Positions 1-64,000 of a stretch of 64,000 bases of DNA are shown one piece after another. The stretch comes from Squalus acanthias. Lineage: Eukaryota. The translations under genes were made by a program, and so were the position numbers. The stretch spans positions 31,746,001-31,810,000 of the forward strand of contig CM059432.1 in NCBI GenBank assembly GCA_030390025.1, in the 5' to 3' direction. The notes beneath the pieces were generated by a model, which worked only from the letters and a program-made list of their open reading frames with translations, searched no databases and was not told the origin of the DNA. The stretch's first letter is position 1, and every line of letters begins with the position of its first letter.

Positions 1-544
1 CTCTAACTCATTCTTTTTTAGGACCTCAGAACTTTGGAATTCTTCACCCCCATCAGTTTTCCCTTCCTCTTAGAAAAAAGAAAGGACTTACATTCATAAA
101 GAGCCTTATCATGTCCTCAGGACATCTCAAAGTGCTTCTCATACAATTAATTGTTTCTGTAATGTCACCATTGTTGTTAAGTAGGCAAAACACACATTGT
201 GTAGACTCCTACTATCAAAGGGCTTTTAAAACTCAAGCTTGGTGTTACATAAATGCTACTTCCTGATTAAGCTTATCTTCCCTGGTGCTCTTTACAACCT
301 TGGTGGCGGCCTGCGTTTTGGGCCTTAGGCTTTAAGCTAGACTCGTCCTTTGAAAAGTAATGAAGGCATGCTTCAGTCTATGTTTGAGCTCTAACTGGCT
401 GATTAATAAGAGATGCAATCTGTACACTGATGAACTAGTTCTTAATGCAAATTAATTCCCCCAATCCCAACACAGTTGCCCCAAATTTGCCAAGTCCCAC
501 TGCCAAACTTCTTCCAAGGCAGTGTGTCAGCCAATGGCTAGTGT

Positions 545-992
545 GTCAGCCAGTGGCTCAGTGGGTAGCACTCTCGACTCTGAATCAGAAAGTTGTGGGT
601 TCAAGTCCCACTCCAGAGACTTGAGTCCAAAAATCTAGGCTGACACTCCAGTGCAGTACTGAGTACTGCACTGTCGGAGGTGCCATCTTTCAGATGAGAC
701 ATTAAACTGAGGCCCCGTCTGCCCTCACAAGTGGATGTAAAAGATCCCACTGCATCATTTCGAAGAAGAGCAGGGGAGTTATCACCCGTGTCCTGGCCAA
801 TATTTATCCCTCAATCAACATTACTAAAAAAAACAGATTATCTGGTCATTGCTGTTTGTGGGAGCTTGCTGTGTGCAAATTGGCTGCCGCGTTTCCTACA
901 TTACAACAGTGACTACACTTCAAAATTACTTCATTATCTGTAAAGCGCTTCAGGATGTCCAGTGGTCGTGAAAGGTGCCTATTAAATGCAAA
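545..992 (+). mobile_element. tRNA-derived SINE, Deu-domain type (SacSINE1/AmnSINE1-like), L2-type tail
   Basis: A box (GTGGCTCAGTGGG) and B box (GGTTCAAGTCC); central GGTGCCATCTTTCAGATGAGAC...AAAGATCCC...GTGTCCTGGCCAA block resembles the Deu domain as I recall it; 3' tail matches the L2 end at 14302-14367; further copies in window. Confidence 0.75.
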
Positions 993-1112
993 TCTCTCTC
1001 TCTCTGAAGCCTGATCTTCATCATGTAACATAACATTGCCCTATAATACTATGACCAAAAGATGGCGCTCTAAACATTGTTTTGCATCTTATGAGCCAGT
1101 ATCTAATCGCAA

Positions 1113-2420
1113 CAGCAACTTGCATTTATATGGTACCTTCAACATAGGAAAAATTCACACGGTGCATCACAGAGGCATAGGGGAATAAATGGAAGCTGAA
1201 CCAAAGAAGGAGATATCATGAGGGGTGACGTGGTCAAAGCAGTGTCTTAAAGCGAGAGGTGGCGAGGTGGAGGGTTTAGGGAGAAAATTCTAGAGTTTGG
1301 GGCGTAGATAGCTGAAGGGACAGCCACCCATTGTGGGTGAAAGAGTGGGATGCACAAAAGGCTCTGTTCGAGGAATGGCGATTTGAGTGGTGTGTACAGC
1401 TGGTGGAGGTTGCAGAGATAGAGAGAGGCAAGGCCACAACAACAAAACTTGTATTTATATAGCGCCTTTAAAATAGTAAAACGTCCCAAGACGCTTCACA
1501 GGAGTGTTATAAAACAAAATTTGACACCGAACCACATAAAGAGGTAGGTTTTAAGGAGCGTCTTAAAGGAAGAAAGAGAGATAGAAAGGCGGATAGGTTG
1601 AGGCAGGGAATTTCAGAGCTTAGGGCCTTGGCAGCTGAAGGCACAGCCACCGATGTTCAAGAGGCCAGAATTACAGGAGTGCAAATATTCAGAGGGTTGT
1701 GGGGCTGGAGGAGATTACAGAGATAGGGAGGGGCGATGTCCATGGAGGGATTTGAAACAAGGATGAGAATTTTAAAATCGAGGTCAATGTAGGTCAGCAA
1801 GCACAGGGGTGATGGGTGAACGGGACTTGGTGCAAGTTAGACATGGGCAGCAGAGTTTTGGATGACCTCAAGTTTATGGAGGGTAAAACGTGGGAGGCCA
1901 GTCAGGAGTACATTGGGATAGTCAAGTCTAGAGGTAATAAAGACATGGATAAGGGTTTCAGCAGCAGATGAGCTGAGGGAGGAGCGCAATCAGCGATATT
2001 CCAGAGGTGAAAATAGGGAGTCTAAGTGATGGCGTGGATATGTGGTCGGAAGCTCAGCTTGGAGTCAAATATGACACCAAGGTTGTGAACAGTCTGGTTC
2101 AGCCTCAGACAGATGCCAGGAAGAGGGATGGAGTTGGTGGTTAGGGAACGGAGCTTGTGGCTTCTGTCTTCCCAATATTTAGCTGGAGGAAATCTCTGCT
2201 CATCCAGAACTGTATGTCGGACAAGCAGTCTGACAATTTAGAGACCGTGGAGGGGTTGAGAGGTGGTGGTGAGGTAGAGCTGGGTGTCGTCAGCGTACAT
2301 GTGGAAACTGACGCTGTGTTTAGGAATGATGTCGCCAAGGGGCAGCATGTAGATGAGAAATAGAAGGGGGTCAAGGATAGATCCTTGGGGGACACCAGAG
2401 GTAACGGTGTGGGAGCAAGG
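1113..2420 (-). mobile_element. L2 LINE 3' fragments (two tandem pieces, ~1113-1435 and ~1437-2420)
   Basis: Reverse complement of the L2 copy at 13160-14367; RT peptide CLSDIQFWMSRDFLQLNIGKTE; (CAA)n tail at 1437. Confidence 0.8.
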
Positions 2421-2849
2421 GTATTTAAAAATGAGGGTCAGAATTTTGAGATCTTTTGAGACCCTTACCTAACTAAAATCTATCAATCTCAGCCATGAAA
2501 ATTCCAAATGACCCAGCATCCACAGCTATTTGGGGGAGAAAGTTCCATATTCAATACCCTTTGTGTGAAGAAGTATTTCCTGATTTCACTCACAAATGGC
2601 CTTGCTCTAATGTAAGATTAGGCCCGCTTCTTCTGGATTCACCATCAGAAAAAAAGACTTGCATTTATATAGCACCTTTTGCAACCTCAGGACATCCCAA
2701 AGTGCTTTACAGCCAATTAATTACTTTTGAAGTGTAGTTACTGTTGTAACCAGGGAAAATAGTTTCTCTGTACCTCCCCTACCAAATCCCTTTATCATTT
2801 AAACACCTCAATTAGATCACCCCTCAACCATCTAAGCTCAAGGCAATAC

Positions 2850-3620
2850 AACAACAACTTGCATTTATATAGCACCTTTAACGTAGTAAAACATCCCAAA
2901 GCGCTTCACAGGTGCGTTAACAAACAAAATTTGACACCGAGCCACATATAGGAGATATTAGGACAGGTGACCAAAAGCTTGGACAAAGAGGTAGGTTTTA
3001 ACGAGTGCCTTGAAGGAGGAGAGAGGCAGAGAGGTTTAGGGAAGGAATTCCAGAGCTTAGGGCCTTGGCAGATGAAGGCATGGCTGCCAATGGTGGAGCG
3101 ATTAAAATCTGAGATGCACAAGAGGCCAGAATTGAGACATTGCCAGACCGGGAGCCAATGTAGGTTAGCAAGCACAGGGGTGAAGGGTGAATAGGACTTG
3201 GTGTGAGTTAGGATAGGGGCAGCAGAGGTTTGGATGAGTTCAAGTTTATGTAGGGTGGAAGATGGGAGGCCGGCCAGGAGAGCATTGGAATAGTCAAGTC
3301 TAGAGGTAAAAAAGGCATGGGTGAGGGTTCAGCAGCAGATGAGCTGAGGCAGAGATGGAGTCGGGCGATGTTACAAAGGTGGAAATAGGCAGTCTTACTG
3401 ATGGCATGGATATGTGGTCAGATGCTCATCTCGGGGTCAAATATTGCAAACAGTCTGGTTCAGCCTCAGATAGTTGCCAGGGAGAGGGATGGAGTCAGTG
3501 GCTAGGGAATGGAGTGGCGGAGACCAAAGACAATGGCTTCGGTCTTCCCAATATTTAGTTGGAGAAAATTTCTGCTCATCCAGTACTGGATGTCGGACAA
3601 GCAATGTGACAAAGCAGATA
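2850..3620 (-). mobile_element. L2 LINE 3' fragment
   Basis: LANLHWLPV peptide typical of the L2 ORF2 C-terminus; same 3' end as other L2 copies. Confidence 0.8.
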
Positions 3621-3628
3621 CAAAATTT

Positions 3629-4436
3629 ACATACGATTACATAGGATATACGGCACAGAAACAGGCCATTCGGCCCAACCAGTCCATGCCGGCGCTTATA
3701 CTCCATTCGAGCCTCCTCCCGTCTTTCCTCATCTAACTCTATCAGCATAACCCTCTATTCCCTTCTCCCTCACATGCTTATCCAGCCTCCCCTTAAATGC
3801 ATCTATACTATTTGTCTCAACTACTCCCTGCGGTAGCGAGTTCCACATTCTCACCACTCTCTGGGTAAAAAAGTTTCTTCTGAATTCCCTATTTGATTTC
3901 TTGGTGATTATCTTATATTGATGGCCTCTAGTTATGCTCTTCCCCACAAGTGGAAACTCTCTCTCTGTATTTACTCTATCAAAACCTTTCATAATTTTAA
4001 AGACCTCTATTAGGTCACCCCTCAGCCTTCTTTTTTCAAGAGAATAGAGACACAGCCTGTTCACCCTTTCCTGATAGGTATACCCTCACATTTCTGGTAT
4101 CATCCTTGTAAATTTTCTCTGCACCCTCTTCAGTGCCTCTATATCCTTTTTATAATATGACGACCAGAATTGTACACAGTACTCCAAGTGTGGTCTAACC
4201 AAGGTTCGATACAAGTTTAGCATAACTTCACTACTTTTCAATTCTATCCCTCTAGAAATAAATCCTCGTGCTTGGTTTGCTTTTTTTATGGCCTTGTTAA
4301 CCTGTGTCACTACTTTTAGTGATTTGTGTATTTGTACTCCGAGATCCCTTTGCTCCTCTACCCCACCGAGACTCGCACCCTCCAAGTAATAAGTGACCTC
4401 CCTATTCTTCCTACCAAAATGTAATACCTCACATTT
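3629..4436 (-). mobile_element. CR1 LINE 3' fragment inserted into an L2
   Basis: Peptides LYRTLVRPHLEYCVQFWS and RRLRGDLIEVFKI...FFTQRVV; L2 sequence ACAAAATTT|GACACCGAG is split, with ATTT on both sides. Confidence 0.85.
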
Positions 4437-5637
4437 GACACCGAGCCACTTAAGGAAATATAACGACAGGTGACCAAAAGCTTGGCCAGAGGTAGGTATT
4501 TTGGAGTGCTTTAAAAGAGGAGAGAGGGAGAAAGGCGGAGAGGTTTAGGGAGGGAATTCCAGAGCATAGTGCCTAGACAGCTGAAGGCATGGCTGCCAAT
4601 GGTGGGGTGAAAGAAATCGGCGATGCACAAGAGGCCAGAATTGGATATGGCCATGAACCGGGCAGTGTTAATGCCCAACGATCTTAAGCTGTGCCAGGTC
4701 AAAATGGTCTAGCTAGCATGCAAAATTCATGCTCAGTCCTCATTAATATGATTGTAGTCTTGATCTCAGCACTAAAACCATTGCTCATTGGCTTAATGCT
4801 CAACAGGTTGGCCAATATCGGGTCCAGTCTGATTCCCAGTCATGCTTGGCAGAGGCTTTATTCAGTACTTAAAGGGGAGATGCATTGATGCTACAGCACC
4901 TCATTGTCAAGCTACTTACAACTTCAGCTGGGAGAATACAGCAGTGGAAACACATGGCGGTGCTTCAGCACTGGGTGAGAGCCCACAGATTCTCCGATGC
5001 TGCTCTTGAGCCACTGGTTGTGACTGAGGAGAGGATGTGGGCTGTCCTCTTCCTGCACACTGGCAGGAAGCCCTTGCCACACACTTCTAGAAGGCTTTGG
5101 CAGCAGATAGCCGCCTATGTGATGGTCAGCACTTTGGTCCCAAGGTCGGCCATCCAGTGCTGAAAGAAGTTTAATGACCTCACACGGTCGGTCAAGGTAA
5201 GTGAAGACTTCAGCAAATGCCATATCCCACCACTGGCATCACAAGTCTCACACACTGCTCAATGCACCATACCTCCAGCACTCACCTACCAACAATCTCT
5301 AACCATCACCACTCAGACCTCACAATCATAGCTTCACTTCACCCTCACAACCTTACCACTGCTGCAACACTCACACCCACATCTCACGCCTTGCACACAC
5401 TGCCAGCTATTCAACCATGGCAGGCACATCACCCAAACACATTGCGCCACAATCACTGACACACTTCTCTTTCTCTTGCAGGTCAAGGTGGCACATAATC
5501 GGAGAGAGCAGCGGCAGACAGGCAGGGGGCAAGCTGCTATATAGGACCTCAGCCAGCTGGAGGAAAGAGTGCTGGAGATCATTGGGTGGCAGATAATGGA
5601 GGCCGTGACAACAGGCAAGGTTGAAGCCCTTGGGGCC

Positions 5638-7263
5638 TGTAAGGGGTGAGACCTGTGGCTCTGTGCTTAGCCTGGGTGCTAGTGCGAGGTTAGGCCTTGT
5701 TGCCTGTTCTGGTCTCCAGCCAGCCGGGTAACACTAGACACCTGTGAGTGGTTCGACCCACTCGCCCTTACGGTTCTGACACTGGACTTAGGTGCGAGAG
5801 CAATAATGCAGAGAAAACTCAGGTAGACCCGGTTGAATAGTGCGAAATGGAAAATCTTTATTGCATATTATTCAAGATTACGAAATACATGTCATAAGCA
5901 CAGATTAATGACAGTACAATCTTACACGCAGTTATGTAACTAATTTTAGGGAAACGAGGAGCGCACGACACATCGTAAAAGGGGGCACACATTACAATTA
6001 TCCTTAAAACTTAAACCCTCCCCTATCAATACCTGTTCTAAACTAGATTTGTAGGATCGAGACTCATGCTCACCACTCGTGATAACTCGGAGAATTCCGA
6101 AACTCTGCTCGGATGTTTTTACCGCAGCACCTGACCACCCACGTGTTGATCAGGGGTCTCTGTACCCCACTTGTTTACTCGTTTCTGCTCCGTCTAGCAG
6201 GCTGGACCGTCTGCTGTCATGAAGATCTGTGTTGTCCTCGGAGTTCCGACACAACTCGAAAAAGAGTCTTCCTGTGCCCTTACACCGATGCGATAAAATT
6301 CGAAGAATGGTCTTCCTGGGCAAGGAAAAGTGTTTATTCGACTTACAGGCGCGGTCGGGGCTTACTGACCGTGGCGATACGTATTGTCGTCTTCTTCTCT
6401 TCTCATCTCATCTCATCTCATCTCGGGCCTTCGGTTCCAACACCGTTTACCGACTTCTCGGGATGGTGTGCCCGTTTCAAGGCTTCACAGCCCAGTTCTT
6501 CACAGATCTTCGCGGCAAGCCACGAGGTTGATCCTGGCGGATCAGAAAGTTCAATAGTCTTCCAGCAAGTCGAGCAGCAAGAGGCAGAGACAGCAGTCAA
6601 GAGTCAGGATCCAAGAGTCAAGAGTCAAGAGACAGATGGACGGTTGTACCTTACAGTTATAGTGCTGTAATTCCTCTTTTCCCGCCCAATCTTAATGTCT
6701 TTTCTTTTGTTAGGGTTTTGGCGCTCAAACTTCTTGTATAGGGTGATCTCCGTTTAATGGGTTTCGGTGATACTTGTAACTGCCTGAGTACCCGTTAATA
6801 CTTCTCCCATTGTGTAACCGGTCAGTATTCTCCCTAGAGGGGTTTTGGGGCTTCCAAATGTTTCTGTAACTACCCGCAAACGGCTCTCTCATCGTAGAGT
6901 CGTGGGGATTTTGCATATTAATGTCTTTGGATGGGTTCTTGATCGCTCGGTACAATAGCCCTTATTCGCACCTGGGAGACCGATTCCAGTATTTATGTGT
7001 AAAATGCAAACCCATTATGTCTTGTGAATTATCTCAAATGTGCTGAGTCTTGTCCGATCTCGCACAAATGTTTATTGGAACGCCATCTTGTCTGCTTATT
7101 GAAAAGTCTAGAACGTTCTGCCACGAGGCGTGGCGGCCATTTTACAGGCTGCTTGTGTCCACTTTGAAAACCTGACAGCATTCTGCTGAAATAAAGCTGT
7201 TTGTACGAAACTATGTGTCTCCTCCTTATTATATAAAATCGCGATAATATTGCAAATTCTACA
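5638..7263 (-). mobile_element. Solo LTR (1626 bp), ERV- or Gypsy-type
   Basis: TGTA...TACA termini, 4-bp TSD GGCC (5634-5637 / 7264-7267), minus-strand AATAAA at 5857-5862, YY1-like GCCAT motifs near 7081-7143; orientation is inferred. Confidence 0.75.
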
Positions 7264-7595
7264 GGCCAACAACAATATGCTCATGCCTAATCCTTCTTCT
7301 TACATCCCATTTCCCCCTCATCCCACAATCTCTTCTCACTTTCAAGCTGCTGATGCTGTATGCATGCATATCTTGCTTTTCCCCCCGCACCACCCCCCCA
7401 CCTCCTCTCACCATAACCTGACTCTTGTGCCTTTCTGCTTTCAGCTAATCAAGACTAAGCACCCGAGCAGCCTGTCCCCGAGGTGATGCAGGAGAGCGAG
7501 GGGGAGAAGAAGAAGAAGACACAGCGTCACTGCATCTGTCACTCGCAGACACCAGCTCAGAAATTGGCACTGCACATTCTATAGAGGCTAGTGTA

Positions 7596-8106
7596 GAACA
7601 TAAGAACATAAGAATTGGGAGCAGGAATAGGCCATACGGCTGTTCGAGCCTGCTCCGCCATTCAATAAGATCATGGCTGATCTTCGACCTCAACTCCACT
7701 TTCCCACCCGATCCCCATATCCCTTAATTCCCCTAGAATCCAAAGATCTATCTATTTCAGCCTTGAATATACTCAACGACTCAGCATCCACAGCCCTTTG
7801 GTATAGAGAATTCCAAAGATTCACAACCCTCTGAGTGAAGAAATTCCTCCACATCTCAGGCTTAAATGGCCGACCCCTTATCCTGAGACTATACCCCCTA
7901 GTTCTAGACTCTCCAGCCAGGGGAAACAACCTCTCAGCATCTACCCTGTCAATCCCCCTCAGAATCTTGTATGTTTCAATGAGATCACCTCTCATTCTTT
8001 TAAACTCCAGAGAGCATAGGCCCATTCTACACAATCTCTCATCATAGGACAACCCTCTCATCCCAGGGATCAATCTAGTGAACCTTCGTTGCACCGCTTC
8101 TAAGGC
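7596..8106 (-). mobile_element. CR1 3' fragment inside the Harbinger Myb gene
   Basis: VQRRFTRLIPG...RMRGDLIETYKI...FFTQRVVNLWNSL; (TTCTTATG)n tail. Confidence 0.9.
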
Positions 8107-9167
8107 AGAATCTGCACAGGGTGAGGCACTGGGCACAAGTGGGCTGCAGCAAGGCCAGGGGGAAAGGGTAGCTCGGGGGCCAGCATCCCGGAGGGCGAGT
8201 TCACGTGTGAGTTCTGCTGCACAGGACTCAGATGAGGAACTCGATAGGGTGGACTTCAGAAGAAGGGTGATAGGCATGCACCCAAATTTCTAGGTGCAAT
8301 GGCAAGCCTGCCAGAGGGCCTCTTGGCAATGTCAAAGAGCATGGAGGAGTCCACCTCCAACATTGCACGGGGCTCTGCGCAGAGATTGATGCCCAGGATT
8401 TCCAGGCTGGAAAAGACCTTGTCGACCCAGACATGATGCGGCGTGTGATGGGCGATGTTGCCATTGCCATTGCAGCACTGGCAGAAGCGACCCAATGTCT
8501 TAATGCTGCAGCGGAAGCGCAGACCGCTCTTATGATGCCACCCAAGCTCAAACTCTCACATGCAATCTCAGTTTGCTGCTACCCAAGCTCAGACTGCTGC
8601 CGTTGGGTTTACCAGTGTTGGCCGAGGCTTGCAGGGTTTCGCAGTAGCCCAGCAATCTGTGCTCCAACAGATTGCTAGGAATGCTGAGGACTGCCCCGGG
8701 AGAATGGCAGTGGGTCAGTGGAGCAGGACCCTGCAGTCCCCTCTCAGGATGACAGCATTCCTGTTCCCACCACTGCCAATCCACCATTGCCCTTGCTGCT
8801 GCCTGTCAGCCAGCCAGCCCAGACTGCTGCTGCCCATGCCGAGGTGGTGCAGTCTACAGCCGGGCCTTCTCGGGCCAGAGCTGCTCGAGGTCGTCCTACA
8901 AGGCCATGCTGCAGTCACTGGGTGAGCACTTTGAGGGTTAACTAGATCAGGAAAGGGCACCCGAATGACAGGCACTAAGGGATTGCACAAGTTTGATTAG
9001 TTCATATCGTAAGTGTCAATTGATTTTGGATAAATTTATTAATTTAGTTTGGAATCTTTGGTGGTAGCTCTCATTTCAGCTTTGTGCCCAGGAGGACGCT
9101 GTGATGTTCCGTGACAGAGGGATGGTATGATGGGGATGTGGTGAGCAAAGGGGATCTGGGGTTTCAT

Positions 9168-10335
9168 TCATTGGAATCGGAGTCTCATTAGCCCTTCACG
9201 GACAGCCCGTCCAGAAGGGGGATTGGCTGTCTGCCTCCTCCCTTCCTCCTTGTCCTCTTCTTCTTTCTCATCTTCCTCTCCCTCCTCCTACTTTTCCTCC
9301 TCTCCCTCGTCCTCCTCCTGAGATGGTCCCGCAATCCCTGGTGGCAAGGGCTGCGCCCTCATGGTGGCCCTGTTGTGAATCATGCAGCAGACCACCACAA
9401 AATGGGACACCTGCTCCGGCGTGTACTGGAGGGCTCCTCCCGAGCGGTCAAGGCAGCAGAACTATTGCTTCAGTAGCCCGATGGTCTGCTCGATAATGTT
9501 CCTGGTGGAAGCACGACTCTCATTATATGAGTGCTGGCACGAGTGGTGGGGTTGCGGAGGGGAGCCATGAGCCAGGTGCAGAGCGAATAGCCCTTGTCTC
9601 CGAGCAGCCACTCTCGAGTTTCATGTGGTGGCTGGAAGATTGCTGGCACACTAGACTGACGCAGGATGAAGGCATCATGGATACTGCCAGGATAGCGGGC
9701 ACTAACCATCAGGAAGCGCTGGGCGTGGTCGCACACCAACTGCTCATTAAGTGGGTGGTAGTCTTTGCGGTTGCGGAAGATCTCAGGATTGTTATACGAT
9801 GCCCGCAAAGCCATGTGGGTGCAGTCAATGGCACCATGGGGAAGCCTGCTATCCTGGCAAAGCCACATGCGTGCTCGTCCTGCTTCTCTCTGCTAAGAGA
9901 GAAGAAAACGTAGTCGCTCCTCCTGGTGTAGAGAGCCTCAGTGACCTCCAGGTTGCAGCGTTGGATGGCAAACTGTGAGATGTCAGCTATGACTCCTGCT
10001 GCAGACTGGAAGGATCCACTGGCGAAGAAATTGAGTGCCATGGTGACCTTAACTGCCACTGAGAGAGCCGTGTTTGCCCTGCTCTCAGGCTGCAGGTCTG
10101 GTTGCAGGAGGTGGCAGAGTTCTGTGACCACCTCCTTGGTGAAGCGTTGCCTCCTAAGACACTGCTTCTCGATTAAGTGGATATAAGAGAAGTGCTCTTG
10201 GAAGACCCTCCTGTTGAGAGCCCTTCTAGCCTGCCTCCTCCTCCCTCTGTGTGCATCTTCTCTTCTTTTTCGCTGCCTCCGCTACTTCTCCCTGAGATAT
10301 TTGAGCGAGAGGGGGACTGCCAATAGAGCCCCCAT
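9168..10335 (-). pseudogene. Harbinger (HARBI1-like, DDE_Tnp_4) transposase, frameshifted
   Basis: ALNFFASGSFQ, GAIDCTH, FRNRKDYH, RYPGSIHDAFIL and WLLGDKGY motifs spread over different frames. Confidence 0.9.
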
Positions 10336-11051
10336 GACTGTGAGCAAGTGTTGTGAGCAGAAGCCTTTAAATAAGAATGAAGACGTTCTCCACTTGCAGC
10401 AACGCACCCTGTTACCTTAGAACCTTGAAAGAAGTTAATAAAGCTGCTGGAGTTGCAGAAAGTTGCACAGAGCCAGTCAAATTGCAGAAAAAAGTAAGGC
10501 GCAAGTTGTTGCTGATGATCCCTTTAAATACCGCTGCTGGACACTCCTTCCTGCTTGTCAACACTTGCTCAGCTCGTCGCACTTAAGGCATGCCGGTAAG
10601 TGGAGCAGCGAAATCGAAACTCGCAGATCGGGCGTCAAGTGAATGTTGCACGATCTGCATAATCTAGATATCCCTAGCGAGCACGGACATCGGCAGCGCT
10701 GCCGGCTATCTGAAAATGGCGGCTGCCGCGTAACCAACCGGCGGTGGGAGGAAGAGTGATGGCCGCCATTTATTTGCCCGAATCTGGCAGTAAAGGGTGG
10801 CACGAAACCCCCGAATTTCGAGGCCACAGAGTTCTCAGAGGGTTGTAGGGCTGGAGGAGGTTACAGAGATAGGGAGAGGTAAGGGCATGGAGGGATTTGG
10901 ACATGAATGAGAAGTTTAAGTTCGAGGAGTTGCTGGATAAGGAGCCAATGTAGGTCAGTGCGCACAGAGTTGATGGGTGAACAGGACTTGGTGAGAGTTA
11001 GGATATGGGCAGCAGAGTTTTAGATGAGCTCAAGTTTACGGAAGGTGGAAG

Positions 11052-11836
11052 CTTAACCCTTTAAGCTCCGGTATATTTCTGGTGAATCTGCGCTGTACAC
11101 CCTCCAAAGTCAATAGATCCTTCCTGAGGTGTGATACTTAGAACTGAACACCGTACTCTAGTTGGGGTCTGGCCAAGTCTCTTTGTATTCTTGCTCCCTT
11201 GAGATAAAGGCCAAGATTCCATTAGCCTTTTTTAAATTACTTTTTGTACCTGTGCACTAGCTTTCAGTGATTTGTGTACCTGGACACTTAAAATCACGTT
11301 GCTCCTCCACAGCTCCTAGTCTCTCACCATTAACAAAATATTCTGATTTGTTTTTCTCAGATCCAAAGTGGATGATCTCACACTTCCCTTTATTGAACCC
11401 CATCTGCCATAGTTCTTCCCACTCACTTGGTCTGCCTATGTCCCTTTGTAACTTACTGCTCCCATCCACACAACTTACTGTGCTACCTAGCTCAGTGTCA
11501 TCTGCAAGCTTGGATATACAACTCTCTATTCCTTAATCCAAGTCATTGACAAATATGGTAAAATGTTGAGGCCCCTGTGCAGATCCCTGTGGAACATCAC
11601 TTGTCGCATCCATCAATCAAAGAAAAAAAATCTTTATCCCTACTCTCTGCCTCCAACTTCCCAACCAATTACCGACCCATGTCACAAGGGTACCTCAAAT
11701 TCCGTGCGCTCTCATTTTTGCTAATAATCTCTTGGGCGGAACCTTATCAAATGCCCTCTGGAAGTCCTTGTAGATAACATCCATAGACATCTCCCCTATC
11801 CACCATGTTAGTGAGCACATCAAAAAATTCCACTAG
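11052..11836 (-). mobile_element. CR1 RT fragment (old)
   Basis: WQMGFNKGKCEIIHFG and LVEFFD peptides; frameshifted. Confidence 0.75.
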
Positions 11837-11837
11837 A

Positions 11838-12150
11838 GAAAGGAATAGAATATGGGCTGTTGAATTTTGGAAGAGCTGAAGTTGAAGATTGGTGGCTGGA
11901 CAAGATAGCAGTGAAATAGGTAAGACTGGAGATAACAAAGGCATGGATGAGGGTTTCAGCAGCGAATGGATTGAGACTGGGGCAGTGGCAGGTAATGCTA
12001 TGATGGTGGATATGGGGTCAGAAGCTGAGCTCGGGATCTGGTTCAGCCTGAGACAATGCCGAAGGAGCGGGATGGAATCGGTTGGCAGGGTACAGAATAT
12101 ATAGCAGAAGCCAAAGACGACGGCTTCAGTCTTCACAATATTTTTCTGTA
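11838..12150 (-). mobile_element. L2 fragment (old)
   Basis: KTEAVVFG...TDSIPL...LRLNQ peptide matches the L2 at 13403-13678. Confidence 0.65.
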
Positions 12151-12329
12151 GGAAGTGACAGTGTGCAGCCTGAAGCTTTATAGGTTCAGAGTATGGGAAG
12201 TGTGTTCAGTAGGGAGATAGTTGCCTCCGTGTACTGTTTCTGTAAATTGATCATTCCAGAATTTATGGCAAGGCACCAGAGAAGCAGAATGATCTCAGCA
12301 CAATTGTTCAGGCTTCAGCCACCTCTCTG

Positions 12330-12985
12330 TTCATTGAGGTGCTATCTGAAATCAGGAATTAGTATGCTTGCTCCAAAAAGAATGTTGTAATGATTGAGGG
12401 TTGGAGGGATTGATTATGAGGAGCTATTATGCGCATATTCACACTGGAAAAGAGAAGGTTGAGAGGTGATATGATTGCCGTTTTTAGAATTCTAAAAAGG
12501 ACTAGATAATGTAGACCATGACAAGCTATTTCTCCAGTAAAACCAGAGGACATGGCCTGCACTTGAAGGTGGGGGGGGGGGGGTGTAAATTCAAAACTAA
12601 TCTGCCGAAACATTATTTCAGTGAACGAGTGGTAAATCTATGGAACAGGCTGCCTAGGGAGATGGTGGAAACAGTTAGTGTTGATACATTCAAATGCAAA
12701 TTAGATTGATTTTTTTCAGAAAATAACATTTTGGAGTACAGTATATGAGTAATTTGAAATATGACTTAATAAGTGTAGCATGCCTGGAAGGAACAGGTGC
12801 CTTCCCATAGTTCCTAAACCTCTCCACCACTGGAGTTTTCCTTGCATCGTGTTGTCAACTTTGATAGAGATTGATTGCTATGATTAGTCAACAGCTCCAT
12901 TATCGTATCATCCACTATCAAAATGGTAGAAGGCGAACTAGATGGACCTCCTTTTTTTTGTCCAGCAATTCCTAAATTCCTACAA
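12330..12985 (+). mobile_element. CR1-type LINE 3' end with long 3' UTR (second copy at ~35220-35630)
   Basis: KTRGH..K...HYFSERVVNLWNRLP; 3' UTR shared with 35220-35630. Confidence 0.7.
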
Positions 12986-13067
12986 TAAAAATTCCATCTC
13001 AGGGGACAGGATAGTTCAGTAGGTTATAAAGTATTCTTTCATATCATCAATCCAGATTTAAACACAG

Positions 13068-13158
13068 GTTCATCGACCTGAAACGTTAACTCTGTTTCTC
13101 TCTCCACAAAGCTGCCTGACCTGCTGAGTGTTTCCAGCATTTTCTGTTTTTATTTCAA
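13068..13158 (+). mobile_element. Penelope-type terminal repeat fragment (hammerhead 5' half missing)
   Basis: CATCGACCTGAAACGTTAACTCTG... same family as 25382-25737 and 36113-36347. Confidence 0.65.
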
Positions 13159-13159
13159 A

Positions 13160-14367
13160 CCCGAGCCATATTTCATCCTTCTCCAACACCTCTCCACCGT
13201 CATCCAGCTGAGTGGGACTGCACTCGCCTGGTTCCATTCTTATCTATCTAATCGTAGCCAGAGAATCACTTGCAATGGCTTCTCTTCCCGCTTCTGCATC
13301 GTTACCTCTGGTGTCCCCCAAGGATCTATCCTTAGCCCCCTCCTATTTCTCATCAACATGCCCCTTGACGACATCATGTGAAAACACAGTGTCAGTTTCC
13401 ACATGTACGCTGACGACACCCAGCTCTACCTCACCACTACTTCTCTTGACCCCTCCATGGTCTCTAAATTGTCAGACTGCTTGTCCGACATCCAGTTCTG
13501 GATGAGCAAACATTTTCACCAATTAAATATTGGAAAGACCAAAGCCATTGTTTTCGGTCCCCACCACAAACTCCGTTCCCTAGCCACTGACTCCATCCCT
13601 CTCCCTAACATTTGTCTGAGGCTGAACCACACTGTTCGCAACCTTGGTGTCATATTTGACCCTGAAATGAGCATCTGACCACATAACTAAGACCGCCTAT
13701 TTCCACCTCCATATCATCACCAATCTGCACCCTTACCTGAGCTCATCCGCTGCTGAAACAGTCTATGCCTTTGTTATCTCTAGATTTGACTATTCTAACA
13801 CACTCCTGGTTGGCCTCCCACATTCTTCCCAACGTAAACTTGAGGTCATCCAAAAGTCGTCCGCCTGTGTCCTAATTCGCACCAAGTTCCGTTCACCCAT
13901 CACCCCTGTGCTCGCTGACCTACATTGGCTCCTGGTTAAGCAATACCTCGATTTAAAAATTCTCATCCTTGTTTTCAAATCCCTCCATGGCCTCACCCCT
14001 CCCTATCTCTGTAATCTCCTCCAGCCCCACAACACCCCCCCCCCCCCCCGAGATATCTGCACTTCTCTAATTCTGCCCTCTTGAGCATCCCTGATGATAA
14101 TTGCTCAACCATTGGTGGCCATGGCTTCTGTTGCCTAGGCCCTAAGCTCTGCAATTCCCTGCCCAAACTTCTCTGCCTCTCTACCTCTCTTTCCTCCTTT
14201 AAGACGCTCCTTAAAACCACCTCTTTGACCAAGCTTTTGGTCATTCGCCCTAATTTCTCCTTATATGGCTCGGTGTCAAATTTTTTTTGTCTTATAATAC
14301 TCCTGTGAAGCGCCTTGGGACGTTTTACTACGTTAAAGGTGCTATATAAATACAAGTTGTTGTTGTT
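13160..14367 (+). mobile_element. L2 LINE 3' portion
   Basis: GVPQGS and [10 protein letters not shown] motifs, LADLHWL; (GTT)n tail. Confidence 0.9.
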
Positions 14368-14869
14368 ATGAAATTCCCCTCTGTCTCTGGATCAAAGGTT
14401 CCTATATGAAATGTGTTTTGGGCTTTACCAGCCCAGTTCCTGTTAGGGTGGGGGGTTTGCAGAGCATAGTGCAATACTGCACCAAATTCAGAAATAAATG
14501 GACAATCTCACTCGGAGAATCCATGTGGATGTCCAGTGTAGGAAATGGAAAAACTTCTTATTAAGTCTTCGAATAGTGCCATAGTATCTTTTACTTCCAC
14601 CTGAGGGGCAGGCAGGACCTCAGTTTAATATCTCATCCAAAAGATGGCACCTGCGGCAGTACAGCACTGGCTGAAGTGCCAGCCTAGAAAAGTTTTGTTA
14701 AAAATGTTTAATTAATATTTGTAGAAATTAATTAAGGAAATAATGACAGTGCACTTTTAAAGTATATGCTTTATTTCTTGAGAACATTTGAAAGTTAGAA
14801 GTTTATATTTTTCCACTGTACAGAGCTCAGACAGTAGCCCTTGGGAAAATGTCCCTGGTATAAACCCAA

Positions 14870-15451
14870 TCAATCCACCCCCGGGCGGGTCCATCGAAAA
14901 CAAAAAGAGAGGGCGGGCGGGCAATGTTAAACATATTATTCATGCACACCGCAAAAGGCTAACGTACTCACGTGACAAGACGCGTACCGCAAAACCGCCG
15001 ACGTCCCCGCACGTAACCCCACCCCATCCCACTGCTGAACAAGAGACGACGTCTCTCGGCGTAGAGTCGGTGCACGCCTCTCCTGAACCAACCACGCACC
15101 ACAGCGCGAGTGACGTCTTCGCGCCGCCCTGGTGACATTGACGGGCAGTCGCTGGTCCAATGGAAGCCCGCGGAGGAAAGGGGCGGGAGCCGCGGGCGTC
15201 GAATTGGAGCTGGGAAGAGGAGGCGGGACCCTTGCGTGCGGTTGGGCGGCATGGTAACTCCAGCTAGTGGCAAAGTTTGGGGATTGGAAGTACTTGCGTC
15301 TCTGAGAAAGGGAGAAGGGGGATTGATCCAGCAGCGCCAGGCCTTCTCCTCGGCAAGGAGAGAAAGGGAAATAAAAGGCCACGCATAATTATACAACACA
15401 ATATAAAGTGAAGTAGGAAGCCCAGAGGCTGTAGCTCCAATCCCTACCACA
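14870..15451 (+). promoter_or_regulatory. CpG-island-like promoter and 5' UTR of OXSR1
   Basis: Sharp local CpG enrichment; E-box TCACGTGAC 14968-14976, CRE-like TGACGTC 15111-15117, CCAAT 15157-15161, GC box GGGGCGGGA 15180-15188; TSS not determined. Confidence 0.8.
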
Positions 15452-15521
15452 ATGTCCGAGGACCCCAGCTCCCTGCCCTGGTCTATCATCAGAGAGGATT
15501 ATGAACTTAAGGAGGTGATTG
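15452..15521 (+). CDS. OXSR1: Serine/threonine kinase OSR1 (STE20 family), coding exon 1
   Basis: MSEDPSSLPWSIIREDYELKEVI(G) closely matches the OXSR1 N-terminus as I recall it (MSEDSSALPWSINRDDYELQEVIG); ACAATG start context; phase-1 donor G|GTAAGT; lies at the CpG island. Confidence 0.92.
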
Positions 15522-18500
15522 GTAAGTTATTTAAAATGCAGCTTTCTTTCTTTTTTGTTCATTTTTTTTTGCAACACAAAAATATCATTCTTAAGCAGAT
15601 AGGATGTGTGTGAATTGGGTGTAGTTACAGCCACTCAGAATAGGCCTCCGGGCACCCTGCAAAAATAATAAAATAAATTAATAGAAGCAATGTTTGAAGC
15701 TGCTCTGTGTTTGTAGTTTTTTTAATTATGAATTTTAATGGAAAGTATCTTTTGCAACGCCCCAATTTGTTTGTTTTGGAAAAGAAATGTCATGATAATG
15801 CTAGCTATTTAAGGTAAAGGCCTACTGCAGCTGGCCTTTAATGTGATTTTTTTTTTTGGTTTAATAATTTATTCGTCTGTTAAAAGGAAGGAGACTAGTG
15901 CAGCCTGATGGGGTTTAGTCTGGATGTTTATTTATTTTTTTTATGTTAAATTTCCAGTTCACATAGTCAGTAGAATAGGTCTGTCACGAGCCTTGGATAT
16001 AGGGAGACTGAAGTGTATGGTGTTAAAATCTATAAATCGTCTTTAACGAGGCCCTCAATATGCCACGTTATTAAATCAGCTGACTGACTCTTAAGCAAAT
16101 GTCTGCATGTAGTCTCTGCAAGTTAATGAACAGGCCATTTTGTAAAAGGAGGACGTACATTTCCTATTATAGTATGCAGTAATTAAGCTGACAGATGTGT
16201 AAATACTTTTTTTCAATATAATTTGTCTGAATCTCTGGGAAAGCTCCTACCTTACAACAGAGATTGCAAAGATTCCAGTGCAGCTCTCTTTAATGTTCTG
16301 AAAATATGGAGTTAAATTAGTCAATTTGTGTGTTTCATAATAGAAGGAAATGTACTTGCACCTTTTTAAATAAAAATTACACTAATTAACACTGAAAAGT
16401 ACTTAAATTATTAGAGTATTCGCAGTAATTTTAAGTTTGTGGGGTGAGGGATGCTCATCCTTGGATAACATGGCCATCATTCCCCAGTGCTGTTTTGAAA
16501 ACATCAGGAGTGATGTGGTGGCCTAAGGTAATTGGGGGTCACATTTGGCACATTGTGTTGATCCTGACTCTTGAGTCATTGGGGAAATGAGCTCAATCTG
16601 TGGAAGAAAGTACATTGCCCCAGGGATTCCTGCTTGGGCTGGGTTCTTCCCGGGCTGGGGGTTGGCGGTGGGGCATAGGTGCAGTGGGAAACATTAACAG
16701 CTGTGGCATTCTTTGTTTACTGCTTTCCAATAATTGGTTTTCATGCTGCTCAGCAGTGATATAAGTGCCTACAAATCATATATAACTCTCTCAACTGTTT
16801 TTTTAATTGAGAAACCAAGGTGACTGGCACCACCAAGGTGGGAAAGACTCTGTGAAAGCGAAGTCTAGAAGTAGTGTTTATATAATGCCTACTGTATACA
16901 GTACATATCTACAAGAACTGAAAGGGCACAATGAGGTTGAAGAGAACAATCCTGAAGGTTGCATTTTTTTAATAGGAAGGCCTAGTGGGCTAAAAGTGAA
17001 TCCTAGAAATATTATTCTCTATATAATTATTTGTGTTTGGGAGCTATGCTTGTATTTGTATACATGCTCATAATTTAGAGGTGGGCAAGTGGGTTATTTT
17101 CCTACTGACTACCTCCGTAAGCTGTCTTTATCCCCCCCCCTCCTCCTCTGCCCACCTCATCTCCTGATGATAGGGGAGAGAAGAGGACAGCTTGTCGATT
17201 TTAACAGTGGTCACCTTGAACTCAGCTACAACTTATTCCAGCAGTCATTTAGCTGGCGTGAGTTTTTACCCAATCTAAAATTTATAATGAAGAAGTTGTG
17301 TGTTTGAAGGTGGCACAGTGCATCGCTCTCTCTTCATTGTGTTGAGAAAGCGTGGAGGAGAGGCTGTGCGCCTCGCACATGAAGGCAAATTCTGAGGGAG
17401 CAATTTCACATCAAACCTCTTGCGAACCTCGAGGAGGTTAAGAGGTGGCATTGACAGCTAAGCTCTGTGGGTATATTGCTGTAGATAATTGCCTTTGCTG
17501 AGAAATTAAGTTTGGAGGAGAAATGTCTTCAAGTTCATTAATTGTTGCTAAGTGTAAGAAATTTGAGCATGACTGTACAGCAAGTTGTAGTAATGCTTTT
17601 AATTTTAGATTTCTCTGGTGCACATCTAACCCAACAGCTTTTACCTTGCTCTAGATATTGGAGTGACAAATGTATACCTTTAATTGGTAGGCTGCTGGTA
17701 CTAAAATTGCGGTGTTACTGATTTTGTTGCCCCGTACATGTAAGGACTCTTTGCATCGTTTGCTTCTTCTGTCAGCCAGATGACTACATAATGTGACATA
17801 TTACATTATAAAAATGCCAATTAAGGTTTACCACTCCTTTTCATAAATAGAGAATAATGGGCACCTAAACAAAGTAATTGCAAGTCAACAACCTCACTTT
17901 GAATATCAGTTGATGTTGTTGACTGGAAAATTGAAGCTAAAATTGTGTGGCCATAATTGAAAGCAAGAACAACTTGAATTTAAAGCACCTTATCATGTCT
18001 TTCAGAAACATCAAAGCAGTTCATATACAATGAATTGTATTTTTAGTGCAGTGATTATTATAAGAGGAAATCTGTGATGAATCCTTCAGATGAGATGTTA
18101 AACGGAGGCCCCTTTCAGGTGGATTTTAAAGATCTTGCAGCACTATTTGAAGAGCAGGGAGATCTCCAGATGACGTGGCCAACATTCCTCCCTCTCTCAA
18201 ATAGATTAACTGATTATTTATTCTGATTTTTTTGTGGGATATTGCTGGTGCAGAATTGCTTCCCTGTTTGCCTATCTAACAGTCACTGCCTTTCAAAAGT
18301 AATTGTGTGAAAAGCTTTGAGGCATTGCAATGCAGCAGGCCTGTAATTGCTTGTAATCGCTTTGGCTTGTCTTTGTTGGAAGATGTGATGCTTTTTCCAA
18401 TTTGATCGCTTTGTGTCAGCATTAACCACTCCCATGTGAAGAGGTTCAGAAACAACAACTTGCATTTATATAGTGTTCTATTTATATGTAACTGAATAAA

Positions 18501-20700
18501 ACTTACTTTACCCTATCCCAATAAAATGTTTAACCTCTATCCTTCAGGACCGTATACCACTGCTGTGATACTTCTGTTTTAAAGTCATCCTTCTGGCTTC
18601 TCAGACTGTGATTTGTCATTTTATTTTGTGTGCTTGTGCTAACTAGGACCTGAGTTGAGACTGCCCAAAATCATTTTTGTCAGACTTGCAGCCAGAAAAG
18701 AGATGAAACTTTAACTCTATTGCAGTAATCTTCCAGAGGTCAAAGGCCAGTTTGGTAATCTACTGTGTCACTTAGTCCCATCTGTGTTTTTTTTTAAAAG
18801 GTGCATATTTTTTTTTGCTGGTCACTGGCAATCATTACTGACTGTGTTTCCATTTTGTCAGTGAACCAACAATTAATCCTTGAAAATTTGAGTTGTAATA
18901 ATGTTGATCACTAAATTTAAACAGGCATGTTATAACCAGTTTAAAAAAAAAAGTTAGCATGTAGAATGCTTTGCCACAGGGAGTACTTGAGGCAGAGGCC
19001 ATTGCCTCTTAAGGAAACAGTTGAAGTAGTGGACGATACAAGGCTATGGGGGAGAGAGCAGGGCAGTGGGATGAGTTTTGGAGCAGCAATAAACTGGCAC
19101 AAATGGACCAAATGGCCACCTGATGTGCTCTAAACTTCTATGGTTTCTGTCTAGTGTAAATGGAATGGTGAGTGGATAGTTCCTCACAACCAACTAGTCC
19201 AAACACACACAATTATGCTATGCTTATTTCCACTTATGAGTTATTGAGTCAGCTCACTTGTGGAAATATTTATAATTCTCCAACTCAAGTATGTGTTTAT
19301 TTAAATAAAAAATAAAGTATGCATGGCATGACATCGTGCCTGCATTGGGTTCCACTGAGTAATATTAGTCTCATGATTGCATTCCTTGTCAATACTGAAT
19401 GTCCTTTTTGAAGCTTTTGATGCAGGCTTGCATTTCCTGAATATGATTTCCTAACGGCTTACAATGCTTGACATTTATAAAGTGGTGTTAGATCGATGTA
19501 TGGAGCTATTGTTCGGATACTAAAACTAGGAGTCCTATCGCTGGGTTTTGGACATTCCGTATTAGATTAAGTGGGTCACACTAGAGGAAGCTTAGAATTT
19601 GGTGCAGTAATGCTTTATGATGTATTTACCTCTGTGTACCAGTGACGCTGACTAACGGAAACTCCGGTACTGGGCCAACCTATTTATTTTATTGATGGGC
19701 TGTCCAGTTCAGTTGATTCTGATTCCTAGGATGGCTATTTGGATTGTTGTATCCCAATTTAATTGCAGAATCGCTTCAATGGGAACAAGTTCTGCAATAT
19801 AGTCTTTTACCTAGGTGGTGGACTCAGACCTGCAGAAAGATTTGCAGGTGTGTATTTGGTCAAAAACTTTTTACTGCACCTAGTAGCATCTTATAGCACA
19901 GAAGGAGGCCATTCAGCCCATCATGCTGGTGACAGCTCTTTAGAAACATAGAAGATAGGTGCAGGAGTAGGCCTTTCGGCCCCTCGAGCCTGTTCCGCCA
20001 TTTAATGAGATCATGGCTGATCATCCAAATTCAGTACCCTGTCCCTGCTTTCTCCCCATATCCCTTGATCCCTTTAACCTTAAGAAATATATCTAACTCC
20101 TTCTTGAATATATTTAATGAATTGGCCTCAACTGCCTTCTGTGGTAGAGAATTCCACAGGTTCACCACTCTCTGGGTGAAGAAATTCCTCCTCATCTCAG
20201 TCCTAAATGGCTTACCCCTTATCCTTAGACTGTGACCCCTGGTTCTGGACTCCTCCTGCCATCGGGAACATCCTTCCTGCATCTAGTCTGTCTAGTCCTG
20301 TTAGAATTGTATAAGTTTCAATGAGATCCCCTCTCATTCTTCTAAACTCTAGCGAATATAAGCCTAATTGACCCAATCTCTCTTCATATGTCATTCCCGC
20401 CATCCCAGGTATCAGTCTGGTGAATCTTTGCTGTACTCCCTCCATGGCAAGAACATCCTTCCTCAGATAAGGTGACCAAAACTGCACACAATACTCCAGG
20501 TGTGGTCTCACCAAGGCCCTGTACAACTGCAGCAAGACATCCTTGCTCCTGTACTTGAATCCTCTTGCTATGAAGGCCAACATACCATTTGCCTTCTTAA
20601 CCGTCTGCTGCACCTGCATGCTTACCTTCAGCGACTGGTGCACAAGGACACCCAGGTCTTGTTGCACTTCCCCTTTTCCCAATCTATTGCCGTTCAGATA

Positions 20701-23700
20701 AAGCAGTTCGGGAGGATTTAAACTAATATGGCAGGGGAATGGGAACCTATGTAGCGAAACAGGGGGAAGTAATATGCAGTCAGAAACAAATGTTAGAAGG
20801 GTGAGAAACAATAGGGGAAGGCCGAGTAAACAAAGGCAAGAAACACAAAGGGCCATACTAAATCATAAGTCTAAAAGGACAAAGGATGTTAATAAAACAA
20901 GCCTAAAGGCTCTGTGTCTTAATGCAAGGAGTATCCGTAATAAGGTGGATGAATTGACTGTGCAAATAGATGTTAACGGATACGATGTGATTGGGATTAC
21001 AGAGACGTGGCTCCAGAACAATCAAGGCTGGGAACTGAACATCCAGGGGTATTCAACATTCAGAAAGGATAGAATAAAAGGAAAAGGGGGTGGGGTAGCA
21101 TTGCTGGTTAAAGAGGAGATTAATGCAATAGCTAGGAAGGACATCAGCTTGGAGGATGTGGAATCAATATGGGTTGAGCTGCAGAACACCAAAGGGCAGA
21201 AAACGTTAGTGGGAGTTGTGTACAGACCTCCAAACAGCAGTAGTGAGGTGGGGGAGGGTATGAAACAGGAAATCAGAGGTGCGTGCAAAAAAGGCACGGC
21301 AGTTATCATGGGTGACTTTAATATGCATATAGATTGGGCTACTCAAACTGGAAGCAATACGGTGGAGGAGGATTTCCTGGAGTGTTTAAGGGATGGTTTC
21401 CTAAACCAATATGTTGAGGAACCAACTCGAGGGGAGGCCATCCTGGACTGGGTGTTGTGTAATGAGGAGGGACTAATCAGCAATCTTGTGGTACGAGGCC
21501 CCCTGGGGAAGAGTGACCATAGTATGGTGGAGTTCTACATTAGGATGGAGAAGGAAACAGTTAAGTCAGAGACCATGGTCCAGAACTTAAATAAGGGCAA
21601 CTTTGAGGGTATGAGGCGTGAATTGGCGAGGTTAAATTGGCAAGCGATATTTAAGGGGCTATCAGTGGAAGGGCAATGGCAGACATTTAGAGATCGCATG
21701 GATGAACTACAACAATTGTACATCCCGGTCTGGCGTAAAAATAAAAAAGGGAAGGTGGCTCAACCATGGCTAACAAGGGAAATCAGGGATAGTATTAAAA
21801 CCAAGGAATTTGCATACAAATTGGCCAGAAGTAGCAGCAAACCCGGGGACTGGGAGAACTTCAAAACTCAGCAGAGGAGGACGAAGGGTTTGATTAGGGC
21901 AGGGAAAATAAAATATGAAAGGAAGCTTGCAGAGAACATTAAAATGGACTGCAAAAGCTTCTATAAATATGTAAAAAGAAAGAGGTTAGTAAAAACAAAC
22001 GTAGGTCCCCTGCAGTCGGAAACAGGGGAAGTCGTAATGGGGAACAAGGAAATGGCAGCTCAATTGAACAAGTACTTTGGTTCGGTGTTTACTGTGGAGG
22101 ACACACACAATCTGCCGGAAATAAAAGGGGTCAGAGGATCTGGTAAGAGGGAGGAGCTGAGGGAAATCCTTATTAGTCGGGAAAAGGTATTGGGGAAATT
22201 GATGGGACTGAAGGCTGAAAAATCCCCGGGGCCTGATGGTCTGCATCCCAGAGTACTTAAGGAGGTGGCCTTGGAAATAGTGGATGCATTGACGATCATT
22301 TTCCAACATTCCTTAGACTCTGGATCAGTTCCGATGGAGTGGAGGGTGGCCAATGTAACCCCTCTTTTTAAAAAAGGAGGGAGGGAGAAAGCAGGGAATT
22401 ATAGACCGGTCAGCCTGACATCGGTCGTGGGTAAAATGATGGAAGCAATTATTAAAGATGTCATAACAGACCATTTGGAAAGTGGCGACATGATAGGTCC
22501 AAGTCAGCATGGATTTGTGAAAGGGAAATCATGCTTGACAAATCTTCTGGAATTTTTTGAGGATGTTTCCAATAGGGTGGACAGGGGGGAACCAGTAGAT
22601 GTGGTGTATTTGGACTTTCAGAAGGCCTTCGACAAGGTCCCACACAAGAGATTGGTGAGCAAAGTTAAAGCACATGGGATTGGGGGTAATGTGTTGACGT
22701 GGATTGAGAACTGGTTGGCACACAGGAAGCAAAGAGTAGGAGTAAATGGGTACTTTTCAGAATGGCAGGCAGTGACCAGCGGGGTACCGCAGGGTTCGGT
22801 GCTGGGACCCCAGCTGTTTACATTATATATTAATGATTTGGACGAAGGGATTAAATGTAATATCTCCAAATTTGCGGATGACACTAAATTGGGAGGCAGT
22901 GTGAACAATGAGGAGGATGCTAGGAGGCTACAGAGTGACTTGGACAGGTTGGGTGAATGGGCAAATGTATGGCAGATGAAGTACAATGTGGATAAATGTG
23001 AGGTTATCCACTTTGGTGGTAAAAATAGAGAGGCGGACTATTACCTGAATGGTGGCAGATTAGGGAAAGGGGACGTGCAACGAGACCTGGGCGTCATGGT
23101 ACATCAGTCACTGAAGGTGGGAATGCAAGTGCAGCAGGCAGTCAAGAAAGCAAACGGAATGATGGCCTTCATAGCAAGGGGATTTGAGTACAGGAGTAGG
23201 GACGTGATGCTACAGTTGTACAGGGCCTTGGTGAGGCCACACCTGGAGTATTGTGCGCAGTTTTGGTCTCCTAACTTAAGGAAGGACATTCTCGCTATTG
23301 AGGGAGTGCAGCGAAGGTTCACTAGATTGATTCCTGGGATGGCCGGACTGACATATCAAGAAAGATTGGGTCAACTGAACTTGTATCCTCTGGAGTTCAG
23401 AAGAATGAGGGGGGATCTTATAGAGACATTTAAAATCCTGACTGGTTTAGACAAATTAGATGCGGGCAGAATGTTCCCAATGGTGGGGAAAACTAGAACC
23501 AGGGGTCACAGTCTAAGGATTAAGGGGAAGCCATTTAGGACTGAGCTGAGGAGGAACTTCTTCACCCAGAGAGTGGTGAATCTATGGAATTCTCTTCCAC
23601 AGAAGGTTGTTGAGGCCAGTTCGCTAAATATATTCAAAAGGGAGTTAGATATAACACTCACAACTAAGGGGATCAAGGGGTATGGCGAGAAAGCAGGAAT

Positions 23701-23803
23701 GGGGTACTGAAGTAGCATGTTCAGCCATGAACGCATTGAATGGCGGTGCAGGCTCGAAGGACCGAATGGTCTACTCCTGTACCTATTTTCTATGTTTCTA
23801 TGT
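20701..23803 (+). mobile_element. Young 5'-truncated CR1 inserted in inverted orientation into the host CR1
   Basis: Starts in the last ORF1 codons (AVREDLN*) and ends in a (TTTCTATG)n tail; host RT sequence resumes at 23804 with a short target deletion. Confidence 0.9.
20774..23710 (+). CDS. CR1 ORF2: APE endonuclease + reverse transcriptase, uninterrupted 978 aa
   Basis: NARS, ITETW, YRPP, GDFN, SDH (APE); [37 protein letters not shown] (RT); the frame is open upstream to the insertion junction. Confidence 0.93.
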   Translation: MQSETNVRRVRNNRGRPSKQRQETQRAILNHKSKRTKDVNKTSLKALCLNARSIRNKVDELTVQIDVNGYDVIGITETWLQNNQGWELNIQGYSTFRKDRIKGKGGGVALLVKEEINAIARKDISLEDVESIWVELQNTKGQKTLVGVVYRPPNSSSEVGEGMKQEIRGACKKGTAVIMGDFNMHIDWATQTGSNTVEEDFLECLRDGFLNQYVEEPTRGEAILDWVLCNEEGLISNLVVRGPLGKSDHSMVEFYIRMEKETVKSETMVQNLNKGNFEGMRRELARLNWQAIFKGLSVEGQWQTFRDRMDELQQLYIPVWRKNKKGKVAQPWLTREIRDSIKTKEFAYKLARSSSKPGDWENFKTQQRRTKGLIRAGKIKYERKLAENIKMDCKSFYKYVKRKRLVKTNVGPLQSETGEVVMGNKEMAAQLNKYFGSVFTVEDTHNLPEIKGVRGSGKREELREILISREKVLGKLMGLKAEKSPGPDGLHPRVLKEVALEIVDALTIIFQHSLDSGSVPMEWRVANVTPLFKKGGREKAGNYRPVSLTSVVGKMMEAIIKDVITDHLESGDMIGPSQHGFVKGKSCLTNLLEFFEDVSNRVDRGEPVDVVYLDFQKAFDKVPHKRLVSKVKAHGIGGNVLTWIENWLAHRKQRVGVNGYFSEWQAVTSGVPQGSVLGPQLFTLYINDLDEGIKCNISKFADDTKLGGSVNNEEDARRLQSDLDRLGEWANVWQMKYNVDKCEVIHFGGKNREADYYLNGGRLGKGDVQRDLGVMVHQSLKVGMQVQQAVKKANGMMAFIARGFEYRSRDVMLQLYRALVRPHLEYCAQFWSPNLRKDILAIEGVQRRFTRLIPGMAGLTYQERLGQLNLYPLEFRRMRGDLIETFKILTGLDKLDAGRMFPMVGKTRTRGHSLRIKGKPFRTELRRNFFTQRVVNLWNSLPQKVVEASSLNIFKRELDITLTTKGIKGYGEKAGMGY

Positions 23804-25381
23804 CTTCCTGTTTTTGCCACCAAAGTGGATAACCTCGCATTTATCCACATTATACGGCATCTGCCCAATCATTCAACCTGTCCAAATCATACTGGAGTTT
23901 CTCTGCATCCTCCTCACAGCGCACACGCCCACCCAGCTTTGTATCATCTGCAAACTTGGAGATATTACATCTAGTTCACTTGTCTAGATCGTTAATATAT
24001 ATTGTGAATAGCTGGGGTCCTAGCACCGATCCCTGCGGTACCCCACTAGTCACTGCCTGCCACTTGGAAAAAGACCTGTTTATTCCAACTCTTTGCTTCC
24101 TGTCTGCCAACCAGTTCTCTATCCAAGTCAGTACCTTACCCCCAATCCCATGTGCTTGAACTTTTCACGCTAATCTCTTATGCGGGACCTTATTGAAAGC
24201 CTTCTGAAAGTCCAAATACACCACATCCACTGGTTCTCCCTTATCTATTCTACCAGTTACATCATCAAAAAATTCCAGTAGATCAGTCGAGCATGATTTA
24301 CCTTTTGTAAAACCATGTTGACTTTGTCCGATCCTGTCACTGTTTTCCAAGTGCTCTGCTATTACATCTTTTATAATGGACTCGAGCATTTTCCCCACTA
24401 CCGATGTCAGGCTTACCGGTCTATAATTCCCCGTTTTCTCTCTACCACCTTTTTTAAATAGTGGGGTTACATTAGCTACCCTCCAATCCATGGGAACTGT
24501 TCCAGAGTCTATAGAATTTTGGAAGATGACCAGCAATGCATCTACTATTTCTAGGGCCACTTCCTTAAGTACCCTAGGATGTAGATTATCAGGCCCTGGG
24601 GATTTATCGGCCTTCAATCCCGTCAATTTCCCTAACACCATTTCGCTACAAATACTGATTTAATTCAATTCCTCCCTCATTAGACCCTATGTTCCCTGAC
24701 ATCTCTGGGAGGTTATTTGTGTCCTCCTTTGTGAAGACAGAACCAAAGTATGTATTTAATTGGTCTGCCATTTCTTTGTTCCCCATTATAAACTCCCCTG
24801 ATTCTCACTGCAAGGGACCTACGCTTGACTTCACCAATCGTTTTCTCTTCACATATCTATAGAAGCTTTTACAGTCAGTTTTTATGTTCCCTGCAAGCTT
24901 ACTCTCATTCTATTTTCCCCCTCTTAATTAATCCCGTTGTCCTCCTTTGCTGAATCCTAAACTGCTCCCAATCCTCAGGTTTGCTGCTTTTTCTGGCCAA
25001 TTTATATGTCCTCTCCTTGGATCTTATGCTATCCCTAATTTCCCTTGTTAGCCACGGTTGAGTCACTTTTTTTATGCCAAACAGGGATGAACAAATTCTG
25101 TAGTTCATCCATGTGATCTTTAAATGTTTGCCATTGCCTATCCACCGTCAACCCTTTAAGTAACGCTCCCCAAACCATCCTAGCCAACTCGCGCCTCATA
25201 CCATCGTAGTTTCCTTTATTTAAATTCAGGACCCTGGTCTGTGTCAACTACTTCACTCTCCATCTTAATGAAGAATTCGATCATATTATGATCGCTCCTC
25301 CCCAAGGGGCCTCGCACAACAAGATTGCTAATTAATCCTTTCTCATTACATAATACCCAGTCTAAGATGGCCTGATCACTA

Positions 25382-25737
25382 CGATAGCAAAATACTGCAG
25401 ATGCTGGAAATCCGAAATAACAACAGAAAACGCTGGAAAAACTCAGCAGGCCAGGCAGCATCCGTGGAGAGAGAAACAGAGTTAACGTTTCAAGTCGAAG
25501 ACCCTTCGTCAGAACTGGAAAAAAGCAGGAAATGAAATAGATTTAAAGCAAGTATAATGCTGGGAAAAGGGGGAGGGGATGAAAGAACAAAGGGGAAGGT
25601 CAGTGGTAGTATAGAAGGCAGGAGAGATTGAGAGACATTAAGAGATATTCAAGGCGAGAGGAGGTGGTAATGTGACAGGTTGAGGCTAGATGAGGTGTGA
25701 AATGCGCTGGCGGAATGAAGGACAGCTGCCAGCTTCA
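25382..25737 (-). mobile_element. Penelope-type short insertion with hammerhead
   Basis: 13-bp TSD GGCCTGATC(A/T)CTA at 25369-25381 / 25738-25750; interrupts host CR1 ORF2. Confidence 0.75.
25480..25516 (-). ncRNA. Minimal type I hammerhead ribozyme motif
   Basis: AGUU-CUGACGA-A-GGGUC(UUC)GACUU-GAAA-CGUU-AACU: core intact, stems I and II pair, palindromic AACGUU in place of stem III. Confidence 0.7.
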
Positions 25738-26453
25738 GGCCTGATCTCTAGTTGGTTCCTCGACATATTGGTCCAGGAAACCATCCCGTATACACTCTAG
25801 GAATTCCTCCTCCACAGTATTGTTACTAATTTGGTTAGCCCAATCTATATGTAGATTAAAGTCACCCATGATAACTGCTGTGCCCTTATTGCACGTGTCT
25901 CTAATTTCCCGTTTAATGCCATCCCCAACCTCAGCATTACTGTGTGGGGGTCTGTATACAACTCCCACTAACGTTTTTTGCCCCTTGGTATTTCTCAGCT
26001 CTACCCATACAGATTCCACATCATCAGAGCTAATATCCTTCCTTACTGTGTTAATTATTGTGTTAATCTCCTCTTTAACCAGCAATGCTACCCCACCTCC
26101 TTTTCCTTTTTGCCTGTCCTTCCTGAATATTGAATACCCCTGGATGTTGAATTCCCAGCCTTGGTCACCCTGGAGCCATGTCTCCGTAATCCCAATTATA
26201 TCATATCCGTTTACATCTATTTGCGCAGCTAATTCATCCACCTTATTACGAATGCTCCTCGCATTAAGACACAAAGCCTTCAGGCTTGTTTTTTTAACAC
26301 TTAGTCCTTTTAGAATTATTATTTACTGTAGCCCTGTTTGATTTACACCCTTGATTTCTCTGCCTTCCCTTTTGCTTTTCTCCTTCCTGTCTTTTTCTAT
26401 CCTTGCTTCCCTTTCCTCTGTCTCCCTGCACAGGTTCCTAACCCCCTGCCATT

Positions 26454-27411
26454 TTAGTTTAAACCCCAACAGCACTAGCAAACACTCCCCCTAGGACATC
26501 GGTCCTGGTCCCGCCCAGGTGCAAACCGTCCAGTTTGTACTGGTCCCACCTCCCCCAGAACCGGTTCCAATGTCCCAGGAATTTGAATCCCTCCCGCTTG
26601 CACCATTCCTCTAGCCACGTATTCATCTGAAATATCCTTCTATTTCTACTCTGACTAGCACGTGGCACTGGTAGCAATCCTGAGATTACTACCTTTTTGA
26701 GGTCCTATTTTTTAATTTATCTCCTAACTCCCTATATTCAGCTTTTAGGACCTCATCCTGTTTTTTACTTATCGTTGGTACCTATATGCACCACGACAAC
26801 TGGCTGTTCACCCTCCCCCTCCAGAATGCCCTGCAGCCGCCCCGAGACATCCTTGCCCCTTGCACCAGGGAGGCAACATACCATCCTGGAGTCTCGTTTG
26901 CGGCCGCAGAAACGCCTATCTATTCCCCTTACAATAGAATCCCCTATCACTATAGCTCTCCCGCTCTTTTCCCTCCCGTCCTGTGCAGCAGAACCACCCA
27001 CGGTGCCAGGAAGTTGGCTGCTGCTGCCTTCCCCCAGATAAGCCATCTCCCTCAACAATATCCGAAGTGGTATATCTGTTTGAGAGGGGGATGGCCACAG
27101 GGGACCCCTACACTACCTGTCTGCGCCTACTATTCTGCCCGGCGGTCACCCATTCCCTTCCTGCCTGTGAAACCTTTACCTGCGGTGTGACCAACTCATT
27201 AAACGTGCTATCCACGATGTCCTCAGCATCGCGAATGCTCCAGTATGTATCCATTCGCAGCTCTAGCGCCGCAATGCGGTCTGCCAGTAGCTGCAGCTGG
27301 ATACACTTCCCGCGCACATGGTTGTCAGGGATCGTCAGGGACACAGGAAGTGTCCCTGATTTCCCACATAGTGCAGGAGGAGCATGCCATGGGGCCGAGC
27401 TGTGCTGCCAT
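26454..27411 (-). pseudogene. CR1 ORF1 (zinc finger/coiled coil + SGNH esterase), frameshifted
   Basis: MAAQLGPMACSSC..., IVIGDSIVRG, CLPGA, VVVHIGTND and DGLHL SGNH blocks. Confidence 0.85.
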
Positions 27412-27877
27412 GACTTACCCTTTAATTAATTTAAATTAAATCAATACCACTAATTACACAATTAAATGATATACTCAAGGGCCCTTGTTTACTCGCACTC
27501 CCCGCTACACAACAGAGACCTTAGAAAGTATAACCACAAAAATTAAGACCTTCTAAACTTTATAAACTATTAACCTTAACTGTCAAACTATAGAGTAGTA
27601 TAAATACTCACCTGGCCGTACTCACCCAATCAGCTGCTTCCTCTTGCCTGCGCCACTTTTTGAATCATGACGTGGCTCTGGAACGCTGTCGCCGCTGGTC
27701 TCTGAGATTGGTAAGTCTCTGTATATATTAAAAAAAGCCCACGAAAGTGAGTTTAAATACTCACTGTTCTCTCCTGTTGCTCCCGACACCGGCCTCTGTA
27801 TATATAAAAAAAAAAGCCTGTACTTACAGAGACTCCACAGGGGGAGTCAGAGTAGGTCTGTACTTACAGACACTCCA

Positions 27878-28443
27878 CTCTTTGAAAGAGCTATCCAATT
27901 AGCCTCACTTCCCTGCTCCTTTTTTTAAGAATTGCATCGAATTTACAGCACAGAAACAGGCCATTCGGCTGGTATTTGTGCCCCTGGACGAGCTTACTTC
28001 ATCTCACTCTCAACATCGCCTTCTATTCCTTTCTCGTACTTATCTAGCTTCCCCTTAAATGCAACTATGCTATTCGTCTCAACCACTCCCATGTGGTAGC
28101 CAGTTCTGTATTCTTTCCCCATAGCCCTGCAATTTTTTTCTTTTCCAGTATATATCCAATTCCCTTTTAAAAGTTACTATGGAATATGCTTCCACCACCC
28201 TTTCAGGCAGCACATTCCAGATCATCATAACTCACTGTGTAAAACTATTTCTCCTCATCTCCCCTCTGGTTCTTTTGGCAATTATTTTGTATCTGTGTTC
28301 ACTGGTTACTGACCCTCCTGCCAGTAGAAACAGTTTCTCCTTATTTACTCAATCAAAACCCTTCATAATTTTGAACACCTCTAATAAATCTCCCCTTGTC
28401 TTCTCTGCTCTAAGAACAACAATTTCACTTTCTCTAGACTCTT
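27878..28443 (-). mobile_element. Older CR1 3' fragment (its tail continues at ~19880-19941; contains another CR1 tail at ~27920-28110)
   Basis: CR1 C-terminal/3' UTR sequence joins across the full-length CR1 insertion. Confidence 0.7.
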
Positions 28444-28528
28444 TATTCCCAGGTAGTCTCCCATCCAAGTACTGAACAGGCTTGACTCTGCTTAGCTTCC
28501 AAGATTGGACAAGATCGGGCGTTTTCAG
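28444..28528 (-). pseudogene. 5S rRNA-derived fragment
   Basis: Reverse complement CTGAAAACGCCCGATCTTGTCCAATCTTGGAAGCTAAGCAGAGTCAAGCCTGTTCAGTACTTGGATGGGAGACTACCTGGGAATA aligns by eye with vertebrate 5S rRNA (A box AGCTAAGC, C box TGGATGGGAG); both ends truncated. Confidence 0.9.
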
Positions 28529-28839
28529 TTAGGATCAAAAGTTTCATTTGGGGCTCCACAATGCTGGCAACAGATCTTTGCGCTCCGTCCAATTGGGGAG
28601 CCCATCAGTATGAAAACAGCAGCATTGGTGGTCTCCACTCAACAGATATAGTTGCAATGTGATTTTTTGTATCAGCTATCAGCAATACAGCAGTGTTTCA
28701 ACCCTAGTCATTTGCATTATCTTCACAACTCATCCTTCTCTATTTCCTCCATTCTTTTCTTCAGAGAAAGGAGAGAGAAATTATTTTCAATGAACCTCTG
28801 CAGAAATGGACTTGGTGGTGGGTTTTTTCCTTAGTCATT

Positions 28840-29557
28840 ACATAGAAACATAGAAAATAGGTGCAGGAGTAGACCATTCGGTCCTTCGAGCCTGCACCGC
28901 CATTTAATGCGTTCATGGCTGAACATGCTACCTCAGTACCCCATTCCTGCTTTCTCGCCATACCCCTTGATCCCCCTAGTTGTGAGTATTATATCTAACT
29001 CCCTTTTGAATATATTTAGCGAACTGGCCTCAACAACCTTCTGTGGTAGAGAATTCCACAGATTCACCACTCTCTGGGTGAAGAAGTTCCTCCTCATCTC
29101 AGTCTTAAATGGCTTCCCCTTTATCCTTAGACTGTGACCCCTGGTTTTAGTTTTCCCTAACATTGGAAACATTCTGCCTGCATCTAATTTGTCTAAACCA
29201 GTCAGGATTTTAAACGTCTCTATAAGATCCCCCCTCATTCTTCTGAACTCCAGAGGATACAAGTTCAGTTGATCCAGTCTTTCTTGATATGTCAGTCTGG
29301 CCATCCCAGGAATCAATCTAGTGAACCTTCGTTGCACTCCCTCAATAGCAAGAATGTTCTTCCTCAAGTTAGGAGACCAAAACTGTACACAATACTCCAG
29401 GTGTGGCCTCACCAAGGCCCTGTACAACTGTAGCATCACCTCCCTACTCCTGTACTCAAATCCCCTTGCTATGAAGGCCATCATGCCATTTGCTTTCTTG
29501 ACTGCCTGCTGCACTTGCCTTCCCACCTTCAGTGACTGATGTACCATGACGCCCAGG
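28840..29557 (-). mobile_element. Young CR1 3' fragment, same subfamily as 20701-23803
   Basis: Open 204-aa ORF almost identical to the ORF2 C-terminus at 23097-23710; same 3' UTR. Confidence 0.92.
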
Positions 29558-31561
29558 TAGAATAGGTTCCTAGCACACTCTGACGACGTTCACATGAAAA
29601 ACTAACCACCTAGTTGCCTGCAATTGCTGCCTGCAGCCATTTTCTTCCTTAAGCCCTTTGGAAAACTAACTTCTGCAGTAGACTTGAGCATATGGAGGTC
29701 CTAGCGCTGCCTTGTTATATTTATTTGTATTGTCTTTGGAAAGTTAATGTTTGTAAGGAATTTAAGCATATTGTTCTGGTGACCTCAAGCTGCAAGAGGA
29801 AACCTCCAGATTCAATTGCCGGCGGGTTATTCAACTGCAGGGGCATTGTAGATGCGCCTGATCCTATTATTGCACGCACATTATCCAGGAAGGGTTTATT
29901 GATGGTGACCAAGACCAGGAAAATCGTGGTTGTCTTTTCACTTCTCCATAACCCAGGGCCACTGAAGAAAATTATGTAGTGCCCCAAGTGCCAACTAGGC
30001 TGCGATCAGTTAACTTAGCACAGACTATTTATAAAAACTGTATATTGTATGTAATAGTCATATTTCTTAATGAAGGACATTTAAAGTTTTCGCTTTACAT
30101 TCAGTAGAGATTGATGTAATTGTTTTACAGCTAAGTGTGACATCAAACGTGATGATATACTGCATTGTTTGACAGATGCTACACTAGCGTCTGTTTCTTT
30201 CTGTGGTGGGAGAATATAGGATAATCTAGAGATTGTGGGTAACGGTTTAGTGTAAGGTTTTTTTTTACAAAGCCACTGGCATTATCCGAGCTGCTCAAGT
30301 GTTCTTGACTTGCTGTGCGTCATATCTCCAAAATCTCCTGTCGCACCAACCCTGTGACTCCATATAATCTCACCTCCTGTGCCAGCTATATCATTTTACC
30401 CTTGCACTCCGTATTCTGACTGGGTAGAATTGAGAACGTTTAAAAATAATACACTAATACAGATATTGGGGGTTTGCCGCAATGTAATCTTGGTTCTGTT
30501 CATTTTCAAGATTTACACTGCCATCTGAGACACCTGAATGTATGTTGTCTATAGGCTATTTGAATGTAAGAGCATTACAGTCGCGCCTGATCTTCTCGCT
30601 CAACGCCCACACATTCAAAACACTTCCAGCAGGATTGGTAGATAGTGATTGGAGCTAATTTCTGTTATTGCTATTGACTGATAATCACTGCCAGACGGTT
30701 TGGTGATAATGCATTATAGATAAGTGTGAGGTCAAACCTAATGATATGCAGCATCGTGTGACTGGTGCTGTAGAAGCATCTTTTTTTTTGTCGCAGGACA
30801 ATATGAGATATCTAGGGAGGTGTAGGGGGTTCTATATTTGAGTATTTGATTATATTTTTCTCTGTATATGAAATTTACAGTGAAACAATCTCCAGTCTAA
30901 TGTCCTAGTTACTGATGTGTGACTCCAGGATCTATTTGATTACTAAACCACCTTATTAGTTACAGATTTTCTTTGTGAATTTCATGTTCATCATGGTATT
31001 GGAAATGTCTGCTTCAAAGACGCCCAGGTCAGGTTTAGTATGATTGGATGCAAACTAAAGCTCCATCTACTCTGGCCAACCCTCAGAAGAGCACACTCTG
31101 ACATTCTTCTTTTTCTTGCTCTAGCCATGCTGTCTTCTGTGTGTACAGTTTCCGTTAGGGGTAGTTTAGTGTTGTGGGGCCATGCCTAGAAGACTCTTCA
31201 ATCTGCCTTCATTTTTCATCTCTCCAACCTGAGCTGGATTTGAACCCAGGCCTCTGAGATGAAAGGATGATATCGAACTCACCACATCACTCAGCTCAAT
31301 GTTTTTATGAGGGTGCATGTGCATCATATATATATTAGGATGTTGGTGTCACTGGCAAGGCCAACATTTGTTGCCCATTCCTAGTTGCCCTGTGTTTGAT
31401 CCAACTGAGTGGCTTACTCGACCCCTTCACTGGGTGTGGGACTGGAGTCAAGTATAGACCAAACCAGGTAAGGATGACAGGTTTCCTTCCCTAAAGGATA
31501 TTACTGAACCAGTTAGGTGCTTACAACAATCTGATAGCTTCATGGTCAATTTTCTTTTTAC

Positions 31562-34500
31562 TGATGTGTGTAAACGTATGAAGCGAGGTAAATAAGGGTG
31601 GTGAGCTGCAGGCTCAAATAGCCACATGGGAATATGATGTCATGGCAATAAAGGAGACCTGGCTCAAAAGGGCAGGATTGGGTTTGAAATATTCCTGGAT
31701 ATAAGGTGTTCAGGAAAGATAGGGAAGGAAAGAAAGGAGGTGGGGTGGCATTATTGGTTAAGGAGAATGTTACAGTACTGGAAAGAGAGGATATCCTGGA
31801 GGGGTCAAGGACAGAATCTATTTGGTTAGAGTTAAGAAATAATAGAGGTGCCATTACACTACTAGGTGTATTCTGTAGGCCACCAACTAGTGGGAAAGAT
31901 ATAGAGGAGCAAATTTGCAGGGAAATTAGAGAGGTGCAAGAACTATAGAGTAGTGATAATGGGGGACTTAAATTATCCTAATTAAGACTGGGATAGTAAT
32001 AGTGTAAAGGGCAGAGGGGGAAGAATTTCTGAAGTGTGTTCAGGAGAACTTTCTTGATCAGTACGTTTCCAGCCCAACGAGGAAGGAGGCATTGCTGAAT
32101 CTGGTTCTCGGGAATGAGTTGGGGCAAGTGGAGCAAGTGTCAATAGGGGAACATTTAAGGAACAGTGATCATAGTATCAAGATTTAGATTAGCTATGGGA
32201 AAGGACAGGGAGCAATCTAGAGTAAAAATACTTAATTGGAGGAAGGCAAATTTCAGGTGGGTTGAGAACAGATCTGGCCTGGGTAAATTGGAATCAAAGT
32301 TTGGCAGGCAAAACTAATCGAACAATGGGCTGCCTTGAAAGAGGAGATGGCTCAGGTTCAGTCAAGGGGGAAAGGTAGGGCAACTAAAGCCAGAGCTCCC
32401 TGGATGACAAAAGAGATAGAGAGTAAGATGAAGCAGAAAAAGAGCACATATGACAGATGTCAGGTTGAGAATACAAGTGAGAATCGGGCTGAATGTAGAA
32501 TGTTCAGAGGGAAAGTGAAAAAGGAAATAAGAGGGACAAAGAGAGTATGAGAATAGATTGGCAACTAACATAAAAGGGAATTCAAAAGTCTTCTATAGGC
32601 ATATAAATAATCGGGTAGTAAGAGGAGGGGTGGGGCCCATTAGGGAGCAAAAAGGAGACCTATGCATGGAGGCAGAGGGCATGGCTGAGGTACTAAATGA
32701 GTACTTTGCATCTGTCTTCACCAAGGAAGATGCTGCCAAAGTCATAGTGAAAGTGGAGATACTGGATGAGCTAAAAATTGATGATGAAGTGGTACTAGAA
32801 AGGCTGTCTGTACTTAAAGTTGATAAGTCACCAAGACCGGATGGGATGCATCCTAGGATGCTGAGGGAAGTTAAGGAGGAAATCGTGGAGGTACTGCCGT
32901 AATCTTCCAATCCTCCTTAGATACAGGGGTAGTGCCAGAGGACTGGACAATTGCAAATGTTACACCCTTGTATAAAAAAGCATGCAAGGATAAACCCAGA
33001 AACTACAGGCCAGTCAGTTTAACCTCGGTAGTGGGGAAGCTTTTAGAAACGATAATCCGGGACAAAATTAATAGTCACTTGGACAAATGTGATTAATTAA
33101 GGAAAGCCAGCACGGATTTGTTAAAGGCAAATCGTGTTTAACTAATTTGATTTTTTTTGATGAGGGCAATACGGTTGACGTGGTGTATATGGACTTCCAA
33201 AAGGCGTTTGATAAAGTGCCACATAATAGGCTTGCCAGCAGAGGAGAAGCCCATGGAATAAAAGGGACAGTGGCAGCATGGATACGAAATTGGCTAAGTG
33301 ACCGGAAACAGAGTAGTGGTGCACAGTTGTTTTTCGGACTGGAGGAAGGTATACAGTGGTGTTCTAGGACCACTGCTTTTCTTGATATATTAATGACTTG
33401 GACTTGGGTGTACAGGGTGCAATTTCAAAATTTGCAGATGACACAAAACTTGGAAGTATAGTGAACAGTGAGGAGGATAGTGATAGACTTCAAGAAGACA
33501 TAGACAGGCTGGTGGAATGGGCGGACACGTGGCAGATGAAATTTAACGCAGAAAAGTGCGAAGTGATGCATTTTGGTAGGAAGAATGAGGAGAGGCAATA
33601 TTAACTAAAGGGTACAATCCTAAAGTGGCTGCATGAACAGAGACACCTGGGAGTATATGTGCACAAATCAAGTGAAGGTGGCAGGGCAGGTTTAGAAAGC
33701 AGTTAAAAAAGCATACGGGATCCTGGGCTTCATAAATAGAGGCATAGAGTACAAAAGCAAGGAAGTTGTGATGAACCTTTATAAAACACTGGTTCGGCCT
33801 CAACTGGAGTATTGTGTCCAATTCTGGGCACCGCACTTTAGGAAGGATATGACGGCCTTAGAGAGGGTGCAGAAAAGATTTATGAGAATGATTCCAGGGA
33901 TGAGTGACTTCAGTTACGTGGATAGACTGGAGAAGCTGGGATTGAATCATAGAAATCATAGAAAGTTACAGCACGGAAGGAGGCCATTTCGGCCCATCGT
34001 GTCTGCGCCGGCCAACAAAGAGCTATCCAGCCTAATCCCACTTCTCAGCTCTTGGTCTGTAGCCCTGCAGGTTAGAGCATCCCAAGTGCACATCCAAGTA
34101 CTTTTTAAATGTGGTTAGGGTTCCTTCCTCTACCACCCTTTCAGGCAGTGAGTTCCAGACCCCCACAACCCTCTGGGTGAAGAAATTTCCCCTCAAATCC
34201 CCTCTAAACCTTCCCCCAGTTACTTTAAATCTGTGCCCCCTGGTTTTTGACCCCTCTGCTAAGGGAAATAGGTCCTTTCTATCCACTTTATCTATGCCCC
34301 TCATTGTTCTCCTTAAAGCAGAGAAGGTTGAGAGGAGATTTGATAGAGGTGTTCAAAATCATGAGGGGTCTAGACAGAGTAGATCGAGAGAAACTGTTCC
34401 CATTGGCAGAAGGGCCGAGAGCCAGAGGACACCGATTTAAGGTGATTGGCAGAAGAACCAAAGGCGACATGAGGAAACTTGTTTACACAGCGAGCGGTTA

Positions 34501-34710
34501 GGATCTGGAATGCGCTGCCTGAAAGGGTGATGGAGGCAGACTCAATCGTGGCTTTCAAAAGGAAATTGGATAAGTACCTGAAAGAAAAATATTTGCAGGA
34601 CTACAGGGATAGGACAGGGGAGTGGGACTAGCTGAGTTGCTCTTGCAGAGAGCCGGCATGGACTCGACAGGCTGAATTGCCGCCTTCCATGCTGTAACCA
34701 TTCTATGATG
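31562..34710 (+). mobile_element. Decayed CR1 ORF2, interrupted by an inverted CR1 tail at ~33943-34304
   Basis: FRKDREGKKGGGVALL, DFQKAFDKVPH, KFADDTKL, LVRPQLEYC fragments; ATTCTATG tail. Confidence 0.88.
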
Positions 34711-35644
34711 GTAGCTTTTTATTCCAGATATTTTTTTAGCTGAATTCAAGTTCTCAAACTTCTCCCATCCCAATGACGTGTGGTACATTTTCACCCATAG
34801 TCATTATAACCTAAAGAGCATAATAATTAGGCGCAGGAGTCGGCCATACGACCCTTCGAGCCTGCTCTGTCATTCAAAAAGATCATGGCTGATCTTCGAC
34901 CTGAACTCCACTTTCCCGCCCGAGCCCCATATCCCTTGATTTCCCCATGAGTCCTGGTGAAAGATGGGATAAACATTTTGTAACAAGCCACTTCTTAGCT
35001 TAAAACAAGATATTTCTCTCGCAATGACAGCATGAAAGTCGGAGTAAAACCAGTTTGCCAGTTTTTAAACGAAGAGCACAGCTGTAACACAACCCATCTC
35101 ACTGCCTGTACCCAGCTACAAGCCGAAACCCATTTGTGGAAAAAGTTTTGTGTGGTTCCCTTTTGGAAGAATCCACTGATTGTGTATTTATGGGATGGGT
35201 TGTCAGTGTGTTTGTAGAACCAGAGGACATGTCGTGCGCTTGAAGGGGTGGGCGGGGGTGGTAAATTCAAAACTAATCTGCGGAAACAATATTTCAGTGA
35301 GCAAGTGGTCACTCTAGTGGAACAAGCTCCCTAGGGAGAGGGTAGAAGCAGTTGGTGTTGATTCATTCAAATGCAAATTAAATAGATATCTTGAAGAAAA
35401 TAACCTTCTGGAATACAGTATATGAATAATTTGAGACATGAGGTGGTAAGTGTAGCATGCTTGGAAGTCCCAAAGTGCTCCACCAGTGGGATTTTCCTTG
35501 CGTCATGTCTGGGTCTCTTGTATACTAATTAATAGAGACTGATTGCTATGATTAGTCAATAACTCTATTATCATTGTATCATGCGACTGCCAGGATGGTG
35601 GGAGGCGTACTAGATGGACCTTTTTTTTTTGCCTAGAAGTTTTG

Positions 35645-36945
35645 TTGTGATTGTGTGGCCCTACCTCCGTGCTAAATGGGATAGATTCAGAATGGATCTA
35701 GCAGCTCAAAACTGGGCATCCATGAGGCGCTGTGGGCCATCAGCAGCAGCAGAATTGTATTGCACCACAATCTGTAACCTCATGGCCCAGCATATTCATC
35801 ACTCGACCATAGAAGCATAAGTATGCCAGGAGCAGAACCAGGTGTACTTAAAAAGAAAGAGGTCAAACTCGTGAAGCTACAGCACAGGACTACATCATGC
35901 TAAACAGTGAAAGCATGCAGCAAGACCTGGACAATATTCAGGCGTGGGCTGATAAGTGGCAAAGAACATTCGTGTCACCCAAGTGCCAGGCAATGACCAT
36001 CTCCAACACGGGAAAGTCTAACCACCTCGCCTTGACATGCAATAGCATTACCACCATCACCATCCTGGGGGTCACCATTCACTAGAAACTTAACTGGACC
36101 AGCCAACACATATACAATAGCAAAATACTGCGGATGCTGACAATCTGGAACAACACCAGAAAATGCTGGAAACACTCAGCAGGTCAGGCAGCATCGTGGA
36201 GAGAGAAACAGTTAACGTTTCAGGTCGATGACCCTTCGTCAGAAGTTCTGACAAAGGGTCATCGACCTGAAACATTAACTCTGTTTCTCTCTCCATGATG
36301 CTGCCAGACCTGCTGAGTGTTTCCAGCATTTTCTGTTGTTGTTCCAGCCACATAAATACTGTGGCTACAAGAGCAGGTCAGAAGCTGGGTATTCTGTGGC
36401 GAGTGACTCCACTATCTACAAGGCACAATTCAGAAGTGTGATGGAATTCTCTCCACTTGCTTGGATGAGTGCAGATCCAACAACACTCAAGAAGCTTGAC
36501 GCCATCCAGGATATAGCAGCCAGCTTGATTGGCACCCCATCCACCACCTTAAACATTCACTCCCTCCACCACCAGCGTACCGTGGCTGCAGTGTGTACTG
36601 TCTACAAGATGCACTGCAGCAACTCGCCAAGGATTCTTCGACAGCACCTCCCAAACCCACGACCTCTACCGCCTAGAAGGACAAGGGCATGCCATCACCT
36701 CTAAGTTCCCCTCCAAGTCACACACCATCCTGGTTTGGAAATATATCACCGCCGTTCCTTCATCGTCACTGGGTCAAAATCCTGGTACTCCCTACCTAAC
36801 AGCACTGTAGGAGTACTTCCACCACGCGGACAGCAGCAGTTCAAGAAGGCGGCTCACCACCACCTTCTCGAGGACGACTAGGGTTGGGCAATAAATGCTG
36901 TCCTTGCCAGTGACACCCACATCCTGCGAATGAATAAATAAAAAA
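35645..36945 (+). mobile_element. LINE of the CR1/L2 group, distinct family (Zenon-like C-terminus), with internal deletions
   Basis: QQDLDNIQAWADKWQ, IYKAQ.RSVME.SPLAW, SLHHQRTVAA; second copy at 51050-51909; clade assignment tentative. Confidence 0.7.
36113..36347. mobile_element. Palindromic Penelope-type mini-element (two inverted hammerhead-bearing arms)
   Basis: Arms 36145-36244 and 36246-36347 are reverse complements with few mismatches; CCAGCCA duplicated at the flanks; interrupts the LINE. Confidence 0.8.
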
Positions 36946-37699
36946 TCGTTTCTAGTTCACACTCAGTATATTTTAGGAACCTAAATTGCATACCTTAAAT
37001 GAAATATTTTAATCCCTAGTTCGTGTGCACTAATATCCCTGAATCAGCAATCTTGTTGGAAGATCCTGGTGGTGGCTGGTTTTCGAAATGAGACTTTTGG
37101 CGCTCCGTATCGGACAACAAACTCTGCTCAGTTGGTAGCATTCTCACCTCTGGGTCAGGAGGTTGTGGCGTCAATCTCCACTCCAGGGCATATGTCCAGC
37201 ACATTATTGAGGCAGCGCTGCGTTGTGTTGTAAGGCGGTACCGACCTTTGGATGAGATGTTTAAACTAAAGCTATCTGCCTACTCAGGTGGATGTTCAAT
37301 CTGTGGGAGGACATTAGGGTTAGGTTGGTATTCTTGGAGGATGAGATCAAGTGGCCCGAAAAGCTGCCTTCATCTGATCAATAAATATGGTGTAGAACTG
37401 GTTAGCTGAAAAGTTGAGCTTCATCCACACAAGATTTGTATTTGCCTTTTGCAGCAATGTGCTATTCATAGCATTGACATCCCTCCGCTACATTTAAAAA
37501 AGGTAAAAATATATTAAATCCCTTTAGCCAGTCTTTGTAGCACATTAATCAAAATTTCTTAAATAATGGAGATTATATTCACAAAAATTGAGTAGTATTT
37601 TATTTAAAAATGAATTAGATTTCCTGCTTCTGATTGCTTTCCAAGGATAAGTGCTAGAAAGTGCATGAGTGTGAATGTTGGTTGAGGATCGAATGAAGT

Positions 37700-38970
37700 T
37701 CACTTTGATTGTAGAGGACTAGAATATGAGGTGGTAGAAGTTATGCTACAGCTATACAAAGCCCTGGTTAGACCACAGCTGGAGTACTGTGAGCAGTTCT
37801 GGGCATCACACCGTAGGAAGGATATATTGGCCTTGGAGGGGGTGCAGCGTAAATTTACCAGAATGATATTTGGACTCCGAGTTACACTCACCATCTTGAC
37901 TTGTATGTAAAGAATGGCTACATGAATGAAATTCTGGGGGGCAGCTTTGCTTTTCTTGCTTTATGTAAATGATCAGGACTTGGGTACAGGAAGTCTAATT
38001 TTGAAGTTTGTGGATGATACAAAACTTAGCAATGTAGCAAATAGCGAGAAAGATAGTAGCAGACTTCAGGAGGATGTAGACAACTGATGAAATGGGCAGA
38101 CAAATGATAGGTGCAATTTAATGTGGATAAGTGTGAAGTGATGCACTTTAGGAGGAACAGCGTGGAAAGGCAGTATAATCGTACTATTTTGAGGGGGAGG
38201 TGCAAGAGCTAATACCGCCCCCTGGGGGACTCCACTGTATACTTCCCTCCAGTCAGAAAAACATCCGTTCACCACTACTCTCTGCCTCTTATCTCTTGGC
38301 CAGTAATGTGCACAAGTTACCACCGTCTCTTTAATCCCATGTGCTTCTACTTTCTGTTGTGAGGTACTTTATCAAATGCCTTTTGAAAGTCCATATATAC
38401 ATCTTCTGCACTAGCTTCATCAACCCTCTGTTATTTCATCAAAGAACTCAATCTGGTTAGTCAGACGTGATGTGCCTTTAACAAATCCATGCTGGCTGTC
38501 CCTTTATTAACCCATGCTTCTCCAAATGAGAATTAATTTTGTCCTTGACAATGGTCATTATTAGTTTCCCCACCACTGACATTAGACTGACTGGCCTGTA
38601 ATTACTAGGTTCATCCCTCTTGCCTTTTTTGAACAGGGTGTAACATTTGCAATCCTCTGGCACCACTCCCATATCCAAGGAGACAGAAAAATTGCGGTCA
38701 GAGCTTCTGGTATCTACACCCTTGCTTCCATCAGCAACCTAGGTTGTATCCCTTCTGGACTGGGTGACTTGGTAACTTTGACTGATGTCAACCTTTAATA
38801 CCGCCTTTCTATCTGTTTTTATCCTATCCAATATCTCTACTCCCTCCTCCTCTGCTGCAACATTAACTTCATCCTCTTTTGAAGACATGCAAAGTACTGA
38901 TTCAGTACAGTATCTGTCATGCCCTCTGCCTCCACAAGCAGATTTCTTTTTTGCCCCATTCCTTTAACTA
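37700..38970. mobile_element. Rearranged CR1 fragments (+ 37700-37880, + 37940-38212, - 38215-38970)
   Basis: NYRPVSL and SGVPQGAVL on -; VDDTKL and LVRPQLEYC on +. Confidence 0.7.
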
Positions 38971-40763
38971 TCATGCGCAAAAATTTGAATGGGCCGCGCA
39001 GCCACTTAAAAGGACTACGCACAAAAAAAATTAGTGAACATTGTTGCGGAGTGATTTTAGCTTTTGTGCACAGTGACTATACAGTAACATGATACATGGG
39101 TTAGCGCAGAGTTATTTATTGATGCTAAATGCCAACTCCGGTAGTTGATTTTTTCAATTGACTGGCCAAATGAATGACTCCAGTCCCTTCTGACGTATTC
39201 TGGCAGTTTCTTTTGAAAGGTATACATATTTTTAAAAGTTCTTTTAAGCTGCTGACTGGCTTAGTGGGTTTATCCAATTAATTAAGCCATACAGATCAAG
39301 AAGGCCCCTGATTCAATCCCTGGTCTGTGCTGAGTTGGCTAATTTCAGCTGGGTTGATTTTAGTAGGGTGCTGCAATTGATTAGGAAATTGTGCCTTCAG
39401 TACTCCAGGGGAGAAAATTGGTCAGGAGACAGACATGTCATAAAACTATTTAACACACTGGCAGGATATGTAATGGAGATGTGTGAAATATCCTGTTATA
39501 CTTGGAAACAACCTAAATGATTGACGTGCAGTTGTCTTGAAAGTAAGTTATGAGATTGTCTTTTAATGGGTGTCCACACTGTACTTGCATGTCCTGTGTT
39601 GTGGAGTGATTGAAGTCTTTTTTGCAGCAAAGCGATACTGGGTCAGAACATTTATTTATTGATACCAAATGTCAACTGTGGTAGTTGACTTGCTGACTTG
39701 ATGATTCACTGATTCCTACTGGCATATTCTTGAGGTTTACTCTGAAAAGTACATCCTTGTGCATAACTTACTGATTTAAAAAGAAAAGTAATTGAAAGCT
39801 CCACTGATGGCTCAGTGAGTTTTTCCAGAACTCTGCAGACTAGGAAGGTTTCAGGTTTGATGCCTGGTCTGTGCTGAGCTAGCAGGTCCAGCAGTCGTGG
39901 GGGCAACAGAATTGGCTTTTTTGTCCATGTGCTAGGAAGGGAAAAATTAGCCAGGGTTCTCACCTCCTGATTGCTATGCAGTGACCCCTGTTAAAAGGTG
40001 TAGACGTTAGTGTGGACACTGGGTGACGGCTCAGCTGTGATGTGCCCTTCAGTTAACACTGCACTGTCAAGGCTCACATATAATGAATAAAAGTCAAGTT
40101 GCTGGATGGTGACTGTATCCCAGTAAGGAGTCTATTACAACTTCGGGAGAGGGAAAATAATTGGCTGGGGGAAAAAGCTTTAAAATTGCATGGATCCAAT
40201 TCCGATCGCAGTCTTCTGAGAGTGGATGATGAAACGTGCTTTGTTTTTATTTCCCTCACTGGTTGTTTTTTTTCATGTGTCCAAGAAGTAAGAGTTGGCA
40301 AGTGTCTCCGATGGAACCCTCAAAGCTTACTCATTGAGATGTGCAACAGTGACCGAGTGAACTCATCGTTCTCGTGCCTTTTTGCAGCAGATAGATTGAG
40401 ATTTGGAACTCGGCATGTTGGGAGGGAGGGGGAGTGACTCAATTTATTGTCATTGTGTACTACAATTGCAGTGAGTTGTACTGTATTGAAATGCAACACT
40501 CTTTTGTTTGACCTATGTTGCTAGTGTCCCCTCCCTTGCTGCTTCACTGAAAGTATTGAACAGGGGATCAGTAGGGACACGAACAGAAACATGATGACTG
40601 GGTGGCCCAATTATGAAGGCAACTACCAAGTGGTGAGATTGCTCACTTACATATCTATATAATATATTAAAAATCTTGCATCTATTTGCACTGCCTGTCT
40701 TAAAAAAAAAGAATAACTTCTGTCCTGTTGTCACACTTAGATTCCTATGTCCACATTTATAAT

Positions 40764-40921
40764 GAGAAGTCGCACAACACCAGGTTATAGTCCAACAGTT
40801 TTATTTGAAATCACAAGCTTTCGGAGCTTACGTGGCCCCTTCCTCAGGTGAAGTAAAGAAATATTTCTTTACTTCTCATTTTTGTCCACCCCAGTCCAAC
40901 ACCGGCATCTCCGCATCATGA
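40764..40921 (-). mobile_element. Penelope-type mini-element, second family, partly inverted
   Basis: Perfect 13-bp TSD CCACATTTATAAT (40751-40763 / 40922-40934); hammerhead followed by AATAAA on -; internal 26-bp palindrome. Confidence 0.8.
40811..40851 (-). ncRNA. Minimal type I hammerhead ribozyme motif
   Basis: UCAC-CUGAGGA-A-GGGGC(CACGUAA)GCUCC-GAAA-GCUU-GUGA: core intact, stem I UCAC/GUGA, 5-bp stem II, palindromic AAGCUU. Confidence 0.78.
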
Positions 40922-41749
40922 CCACATTTATAATAGAAGCTGCTTATGCAAACTCATGCTGTAATTCCACCCTCCTGCCAAAAACAAAATATAAACTTCA
41001 AACACTTTTTGCCTTAAATCATCCTATGCAATGCCACAGGATATCAACTAGTTTATAGAAAAACATTTGGAGATAGGTGATTATTTTAGGTTATTACTTA
41101 AGTAGGACATTAAGCCTTTTCCTTTTAATATGGACAATTGAAGATTGAAAGTTTGAGAGTGTCCTGAATTTAAATTTATGATGCTTGTTTTTATTGGAGA
41201 TCTGATGTTTGTTTGCGGTCCTGTAGCAGCTGGGTGTGTATTTTTGCTGTATTTGATGCATCCCATACTGATCCTGAGTACTTACCAAAGTAAATAACGT
41301 ATTCATAAAGTTGACAGTCTTTAGTGCGTGGCGTACGCTTTAACAGCTCCACCCTAGTTGTGACTGTGACTAAGCTGAAAGATCAGTGAGTATTATGTAC
41401 CACTTCTAGCAGTGTTGCTCATCAGCTTTTTATTGGAGGCCTCCATCTCAACCAATATCCATACTCAAAGGCTGCTCTCAGCTGTTGCAAAACACTGCAC
41501 CGTGAAGTAATGGGATGTGAACCTGTGCCTCAAGCCACCTGTCACTGAGCATTTGCCAAGTGGAGGCTAGACACTTTCTTGCAAGGTGGTAACTGTAGGT
41601 CCAATAGATCTATTTTAATAGGACGCCTCTGCTTACTGTATGTAAGCCCTGTCTTTTAATTGCATTCTTATGCCATTTTTTTCTGGAGAGCAAGACAACA
41701 GCTGATTGCTAGCTTGGTCACCATCCTGCAGTCAAGGAGAGGCCCAGAC

Positions 41750-43846
41750 TTGCATGCAGAAACATAAGCAATGGGAGGCCTTCAAATAGGAGATAGTTCA
41801 GGTGCAGATTAGACACTTCCCACAAGGGGGAAAGAAAGGTAATCCAAAGCTAGAGCTCCCTTGATGATTAAAGATACAGGGATTAAAATGAAACAGAAAA
41901 ATGAGGCTTATGATAAATATTAGGTTCATAATTCAGTAGAGAATCAAGTAGAATACAGAAAGTACAGAGGAGAACTGATAAAGGAAATAAGAGGGCAAAG
42001 AGAGTTTGAGAATAGATTAGTGGGTAACATAAAAGTGAACCCAAAAGTCTTTTATAAACATATAAAGAGTGAAAGGGTGGGGGGTTGCTGATTAGGGACC
42101 AAAACGGAGATGATCTTGTGGAGGCATAGGGCATGGCTGAGGTATTAAATGAGTACTGTACTTTGCATCTGTCTTCTGGAGAAGAGGATGCTGCCAATGT
42201 CACAGTAAAGGAGGAGGTAGTAGAGAAATTGGATGGGATAAAAATAGATAGAGGTACTTTAAAAGATTGGCAGTGCTCAAAGTAGAAAAGTCACATGGTC
42301 CGGATGGGATGCATCCTAGGTTGCTGAGCAAAGTAAGGGTGGAGATAGTGGAGGCTCTGGCCACAATCTTCCAATCCTCCTTAGATGTGGGAGTGGTGCT
42401 AGAGGACTGAAGGATTGCAAATGTTGCACCCCTGTTCAAAAATGGGGAGAGAGACAAACCAGGGAACTACAAGCAAGTCAGCCTAATGTCGGTGGTGGGG
42501 AAACTTTTTTAGACAGCAAAGCGAGACAAAATTAATTGTTACTTGGAAAAATAAATGACAGCCAGCATGGATTTATTAAAGGCAAATCATAGTTGGCCTA
42601 CTTGATTGAGTTATTTTGAAGTAACAGCGAGGTTTGAAGGAGGTAATGTGATTGTTGTGCATATGGACTTTCAAAAGGTATTTGATAAAGTACCACATAA
42701 TGGACTTGTTAGGAAAATTGAAGCCTTTGAGATTAAAGGGCCAGTGGCAGTGTGGATATGGAATTGGGGCAGTGGAAGCGTGGATATGAAACTGGTTAAG
42801 AGACAGAAGAGAGATTAGTGGTTAATGGCTATTTTTCAGACTGGAGGGAAGTATACAGGGGTGGGTATTAGGACCACTGCTCTGTTTGATACATATATTA
42901 ATGATCTGGGCTTGGTTATACAGTGCATAATTTCAAAGTTTGCAGATTACACAAAACTCAGTAATGTAGTAAACAGTGAGGACGATGGTAACAGACTTCA
43001 GGAGGACAGACAGACTGGTGAAATGGGCAGGAGAATTCCAGATGTAATTTAACGCAGAGAAGTGTGAAGTGATGCATTTTAGTAGGAAGAATGAGGAGTC
43101 AATATAAACTAAATGATACAATTTTAAAGGGGGTGCAGGAACAGAGGGACGTGGGCGTGCACGTACACAAATCTTTGAAGGTGGCAGGACAAGTTGCGAA
43201 GGTTATTTTGTTAAAAAAAAAGTATAAGGGAGCCTTGGCTTTACAAACAGGCATAGAGTACAAAAGCAAGGAAATTCTGCTGCACCTTTATAAAACACTG
43301 GTTTGGCCTCAACTTGTGTATTGTGTTCAATTCTGGGCCCCACACTTTAGGAAGGATGTCCAAGGCTTTGGAGAGGGTGTAGAAGAGATTTACTAGAATG
43401 ATGCCAGGGATGTGGGACTTCCGTTACATGGAGAGGTTAGAGAAGCTGGGGTGGTTCTCCTTGGAGCAGAGAAGGTTAAGGAGAGATTTGATGAAGGTGT
43501 TCAAAATCATCAAGGGTTTTGATAGTGAAAATAGGAGAAACTGTTTCCAGTGGCAGAAGGGTCAGTAACCAGTGGACACCGATTTAAGATGATTGGCAAA
43601 TGAACCAGAGACTACATGAGACTTTTTGTTTTATGCAGCGAGTTGTTATGATCTGGAATGCATTCCCTGAAACTGTGGTGGAAGCAAATTCAATAATTTT
43701 CAAAAGGGAATTGGTCAAATACTTGAAGGAGAAAAAATTGCAGGGCTATGGTGAAAGGGCAGGGTTACGGGACTAATGGATAACTCTTTCACAAAGCAGG
43801 CGCAATGGGCCGAATGGCCTCCTATGCTGTATCATTCTATGATTCT
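41750..43846 (+). mobile_element. Decayed CR1 ORF2 and 3' end
   Basis: DFQKVFDKVPH, KFADYTKL, LVYCVQFWAPH; (ATTCTATG) tail. Confidence 0.85.
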
Positions 43847-44799
43847 AAGTCTGCCAAGAGCCACAAGTGAAGGAGAATCAGGCTGCAAAGGAAGCCCAAG
43901 CTCTATTTGGAGTGTTACTGCAGTACAATAAGGGTATCAAAACCGGATGTGAAAGGTGCTGTATAAATGCAAGTTCATTAATATCTCCAAAAGTAATTCA
44001 TTTTTAAATTATGGAATAAGTGTAGGAATGTTCTTGTTGGGGATGCTGTTGTACAGGGCTCAACATGGCACAGCTCATTTCTTATCTTTCCCACATAAGC
44101 CTAATTTCCCAGACAGTGCATGGTACAGTGATACAGAAGGAATTCTTCCACATCCATAATGATGGATGTCAACCTGGTTCGGGAATCGGAACAAAAATGT
44201 GGATGTGGAAAGACAGTTTGTAAAATTGAAGCTCATGCCTTTTCGTACCCTAACTATTGCAACATCCAGTTGCATTTTGAATGTCTAATACTTTTATGTT
44301 GTACAATCCTGCCAGACAAGGGATTACTCTAAAGTAACTTATGTAGGGAAATGCATCCTCCATCCTGCACCAGCAAGTGTCAATGAGCAAACAGCAATGA
44401 GGTGAATGACCAATTGATTCTTTTTTGGGTGTTGGAGGAATGCTCACCGTTATGTTTTTCAATGCTGCCTTAATGTCCACCTGAACAGGAAGATAGCACC
44501 TCAGTTTAGTATCTCATCTGAAGGATTATACCTCCAACTAGGCAGTGCTACTGCATTCAACCTAAATTGTTTCCTGAAGGCCTGGAATTCTCAGAAAAGA
44601 TTAAGTTGCTCTCTCATTGATGGTGTGCTATCATCAACAGACACCCAAGCAATACTCTGATTTTTCACATTTAGTGTTATTATTGTAAAGGCTAATAATA
44701 AGTGCTGAAGAATGCAAAACCTAATGTAAGTCTTTTTGTAAATCGCATAACAATGTTTAAAATTTAGCTCTGTTGTTTTAGGGCAGTAGACCCTGCTTA

Positions 44800-46175
44800 G
44801 TGCTGTTTCAGAAAGGTGAGACAGGGAATTATAGGCCAGTTAGCCTAACATCTGTTGGGAAATTGCTAGAGTCTGTAAGGATAGTGACTGAACACCTTGA
44901 AGATTTTCAGCTGATCAGAGAGAGCCAGCATGGATTTGTAAAGGGTAGGTTATGCCTGATGAACCTAATTGAATTTTTTGAAGAGGTGACTAAAGTAGTG
45001 GACAGGGGAATGACAGTGATATTTATATGGACTTCCAGAAGGCATTTAATAAAGTCCCTCATAAGAGACTGTTGACTAAAGTTGAAGCTTATGGAATTGA
45101 AGGCAAATTATTGACCTGGTTAGGAGATTGGCTGAGCGGCAGGAGACAGAGTAGGGGTAATGGGTAAGTACTCTAATTGGCAGGATGTGACTCGTGGTGT
45201 CCTGCAAGGATCTGTGTTGGGGCCTCAACTATTCACTATTTATTATGTATTATTACATGACCGGATAGAGAGCCACATATCCAAGTTTGCCAATGACATA
45301 AAGCTGGGCGGCATTGTAAACACTGTAGATGGAAGCATAAAATTACAAAGAAATATTAATAAATTAAGTGGGTAAAACCTGAGACATATGGATTTCAATA
45401 TAGGCAAGTGTGAAGTCATCCCCTTTGGACCTAAAAAGGATAAATCAGTATTTCCTAAATGGTGAAAAGCTAGAAGCAGCGGTGGTCCAAAGAGACATAG
45501 GGCTGCATGTACATAGAGCATGAAAATGTCATGGACAGGTACAAAAAAATAATCAAAGTCTAATGTAATGCTGGCCTTCATATCTAGAGTATTAGAATAC
45601 AAGGCATCCGAAGTTATGCTACAGCTGTACAAAGCCTTGGTTAGACCACACCTGGGGTACTCTATTCAGTTCTGGGCACCACACCTTAAGAAGGATGTAT
45701 GGGCCTTGGAGGGAGTGCAGTGAAGAGTTACTAGAATGATACCTGGACTCTAAGGGTTAAATTACGAGGAGAGATTGCACAAACTAGGCTTTTATTCCCT
45801 GGAATTTAGAAGATTTGATCAAAGTTTTCAAGGGAAACTGGATAGGGTAAATAGAGGGAAACTACTTCTGCTGGTTGGGGAATCTAAGACTACAAGTCAC
45901 AGCCTAAAAATTAGATCCAGGCCTTCTAGGAGTGATGTTGGAAAACACTTCTACATGCAAAGGGTGGTAGAAGTTTGTAACTCTCTTCCGCAAACAGCAG
46001 TTGATGCTGGGTCAATTAATTTTAAATCTGAAATTGATAGATTTCTGTTAACCAAATACCTTTAAGAGATATGGGGCAAAGGCGGGTATATGGAGTCAGG
46101 TTACAGATCAGCCATGATCTCATTGAATGGCGGACAGGCTCGAGGGGCTAAATGGCCCACTCCTGTTCCTATGTT
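44800..46175 (+). mobile_element. Decayed CR1 RT and 3' end
   Basis: [30 protein letters not shown]. Confidence 0.85.
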
Positions 46176-46942
46176 ATTCAATCAGCTGTTAGAACTATAG
46201 GTATGTTTACACTATAGTAGTGGAAGCTAGTGACAGATGCATAGTTCTCCCTCTTTAGGCTGCATTTTGCAGTGTGAACGATCTGGCAGTAGGGGAACTG
46301 ATGGCACTTGTAGAACGTGGATCTGTAAATACTGCCAGTTTAATAAAATATGCTGGGAGCTAGCCCTGTGTGTTTGCATCCTGGGTCTCCGTATTGCACA
46401 GGCTGGCTCCTTCTACTGAATGTAAAAGGCGGAGCACCGCACACACTGTTCATTCTACTGAAACAAGATCAGAAAATCCTGTATTGTGTAAAAACAATTT
46501 CCATCAGATGCCTGCCTTTTGTCATTACACGTGAGAAAGTACCTTCAGTGTCTCCATGTACCCCATTGCTCGCAGGCTGTGTTAATCACATGTCGGTATT
46601 AATCTGCAGTTATGTTTCTGTAATGCATATCACCAGTCTGTTAATCCAATTGCTGCAGAGCTCCATGGTGTAGCAGCAATGGGAAGATCAAATAAAAAAA
46701 AAAAATGAGGAGAAACCTAGTTTCCTTTCCTCTCAAAGCAGTTACCCCCATGGAGTAGATTCCATATTTTTATCTTCAGATAGCTACACCATAAAGCAAT
46801 TTGCCAGTTGAGAAATCATTATTTTTTTCAATGACTTTTTTTCTCCACCCAGTCCCTGAAGCTGCTGACGTGTGGCAGATAGGGTACTATATCAAAAGGA
46901 CCAGCAGCCATCTGGTCACTCACCCCTTCCTCATCTATATGT

Positions 46943-47820
46943 GTCAGCTGTGGCTCAGTGGGTAGCACCCTTGCCTCTGAGTCAGAAGGTTGTGGGTTCA
47001 AGTCTCACTCCAGGGACTTGAGCACATAAATCTAGGCTGACCAGTGCAGTGCTGAGGGAGTGCTGCACTGTCGGAGGTGCCGTCTTTCGGATGAGATGTT
47101 AATCCGAGGCCCCGTCTGCTCTCTCGGGTGGATGTAAAAGATCCCATGGCACTATTTTGAAGAAGAGCAGGGGAGTTATCCCTGGTGTCCTGGCCAATAT
47201 TTATCCCTCAATCAACATATTCGCTAGAGTTTAGAAGAATATGAGGGGATCTCATTGAAACTTATAAAATTCTAACAGGACTAGACAGACTAGATGCAGG
47301 AAGGATGTTCCCAATGGCGGGGGAGTCCAGAACCAGAGCTCACAGTCTAAGGATAAGGGGTAAGCCATTTAGGACTGAGATGAGGAGGAATTTCTTCACT
47401 CAGAGTGGTGAACCTGTGGAATTCTCTACCACAGAAGGCAGTTGAGACCAATTCATTAAATGTATTCAAGAAGAAGTTTGATATATTTCTTAAGGCTAAA
47501 GGGACCAAGGGATATGGGGAGAAAGCAGGGATGGGGTACTGAATTTGGATGATCAGCCATGATCACATTGAATGGCGGAGCAGGCTCGAGGGGCCGAATG
47601 GCCTACTCCTGCTCCTATCTTCTATGTTTCTATTTCTATAACAAAAACAGATTATCTGGTTATTATCACACTGCTGTTTGTGGGAGCTAGCTGTGTGCAA
47701 ATTGGCTGCTGCGTATCCCACATTACAACCGTGACTACACTCCAAAAGTACTTCATTGGCTGTAAAGTGCTTTGAGACGTCCGGTGGTCATGATGGGCGC
47801 TATATAAATGCAAGTCTTTT
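46943..47820 (+). mobile_element. Deu-type tRNA SINE interrupted by a CR1 3' fragment (~47217-47637)
   Basis: Same sequence as 545-992; SINE text CAACATA|ACAAAAACAG is split by a CR1 tail of the 19942 subfamily. Confidence 0.85.
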
Positions 47821-49199
47821 TATTAACCTAGGCAGTGAATGTTGGCTGCCTGTTTGGTTGTGGGAATTCCTCTTGTTGTCCATGCTGTGAGCTTTGCAGC
47901 AACCATCAACCGATAGAAATTCTCAAGGAGTCCTAAGGCCAAAGTAGCGATCTGTTTACTGCCCCAGTTGAGATTGGCTAACTCAGCGTTGGCTGGTAAT
48001 CAAACCGGGCCACCTTGGTGTGCATGACTCAGTTTCACACTGGGCAATGAACTTTCCAACAGAGCCACTGGTTTGGCAGATAAGACCAGTTTTATGGCAT
48101 TGCTCAGCACTAGATGATGCCCAAGAAATGGGATTTTTACAGAATTATTTCAGATCATGTGTAGCCACTACAGTGCGAAATGAATGTTTAGACACCAGCA
48201 TCTGTTTCATTTTCACTGGCATGCTGTACAAAATGAAACACTAAACATTCTCCAAACAACCATACCGTGATCTAAAATAACCAATCATAATTTCTGCAGT
48301 CACAGATATAATGCTTAATGACTTTTGTTGCTTTGAAAAAGATGTCCTCTATGAATCCTGTAATGCAACTGCACCCACATCAACTTTATCTACAGTATCT
48401 ACCTCCTTGTTTCTTTCACTCTCCTTCTCTGTCCTCTTCAAGGGGTTGACTTCCTCATTGGGCTATGCTTCCCCAGGTGTCTGGTGCCCAACATTCATGG
48501 GTGAGTGCTGGCTGGCTATCGGACTGTGATTATCCTTTTTCTGTCCACACATGCACTTCCACAAGAGCTGTTGTATAACAATCATGATCTGGCTGAGTGA
48601 TTTTGTTTTTATGATTACTCCCAGGAGGCTAATTGTCATGGGCCTAGCACTGCTCTGATGGATCAGCTAACTCAACAAAAACAATGAAACTAAATCAGTG
48701 TTTCAGTTGGACTCATGACTGGGTTACACTTAACCAATCATGTGTGAATCTGTGTGGTCTGATATTTATCCAATGTGTATGTTTTTTTCCACTCTGCCCG
48801 CCCCATCCTTTGGTTCTTTCTCTGCTTCACTGCAGCTGGAGATACTTTGGGGCCTGTTGCAGCTGTGTTTGACCCAAATTCTTTAAGCATGAGTTCATTG
48901 CTTTTTTATTTCAAATTGGAAAACTAAAAGTCCCGATGGTGAGAAATTTTGCTCGCAGTGCTAAACCCTAGCCGAGCCAATTGAGAGAAACTGCAAGTAC
49001 CTATAGCTCACTCCCGGAGACTAGGGTGTGTCCATTTTTGCTTGATGAATGATTTTTGTATGACTGTATGCTTACAATTCACTTTTTTAAAATAATATTC
49101 TGGATCCCTCCCTTTTTTAAAAAAGATGTCCTGAATTATTTCTATTATGTTTAGACGAGTTAAAATACACACACACTTTTTTTCTGCTACATACCTCAG

Positions 49200-49682
49200 G
49201 AATGGATCTATTGGCTGTGGAAGGGCATACCGTGCAGATTCACCAGAATAATACTAGAGCTAAAATGCTTAAGTTATGAGAACAGGTTGCATAAACCTGG
49301 CTTGTGTTCCCTTTGAGTTTAGAAGATTGAGGGATAATCGAATTGAATTGTTCAAAATGATTCGGTCGGGTAGATATAGAGAAACTATTTGCTGTGGGGG
49401 TGGAATCCAGAACAAGGGGCCATAATCTTAAAATTAGAACTAGGACATTTAGGATTGAATCAGCAAGTACTTTTTCCACATAGAGTAGTGGAAATCTGGA
49501 ACTGTCTTTCCTGAAAGACTGTGGATGCTGGATCAATTTTCAGGATGGAGTTTGATAGATTTTTATTAGGTAAGGATATTGAGCAATATGCAGAAAAGGC
49601 GGGTAAATGGAGTTGAGCCGTGATCTAACAATGGTTGAACAGGCTCAAGGGACTGAATGGCTTCTCCTGTTCCTATGTTCCT
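49200..49682 (+). mobile_element. Old CR1 3' fragment
   Basis: SRTRGHNLKIR-like sequence; TTCCTATG tail. Confidence 0.7.
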
Positions 49683-51049
49683 AGTGCCCTCTACCTTGCC
49701 TATAATTCTCAGATATAATGGTAACCTCGGTGTGGGCCAGGTACTCCCTCCCACAGTATCTCAAAACCTATCTCTTCAAATGCATCTTCAATCACATCCA
49801 CCAACTCACCTCATCTCCCACTTCCTCTTCAGTGTCTGAAGATGGCAGGAATAAATATGATGTGGAAGACCATTCATCCTGTTTTAGTTCGTCCATCAAG
49901 GGAGACCCGACATTGCTCCTGCCCTCCTCACCGTCCCAGTGTATTATCTAGTTTTTTTTTCTTGAATGTTTCCAGTGTTTTCACCTCCATTACTCTACCC
50001 CAGAAATCTATTTTATGTATTGATCACTATTTGTGTGAAGGAGAACCTCCTGACCATAAGTATTAAATTTGCTTTTACGGTGTAAAACTATTTCCTTGGT
50101 CTATTTGCGCAATTTAGTTTGAAGTAACTTTCTGGATTTACCTTTTCCATACTATGCTATATATTTTTTAAAGATCACTTTTCAGCCTCCTCATTTCAAA
50201 GCTGAAAAGTCAAAGTTTCTATAGTTTTCATAACTCAGACACAGATCAGTCTTGTGTCTGTGTTCTCAATTTCCTCGAGTGCTTGAATGCCTCCGTTGTG
50301 TCTCGGTTCACATCTGGGCATATTACTTGAGATTTTGGTCTGACCAGAGCACTATACAGGTTGACCATGAGTTCCTCTGACTACTTATTGTTTTAGCTAT
50401 GTAGTTCAGAATTCAATTTGCTTTGTCACATAGGAACAAGAGCTGGCCATTTGGCCTCTTCTGCTATTCGGTTAGATTATGGCTGATTTTGTTGATGTGC
50501 TGCTCAGCACTGATTGGAAATATTGAACCTAGAATCTATGAAGACCTCCAGATCTCAGTCAGTTTCATCCTTAGCTATTTCAGCATCATTCATGTTACTT
50601 TTTTTTCCCGTACTGCAAGCAGGAAGGAAAAATAAGCAACTTTATACTTGTCTATTAAACTTCATCTGCTATTCTGTCAGTTGCATATTTTGTTCAATTC
50701 ATTTGCTTTCATACTTAACAGCTCGCTGGGGTTTGGGATTGCTCCTATGCAATGGAAAGAGACTGATGTGCAGTCACTATGTAAAAAGGGCAATGTCTAA
50801 ACTGAGAAATTGCAGGCCTATTAGCTTGACTTCAGTTATAGGCAAGTCGCGAGAATGGATCATAAGAGAAACACTGTTTGACAACCTTGACAGATAGAGA
50901 GGGTCTTCATATAGCTTCTAGAAAAGGAGGTCATCTCTTGCCAACTTAGTTCAATTTGTTGAGGAAATTACTAGGTTGGTGGAATTGGGTCCCAGTTGAC
51001 ATTGTATACCTTGATTTTCAAAAAGCCTTTGACAAGGTGCCACACAATT

Positions 51050-51909
51050 TCCTAGGCCCAACCATCTTCAGCTGCTTCATCAATGACCTTTTCATCCATC
51101 ATAAGGTCAGAAGTGGGGATATTCACTGATTGCAGTGTTCAGTTCCATTTGCAACTCCCCAGATAATGAAACGGTCCATGCCCGCACGCAACAAGACCTG
51201 GACAACTTTCAGGCTTGGGCTGATAAGTGGCAAGTAAATTTGCGCCACACAAGTGCCAGGCAATGACTGTCTCCAACAAGAGAGTGGCTAACTACCGCCT
51301 CTTGACATTTAACTGCATTACCATCGCTAAATCCCCCACCATCAACATCCTGGGGGGTCACCATTGACCAGAAACTTAACTGGACCAGCCACATAAATAC
51401 TGTGGCAAAAAGAGCAGGTCAGAGGCTGTGTATTCTGCGGCAAGTGTCTCACCTCCAGACTCCCCAAAGCCTTTCCACCATCTACAAAGCACAAGTCAGG
51501 AGTGTGATGAAATACTTTCCACTTGCCTGGATGAATGCAGCTCCAACAACATTCAAGAAGCTCGACACCATCCAGGACAAAGCAGCCTGCTTGATTGGCA
51601 CCCCATCCACCACCTTAAACATTCACTCCCTCCACCACCGGCGTACCGTGGCTGCAGTGTGTGCCATCTATAAGATACACTGCAGCAACTCGCCAAGGCT
51701 CCTTCGACAGCACCTCCTAAACCCACGACCTCCTCCACCTAGAAGAACAAGGGCAGCACTGGGGTGGACAAAATATTTTGTCCTTCACCACACAGACTGC
51801 AGTGGTTCAAGAAAGTGGCTCACCACGACCTTTTCAAGGGCAATTAGGGATGGGCCATAACTGCTGGCCTTGCCAGTGACACTCACATCCCAGGAATGAA
51901 TAAAAAAAA
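51050..51909 (+). mobile_element. LINE 3' fragment, same family as 35645-36945
   Basis: LSTIYKAQVRSVM...SLHHRRTVAAVC; shared 3' end CACATCCCAGGAATGAATAAAA. Confidence 0.8.
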
Positions 51910-51920
51910 GTAGCCTGCTT

Positions 51921-52250
51921 GTCAGCCTTGGCTCAGTAGTAGCACTCTTGCTTCTTGAGTCAGAAGCTTGTGGGTTCCAATCACTCCAGAGACTTGAGCA
52001 CATAATCTAGTCTGACACTTCTGTGAATACAGCCAGTACTGCACTGAAGAGCAGGGGAGTTTTCCCTGTTGTCTTGGCCACTATTTAGCCCTCAACTAAC
52101 ATCAATAAAAAAAATCTGATTATCTGGTCATTATCTCCTTGTTGTGTGAAAATTGGCTGCCTCGTTTCCTGCATTATAACAGTGACTATACTTCAAAAAC
52201 TATTTCATTGCTTGTAAACTGCTTTGGGATGCTCTGAGGTTGTGAATGTT
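51921..52250 (+). mobile_element. Deu-type SINE, internally deleted
   Basis: Head and tail match 545-992. Confidence 0.7.
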
Positions 52251-53546
52251 TTTCTTTTCTTTAATAAACATTCAAAAGGAAGCTGGACCAGTTCTTAAGT
52301 GTTTTAAGATATAACTACGCATAGAAATTAGATGGGTAATGGAGGATGTGCCTCTTGGTCACTGTGGTCTCCTGGAACTTGTTTGATCGTTTTCAGGAGT
52401 CAGAATAATTTCCAATTTTTCCCCCCTAAATTGGCATGAAGTTTTTTGCTTCTTCCAGGAGATTGTGGGGGTGGATGGGGGTCATGTTGTGCATAAGTTT
52501 TTAATGGGGCAGTGCAGCATAGCAACAGTCATTTGTGTTATGGAAAAATGATTAGGTTGCTATCAAATGTACAAGTGGTGCACTATTGCTTTAAAGCCAT
52601 CTGATGGGAAGATGAATTTACACTTCTTTGGGGAGCTTTGATCATTTTGCACACTGAAGTGTCGAAAGCTTTGAATAATTTCTCCTATCCTAATGAAGTG
52701 ATCATTTTACCTGGCGGGGTGGCGTCGGCAGGAAGAGAAACAAACGTGATTGGAGAAGGAAAAATTGATCATGTTTCCAACCGGCCTATAAGTATCCAAT
52801 CCGCGTTAACTGAAGTACCGAACCTTAGTTACAACCCCATTAATTTTGAAGGTAGTTGGAAGAAAATATACGTTGTAACCTCAATGTTATTACAACTTCG
52901 ATGTTTTGCTTTATCTTACCCCCACACTAACCGTTTTCCCCCCATCTATCCTGATGGCACTGATGTGCTGGGATATAATTCCGTAAGTCATCAATCTTCA
53001 TGTGTGCGTCCAGACAGTGAATGTTGCCAGTGGATAATAGCAGCCAACTGATCCTGCCCTCACCCAAGACTTGTATATGTGACCTTTCCAGCAGAAATTG
53101 TTGCACAGTCATTTGGACCACTGATGGAGGGTTCAGTCTTCAAAGTAATAAGGCGCCATAAAATGAAATAAATCTTGAAATGAGAACTTTCTCAGGGCAG
53201 TGAGACTGGTGCATTTAGCAGCAGATCACTGGAGGGCATATGACTGACTGAACCAGTGGCTATTTTCCAACAACTGCGTATGCTTACTGCTCTTTGTACA
53301 GGGCTCTGGGACTTGAGTTTCTTGGAATTTACAAACCACTTGCAATAAAAACTCAGAACTTTGTCAAATACAACACAATCCCTTCTCTAATGTTGGTGCC
53401 CAGTGATTTTGCTAGCTGCTATTATGAATATCTAGTGGTTCCATAGCCTTCACTTCAAGTTAAAATGCTGGTTCCTGTACAGAGAAGAGCCAGGAGGTTG
53501 TGTCTAGTCCCTAGTGTCAGAAGGTTGACTTGGAAGGAGAGACTGG

Positions 53547-53980
53547 TCAACCTTGGCTCTCGCTCTGAGTGAGTCAGAAGGTCTTTGCTTCAAGCCCCAC
53601 TCCAGAGACTTGAGCATATAATTTAGGCTGAAACTCCAGTGCTACACTGTTGGAGGTGCCATCTTTCGGATGAGATGTTAAACCGAGGGTCCGCCTGGTC
53701 CCTCAGGTGGATGTAACAGATCCCATGGTGCTATTTCGAAGAAGAGCAGGGACGTTCTCCCCGGTGTCCTGGTCAATACTTATCCCTCAACCAGTATTAC
53801 AAACAGATAATCTGGTCATTATCACATTGCTGTTTGTGGGGTTTGCTGACCTTGTTTGCAAATTGACTGCCTTAATTACAACATTGACTACACTTCAAAA
53901 GTACTTCATTGGCTGTGCGAGGTCCTGAGTTTGTGAAAGGTGCTATATAAATGCAGTCTTTCTTTAAATGCAAGTCTTTT
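53547..53980 (+). mobile_element. Deu-type SINE
   Basis: Matches 545-992 along its length. Confidence 0.78.
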
Positions 53981-54074
53981 TTTCAACCTTGAAAGAAGGC
54001 TGAAGTGGGTGATTATTTAGAGATATAGAAGAGATTAAATAGCATTGAAGAAGAAAATCCAGAACACTGCTTTA

Positions 54075-55820
54075 AGGTGTGAGGCTTGTAAGAAAGGTAC
54101 TGCAATAATCATGGGTGATTTTAATCTTCATATAGATTGGACAAATCAAATTGGCAAAGGTAGCCTTGAGGAAGAGTTCATAGTGTATTTGGGATGGTTT
54201 CTTAGAACAATACATTGTGGAACCAACCAGGGAGCAGGCTATTTTAGACCTGGTAATGTGTAATGAGACAGGATTAATTAATCTCCTCCTGGTAAAGGAT
54301 CCTCCCAGGGAAGAGTGATCATAGCATGTTAGAATTTCAAATTTAGTTTGAGGGTGAGAAACTTGGGTTTCAAACTAGTGTCCTGAACTTAAATAAGGGC
54401 AATTACAAAAGTATGAAGACAGAGTTGGCTAAAGTGGACTGGGAAAATAGATTTAAAGGGTAAGATGGTAGATAAGCAGTTGCAGACATTTAAGGAGATA
54501 TTTCATAACTCTCAGCAAAGATATATTCCAGTGAGAAAGAAAGACTCTTGAGAAGAATGAACCATGCGTGGCTAACTAAGGAAGTTAAGGATGGTATCAA
54601 ATTGAAAACAAAAGCATACAATGATGCGAAGATTAGTGGTAGGCCAGAGGATTGGGAAATTTTTAGAAACCAGCAGAGGACGACTAAAAAAAAATAGAGA
54701 GAAGATAGATTGAGAGTAAACTAGCAAGAAATATAAAAATAGACAGTAAGAGCTTCTACAAGTATATGAAAAGGAAGAGAGTAACTAAAGTAAACGTTGG
54801 TCCCTTAGAGGATGAGACTGGGGAATTAATAATGGGAAACAGGGAAATGACAGAGACTTTGAACAAATATTTAGTATCGGTCTTCACGGTAGAAGACACT
54901 AAAAGCATCCCAGTAATAATAGATAATCAAGGGGCTTTAGGGAAGGGGGAACTTAAAACAATCACCATCACTAGAGAAAAAGTACTAGGTAAACTTACGG
55001 GACTAAAGGTGGACAAGTCCCCTGCACCTGATGGCCTGCATCCTAGGGTCTTAAAAGAAGTGGCTGCAGAGATAGTGGATGCATTGGTTGTAATCTACCA
55101 AAATTCCCTGGATTCTGGAGAGGTCCCAGCGGATTGGAAATCTGCAAATGTAACACCTCTATTCAAGAAAGGAGGGAGACAGAAAGCAGGAAACTATAGA
55201 CCAGTTAGCCTAACATCTGTCATTGGGAAAATGCTGGAATCCATTATTAAGGAAGTAGTAGCAGGACATTTAGAAAGTCATAATACAGTCAAGCAGAGTC
55301 AGCATGGTTTTATGAAAGGGAAATCGTGTTTGACAAATTTACTAGAGTTCTTTGAGGATGTAACGAGCAGGGTGTATAAAGGGAAACCAGTAGATGTAGT
55401 GTATTTGGATTTCCGGAAGGCATTCAATAAGGTGCCACATAAAAGGTTACTGCACAAGATAAGAGCTCATGGGGTTGGGGATAATATATTAGCATGGATA
55501 GAGGATTGGCTAACTTACAGGAAAGAGAGTTGGGATAAATGGGTAATTTTCAAGTTGGCAAAGTGTAATTAGTGGGGTGCCACAGGGATCAGTGCTGGGG
55601 CCTCAGCTGTTTACAATTTATATTAATGACTTGGATGAAGGGACCGAGTGTAATGCAGCCAAATTTGCTGCTGATACAAAAATAGGTGGGAAAGCAAGTT
55701 GTGAAGAGGACACACAGAATCTGCAAAGGGATACAGATAAGTTAAGTGAGTGGGCAAAAATTTGGCAGATTGAGTATAATGTGGAAAAATGTGAGGTTAT
55801 CCACTTTGGTAGGAAAAATG
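54075..55820 (+). mobile_element. CR1 ORF2 internal fragment
   Basis: IMGDFNLHIDW; 268-aa open RT segment; [11 protein letters not shown]; no 3' tail. Confidence 0.88.
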
Positions 55821-58764
55821 GCTGGAATGATAAATATTGCAATGGTATGCAGGATGGGGTGCTATTTTGAGGCTTGGGTTAAAGCATGTCATCAAGATAC
55901 CATACCTGACCGTGACATGCTGGTGGTGACGCTAGGTACAAGGAGGGAGAAATATGAAACATTTTTAACTATCAGTTTTTTAATACCGTTTTTAGATAAA
56001 ATAGCTGGAGTATTGACAGTGTGACTCCCTTCTCAGTGAGGTAATGAAACACTGATGTACTTGTCCTGAGGTGGGTAATGGTGCCTGCTCCATTAGTAGC
56101 TGCTGCAGTGGGTAGATGCATTGCTTTTTGTCACAGTACTGCAGTGTTAACGCTTGTCTTTGAAGCATGATTAAAAGACCTACTTGAACAATCTGCAGCA
56201 ATTCTAAAAACCGTAAACTTGAGTCTGCGGTGTGCAGATATTGACAGTATTATGACGTTCAGTCACGCGTCGGAATGGGGGCAGAGCTGAGAACTGTCGG
56301 TTGCCATGACATTACCCTGAAAACCTCTTTTAAGCTGCCAAATTGTTCTAGCTTTTAATGGTGATGGCACGTCTGTGTGTATTGTTCCTTCGCCCCTGCA
56401 GCATTGAGTCACTTGTGCTCACCTCCTTAAATCGTCTGTATAAACCTTTCATTTCAGTAATTAATTTGGACCTTAATTATTGTCCATTCACACAAAGTCT
56501 TGCGGAGCTTCTAAGGAGAGATTTTCACCCCATGGATCCCAGTTGTTTTGTTCAAGTTCCCCAAAAAGAAACTGGCATGCTGATGAAGCATTTTGCAAGG
56601 TGAGTGGGTAGCTCTATTTGAACTGAACAGAGCCATGAAATAATAAAGAAAATTAGGTTTCCCATATGAGCGCTCATTTCAATACAGGAATTGAATGAGA
56701 CAGCTACCTTCAAAAAATTTACGGGGCTATTGCTTTGTATTATTTCTGTCGTGGGAGTTCATGTTAAGAACTGTTAAGCAGGAATAAAGCCCCAAATAAT
56801 GACTTTGTAAACTCTGAATAGGAAGGCTACATTCTGCCTTAGTGGGTGGGGAATGTGATTAATTGAATAGCTCTTTCAAACAGCTAGCACAGGTGCAATG
56901 GGCTGAATGGCCTCCTTCTGTGCTGTATCATTCTATGATTCTATCTGTAGTGGAGCAATGTATTGCCATTGGGTTTTGAGGAGTATTTTTTAAATATTGG
57001 AGCAAAATACTTGAGCTGCTATAAATTTCAAGTTGCCCATTGGACCTGCGCCTCTCTTGGCCCCAGTTTTCGCCTGCCTTCTTGCCCCTCGTCATCTCCT
57101 AAGACAGCCTAGCAATAGTGGAATGTCCAGTTCATTAATTAAAGGATATTTGTGCAGCCTGGGCAGTAGATTGGGTACTACAATCTGCTTCAGTACCCCT
57201 GGACTAGCGAGAGGAAAATGAGCCAGGTTTCCAGACAAAACAGTGATTCCTGCAGGAAAGTAAGACCTGTTTTAATTAGTTTATTTCATATTATTGAAGG
57301 AAAAAAGGTGAAGAGCCAACAAACTTAGATGATTCCAAGCTTGTGTTTTTAATCCTGTGGAGTATAGGCAGACGTAAGGAAGTTCAATTTTAAGGTGGAA
57401 AGAAATGGGTTAATGTTGGTGATGGTGCAATAAAGTGCATGTGAATATTGGGTGATCACAGCCATGAGATGCTACATGATTGTATATGATACATTACGCT
57501 TCAAAGCGTATGTTATCCCAAGCGAAGTCTGCAAAAGTACGTTATTTACCTTGTAATGTAAAGTATTTGCAGAGTTGAAGTTGAGCACTGCTTGTGTCTG
57601 AATAATTGACAATGGGAATACTGTATGTTGCCATTGTTTTCTGACTGGGGACAGCCCGGAGGTTGCTACTGAGGTGACTCGGTTTTTGCTGTAGTGCTCA
57701 AAGCTCAGTCTTGCAGCGTACTTGAGACTTTCCCTGTATCTTGAGCGATGATATTTCAGGTTTTTTTTTGTAAGCAGCAAGTTGGGGCTTGTGTTTGCTA
57801 ATGATGCCTTTAAGAATAAGAAGCTTGTTTGAAATGCTCTTATTTGTCTTTCTGTAGCCATTTGTAGTTGAAATAACTTATTAAATAACGCCTTTCACGA
57901 CCTCGGGGTGTCCCAAAGTACTTTACAGACAATGAAGTTGAGTATTGGATAAAACATTAATTTCAAAGTTTTCTGTGTGGGGTGGTCCCCTGCAAATGCT
58001 GGCAGGATCCCAAGGGCCCTGTGTAATTTTTATAAAATGCAGTGTCTGCTGCCCAAACACTGCAATCGTTGCAGAAAACATATTTTATTAGTGTACAGAT
58101 ACATAAGTGCTAATAATCAGATACAGACCAGTACAGAGATATCACTATAGTGAAATCCCAGTTTGAAAACCTGTAGCCTAAATTTGGCTTCTACATTTAA
58201 GTGAATTGACTTGGGGGTTTTGAAGTTGAAGCAGTTTCCCTTACAGGGTAGTAGAATCAGAGAAATTACTGGAGATTTTTAGCCTGTTGTGCCAGCGCCA
58301 GTTCTACAACTGAAGCTGTCTTCTTCAAACCTTTTTCCCTGCGTTATCCTCAATCCAGTATAAATATTTCACTCTTAATTTAATTTGTAACTTTTCTCTC
58401 ATGTACAGTGGTATGTTTATGAATGTTTTGTTCTTTATTTAATACAAAGTATTGCTGCTACAGTTTTCTGTCCCTTTCCCTTGCTGCTGCTGATGCATGT
58501 TGGGGTGCAGTTCCACAGGTGCCAGCTGTCCTCTGGTACTTTGCCCAGGTCCCATTCTTCATGTGAGCTGAGACCGTGCGACAGTGAGCGTAATCCTGTC
58601 CTCGCCTAATCTTTCCACGTGTGAACTTTCCAGCAGAGGTCGCTAGATCAGGAAGAGGCTCTCCCACCTTCCCTCGTCCAGTGGCACTGAGGCCAATAGT
58701 GGAACCCTGACTGCTATTCAGGCTGAGAACAGACTAGCGATCAAATCTGGGAAATATCTCAATT

Positions 58765-59120
58765 GGTGGCAGGTTATGGTAGTTTAGTGTTGTATTAGTA
58801 ACCCAGAAGCCTGGACTAAAAATCCAGAGAATGCAACTTCAAATCCCATCATGGCACTTTGAGAATTTGTATTCAGTTTAGAAAGAATCTGGAAATTAAA
58901 AAGAATCTGCTGTAAGCAAAAGTGAAGTTTTCGGATTGTTGTCAAAAAGCCTTCTGGTTCACTATTGTCCTTTTTAGGGAAGGAAACTTGCTGTTCTTGT
59001 GCGTTCTGGCCTGTGTGTGACTCCAGTCCCATATCAACGTGTTTGACTTTAAATGCCCCAAGGGCAATGTCGGTTTTGCCTGTGACATCCACATCCTGAG
59101 AGTGAAAAAATAAAATAAAA
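58765..59120 (+). mobile_element. tRNA-like SINE, second family (older copy)
   Basis: Homologous to 60095-60524. Confidence 0.65.
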
Positions 59121-60094
59121 AATTGTCAGCTTTCTACTTCATATATGGCATGTAAGTTTACTGCACTTTTCATTTTTTTGAATAATTTTTTTGGGGGTGG
59201 GTGGGAGGAGTGTAGATATTATGAGAGATTAGCTTAGAAGAGCTACTGACGCCAATAGTGTGAGGAACTGAGTTCAGATAGTCATTAACTTTAATAATTA
59301 TCCCAGTGAATGGAAGGACATAATTTTTCTGATGTCTTTGCTTGTGGAAGGGTTCATAGATTAACGGCTAGAATTGTGAGGGAGATTTGAGGACCAGTGG
59401 TTGACAAGCACCTGGCCTGCTAACATTACACAATAGTGACTGAGGATTTATTGCTATTTATCCCACTGACTTTTTCTCTTCCCCGCCCCCCCCCCCCCCA
59501 CTTCTCTCCTGAATGGATTGACTCTCTGTCATCTAACTATGGTTCCACAGATCCCATCCAGTAAGTACCGTACTGCAGCAGTCATTATTGATGTGTGAGC
59601 TTTGATGGTAAAGTGGTGCAGTTTATCACATTGAAGGACATTACAGCCAACCCTAGCCGGTCACTGGCCGCCATTCACGTGCGAGCTTCCTGTAGCAATC
59701 CTGGTTTTGAGCCTTGGCCTGTGCCATGTTAGATGATCTCGGCCATTAAAGATGCTACAGGTAGCTCTGGACTATGGAACAGAAATTCAGTTAGGGTTGG
59801 AGCTCCTGATCGCTATAGAATGACCATGCTAAAAGAGTGTGTTGGTTTGTGTTTAAATCTTCAGAAGAAGGTTCCTGTGTGGAAGTGTGATGTAGTGAAT
59901 TAACACCAGAATATTTTGAGTAGTCTGATTCAATCGCTAAATGAATTGGTCTCCAGTTAAAGTCCTTTTGAATAGACCTAACTTATGTCTGACAGAACTC
60001 TCGGATAGATGGGAGGAGAGGGAGGATGTGTATAATTCTGTTGATCTAATATCTGTGCTTTGCTGAAGTTTCATGTCTAATGACACAACTTAAG

Positions 60095-60524
60095 GTAGTA
60101 TAGTGGTTATGTTACTGGACTAGTAATCCAGAGGCCTGGACTAATGCTCCAGAGACGTGAGTTCAAATCCCATCACGGCAGCTGGGGAATTTAAATTCAG
60201 TTAATTAAATAAAATATGGAATAAAAAAGCTAGTGTTAGTAATGGTGACGATGAAACTACCAGATTGTTGTAAAAACCCATCTGGTTCACTTCTTCCCTT
60301 TTTAGGGAAGGAAATCTGCCATCCTTACCCAGTCTGGCTTATATGTGACTCCAGACCCACAGCAATATGGCTGACTCTTAACTGCCCTCTGCAATGGCCT
60401 CGCAAGCCACTCAATTGTAACAAAGGCTGCAGCGGTTCAGAAAGGCGGCTCACCACCACCTTTTCAAGGGCAATAAATGCTGGCTTTGCCAGTGATGCCC
60501 ACATCCTGTGAATGAATAAAATAA
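60095..60524 (+). mobile_element. tRNA-like SINE, second family, tail shared with the 35645/51050 LINE
   Basis: TAGTATAGTGG A-box-like and GAGTTCAAATCCC B box; 3' ~95 nt match the LINE 3' end. Confidence 0.75.
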
Positions 60525-61024
60525 AACTGTTGCACAGTGGATATCATTGGCACAGCAAATGATATGACTGGGCATTGAACTGTAGGAGGAGAAAGAGAGA
60601 CTACACAGACTGTAGAAATTGAGTTTGTTAAATTCACTCTGCAACATGCCAGGTACCCTGTAGTGACCTCCCTATGAGCTGGCAGTAGTTGAGCTTGTTC
60701 ATAGTCAGTAGCTGCGGTCACTTATTCGTATCTCTACAGACTCTCTACGTGCCTGAGAGTCTAGTTCATGAGTTCTATTATCCTTATCTGGGTGGAAAGG
60801 TAACTTTACTAGCTAGCAAAGTAGTGGTAGTAAGACTGAAACTAGTGAAGTTTCCCAGAAAGTTTGACACAAAGACTTGTATGATTTCAGTGTTATAGGG
60901 CTGTGTATGCGGAATCTCTGAACTGCTAGTTAAGGCATCAGTGCAAATTTCCCCTTCCAAAGATACGATTGTAGGGGCTTGGTAGGCCTGCTAGGAGAAG
61001 CACACTTTTGTTTCTGTTCATTAA

Positions 61025-61620
61025 CAGCAACTACTTGCATTTATATAACTCCTTTTAAAGTAGTAAAACCTCCCACGATGCTTCACAGAAGCATAATCAG
61101 CCAAAAACTGATAGCAAGCTAAAGGAGACATTAGGACAGGTGACCAAAAGCTTGGTCTAAGCAGGAGGTTTTAAGGAGCATCTTTGAGGAGAGAGGGGTG
61201 GACAGGCAGAGGGGCTTGGGGCCTAGATGACTGAAGACACGACAGCCAATGGTGAGGCAAAAGAGGTTAGGGATGCACAAAAGGCCAGAGTTGGAGGAAC
61301 ACAATAGTCTTAAAGGGTTGTAGGGCCTGGAAGAGTTTACTGAGATGGGGGGGAACACGAGGATGAGAATTTTTAAATCGAGGCGCTGCTGGACCTGGAG
61401 CCAATATAGATCAGCGAGCACAGGGGTGAGGGTGAATGGGACTTGGTGCAAGTTAAAATATGGCAAAAGTTTTGGATGTGCTTCAGTTTATGGAGGGTGA
61501 AAGATGGGAGACCAGCTAAGAGAGCATCGTAATAGTCGAGTCTGGAGGTAACAAAAGTATGGTTTCAGCAGCTGATCGGCTGAGCCAGGGGGTGGAGACT
61601 GAGGTGAAAGTAGGTCTATG
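61025..61620 (-). mobile_element. L2 3' fragment
   Basis: TPVLADLYWL...LKILILVF peptide; L2 tail. Confidence 0.8.
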
Positions 61621-62904
61621 GAAAAGCTAGGATGAAGTGGCAGTTAGAATTGTATTGATCATTTTTACCATGGGTTATATTTTGGCGTACATATTATGCA
61701 TATTTTGTTTTTGTAGTTCTGATTTGCTTTCGTTCAGTGGGTAGCTCTTTCTCTCAGGGTCGGAAGGATGTGCGTTCAAGTCCCATACCAGTCGTAGCTC
61801 ATCACCCAGTGTTATACTGAGGAAGGCTGCGTTGTTGGAGATGCCTTCATTTAGATCAGACATTATATTAAGCCACGTCTGTCCCTTCCAGTTGTTCATA
61901 TGTTAACAATCTCATGGCAGTATTGGAAATAGAAAAGGCTTCTGGCCAATATTCCCCCCTCAACCACGACCACCAAAATAGAACAACCAATCATTCAACT
62001 TCTCACAGGTTTGTCACTGAAGGCAGTAGCTAGTGCAGTGTTCCTACTTGCCCTACCTCTGTGGCATTGCTCACAGTAAATGGGATGCTAAGTGCTTTTT
62101 TTTTATATAAGTACAGAAGCTTTGCACCATGTAATGTACAATTTATTATGCTAGAGTGATTGTATTTTTTTTATGGCCACAAACTCCAAGTGTTAAGTAA
62201 ACACTGGGTGAGGTCAGAGTTTAAATCTTTTTCAGAACACCTGACTTTTTCCTTTTAAGTCTGATTGGTGGTTGGGTCAATCAGTAATTGTAGACATTCT
62301 GGGTCCTATGCCAGTTAAGATATTTTAAATTGCTTGGGGACTTTGCATAATCCTAATTATTGCCTGTGTTTCTTTATACTTTTTAAGTAAAGTGGTATTT
62401 TTATATTTGTCAAGTTGTGGCTGCATGTATTACCCATCCCTAATTGCCTTGATAAAGTGATCAGCCATGGCTGTTGTTTGAACAACCAACTAGCTTGCTA
62501 GACCATTTTAAGGAAGTATTAAGAGTCAGCAACATGATGTGGACTAGCGTTACATGTAGGCCAAATGGGGTAAGAGTGACGGGCTCTTTCTCTGAAAGGC
62601 AATAGTGAGCCATTTGGATTTTTATGACTGTCCCCTTGACTCAATTCACCCACTTCTGAGTCTAGGTTGATACTTCAGTGCAGTGATAAGGGAGTGCTGC
62701 TTGATGTAGGTGCTATGTTTCAAATGAGTTGTAAAACTGAGGCTTCATCTGCCTGTTTGGGTAGTTCAGGTGAATATAAAAGATCCTATGGCACTACTCT
62801 TGAGAGAAGCTCCTGGTATCCTAGCAAGCATTCTTTCCTCCACCAACACCACCAAAAACAGATAACTGGCATTGAACTCGTGCTGTTTGTAGGACCTTGT
62901 GTGC

Positions 62905-63861
62905 TGAGGGAACTAGATGTAATATCTCCAAGTTTGCAGATGACGACAAAGCTGGGTGGGCGTGTGAGCTGTGAGGAGGATGTAGAGAAACTCCAGTATG
63001 ATTTGGACAGGTTGGGTGATTGGGCAGATGCATGGCAGATGCAGTATAATGTGGATAAATGCGAGGTTATCCACTTTGGTGGCAAATACAGGAAGGCAGA
63101 TTATTATCTGAATGGCAATAGATTGGGAAAGGGGAAGTGCAACGAGACCTGGGTGTCCTTGTGCACCAGTCGCTGAAGGTAAGCATGCAGGTGCAGCAGG
63201 CGGTTAAGAAGGCAAATGGTATGTTGGCCTTCATAGCGAGAGGATTCGAGTACAGGAGCAAGGATGTCTTGCTGCAGTTGTACAAGGCCTTGGTGAGACC
63301 ACACCTTGAGTATTGTGTGCAGTTTTGGTCACCTTATCTGAGGAAGGATGTTCTTGCCATGGAGGGAGTGCAGCGAAGATTCACAAGGCTGATACCTGGG
63401 ATGGCAGGAATGATGTATGAAGAGAGATTGGGTCGATTAGGCTTATATTCGCTAGAGGTTTAGAAGAATGAGAGGGGATCTCATTGAAACTTATAAAATT
63501 CTAGCAGGACTAGACAGACTAGATGCAGGAAGGATGTTCCCGATGGCAGGGGGAGTCCAGAACCAGGGGTCACAGTCTAAGGATAAGGGGTAAGCCATTT
63601 CGGACTGAGATGAGGAGGAATTTCTTCACCCAGAGTGGTGAACCTGTGGAATTCTCTACCACAAAAGGCAGTTGAGGCCAATTCATTAAATATATTCAGG
63701 AAGGAGTTAGATATATTTCTTAAGGCTAAAGGGATCAAGGGATATGGGGAGAAAGCAGGGACATGGTACTGAATTTGGATGATCAGCCATGATCTCATTG
63801 AATGGCGGAGCACGCTCGAGGGGCCGAATGGCCTATTCCTGCTCCTATCTTCTATGTTTCT
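62905..63861 (+). mobile_element. CR1 3' fragment, same subfamily as the 19942-27877 element
   Basis: WQMQYNVDKCEVIHFG, LVRPHLEYC; 3' UTR nearly identical to 19942-20030. Confidence 0.9.
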
Positions 63862-64000
63862 GATTACTTGTCACATGACATGACTGCACTTCCAAGGTAA
63901 TTATGAAGTACCTGGGATGTCCTGTGGATGTGATGAGGTTTTCTTTCAGTATTCCATTTGGGAGCTGGTCGATTATGATTCATAAATATAGCTGCAGTTA

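Follow-up and report, generated by a model that had tools for sequence, protein, structure and literature searches.

A putative −1 frameshift signal at the ORF1/ORF2 junction of CR1 retrotransposons

How ribosomes reach the second open reading frame (ORF2) of a LINE RNA has been called an open question (PMC3894237, PMC5009743), with reinitiation as the accepted model in the available text of these sources. The window studied here, by which we mean the whole 64-kb stretch of DNA, raises the question anew for CR1, described as dominating the retrotransposons of most vertebrates (PMC13343379). It carries a young CR1 copy whose ORF1 ends on a slippery heptamer, U_UUA_AAC, directly before the stop codon, with ORF2 lying in the −1 frame. 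Based on comparisons of sequence, we consider it probable, at roughly 85%, that LINEs of the CR1 type with an esterase ORF1 express ORF2 by −1 programmed frameshifting, which would yield a minor ORF1-APE-RT fusion protein.

The junctions of two CR1 copies

The window elements are CR1, as placed by their ORF1 homologues and by a by-eye likeness to CR1-labelled consensuses, and comprise the following features.

20699..23803, + strand: young CR1 LINE copy, 5'-truncated, inside an older opposite-strand CR1 (self-BLAST, tblastn; loose contig ends at 20697-20701)
20700..20726, + strand: ORF1 remnant, the final 8 codons KAVREDLN and then TAA (upstream continuation in phase from intact relatives)
20717..20723, + strand: U_UUA_AAC, slippery heptamer that reads as X_XXY_YYZ in the ORF1 frame (sequence reading; conservation in relatives)
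20724..20726, + strand: ORF1 stop TAA, immediately 3' of the heptamer (TAG in the metagenome loci L001 and L002; TGA in one published consensus)
20734..20737, + strand: G-run that begins at +11 from the heptamer, a putative stimulator (recurrent position across junctions)
20728..20754, + strand: 8-codon ATG-started ORF in the third frame, just past the ORF1 stop (frame starting at 20692)
20774..20776, + strand: earliest ATG of the ORF2 frame, unconserved (T20775G in a diverged contig, runs X14 and X6)
20717..23710, + strand: ORF2 in the −1 frame, with a linker of ~65 residues, APE endonuclease and RT (Pfam)
20966-21520, + strand: APE endonuclease, Pfam match; its first motif lies near 20912
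22379-23038, + strand: RT domain of the young copy (Pfam)
23711..23803, + strand: 3' UTR of the young copy (predicted terminal hairpin 23745-23783; 8-bp tandem tail 23783-23803)
26454..27411, − strand: decayed ORF1 of the host CR1, with zinc finger, coiled coil and SGNH esterase (own heptamer 26463-26457, then TAA; out of phase)
23808..26466, − strand: 5' part of the host CR1 ORF2, decayed (self-BLAST/tblastn)
19941..20701, − strand: 3' part of the host CR1 ORF2 and its 3' UTR, severed by the insertion (self-BLAST/tblastn)

An earlier note on this DNA had read U_UUA_AAC in the phase of ORF1 directly before its stop, and ORF2 as the −1 frame open to 23710. Both readings hold: TTTAAAC (20717-20723) runs into TAA (20724-20726) in a phase backed by intact relatives, and the ORF2 frame runs open from 20702 to 23710 (1002 aa) and encodes APE and RT, with Exo_endo_phos and RVT_1 both exceeding the Pfam cut-off. 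The note had also taken the end of ORF1 to be visible in the copy, which is true of the heptamer and the stop, but only 8 ORF1 codons have been kept upon 5' truncation. Because the young copy starts at ~20699, the phase was read from its intact relatives. Contigs with 0-1 differences over 20699-21100 extend upstream into the final helix of ORF1, keeping the reading phase of the remnant; the contigs examined came from 4 of 21 listed sequencing runs, and a near-identical upstream-extending contig was present in 2 of these 4. Among the 40 of 70 rows listed for these contigs, there were no variants in 20705-20737 and many from 20738 onward. The sequencing-run matches at ≥0.9 of words come from several organisms.

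The older host copy retains the heptamer, the TAA and KLKWQGVRNLCRET, the ORF2 peptide upstream of ATG 20774 that had been claimed as conserved there, but its ORF1 frame is broken: the copy is 4 nt shorter just upstream of the heptamer, and the frame stops inside it. This loss looks private, as the closest ORF1 homologues end in GEDLN or GEGLN. Its ORF2 frame contains a single stop, at codon 47. The host ORF1 gave a Pfam match to Lipase_GDSL_2, and its zinc finger/coiled coil and SGNH esterase are supported by alignment, while the young copy ends in a hairpin and a short tandem tail, without poly(A). TTTAAAC followed by a stop occurs three times on both strands of the 64 kb, and two of these occurrences are the CR1 junctions; the third (37260-37269) lacks a junction context and was taken as chance. 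By eye, the 5' UTR and ORF1 start of the host copy (27160-27540, − strand) closely resemble the consensus SquAca_CR1-11 in the available part of PMC13343379.

Conservation of the heptamer across CR1 lineages

The search for DNA relatives returned four metagenome loci, two of which span the junction. L001 reads T_TTA_AAC-TAG and L002, at 31% identity, reads G_GGA_AAC-TAG, the sole DNA example of this form; in both, as in the window copy, ORF2 lies in the −1 frame and is open from the heptamer onward. L003 ends before the junction, and L004 was rejected as a distant bacterial-type esterase. Other DNA matches comprised 1 weak viral match and 3 bacterial esterases, and a plasmid search for DNA relatives gave no match.

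Published CR1-group consensuses extend the comparison. In Supplementary Table 2 of PMC13343379 (~1,000 rows, of which the first 400 bases each were used, the consensuses being error-prone), TTTAAACTA falls by eye at an ORF1/ORF2 junction in 17 of 23 places, whereas control sequences do so in 0 of 43. The controls replaced TTA by CTG, TTG, CTA, CTT or CTC, AAC by AAT, or the base before TTA by another, with TGA-stop controls left out. These published junctions come from halosaur, bowfin, coelacanth, bullfrog, alligator, crocodile, elephant shark, stingray, sawfish, catshark and dogfish, and a bearded dragon consensus carries the heptamer followed by TGA (PMC13343379); the supplement of PMC4316615, as far as available, contains mainly 3' ends. 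The junction comparison thus shows heptamer and phase, on whose conservation the earlier proposal turned, to be kept across CR1 lineages. The frameshift that had been proposed for this particular CR1 family is supported, but the feature is CR1-wide and not family-specific.

The C-termini of ORF1 proteins were examined using the esterase piece of the host copy ORF1 as query, which returned 120 homologues, 93 of them reaching the C-terminal region. Leu-Asn-stop ends 73 of these 93 (74 were counted, one being a cut-off protein), with named sources that include sharks, rays, coelacanth, sturgeon, mormyrid, frog, turtles, snake, lizard and swallow. When 34 hand-picked homologues, nearly all of them LN-ending, were aligned, every one carried the terminal Asn. 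A search with a profile built from those 34 proteins, which may slightly favour LN ends and draws on related and thus not independent sequences, listed 150 representatives at 50% identity, 111 of which reach the region, with 54 ending in LN, 9 in GN and 2 in KN. A terminal tripeptide compatible with an X_XXY_YYZ heptamer is accordingly found in 65/111 representatives, compared to 248/4329 internal positions, and 46/111 lack such an end. A quick ORF1 tree (95 rows) contains two entire esterase clades without an LN end, one of which includes an Astyanax protein and is probably L2-type. Where present, LN keeps its place at the stop even as the tail beyond the final helix changes in length by as much as 13 residues. 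As tail length varies and two esterase clades lack LN, the ORF1 fold does not need it.

The residue preceding the two final codons follows the heptamer as well. It can be encoded with a final T in 88 of 89 distinct tails ending in LN; all 9 GN-ending representatives end in QGN (Gln-Gly-Asn), with Gln preceding GN in 8/8 distinct tails, and the single KN tail also fits (1/1). The association between the preceding residue and the first base of the heptamer gave a Fisher p of 6e-11, a value that overstates the case because of kinship among the sequences. The quick tree requires 6 changes for GN and 9 for LN, of which at least 2 and at least 3, respectively, are forced by well-supported branches. 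The strongest support for frameshifting, as judged from these sequences, is this swap to the canonical G_GGA_AAC with a matching change of the preceding codon. With its fixed silent positions and the exchange between heptamer types, the conservation exceeds, by the same reckoning, what protein coding needs.

Could the Leu-Asn end instead be a protein motif, such as a C-terminal binding or degradation signal, with ORF2 started from any available downstream AUG and the heptamer as a by-product? The invariance of the terminal Asn in both alignments would suit such a motif, but the codon counts largely refute it, given that the control sequences of PMC13343379, as far as available, place none of their 43 occurrences at the junction against 17 for the heptamer, and the residue before the motif obeys a nucleotide rule. 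Furthermore, FKL, as read in the ORF2 frame, stands at the junction in ray and stork gene models and in two cut proteins. We hence regard a protein motif as very improbable. About equally improbable is that the conserved bases constitute another RNA or DNA signal, such as the binding site of a packaging protein or a splice signal joining ORF1 to ORF2. The downstream G-run, likewise conserved and with no assigned role, would be in line with such a signal, yet the two heptamer forms share only the X_XXY_YYZ pattern and the ORF1 phase, not their letters, and splice joints were absent among the contigs, which cover little upstream sequence.

Several further observations concern individual proteins. 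P0160, P0176, P0219, P0247 and P0248 form a well-supported clade in the QGN group and mostly carry Phe-Phe or Phe 1-2 residues before the stop; a heptamer of the U_UUU_UUC type could lie behind such ends. Near the same group, P0234, P0239, P0170 and P0188 show EN, FLN and SKN ends, suggesting possible further switches to G_GAA_AAC, U_UUA_AAC and A_AAA_AAC. The CR1 ORF1 proteins P0008, P0085 and P0070 are filed under Pseudomonas aeruginosa, Proteus mirabilis and a flatworm parasite, probably due to contamination with vertebrate DNA. A search for longer fused proteins gave 8 matches of little value, mostly spliced gene models. In the ray gene model P0257, which bears the name hydroxyacid oxidase 2, ORF1 and APE of a CR1 copy are fused in frame, probably via an indel in the G-run before the heptamer.

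The start of ORF2 and reinitiation as an unlikely alternative

Overlapping ORFs have been described for turtle CR1. The earlier note had named a conserved ORF2 initiator ATG as evidence that would speak against frameshifting, and we found none in contigs, host copy, L001, L002 or gene models. T20775G destroys ATG 20774 of the window copy in the diverged contig of runs X14 and X6, and in both the host copy and L001 Met is absent ahead of the first APE motif. L002 contains 63 open ORF2-frame codons before its first Met, a length reached in 0.0048 of shuffles, and the same open-frame test gave 33 codons and 0.17 of shuffles for L001. Among the junction loci, the first ORF2-frame Met lies at codon 20, 44 or 64, and in eight gene models Met residues stand 1 to 91 residues ahead of the APE motif, with no common place, the first Met of a model being 13 to 91 residues ahead. 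The ATG at 20728 was rejected as an ORF2 start, as it opens only 8 codons in the wrong frame.

These data bear on termination-reinitiation, in which ribosomes would finish ORF1 and restart near its stop (at UAAUG, a non-AUG or a downstream codon) to make a separate ORF2p, with the heptamer as part of the termination/restart signal. SART1 and L1 are reported to translate ORF2 in this way (PMC2881922, PMC3708506, PMC10275272, in their available text), and the model could draw on the in-frame ATG at 20774 of the window copy as well as on the missing frameshift stimulator in folds, G-quadruplex and pairing searches (see below). In the available consensuses of PMC13343379, UAAUG occurs in the ORF2 frame at 3/17 published junctions and UAGUG at one; reinitiation may therefore operate in some lineages or alongside. 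Against it, the stop-start UAAUG is absent in 4/4 junction loci compared, where the stop-overlapping codon is ATA, AAA, GAA or GGT, and the codon is non-AUG at 14/17 published junctions. Reinitiation furthermore gives no account of why the silent bases are fixed, why T or G precedes the final two codons or why G_GGA_AAC is swapped in, and has to contend with the lack of any Met before the APE motif in L001. On balance, we consider it unlikely, albeit less so than the protein-motif and other-signal explanations, and favor the −1 frameshift.

Comparison with known systems points to both likenesses and differences. Judged by its ORF1 of zinc finger, coiled coil and SGNH esterase, its APE-RT ORF2, its short 3' UTR with a hairpin and 8-bp tail, and its frequent 5' truncation, the element resembles the vertebrate CR1 of PMC13343379, PMC4120745 and PMC3905857, in whose available main text neither the mode of ORF2 translation nor the word frameshift is mentioned. 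With L1 and SART1 (PMC2881922, PMC3894237, PMC3708506, PMC10275272, in part), it shares a bicistronic LINE RNA, an ORF2 dependent on ORF1 translation and scarce ORF2p; however, those elements make a separate ORF2p from a spacer (L1) or UAAUG (SART1), whereas CR1 has a conserved slippery heptamer and mostly no AUG. Like retroviral gag-pol and coronavirus 1a/1b (PMC5009743, available text), CR1 places X_XXY_YYZ at the end of the structural ORF, with the polymerase ORF in the −1 frame and the same shift-prone heptamers; the same source counts U_UUA_AAC, G_GGA_AAC and A_AAA_AAC among the heptamers at which mammalian ribosomes shift most readily. Unlike these viral systems, CR1 is a non-LTR element with a G-run only, no pseudoknot or hairpin found and no protease that would cut the fusion.

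The idea of frameshifting is not new for the non-LTR class, as it has already been suggested for some elements: frameshifts were proposed for HeT-A gag (PMC5009743) and, in the +1 direction, for Paramecium groups 1-2 (PMC5405496), while the Dictyostelium elements TRE5-A and TRE3-A are described with 'two overlapping ORFs', the available text of PMC5633606 leaving frameshift unmentioned. These elements belong to other clades and hosts, and none of the proposals, as given in the text available, is built on a canonical −1 heptamer that is both conserved and swapped between types. More broadly, the available text of PMC11835228, PMC2881922, PMC5009743, PMC3708506, PMC5405496, PMC6609765, PMC3905857, PMC4120745, PMC8665684, PMC10275272 and PMC5633606 gives as mechanisms reinitiation for L1 and SART1, 2A recoding in some LINEs, and the frameshifts of HeT-A and Paramecium. 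In full-text searches we found no statement of a −1 frameshift for CR1, which Haas 1997, Kajikawa 1997, Kapitonov and Jurka 2003, Kojima 2005 or the Repbase/Dfam entries may already suggest. We thus describe, on sequence grounds, a known mechanism in a setting for which we found no description, with a strongly conserved candidate recoding signal in an ordinary CR1 copy.

Candidate stimulators and the proposed mechanism

The stimulator of a −1 frameshift is expected 5-9 nt 3' of the slip site and may be a pseudoknot, a hairpin, a long-range pairing or a motif bound by protein. The earlier note had seen no convincing one, and our searches by local folds, G-quadruplex prediction, Rfam and long-range pairing likewise gave nothing consistent. 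Folds over 77-121 nt 3' of the heptamer, calculated with a folding model without pseudoknots, had z-scores of −0.07 and 0.14 for the window copy, 0.12 for L001, 1.44 and 0.71 for L002, and −2.43 over 80 nt and −0.78 over 120 nt for the host copy. No G-quadruplex was predicted downstream of the heptamer, and an Rfam search of the junction region gave no match. The best long-range partners anywhere in the element were equalled by 13, 34, 1 and 10 of 40 shuffles.

What does recur is the G-run, which starts at +11, +11, +11 and +13 relative to the heptamer in the 4/4 junction loci, while a run of ≥4 G starting at +7 to +14 is present, by eye, in 13 of 18 published junctions in the available consensuses (PMC13343379). 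This conserved G-run may reflect glycine in the linker. Pairing of the G-rich stretch with the 3' UTR, through the pyrimidine arm of its terminal hairpin, is also possible and ranks 6th-14th in the young copy and 2nd-7th in the host copy among ~50 sites, and by eye it pairs about equally well with non-cognate crocodilian 3' UTR arms. As a separate observation, the G-rich stretch at 20729-20743 and its host counterpart at 26451-26437 resemble the 5' arm of the CR1 3' UTR hairpin, with a close likeness for amniote 3' UTRs; one protein or RNA arm might recognise both.

The gag-pol-like fusion of esterase-ORF1 with APE-RT that the earlier note had put forward draws support from the conserved phase, the heptamer swap and the unconserved ORF2 AUG, and would arise as follows. 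Ribosomes would reach the final two codons of ORF1, and most of them would stop at the next codon, producing an ORF1p of ~315 aa. A minority, probably a small one, would slip back by one base on U_UUA_AAC (G_GGA_AAC in the distant group) and enter ORF2, possibly stimulated by the adjacent stop or the G-run, to yield a fusion of ~1,310 aa that would consist of ORF1p, the variable linker, APE and RT. Such a slip would set a high ORF1p:RT ratio and tether the enzyme to the ORF1p particle, in gag-pol style. A stop directly after the heptamer is also found in Rous sarcoma virus and barley yellow dwarf virus. As LINEs need little ORF2p (PMC3894237, available text), a low slip rate from the heptamer and the adjacent stop alone could suffice.

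A wider version of this proposal, which we offer as a tentative and rather doubtful one, is that the CR1 RT across jawed vertebrates and distant relatives might be made solely as an ORF1-esterase fusion, via a −1 frameshift that would dispense with classical RNA structure and use the adjacent stop together with a G-run activated in trans, by ORF1p, a host binder of G-rich RNA or pairing with the element's own 3' hairpin arm, such that only full-length RNAs would make RT.

If CR1 does frameshift at this heptamer, the question of ORF2 translation would be answered for this LINE family, and the working RT would be a fusion with a lipid-binding esterase protein. Annotations of ORF2 that begin at the first ATG would then be wrong, and counts of intact CR1 elements as well as retrotransposition assays should take in a correctly phased ORF1. 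A recoding signal of the viral type would, moreover, turn out to be used very widely in chromosomes, apparently with no classical stimulator.

Two minor observations concern the insertion of the young copy and its kin. Its joints (20697-20701 and 23800-23808) show no target-site duplication, with a few host bases missing and short shared letters on both sides, and resemble those of an insertion of the truncated or repair type. Another young 3' fragment, at 28840-29558 (− strand), is 96% identical to the + strand copy, which indicates recent CR1 activity.

Follow-up and report, generated by a model that had tools for sequence, protein, structure and literature searches.

The 158-bp insertion at positions 40764-40921 is very probably the 5'-truncated end of a very high-copy EN+ Penelope-like element (PLE), an assignment drawn from its architecture and from the hammerhead motif that it carries. 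The first-pass annotation of this DNA had offered two readings, a retrozyme-like unit and a truncated PLE end. The second is supported by an inverted pseudo-LTR (pLTR) with a tail, by the traits of a minimal hammerhead ribozyme (min-HHR), by high copy number and by recurrent family ends; the first finds no support in a single copy with a minimal hammerhead whose cut site lies 47 nt inside the inverted arm. Features of PLE insertions found here are an inverted 5'-truncated pLTR adjoining a direct copy, a one-sided tail, a target site duplication (TSD), an AT-rich target and an interspersed, multi-copy occurrence.

Anatomy of the insertion

Coordinates refer to the window, that is, the whole stretch of 64,000 nucleotides that was analysed. 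The parts of the insertion are listed below.

40751-40763, no strand: left TSD, 13 bp, AT-rich
40764-40862, minus strand (element sense): inverted arm, a putative 99-nt 3' piece of a PLE pLTR
40800-40805, minus strand: AATAAA, 9 nt past the expected cut, with GU/U-rich sequence after it
40811-40851, minus strand: minimal type I hammerhead motif, with traits as in PMC4209133
40850-40875, no strand: zero-spacer hairpin with perfect 13-bp arms, centred at 40862/40863 and containing the strand switch
40871-40877, plus strand: direct-arm stub of 7 nt, the final bases of the pLTR piece
40878-40921, plus strand: tail of 44 nt (41 if a 3-nt overlap is counted with the opposite side), found on a single arm
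40922-40934, no strand: right TSD

The insert is flanked on both sides by a perfect 13-bp TSD, CCACATTTATAAT (40751-40763 and 40922-40934), at the coordinates first annotated, and leftward extension gives two stretches alike at 16 of 17 positions. Exact 13-bp direct repeats within 300 bp number six in the window, against a mean of 0.57 and a maximum of two in 30 shuffles; such repeats thus arise by chance about 0.6 times per window, and the TSD by itself was rejected as proof. A 13-mer match at a fixed place has a p value of about 3.5e-8, and the TSD carries weight because it sits exactly on both recurrent ends of the family. The left TSD ends in AAT, a triplet that is complementary, in the template RNA, to the 3 nt with which the tail begins. 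The insert carries no poly(A) tail, and the far end of the tail is a recurrent family end.

The strand switch that had been noted earlier could be placed at 40862/40863, the centre of the hairpin, whose outer 5 bp (GAAGT/ACTTC) double as the start of the direct arm. Beyond its 7 nt the direct arm holds only an 8-nt mirror of the centre. The plus-strand part opens like the 99-nt piece, jumps to the last 2 nt of that piece and goes on with 44 nt that are new. Compared with a full mirror copy, 84 nt are missing between two ACTTC pentamers, the hammerhead and AATAAA included. Read another way, a palindromic filler of 16 nt and a shared word of 5 nt connect the inverted arm with the 7-nt direct arm and the tail. 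Within the inverted arm, 40764-40854 matches the family, and bases 40855-40862 are absent from four loose-end consensus strings. An organism-B contig among the pieces listed (record 23 of run X6, see below) aligns through 40863, and these 8 centre bases may have been templated by a minor subfamily.

The hammerhead motif

The minus-strand CUGAGGA/GAAA core with paired stems I and II, claimed in the first-pass annotation, was confirmed: a strict hammerhead descriptor gave two matches in the window and none in 100 shuffles. On the minus strand, stem I has 4 bp (40851-40848 with 40814-40811), followed by CUGAGGA at 40847-40841 and an extra A at 40840; stem II has 5 bp including one G.U (40839-40835 with 40827-40823) around a loop II of 7 nt (40834-40828), and GAAA at 40822-40819 is followed by G, C, U and U, with U as H17. 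The cut is expected between 40815 and 40814. All conserved core nucleotides are there (C3-U4-G5-A6-N7-G8-A9, G12-A13-A14, A15.1-U16.1 and H17), and the extra base between 9 and 10.1, G10.1-C11.1 and a palindromic 15.2-16.2 are every one present. By an intact hammerhead we mean that the conserved nucleotides are in place, from which activity could at most be predicted. An Infernal-type search, proposed earlier as a check, was negative: the Rfam covariance models gave no hammerhead hit at the gathering score in the window and none up to E 10 in 40700-41000, and the sole match in the window was a decayed 5S-like sequence away from the insert. The monomer folds no better than shuffled sequences (z 0.21), which is expected for a minimal hammerhead.

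The claim of an AATAAA just downstream also held (40805-40800 on the minus strand), and no variants of it at 3% or more are listed in the aligned family contigs. As the 3' end of a unit it was rejected, since the two cDNA ends are found further downstream, at distances of 36 and about 80 nt, and poly(A) is missing.

For the palindrome AAGCUU, the sequence reported earlier is present, but helix III proper is AGCU, of 4 bp, and pairing over six bases is off-register. In the standard hammerhead numbering (scheme as in PMC4209133), AAGCUU pairs A14 with U17 and would block the core; this pair would tie up one core base and the cleavage-site base. The active dimer has a predicted energy of -19.7 kcal/mol; two monomers reach -22.2, the A14-U17 register reaches -22.3, and a dimer that forms via a palindrome in loop II and is inactive reaches -28.9. 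The predictions hence do not favour an active dimer of this copy, which is a caution and not a test, nearest-neighbour energy models ignoring tertiary contacts of the core. Min-HHRs are reported not to cleave as monomers and to cleave little as dimers (PMC4209133), and their cleavage to need the protein of the element (PMC11167929); the hammerhead at 40811-40851 is probably inactive at its locus.

Family copies, age and host gene

Contigs of four sequencing runs were aligned to 40480-41200 at 80% likeness: X1 and X19 from organism A (X19 being guessed to be RNA), X8 from organism D and X6 from organism B. These are four of the 21 runs with matches, none of the 21 being recorded as RNA, and the statements below draw, for the joints, on the best 15 of 46, for the loose ends on 24 of 511, for the indel rows on 12 of 16 and for the aligned pieces on the best 32 of 20,796. 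The search for further copies that had been suggested in the first-pass annotation yielded family contigs in thousands (13,840 aligned in X1, 2,633 in X8, 2,067 in X6 and 1,755 in X19), and in X1 80% of the aligned contigs are at least 95% alike. At its maximum on the insert, the summed depth is about 4e5 (X1), 9e4 (X8) and 6e5 (X6) times that of the unique flank, a ratio that is not a copy number. The PLE-like family is very abundant in three species.

In these contigs the sense continuation of the minus part precedes 40871, in 94 of the 94 X1 contigs listed at that loose end (agreement 0.99) and likewise in 24 contigs of X8 (1.0), 27 of X6 (0.98) and 16 of X19 (0.77). The minus and plus parts are thus one continuous sequence, the end of the pLTR followed by the tail, because other copies join them directly. 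Among the matches listed, copy ends recur at 40761-40765 and at 40919-40921, with long and dissimilar flanks. The inverted arm joins the tail at differing points in six of the best 15 joints, so the arm lengths of other copies vary independently, and among the joints listed an opposite-strand joint, 40761-40881, is found in both X1 and X6; these other copies are fold-backs whose arms differ in length from those of the insert. At 40868 the depth falls to 133 (X1), 16 (X8), 0 (X6) and 0 (X19), compared with 1e5 to 1e6 in the arms, and therefore the centre at 40862/40863 is not a shared unit. The X1 loose-end consensus behind 40827 is readable as a head-to-tail junction.

With respect to the hammerhead, all eight of the listed indel rows that fall inside the element lie in loop II. 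In the majority form of the family, stem II is built of Watson-Crick pairs throughout and its loop has 3 nt; a second form carries the G.U seen at 40811-40851, the change being one-sided (A-U/G.U). A C>T change at 40812 makes up 19% of the depth in X1, 16% in X6, 0.2% in X8 and 5% in X19. It breaks a stem I pair unless the partner changes too, and a partner change is found in a loose-end consensus of 0.55 agreement, so a C-G to U-A change in stem I is possible in some copies. Overall, the hammerhead structure appears to be kept in the family.

These observations bear directly on the retrozyme- or MITE-like reading, in which a non-autonomous 158-bp unit would be transcribed, cleave itself as a dimer and move whole. 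Such a unit would be non-coding and carry a hammerhead, as the insert does, and animal retrozymes have been proposed to derive from PLE pLTRs (bioRxiv 10.64898/2026.07.22.740005); family sequence in X19, the run guessed to be RNA, and the possible head-to-tail junction behind 40827 would also fit. Against this, the locus holds a single motif, with no tandem or second head-to-tail hammerhead unit, and the cut site is internal; since it lies 47 nt inside the inverted arm, the ends of the insert were not made by self-cleavage. Nor is 158 bp a unit length, because other copies join arm to tail at many points, and the differing junctions and the depth at 40868 speak against a shared body. Retrozymes are tandem, and those described in PMC7229834 have canonical hammerheads, minimal ones marking PLEs; and the active dimer is predicted to be worse than each of its three alternatives in energy. 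We therefore consider this reading very unlikely in general, and for the copy at 40764-40921 largely refuted already.

An even more remote reading is that the enzyme of a LINE (CR1/L2/RTE) copied a SINE-like RNA, with twin priming of the L1 type, the hammerhead being incidental. Twin priming has as its signature a 5' inversion with a TSD and 3-nt microhomology, and LINEs are abundant in the window. The insert nevertheless has no poly(A) or simple-repeat 3' end, its ends match no LINE of the window, its inversion point is a fixed family position and not a random one, and a min-HHR together with a one-sided tail are PLE traits.

Scans for a master element or relatives gave little. In six frames of the window, PLE RT/EN motifs gave nothing convincing and no PLE-like ORF was recognised, and the element itself has no ATG before the last bases of the tail. 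A protein search with the frame leading into that ATG, which covered longer proteins only, returned no candidate; with fewer than 20 of 41 residues derived from the element it is a weak test. Scans with the end sequences returned 0 and 0 matches in viral_contigs and 0 in genome_contigs, collections that are almost wholly prokaryotic or viral, so that these blanks carry little weight. The one hit in metagenome_contigs (L001) was dismissed as a chance 20-mer in a GC-rich, bacterial-type and otherwise dissimilar contig. No account of this PLE family or of twin priming in PLEs was found in the literature searched, which lay outside Repbase and most subscription journals; a similar cartilaginous-fish family may be listed in the supplements of bioRxiv 10.64898/2026.07.22.740005.

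The window itself holds a second min-HHR family. It comprises a complete fold-back at 36123-36364, with arms of about 101 nt, a one-sided tail and a flanking repeat matching at 10 of 11 positions, a single pLTR with tail and a 12/13 TSD at 25369-25750, and a copy at 13066-13157 that is cut inside stem II. The fold-back with tail is hence routine architecture in this genome, because a second min-HHR family has it within the same window.

The coordinates of individual contigs suggest that the insertion is recent. Record 8 of X1 aligns from 40918 rightwards with one differing letter and has 13 letters left over, and record 2 of X1 extends no further than 40763. Between 40918-40934 and the 17 bases that run up to the end of the left TSD there is exactly one difference, and 13 + 17 = 30 is the overlap between neighbouring 31-mer contigs. 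Organism A thus has a probable empty allele at this locus, and the insertion is probably young because one conspecific contig fits the empty site. Record 31 of X8 was rejected as an empty site in organism D, as it starts at 40918 but has only five leftover letters, which are too few; the insertion is possibly absent from organism D. Among the pieces listed no contig bridges either junction of the filled allele, and the filled state is seen in the window only. Taken with the contig that fits the empty site, this could point to an assembly artefact, a fold-back chimera of a repeat. That explanation has a negligible probability, because the perfect 13-bp duplication coincides precisely with the two recurrent ends of the family and because other copies, as well as a second family, share the architecture.

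As regards the host gene, one exon could be recognised:

15452-15521, plus strand: coding part of OXSR1 exon 1, with a GT donor and a match to OSR1 in PDB (E 4.7e-06)

The insertion lies 25 kb downstream of it, and a short-motif search gave no convincing match to later OXSR1 exons within the window. Of the earlier claim of an antisense position in an OXSR1 intron, the orientation stands, exon 1 being on the plus strand and the hammerhead on the minus strand; the placement in intron 1 is likely, the next exon being unseen. The insert is thus probably in intron 1 with its hammerhead antisense. On present evidence the hammerhead plays no role at the locus, because it is antisense to the pre-mRNA and the would-be partner arm lacks the motif. 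An intact core inside a conserved kinase gene might suggest a ribozyme or poly(A) element adopted by the host and acting on OXSR1 or on an antisense transcript. We give this scarcely any credence: the element faces away from the pre-mRNA and lacks a partner, a conspecific haplotype seems to be without the insertion and organism D possibly so too, and nothing sets it apart from the mass of neutral copies. All three intact cores in the intron are antisense to OXSR1 and both sense-facing arms are without the motif, one by the 84-nt gap and one by G8A and a broken palindrome. With these numbers (three and two) there is a hint that sense-strand hammerheads are purged from the intron. Chance or CpG decay also explains the loss of sense-facing hammerheads, and CpG decay does so equally for point changes.

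Proposed insertion mechanism and comparison with known systems

Priming from each of the two target strands, at two adjacent start sites of reverse transcription (RT), would fit the junctions. We propose that a PLE enzyme would have nicked the AT-rich DNA of the intron twice, at a distance of 13 nt, with the TSD as the visible product, and that the RT/GIY-YIG protein of an autonomous copy would have acted in trans to reverse transcribe an uncut read-through RNA. The template RNA had not cleaved itself, because an intact cut site and the sequence past AATAAA were copied across. One cDNA would start at the end of the tail, primed at the right junction, and a second at the boundary of pLTR and tail, primed from the left nick via the 3-nt AAT/AUU match; both starts coincide with recurrent family ends, and two primers would have been used. 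Both cDNAs would have stopped early, at 99 and 51 nt. From the form of the junction, the longer may then have snapped back, copied 13 nt of itself and annealed to the shorter via ACTTC. The hammerhead would have been cargo from the pLTR, and the insertion dead on arrival.

We lean towards this snap-back joining as the origin of the short direct arm. The other explanation is that a full mirror copy (two 99-nt arms and the tail) inserted first and that slippage or repair between the ACTTC pentamers later removed 84 nt of the direct arm. Long perfect palindromes are prone to instability, ACTTC repeats mark the exact limits of the gap, and a complete fold-back does exist at 36123-36364. Microhomology-mediated internal deletions are, moreover, known in Penelope copies (PMC3846280). 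A later loss would nevertheless have had little time, given the perfect TSD, the 80% of X1 contigs that are at least 95% alike and the empty haplotype that seems to persist, and unequal arm pairs are many in other copies among the joints listed. Later deletion is accordingly regarded as possible but doubtful, and on one copy the two are not separable.

It is tempting to speculate that both RT starts are used in a single event, one per target strand, as programmed twin priming, with the choice of nick aided by pairing between RNA and DNA. The target resembles the element beyond each nick, with AATAGAAG in the target and AATGAGAAG in the element on one side and ATGT and ATGA on the other, in a sample of one. 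If true, twin priming with RNA-target pairing would qualify the claim, made in vitro, that priming needs no homology.

The single locus matters little, being one of very many PLE stumps, and min-HHRs in such stumps were already described in 2014 (PMC4209133). It is of use as a clean data point for the integration of PLEs, whose later steps are still unvalidated (PMC11167929): because the copy is young, its TSD perfect and an empty allele probable, both nicks and both RT starts are fixed to the base. The thousands of polymorphic copies could be used to probe twin priming, target-template pairing and the strand bias in introns, and the insertion itself is usable as a presence/absence marker.

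Known PLE insertions have an inverted pLTR, an optional tail of 31 bp, TSDs of 8-10 bp, palindromic inverted junctions, which are explained by self-priming, and microhomology-mediated deletions (PMC3846280), and an inverted pLTR with a one-sided tail of 30-40 bp is the general PLE pattern (PMC8557442, legend of Fig. 2; PMC8969392). The insert differs in degree from these EN+ units, with a TSD of 13 bp instead of 8-10 bp and a tail of 41-44 nt instead of 30-40 bp. Like Pen2/Pen2a of Adineta vaga (PMC3846280) it has a head-to-head inverted repeat, a junction palindrome, a one-sided tail, a TSD and a gap bounded by microhomology; unlike them it comprises the terminal ~140 nt only, with no ORF and a direct arm of 7 nt.

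The traits of metazoan PLE min-HHRs were defined by Cervera and De la Pena in 2014 (PMC4209133), and those shared by the insert are the extra nucleotide at 9/10.1, G10.1-C11.1, the palindromic 15.2-16.2 and a helix I of 4 bp, as well as the occurrence mostly as solitary truncated copies. Helix II is 5 bp long, compared with 7-8 bp in the Schistosoma families described there. The two supplementary files of that paper that were searched hold no shark entry. Retrozymes are tandem units (PMC7229834; bioRxiv 10.64898/2026.07.22.740005); with animal non-LTR retrozymes the insert shares a non-coding sequence, a type I hammerhead and a probable pLTR ancestry, and it differs from them in the missing tandem array, the minimal hammerhead, the inverted architecture and the ends that lie off the cut site.

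The closest mechanistic comparison is with PAc, a Poseidon element of Anolis carolinensis (Frangieh et al. 2024, PMC11167929), in which two adjacent internal RT starts define the tail, ATT is nicked on both strands of an AT-rich target and unprocessed RNA serves as template. The insert is similar in its two adjacent ends separated by the tail, in ATT/AAT at the nick and in an uncut RNA template. It departs from PAc, whose ORF starts in stem II, in having no ATG until the last tail bases, and whereas priming in PAc is reported to be non-homologous (PMC11167929), the insert shows a 3-nt match and a resemblance of the flanks.

A second minimal-hammerhead family in the window

In addition to the main element, the 158-bp truncated fold-back Penelope-like insert at 40764-40921, the window carries copies of a second family with a minimal hammerhead:

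36123-36364: complete fold-back insertion, with a LINE as the host sequence
25369-25750, - strand: single pseudo-LTR (pLTR) with tail, within a CR1-type LINE
13066-13157, + strand: copy cut off within stem II; it lies ahead of OXSR1 exon 1

The fold-back at 36123-36364 has arms of about 101 nt, a centre of 1 nt at 36245 and a tail on one side, and its hammerhead palindrome reads AACGUU. The + arm carries G8A and a broken palindrome, and the - arm has an intact core with a stem I of just 2 bp. The copy at 25369-25750 is flanked by a TSD matching at 12 of 13 positions, with about 200 nt of pyrimidine-rich sequence upstream.

A possible scar and possible tandems of the main family

Comparison with the LINE paralog at 36535-36943 places about 30 nt (51756-51785) where about 130 bp of LINE would stand. 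This patch holds a hairpin with perfect 9-bp arms and zero spacer, and one 16-mer in it matches the beginning of the main element's tail exactly; the patch resembles a micro fold-back scar left by the main element's family, with target deletion.

In the contigs of one sequencing run of organism A, the loose end (the consensus of letters past the end of alignment) behind 40827 runs on beyond the upstream edge of the hammerhead, with agreement 0.73 and median length 17, and its letters are the start of the main element's inverted arm. Read tentatively, this could reflect head-to-tail tandems of about 92 nt elsewhere in the genome.

Neighbouring insertions and repeats

Contigs of organism D, another species, end their alignment on both sides of 40975-40981 and have long unaligned remainders, which probably mark a separate insertion about 45 bp away from the main element. 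Within the probable OXSR1 intron, a LINE ORF that we take to be CR1-like (20702-23710, + strand) runs uninterrupted for 1002 codons and includes endonuclease and RT. A decayed 5S rRNA-like sequence (28427-28541, - strand; 44.9 bits) is a pseudogene or the head of a 5S-derived SINE.

Position 17 of the hammerhead

Position 17 is U in both families (40815 in the main element; 25512 and 36242 in the second family), and an A14-U17 pair is therefore allowed in the dimer. Such pairing may possibly constitute, in both families, a built-in off state that would need the help of a protein.
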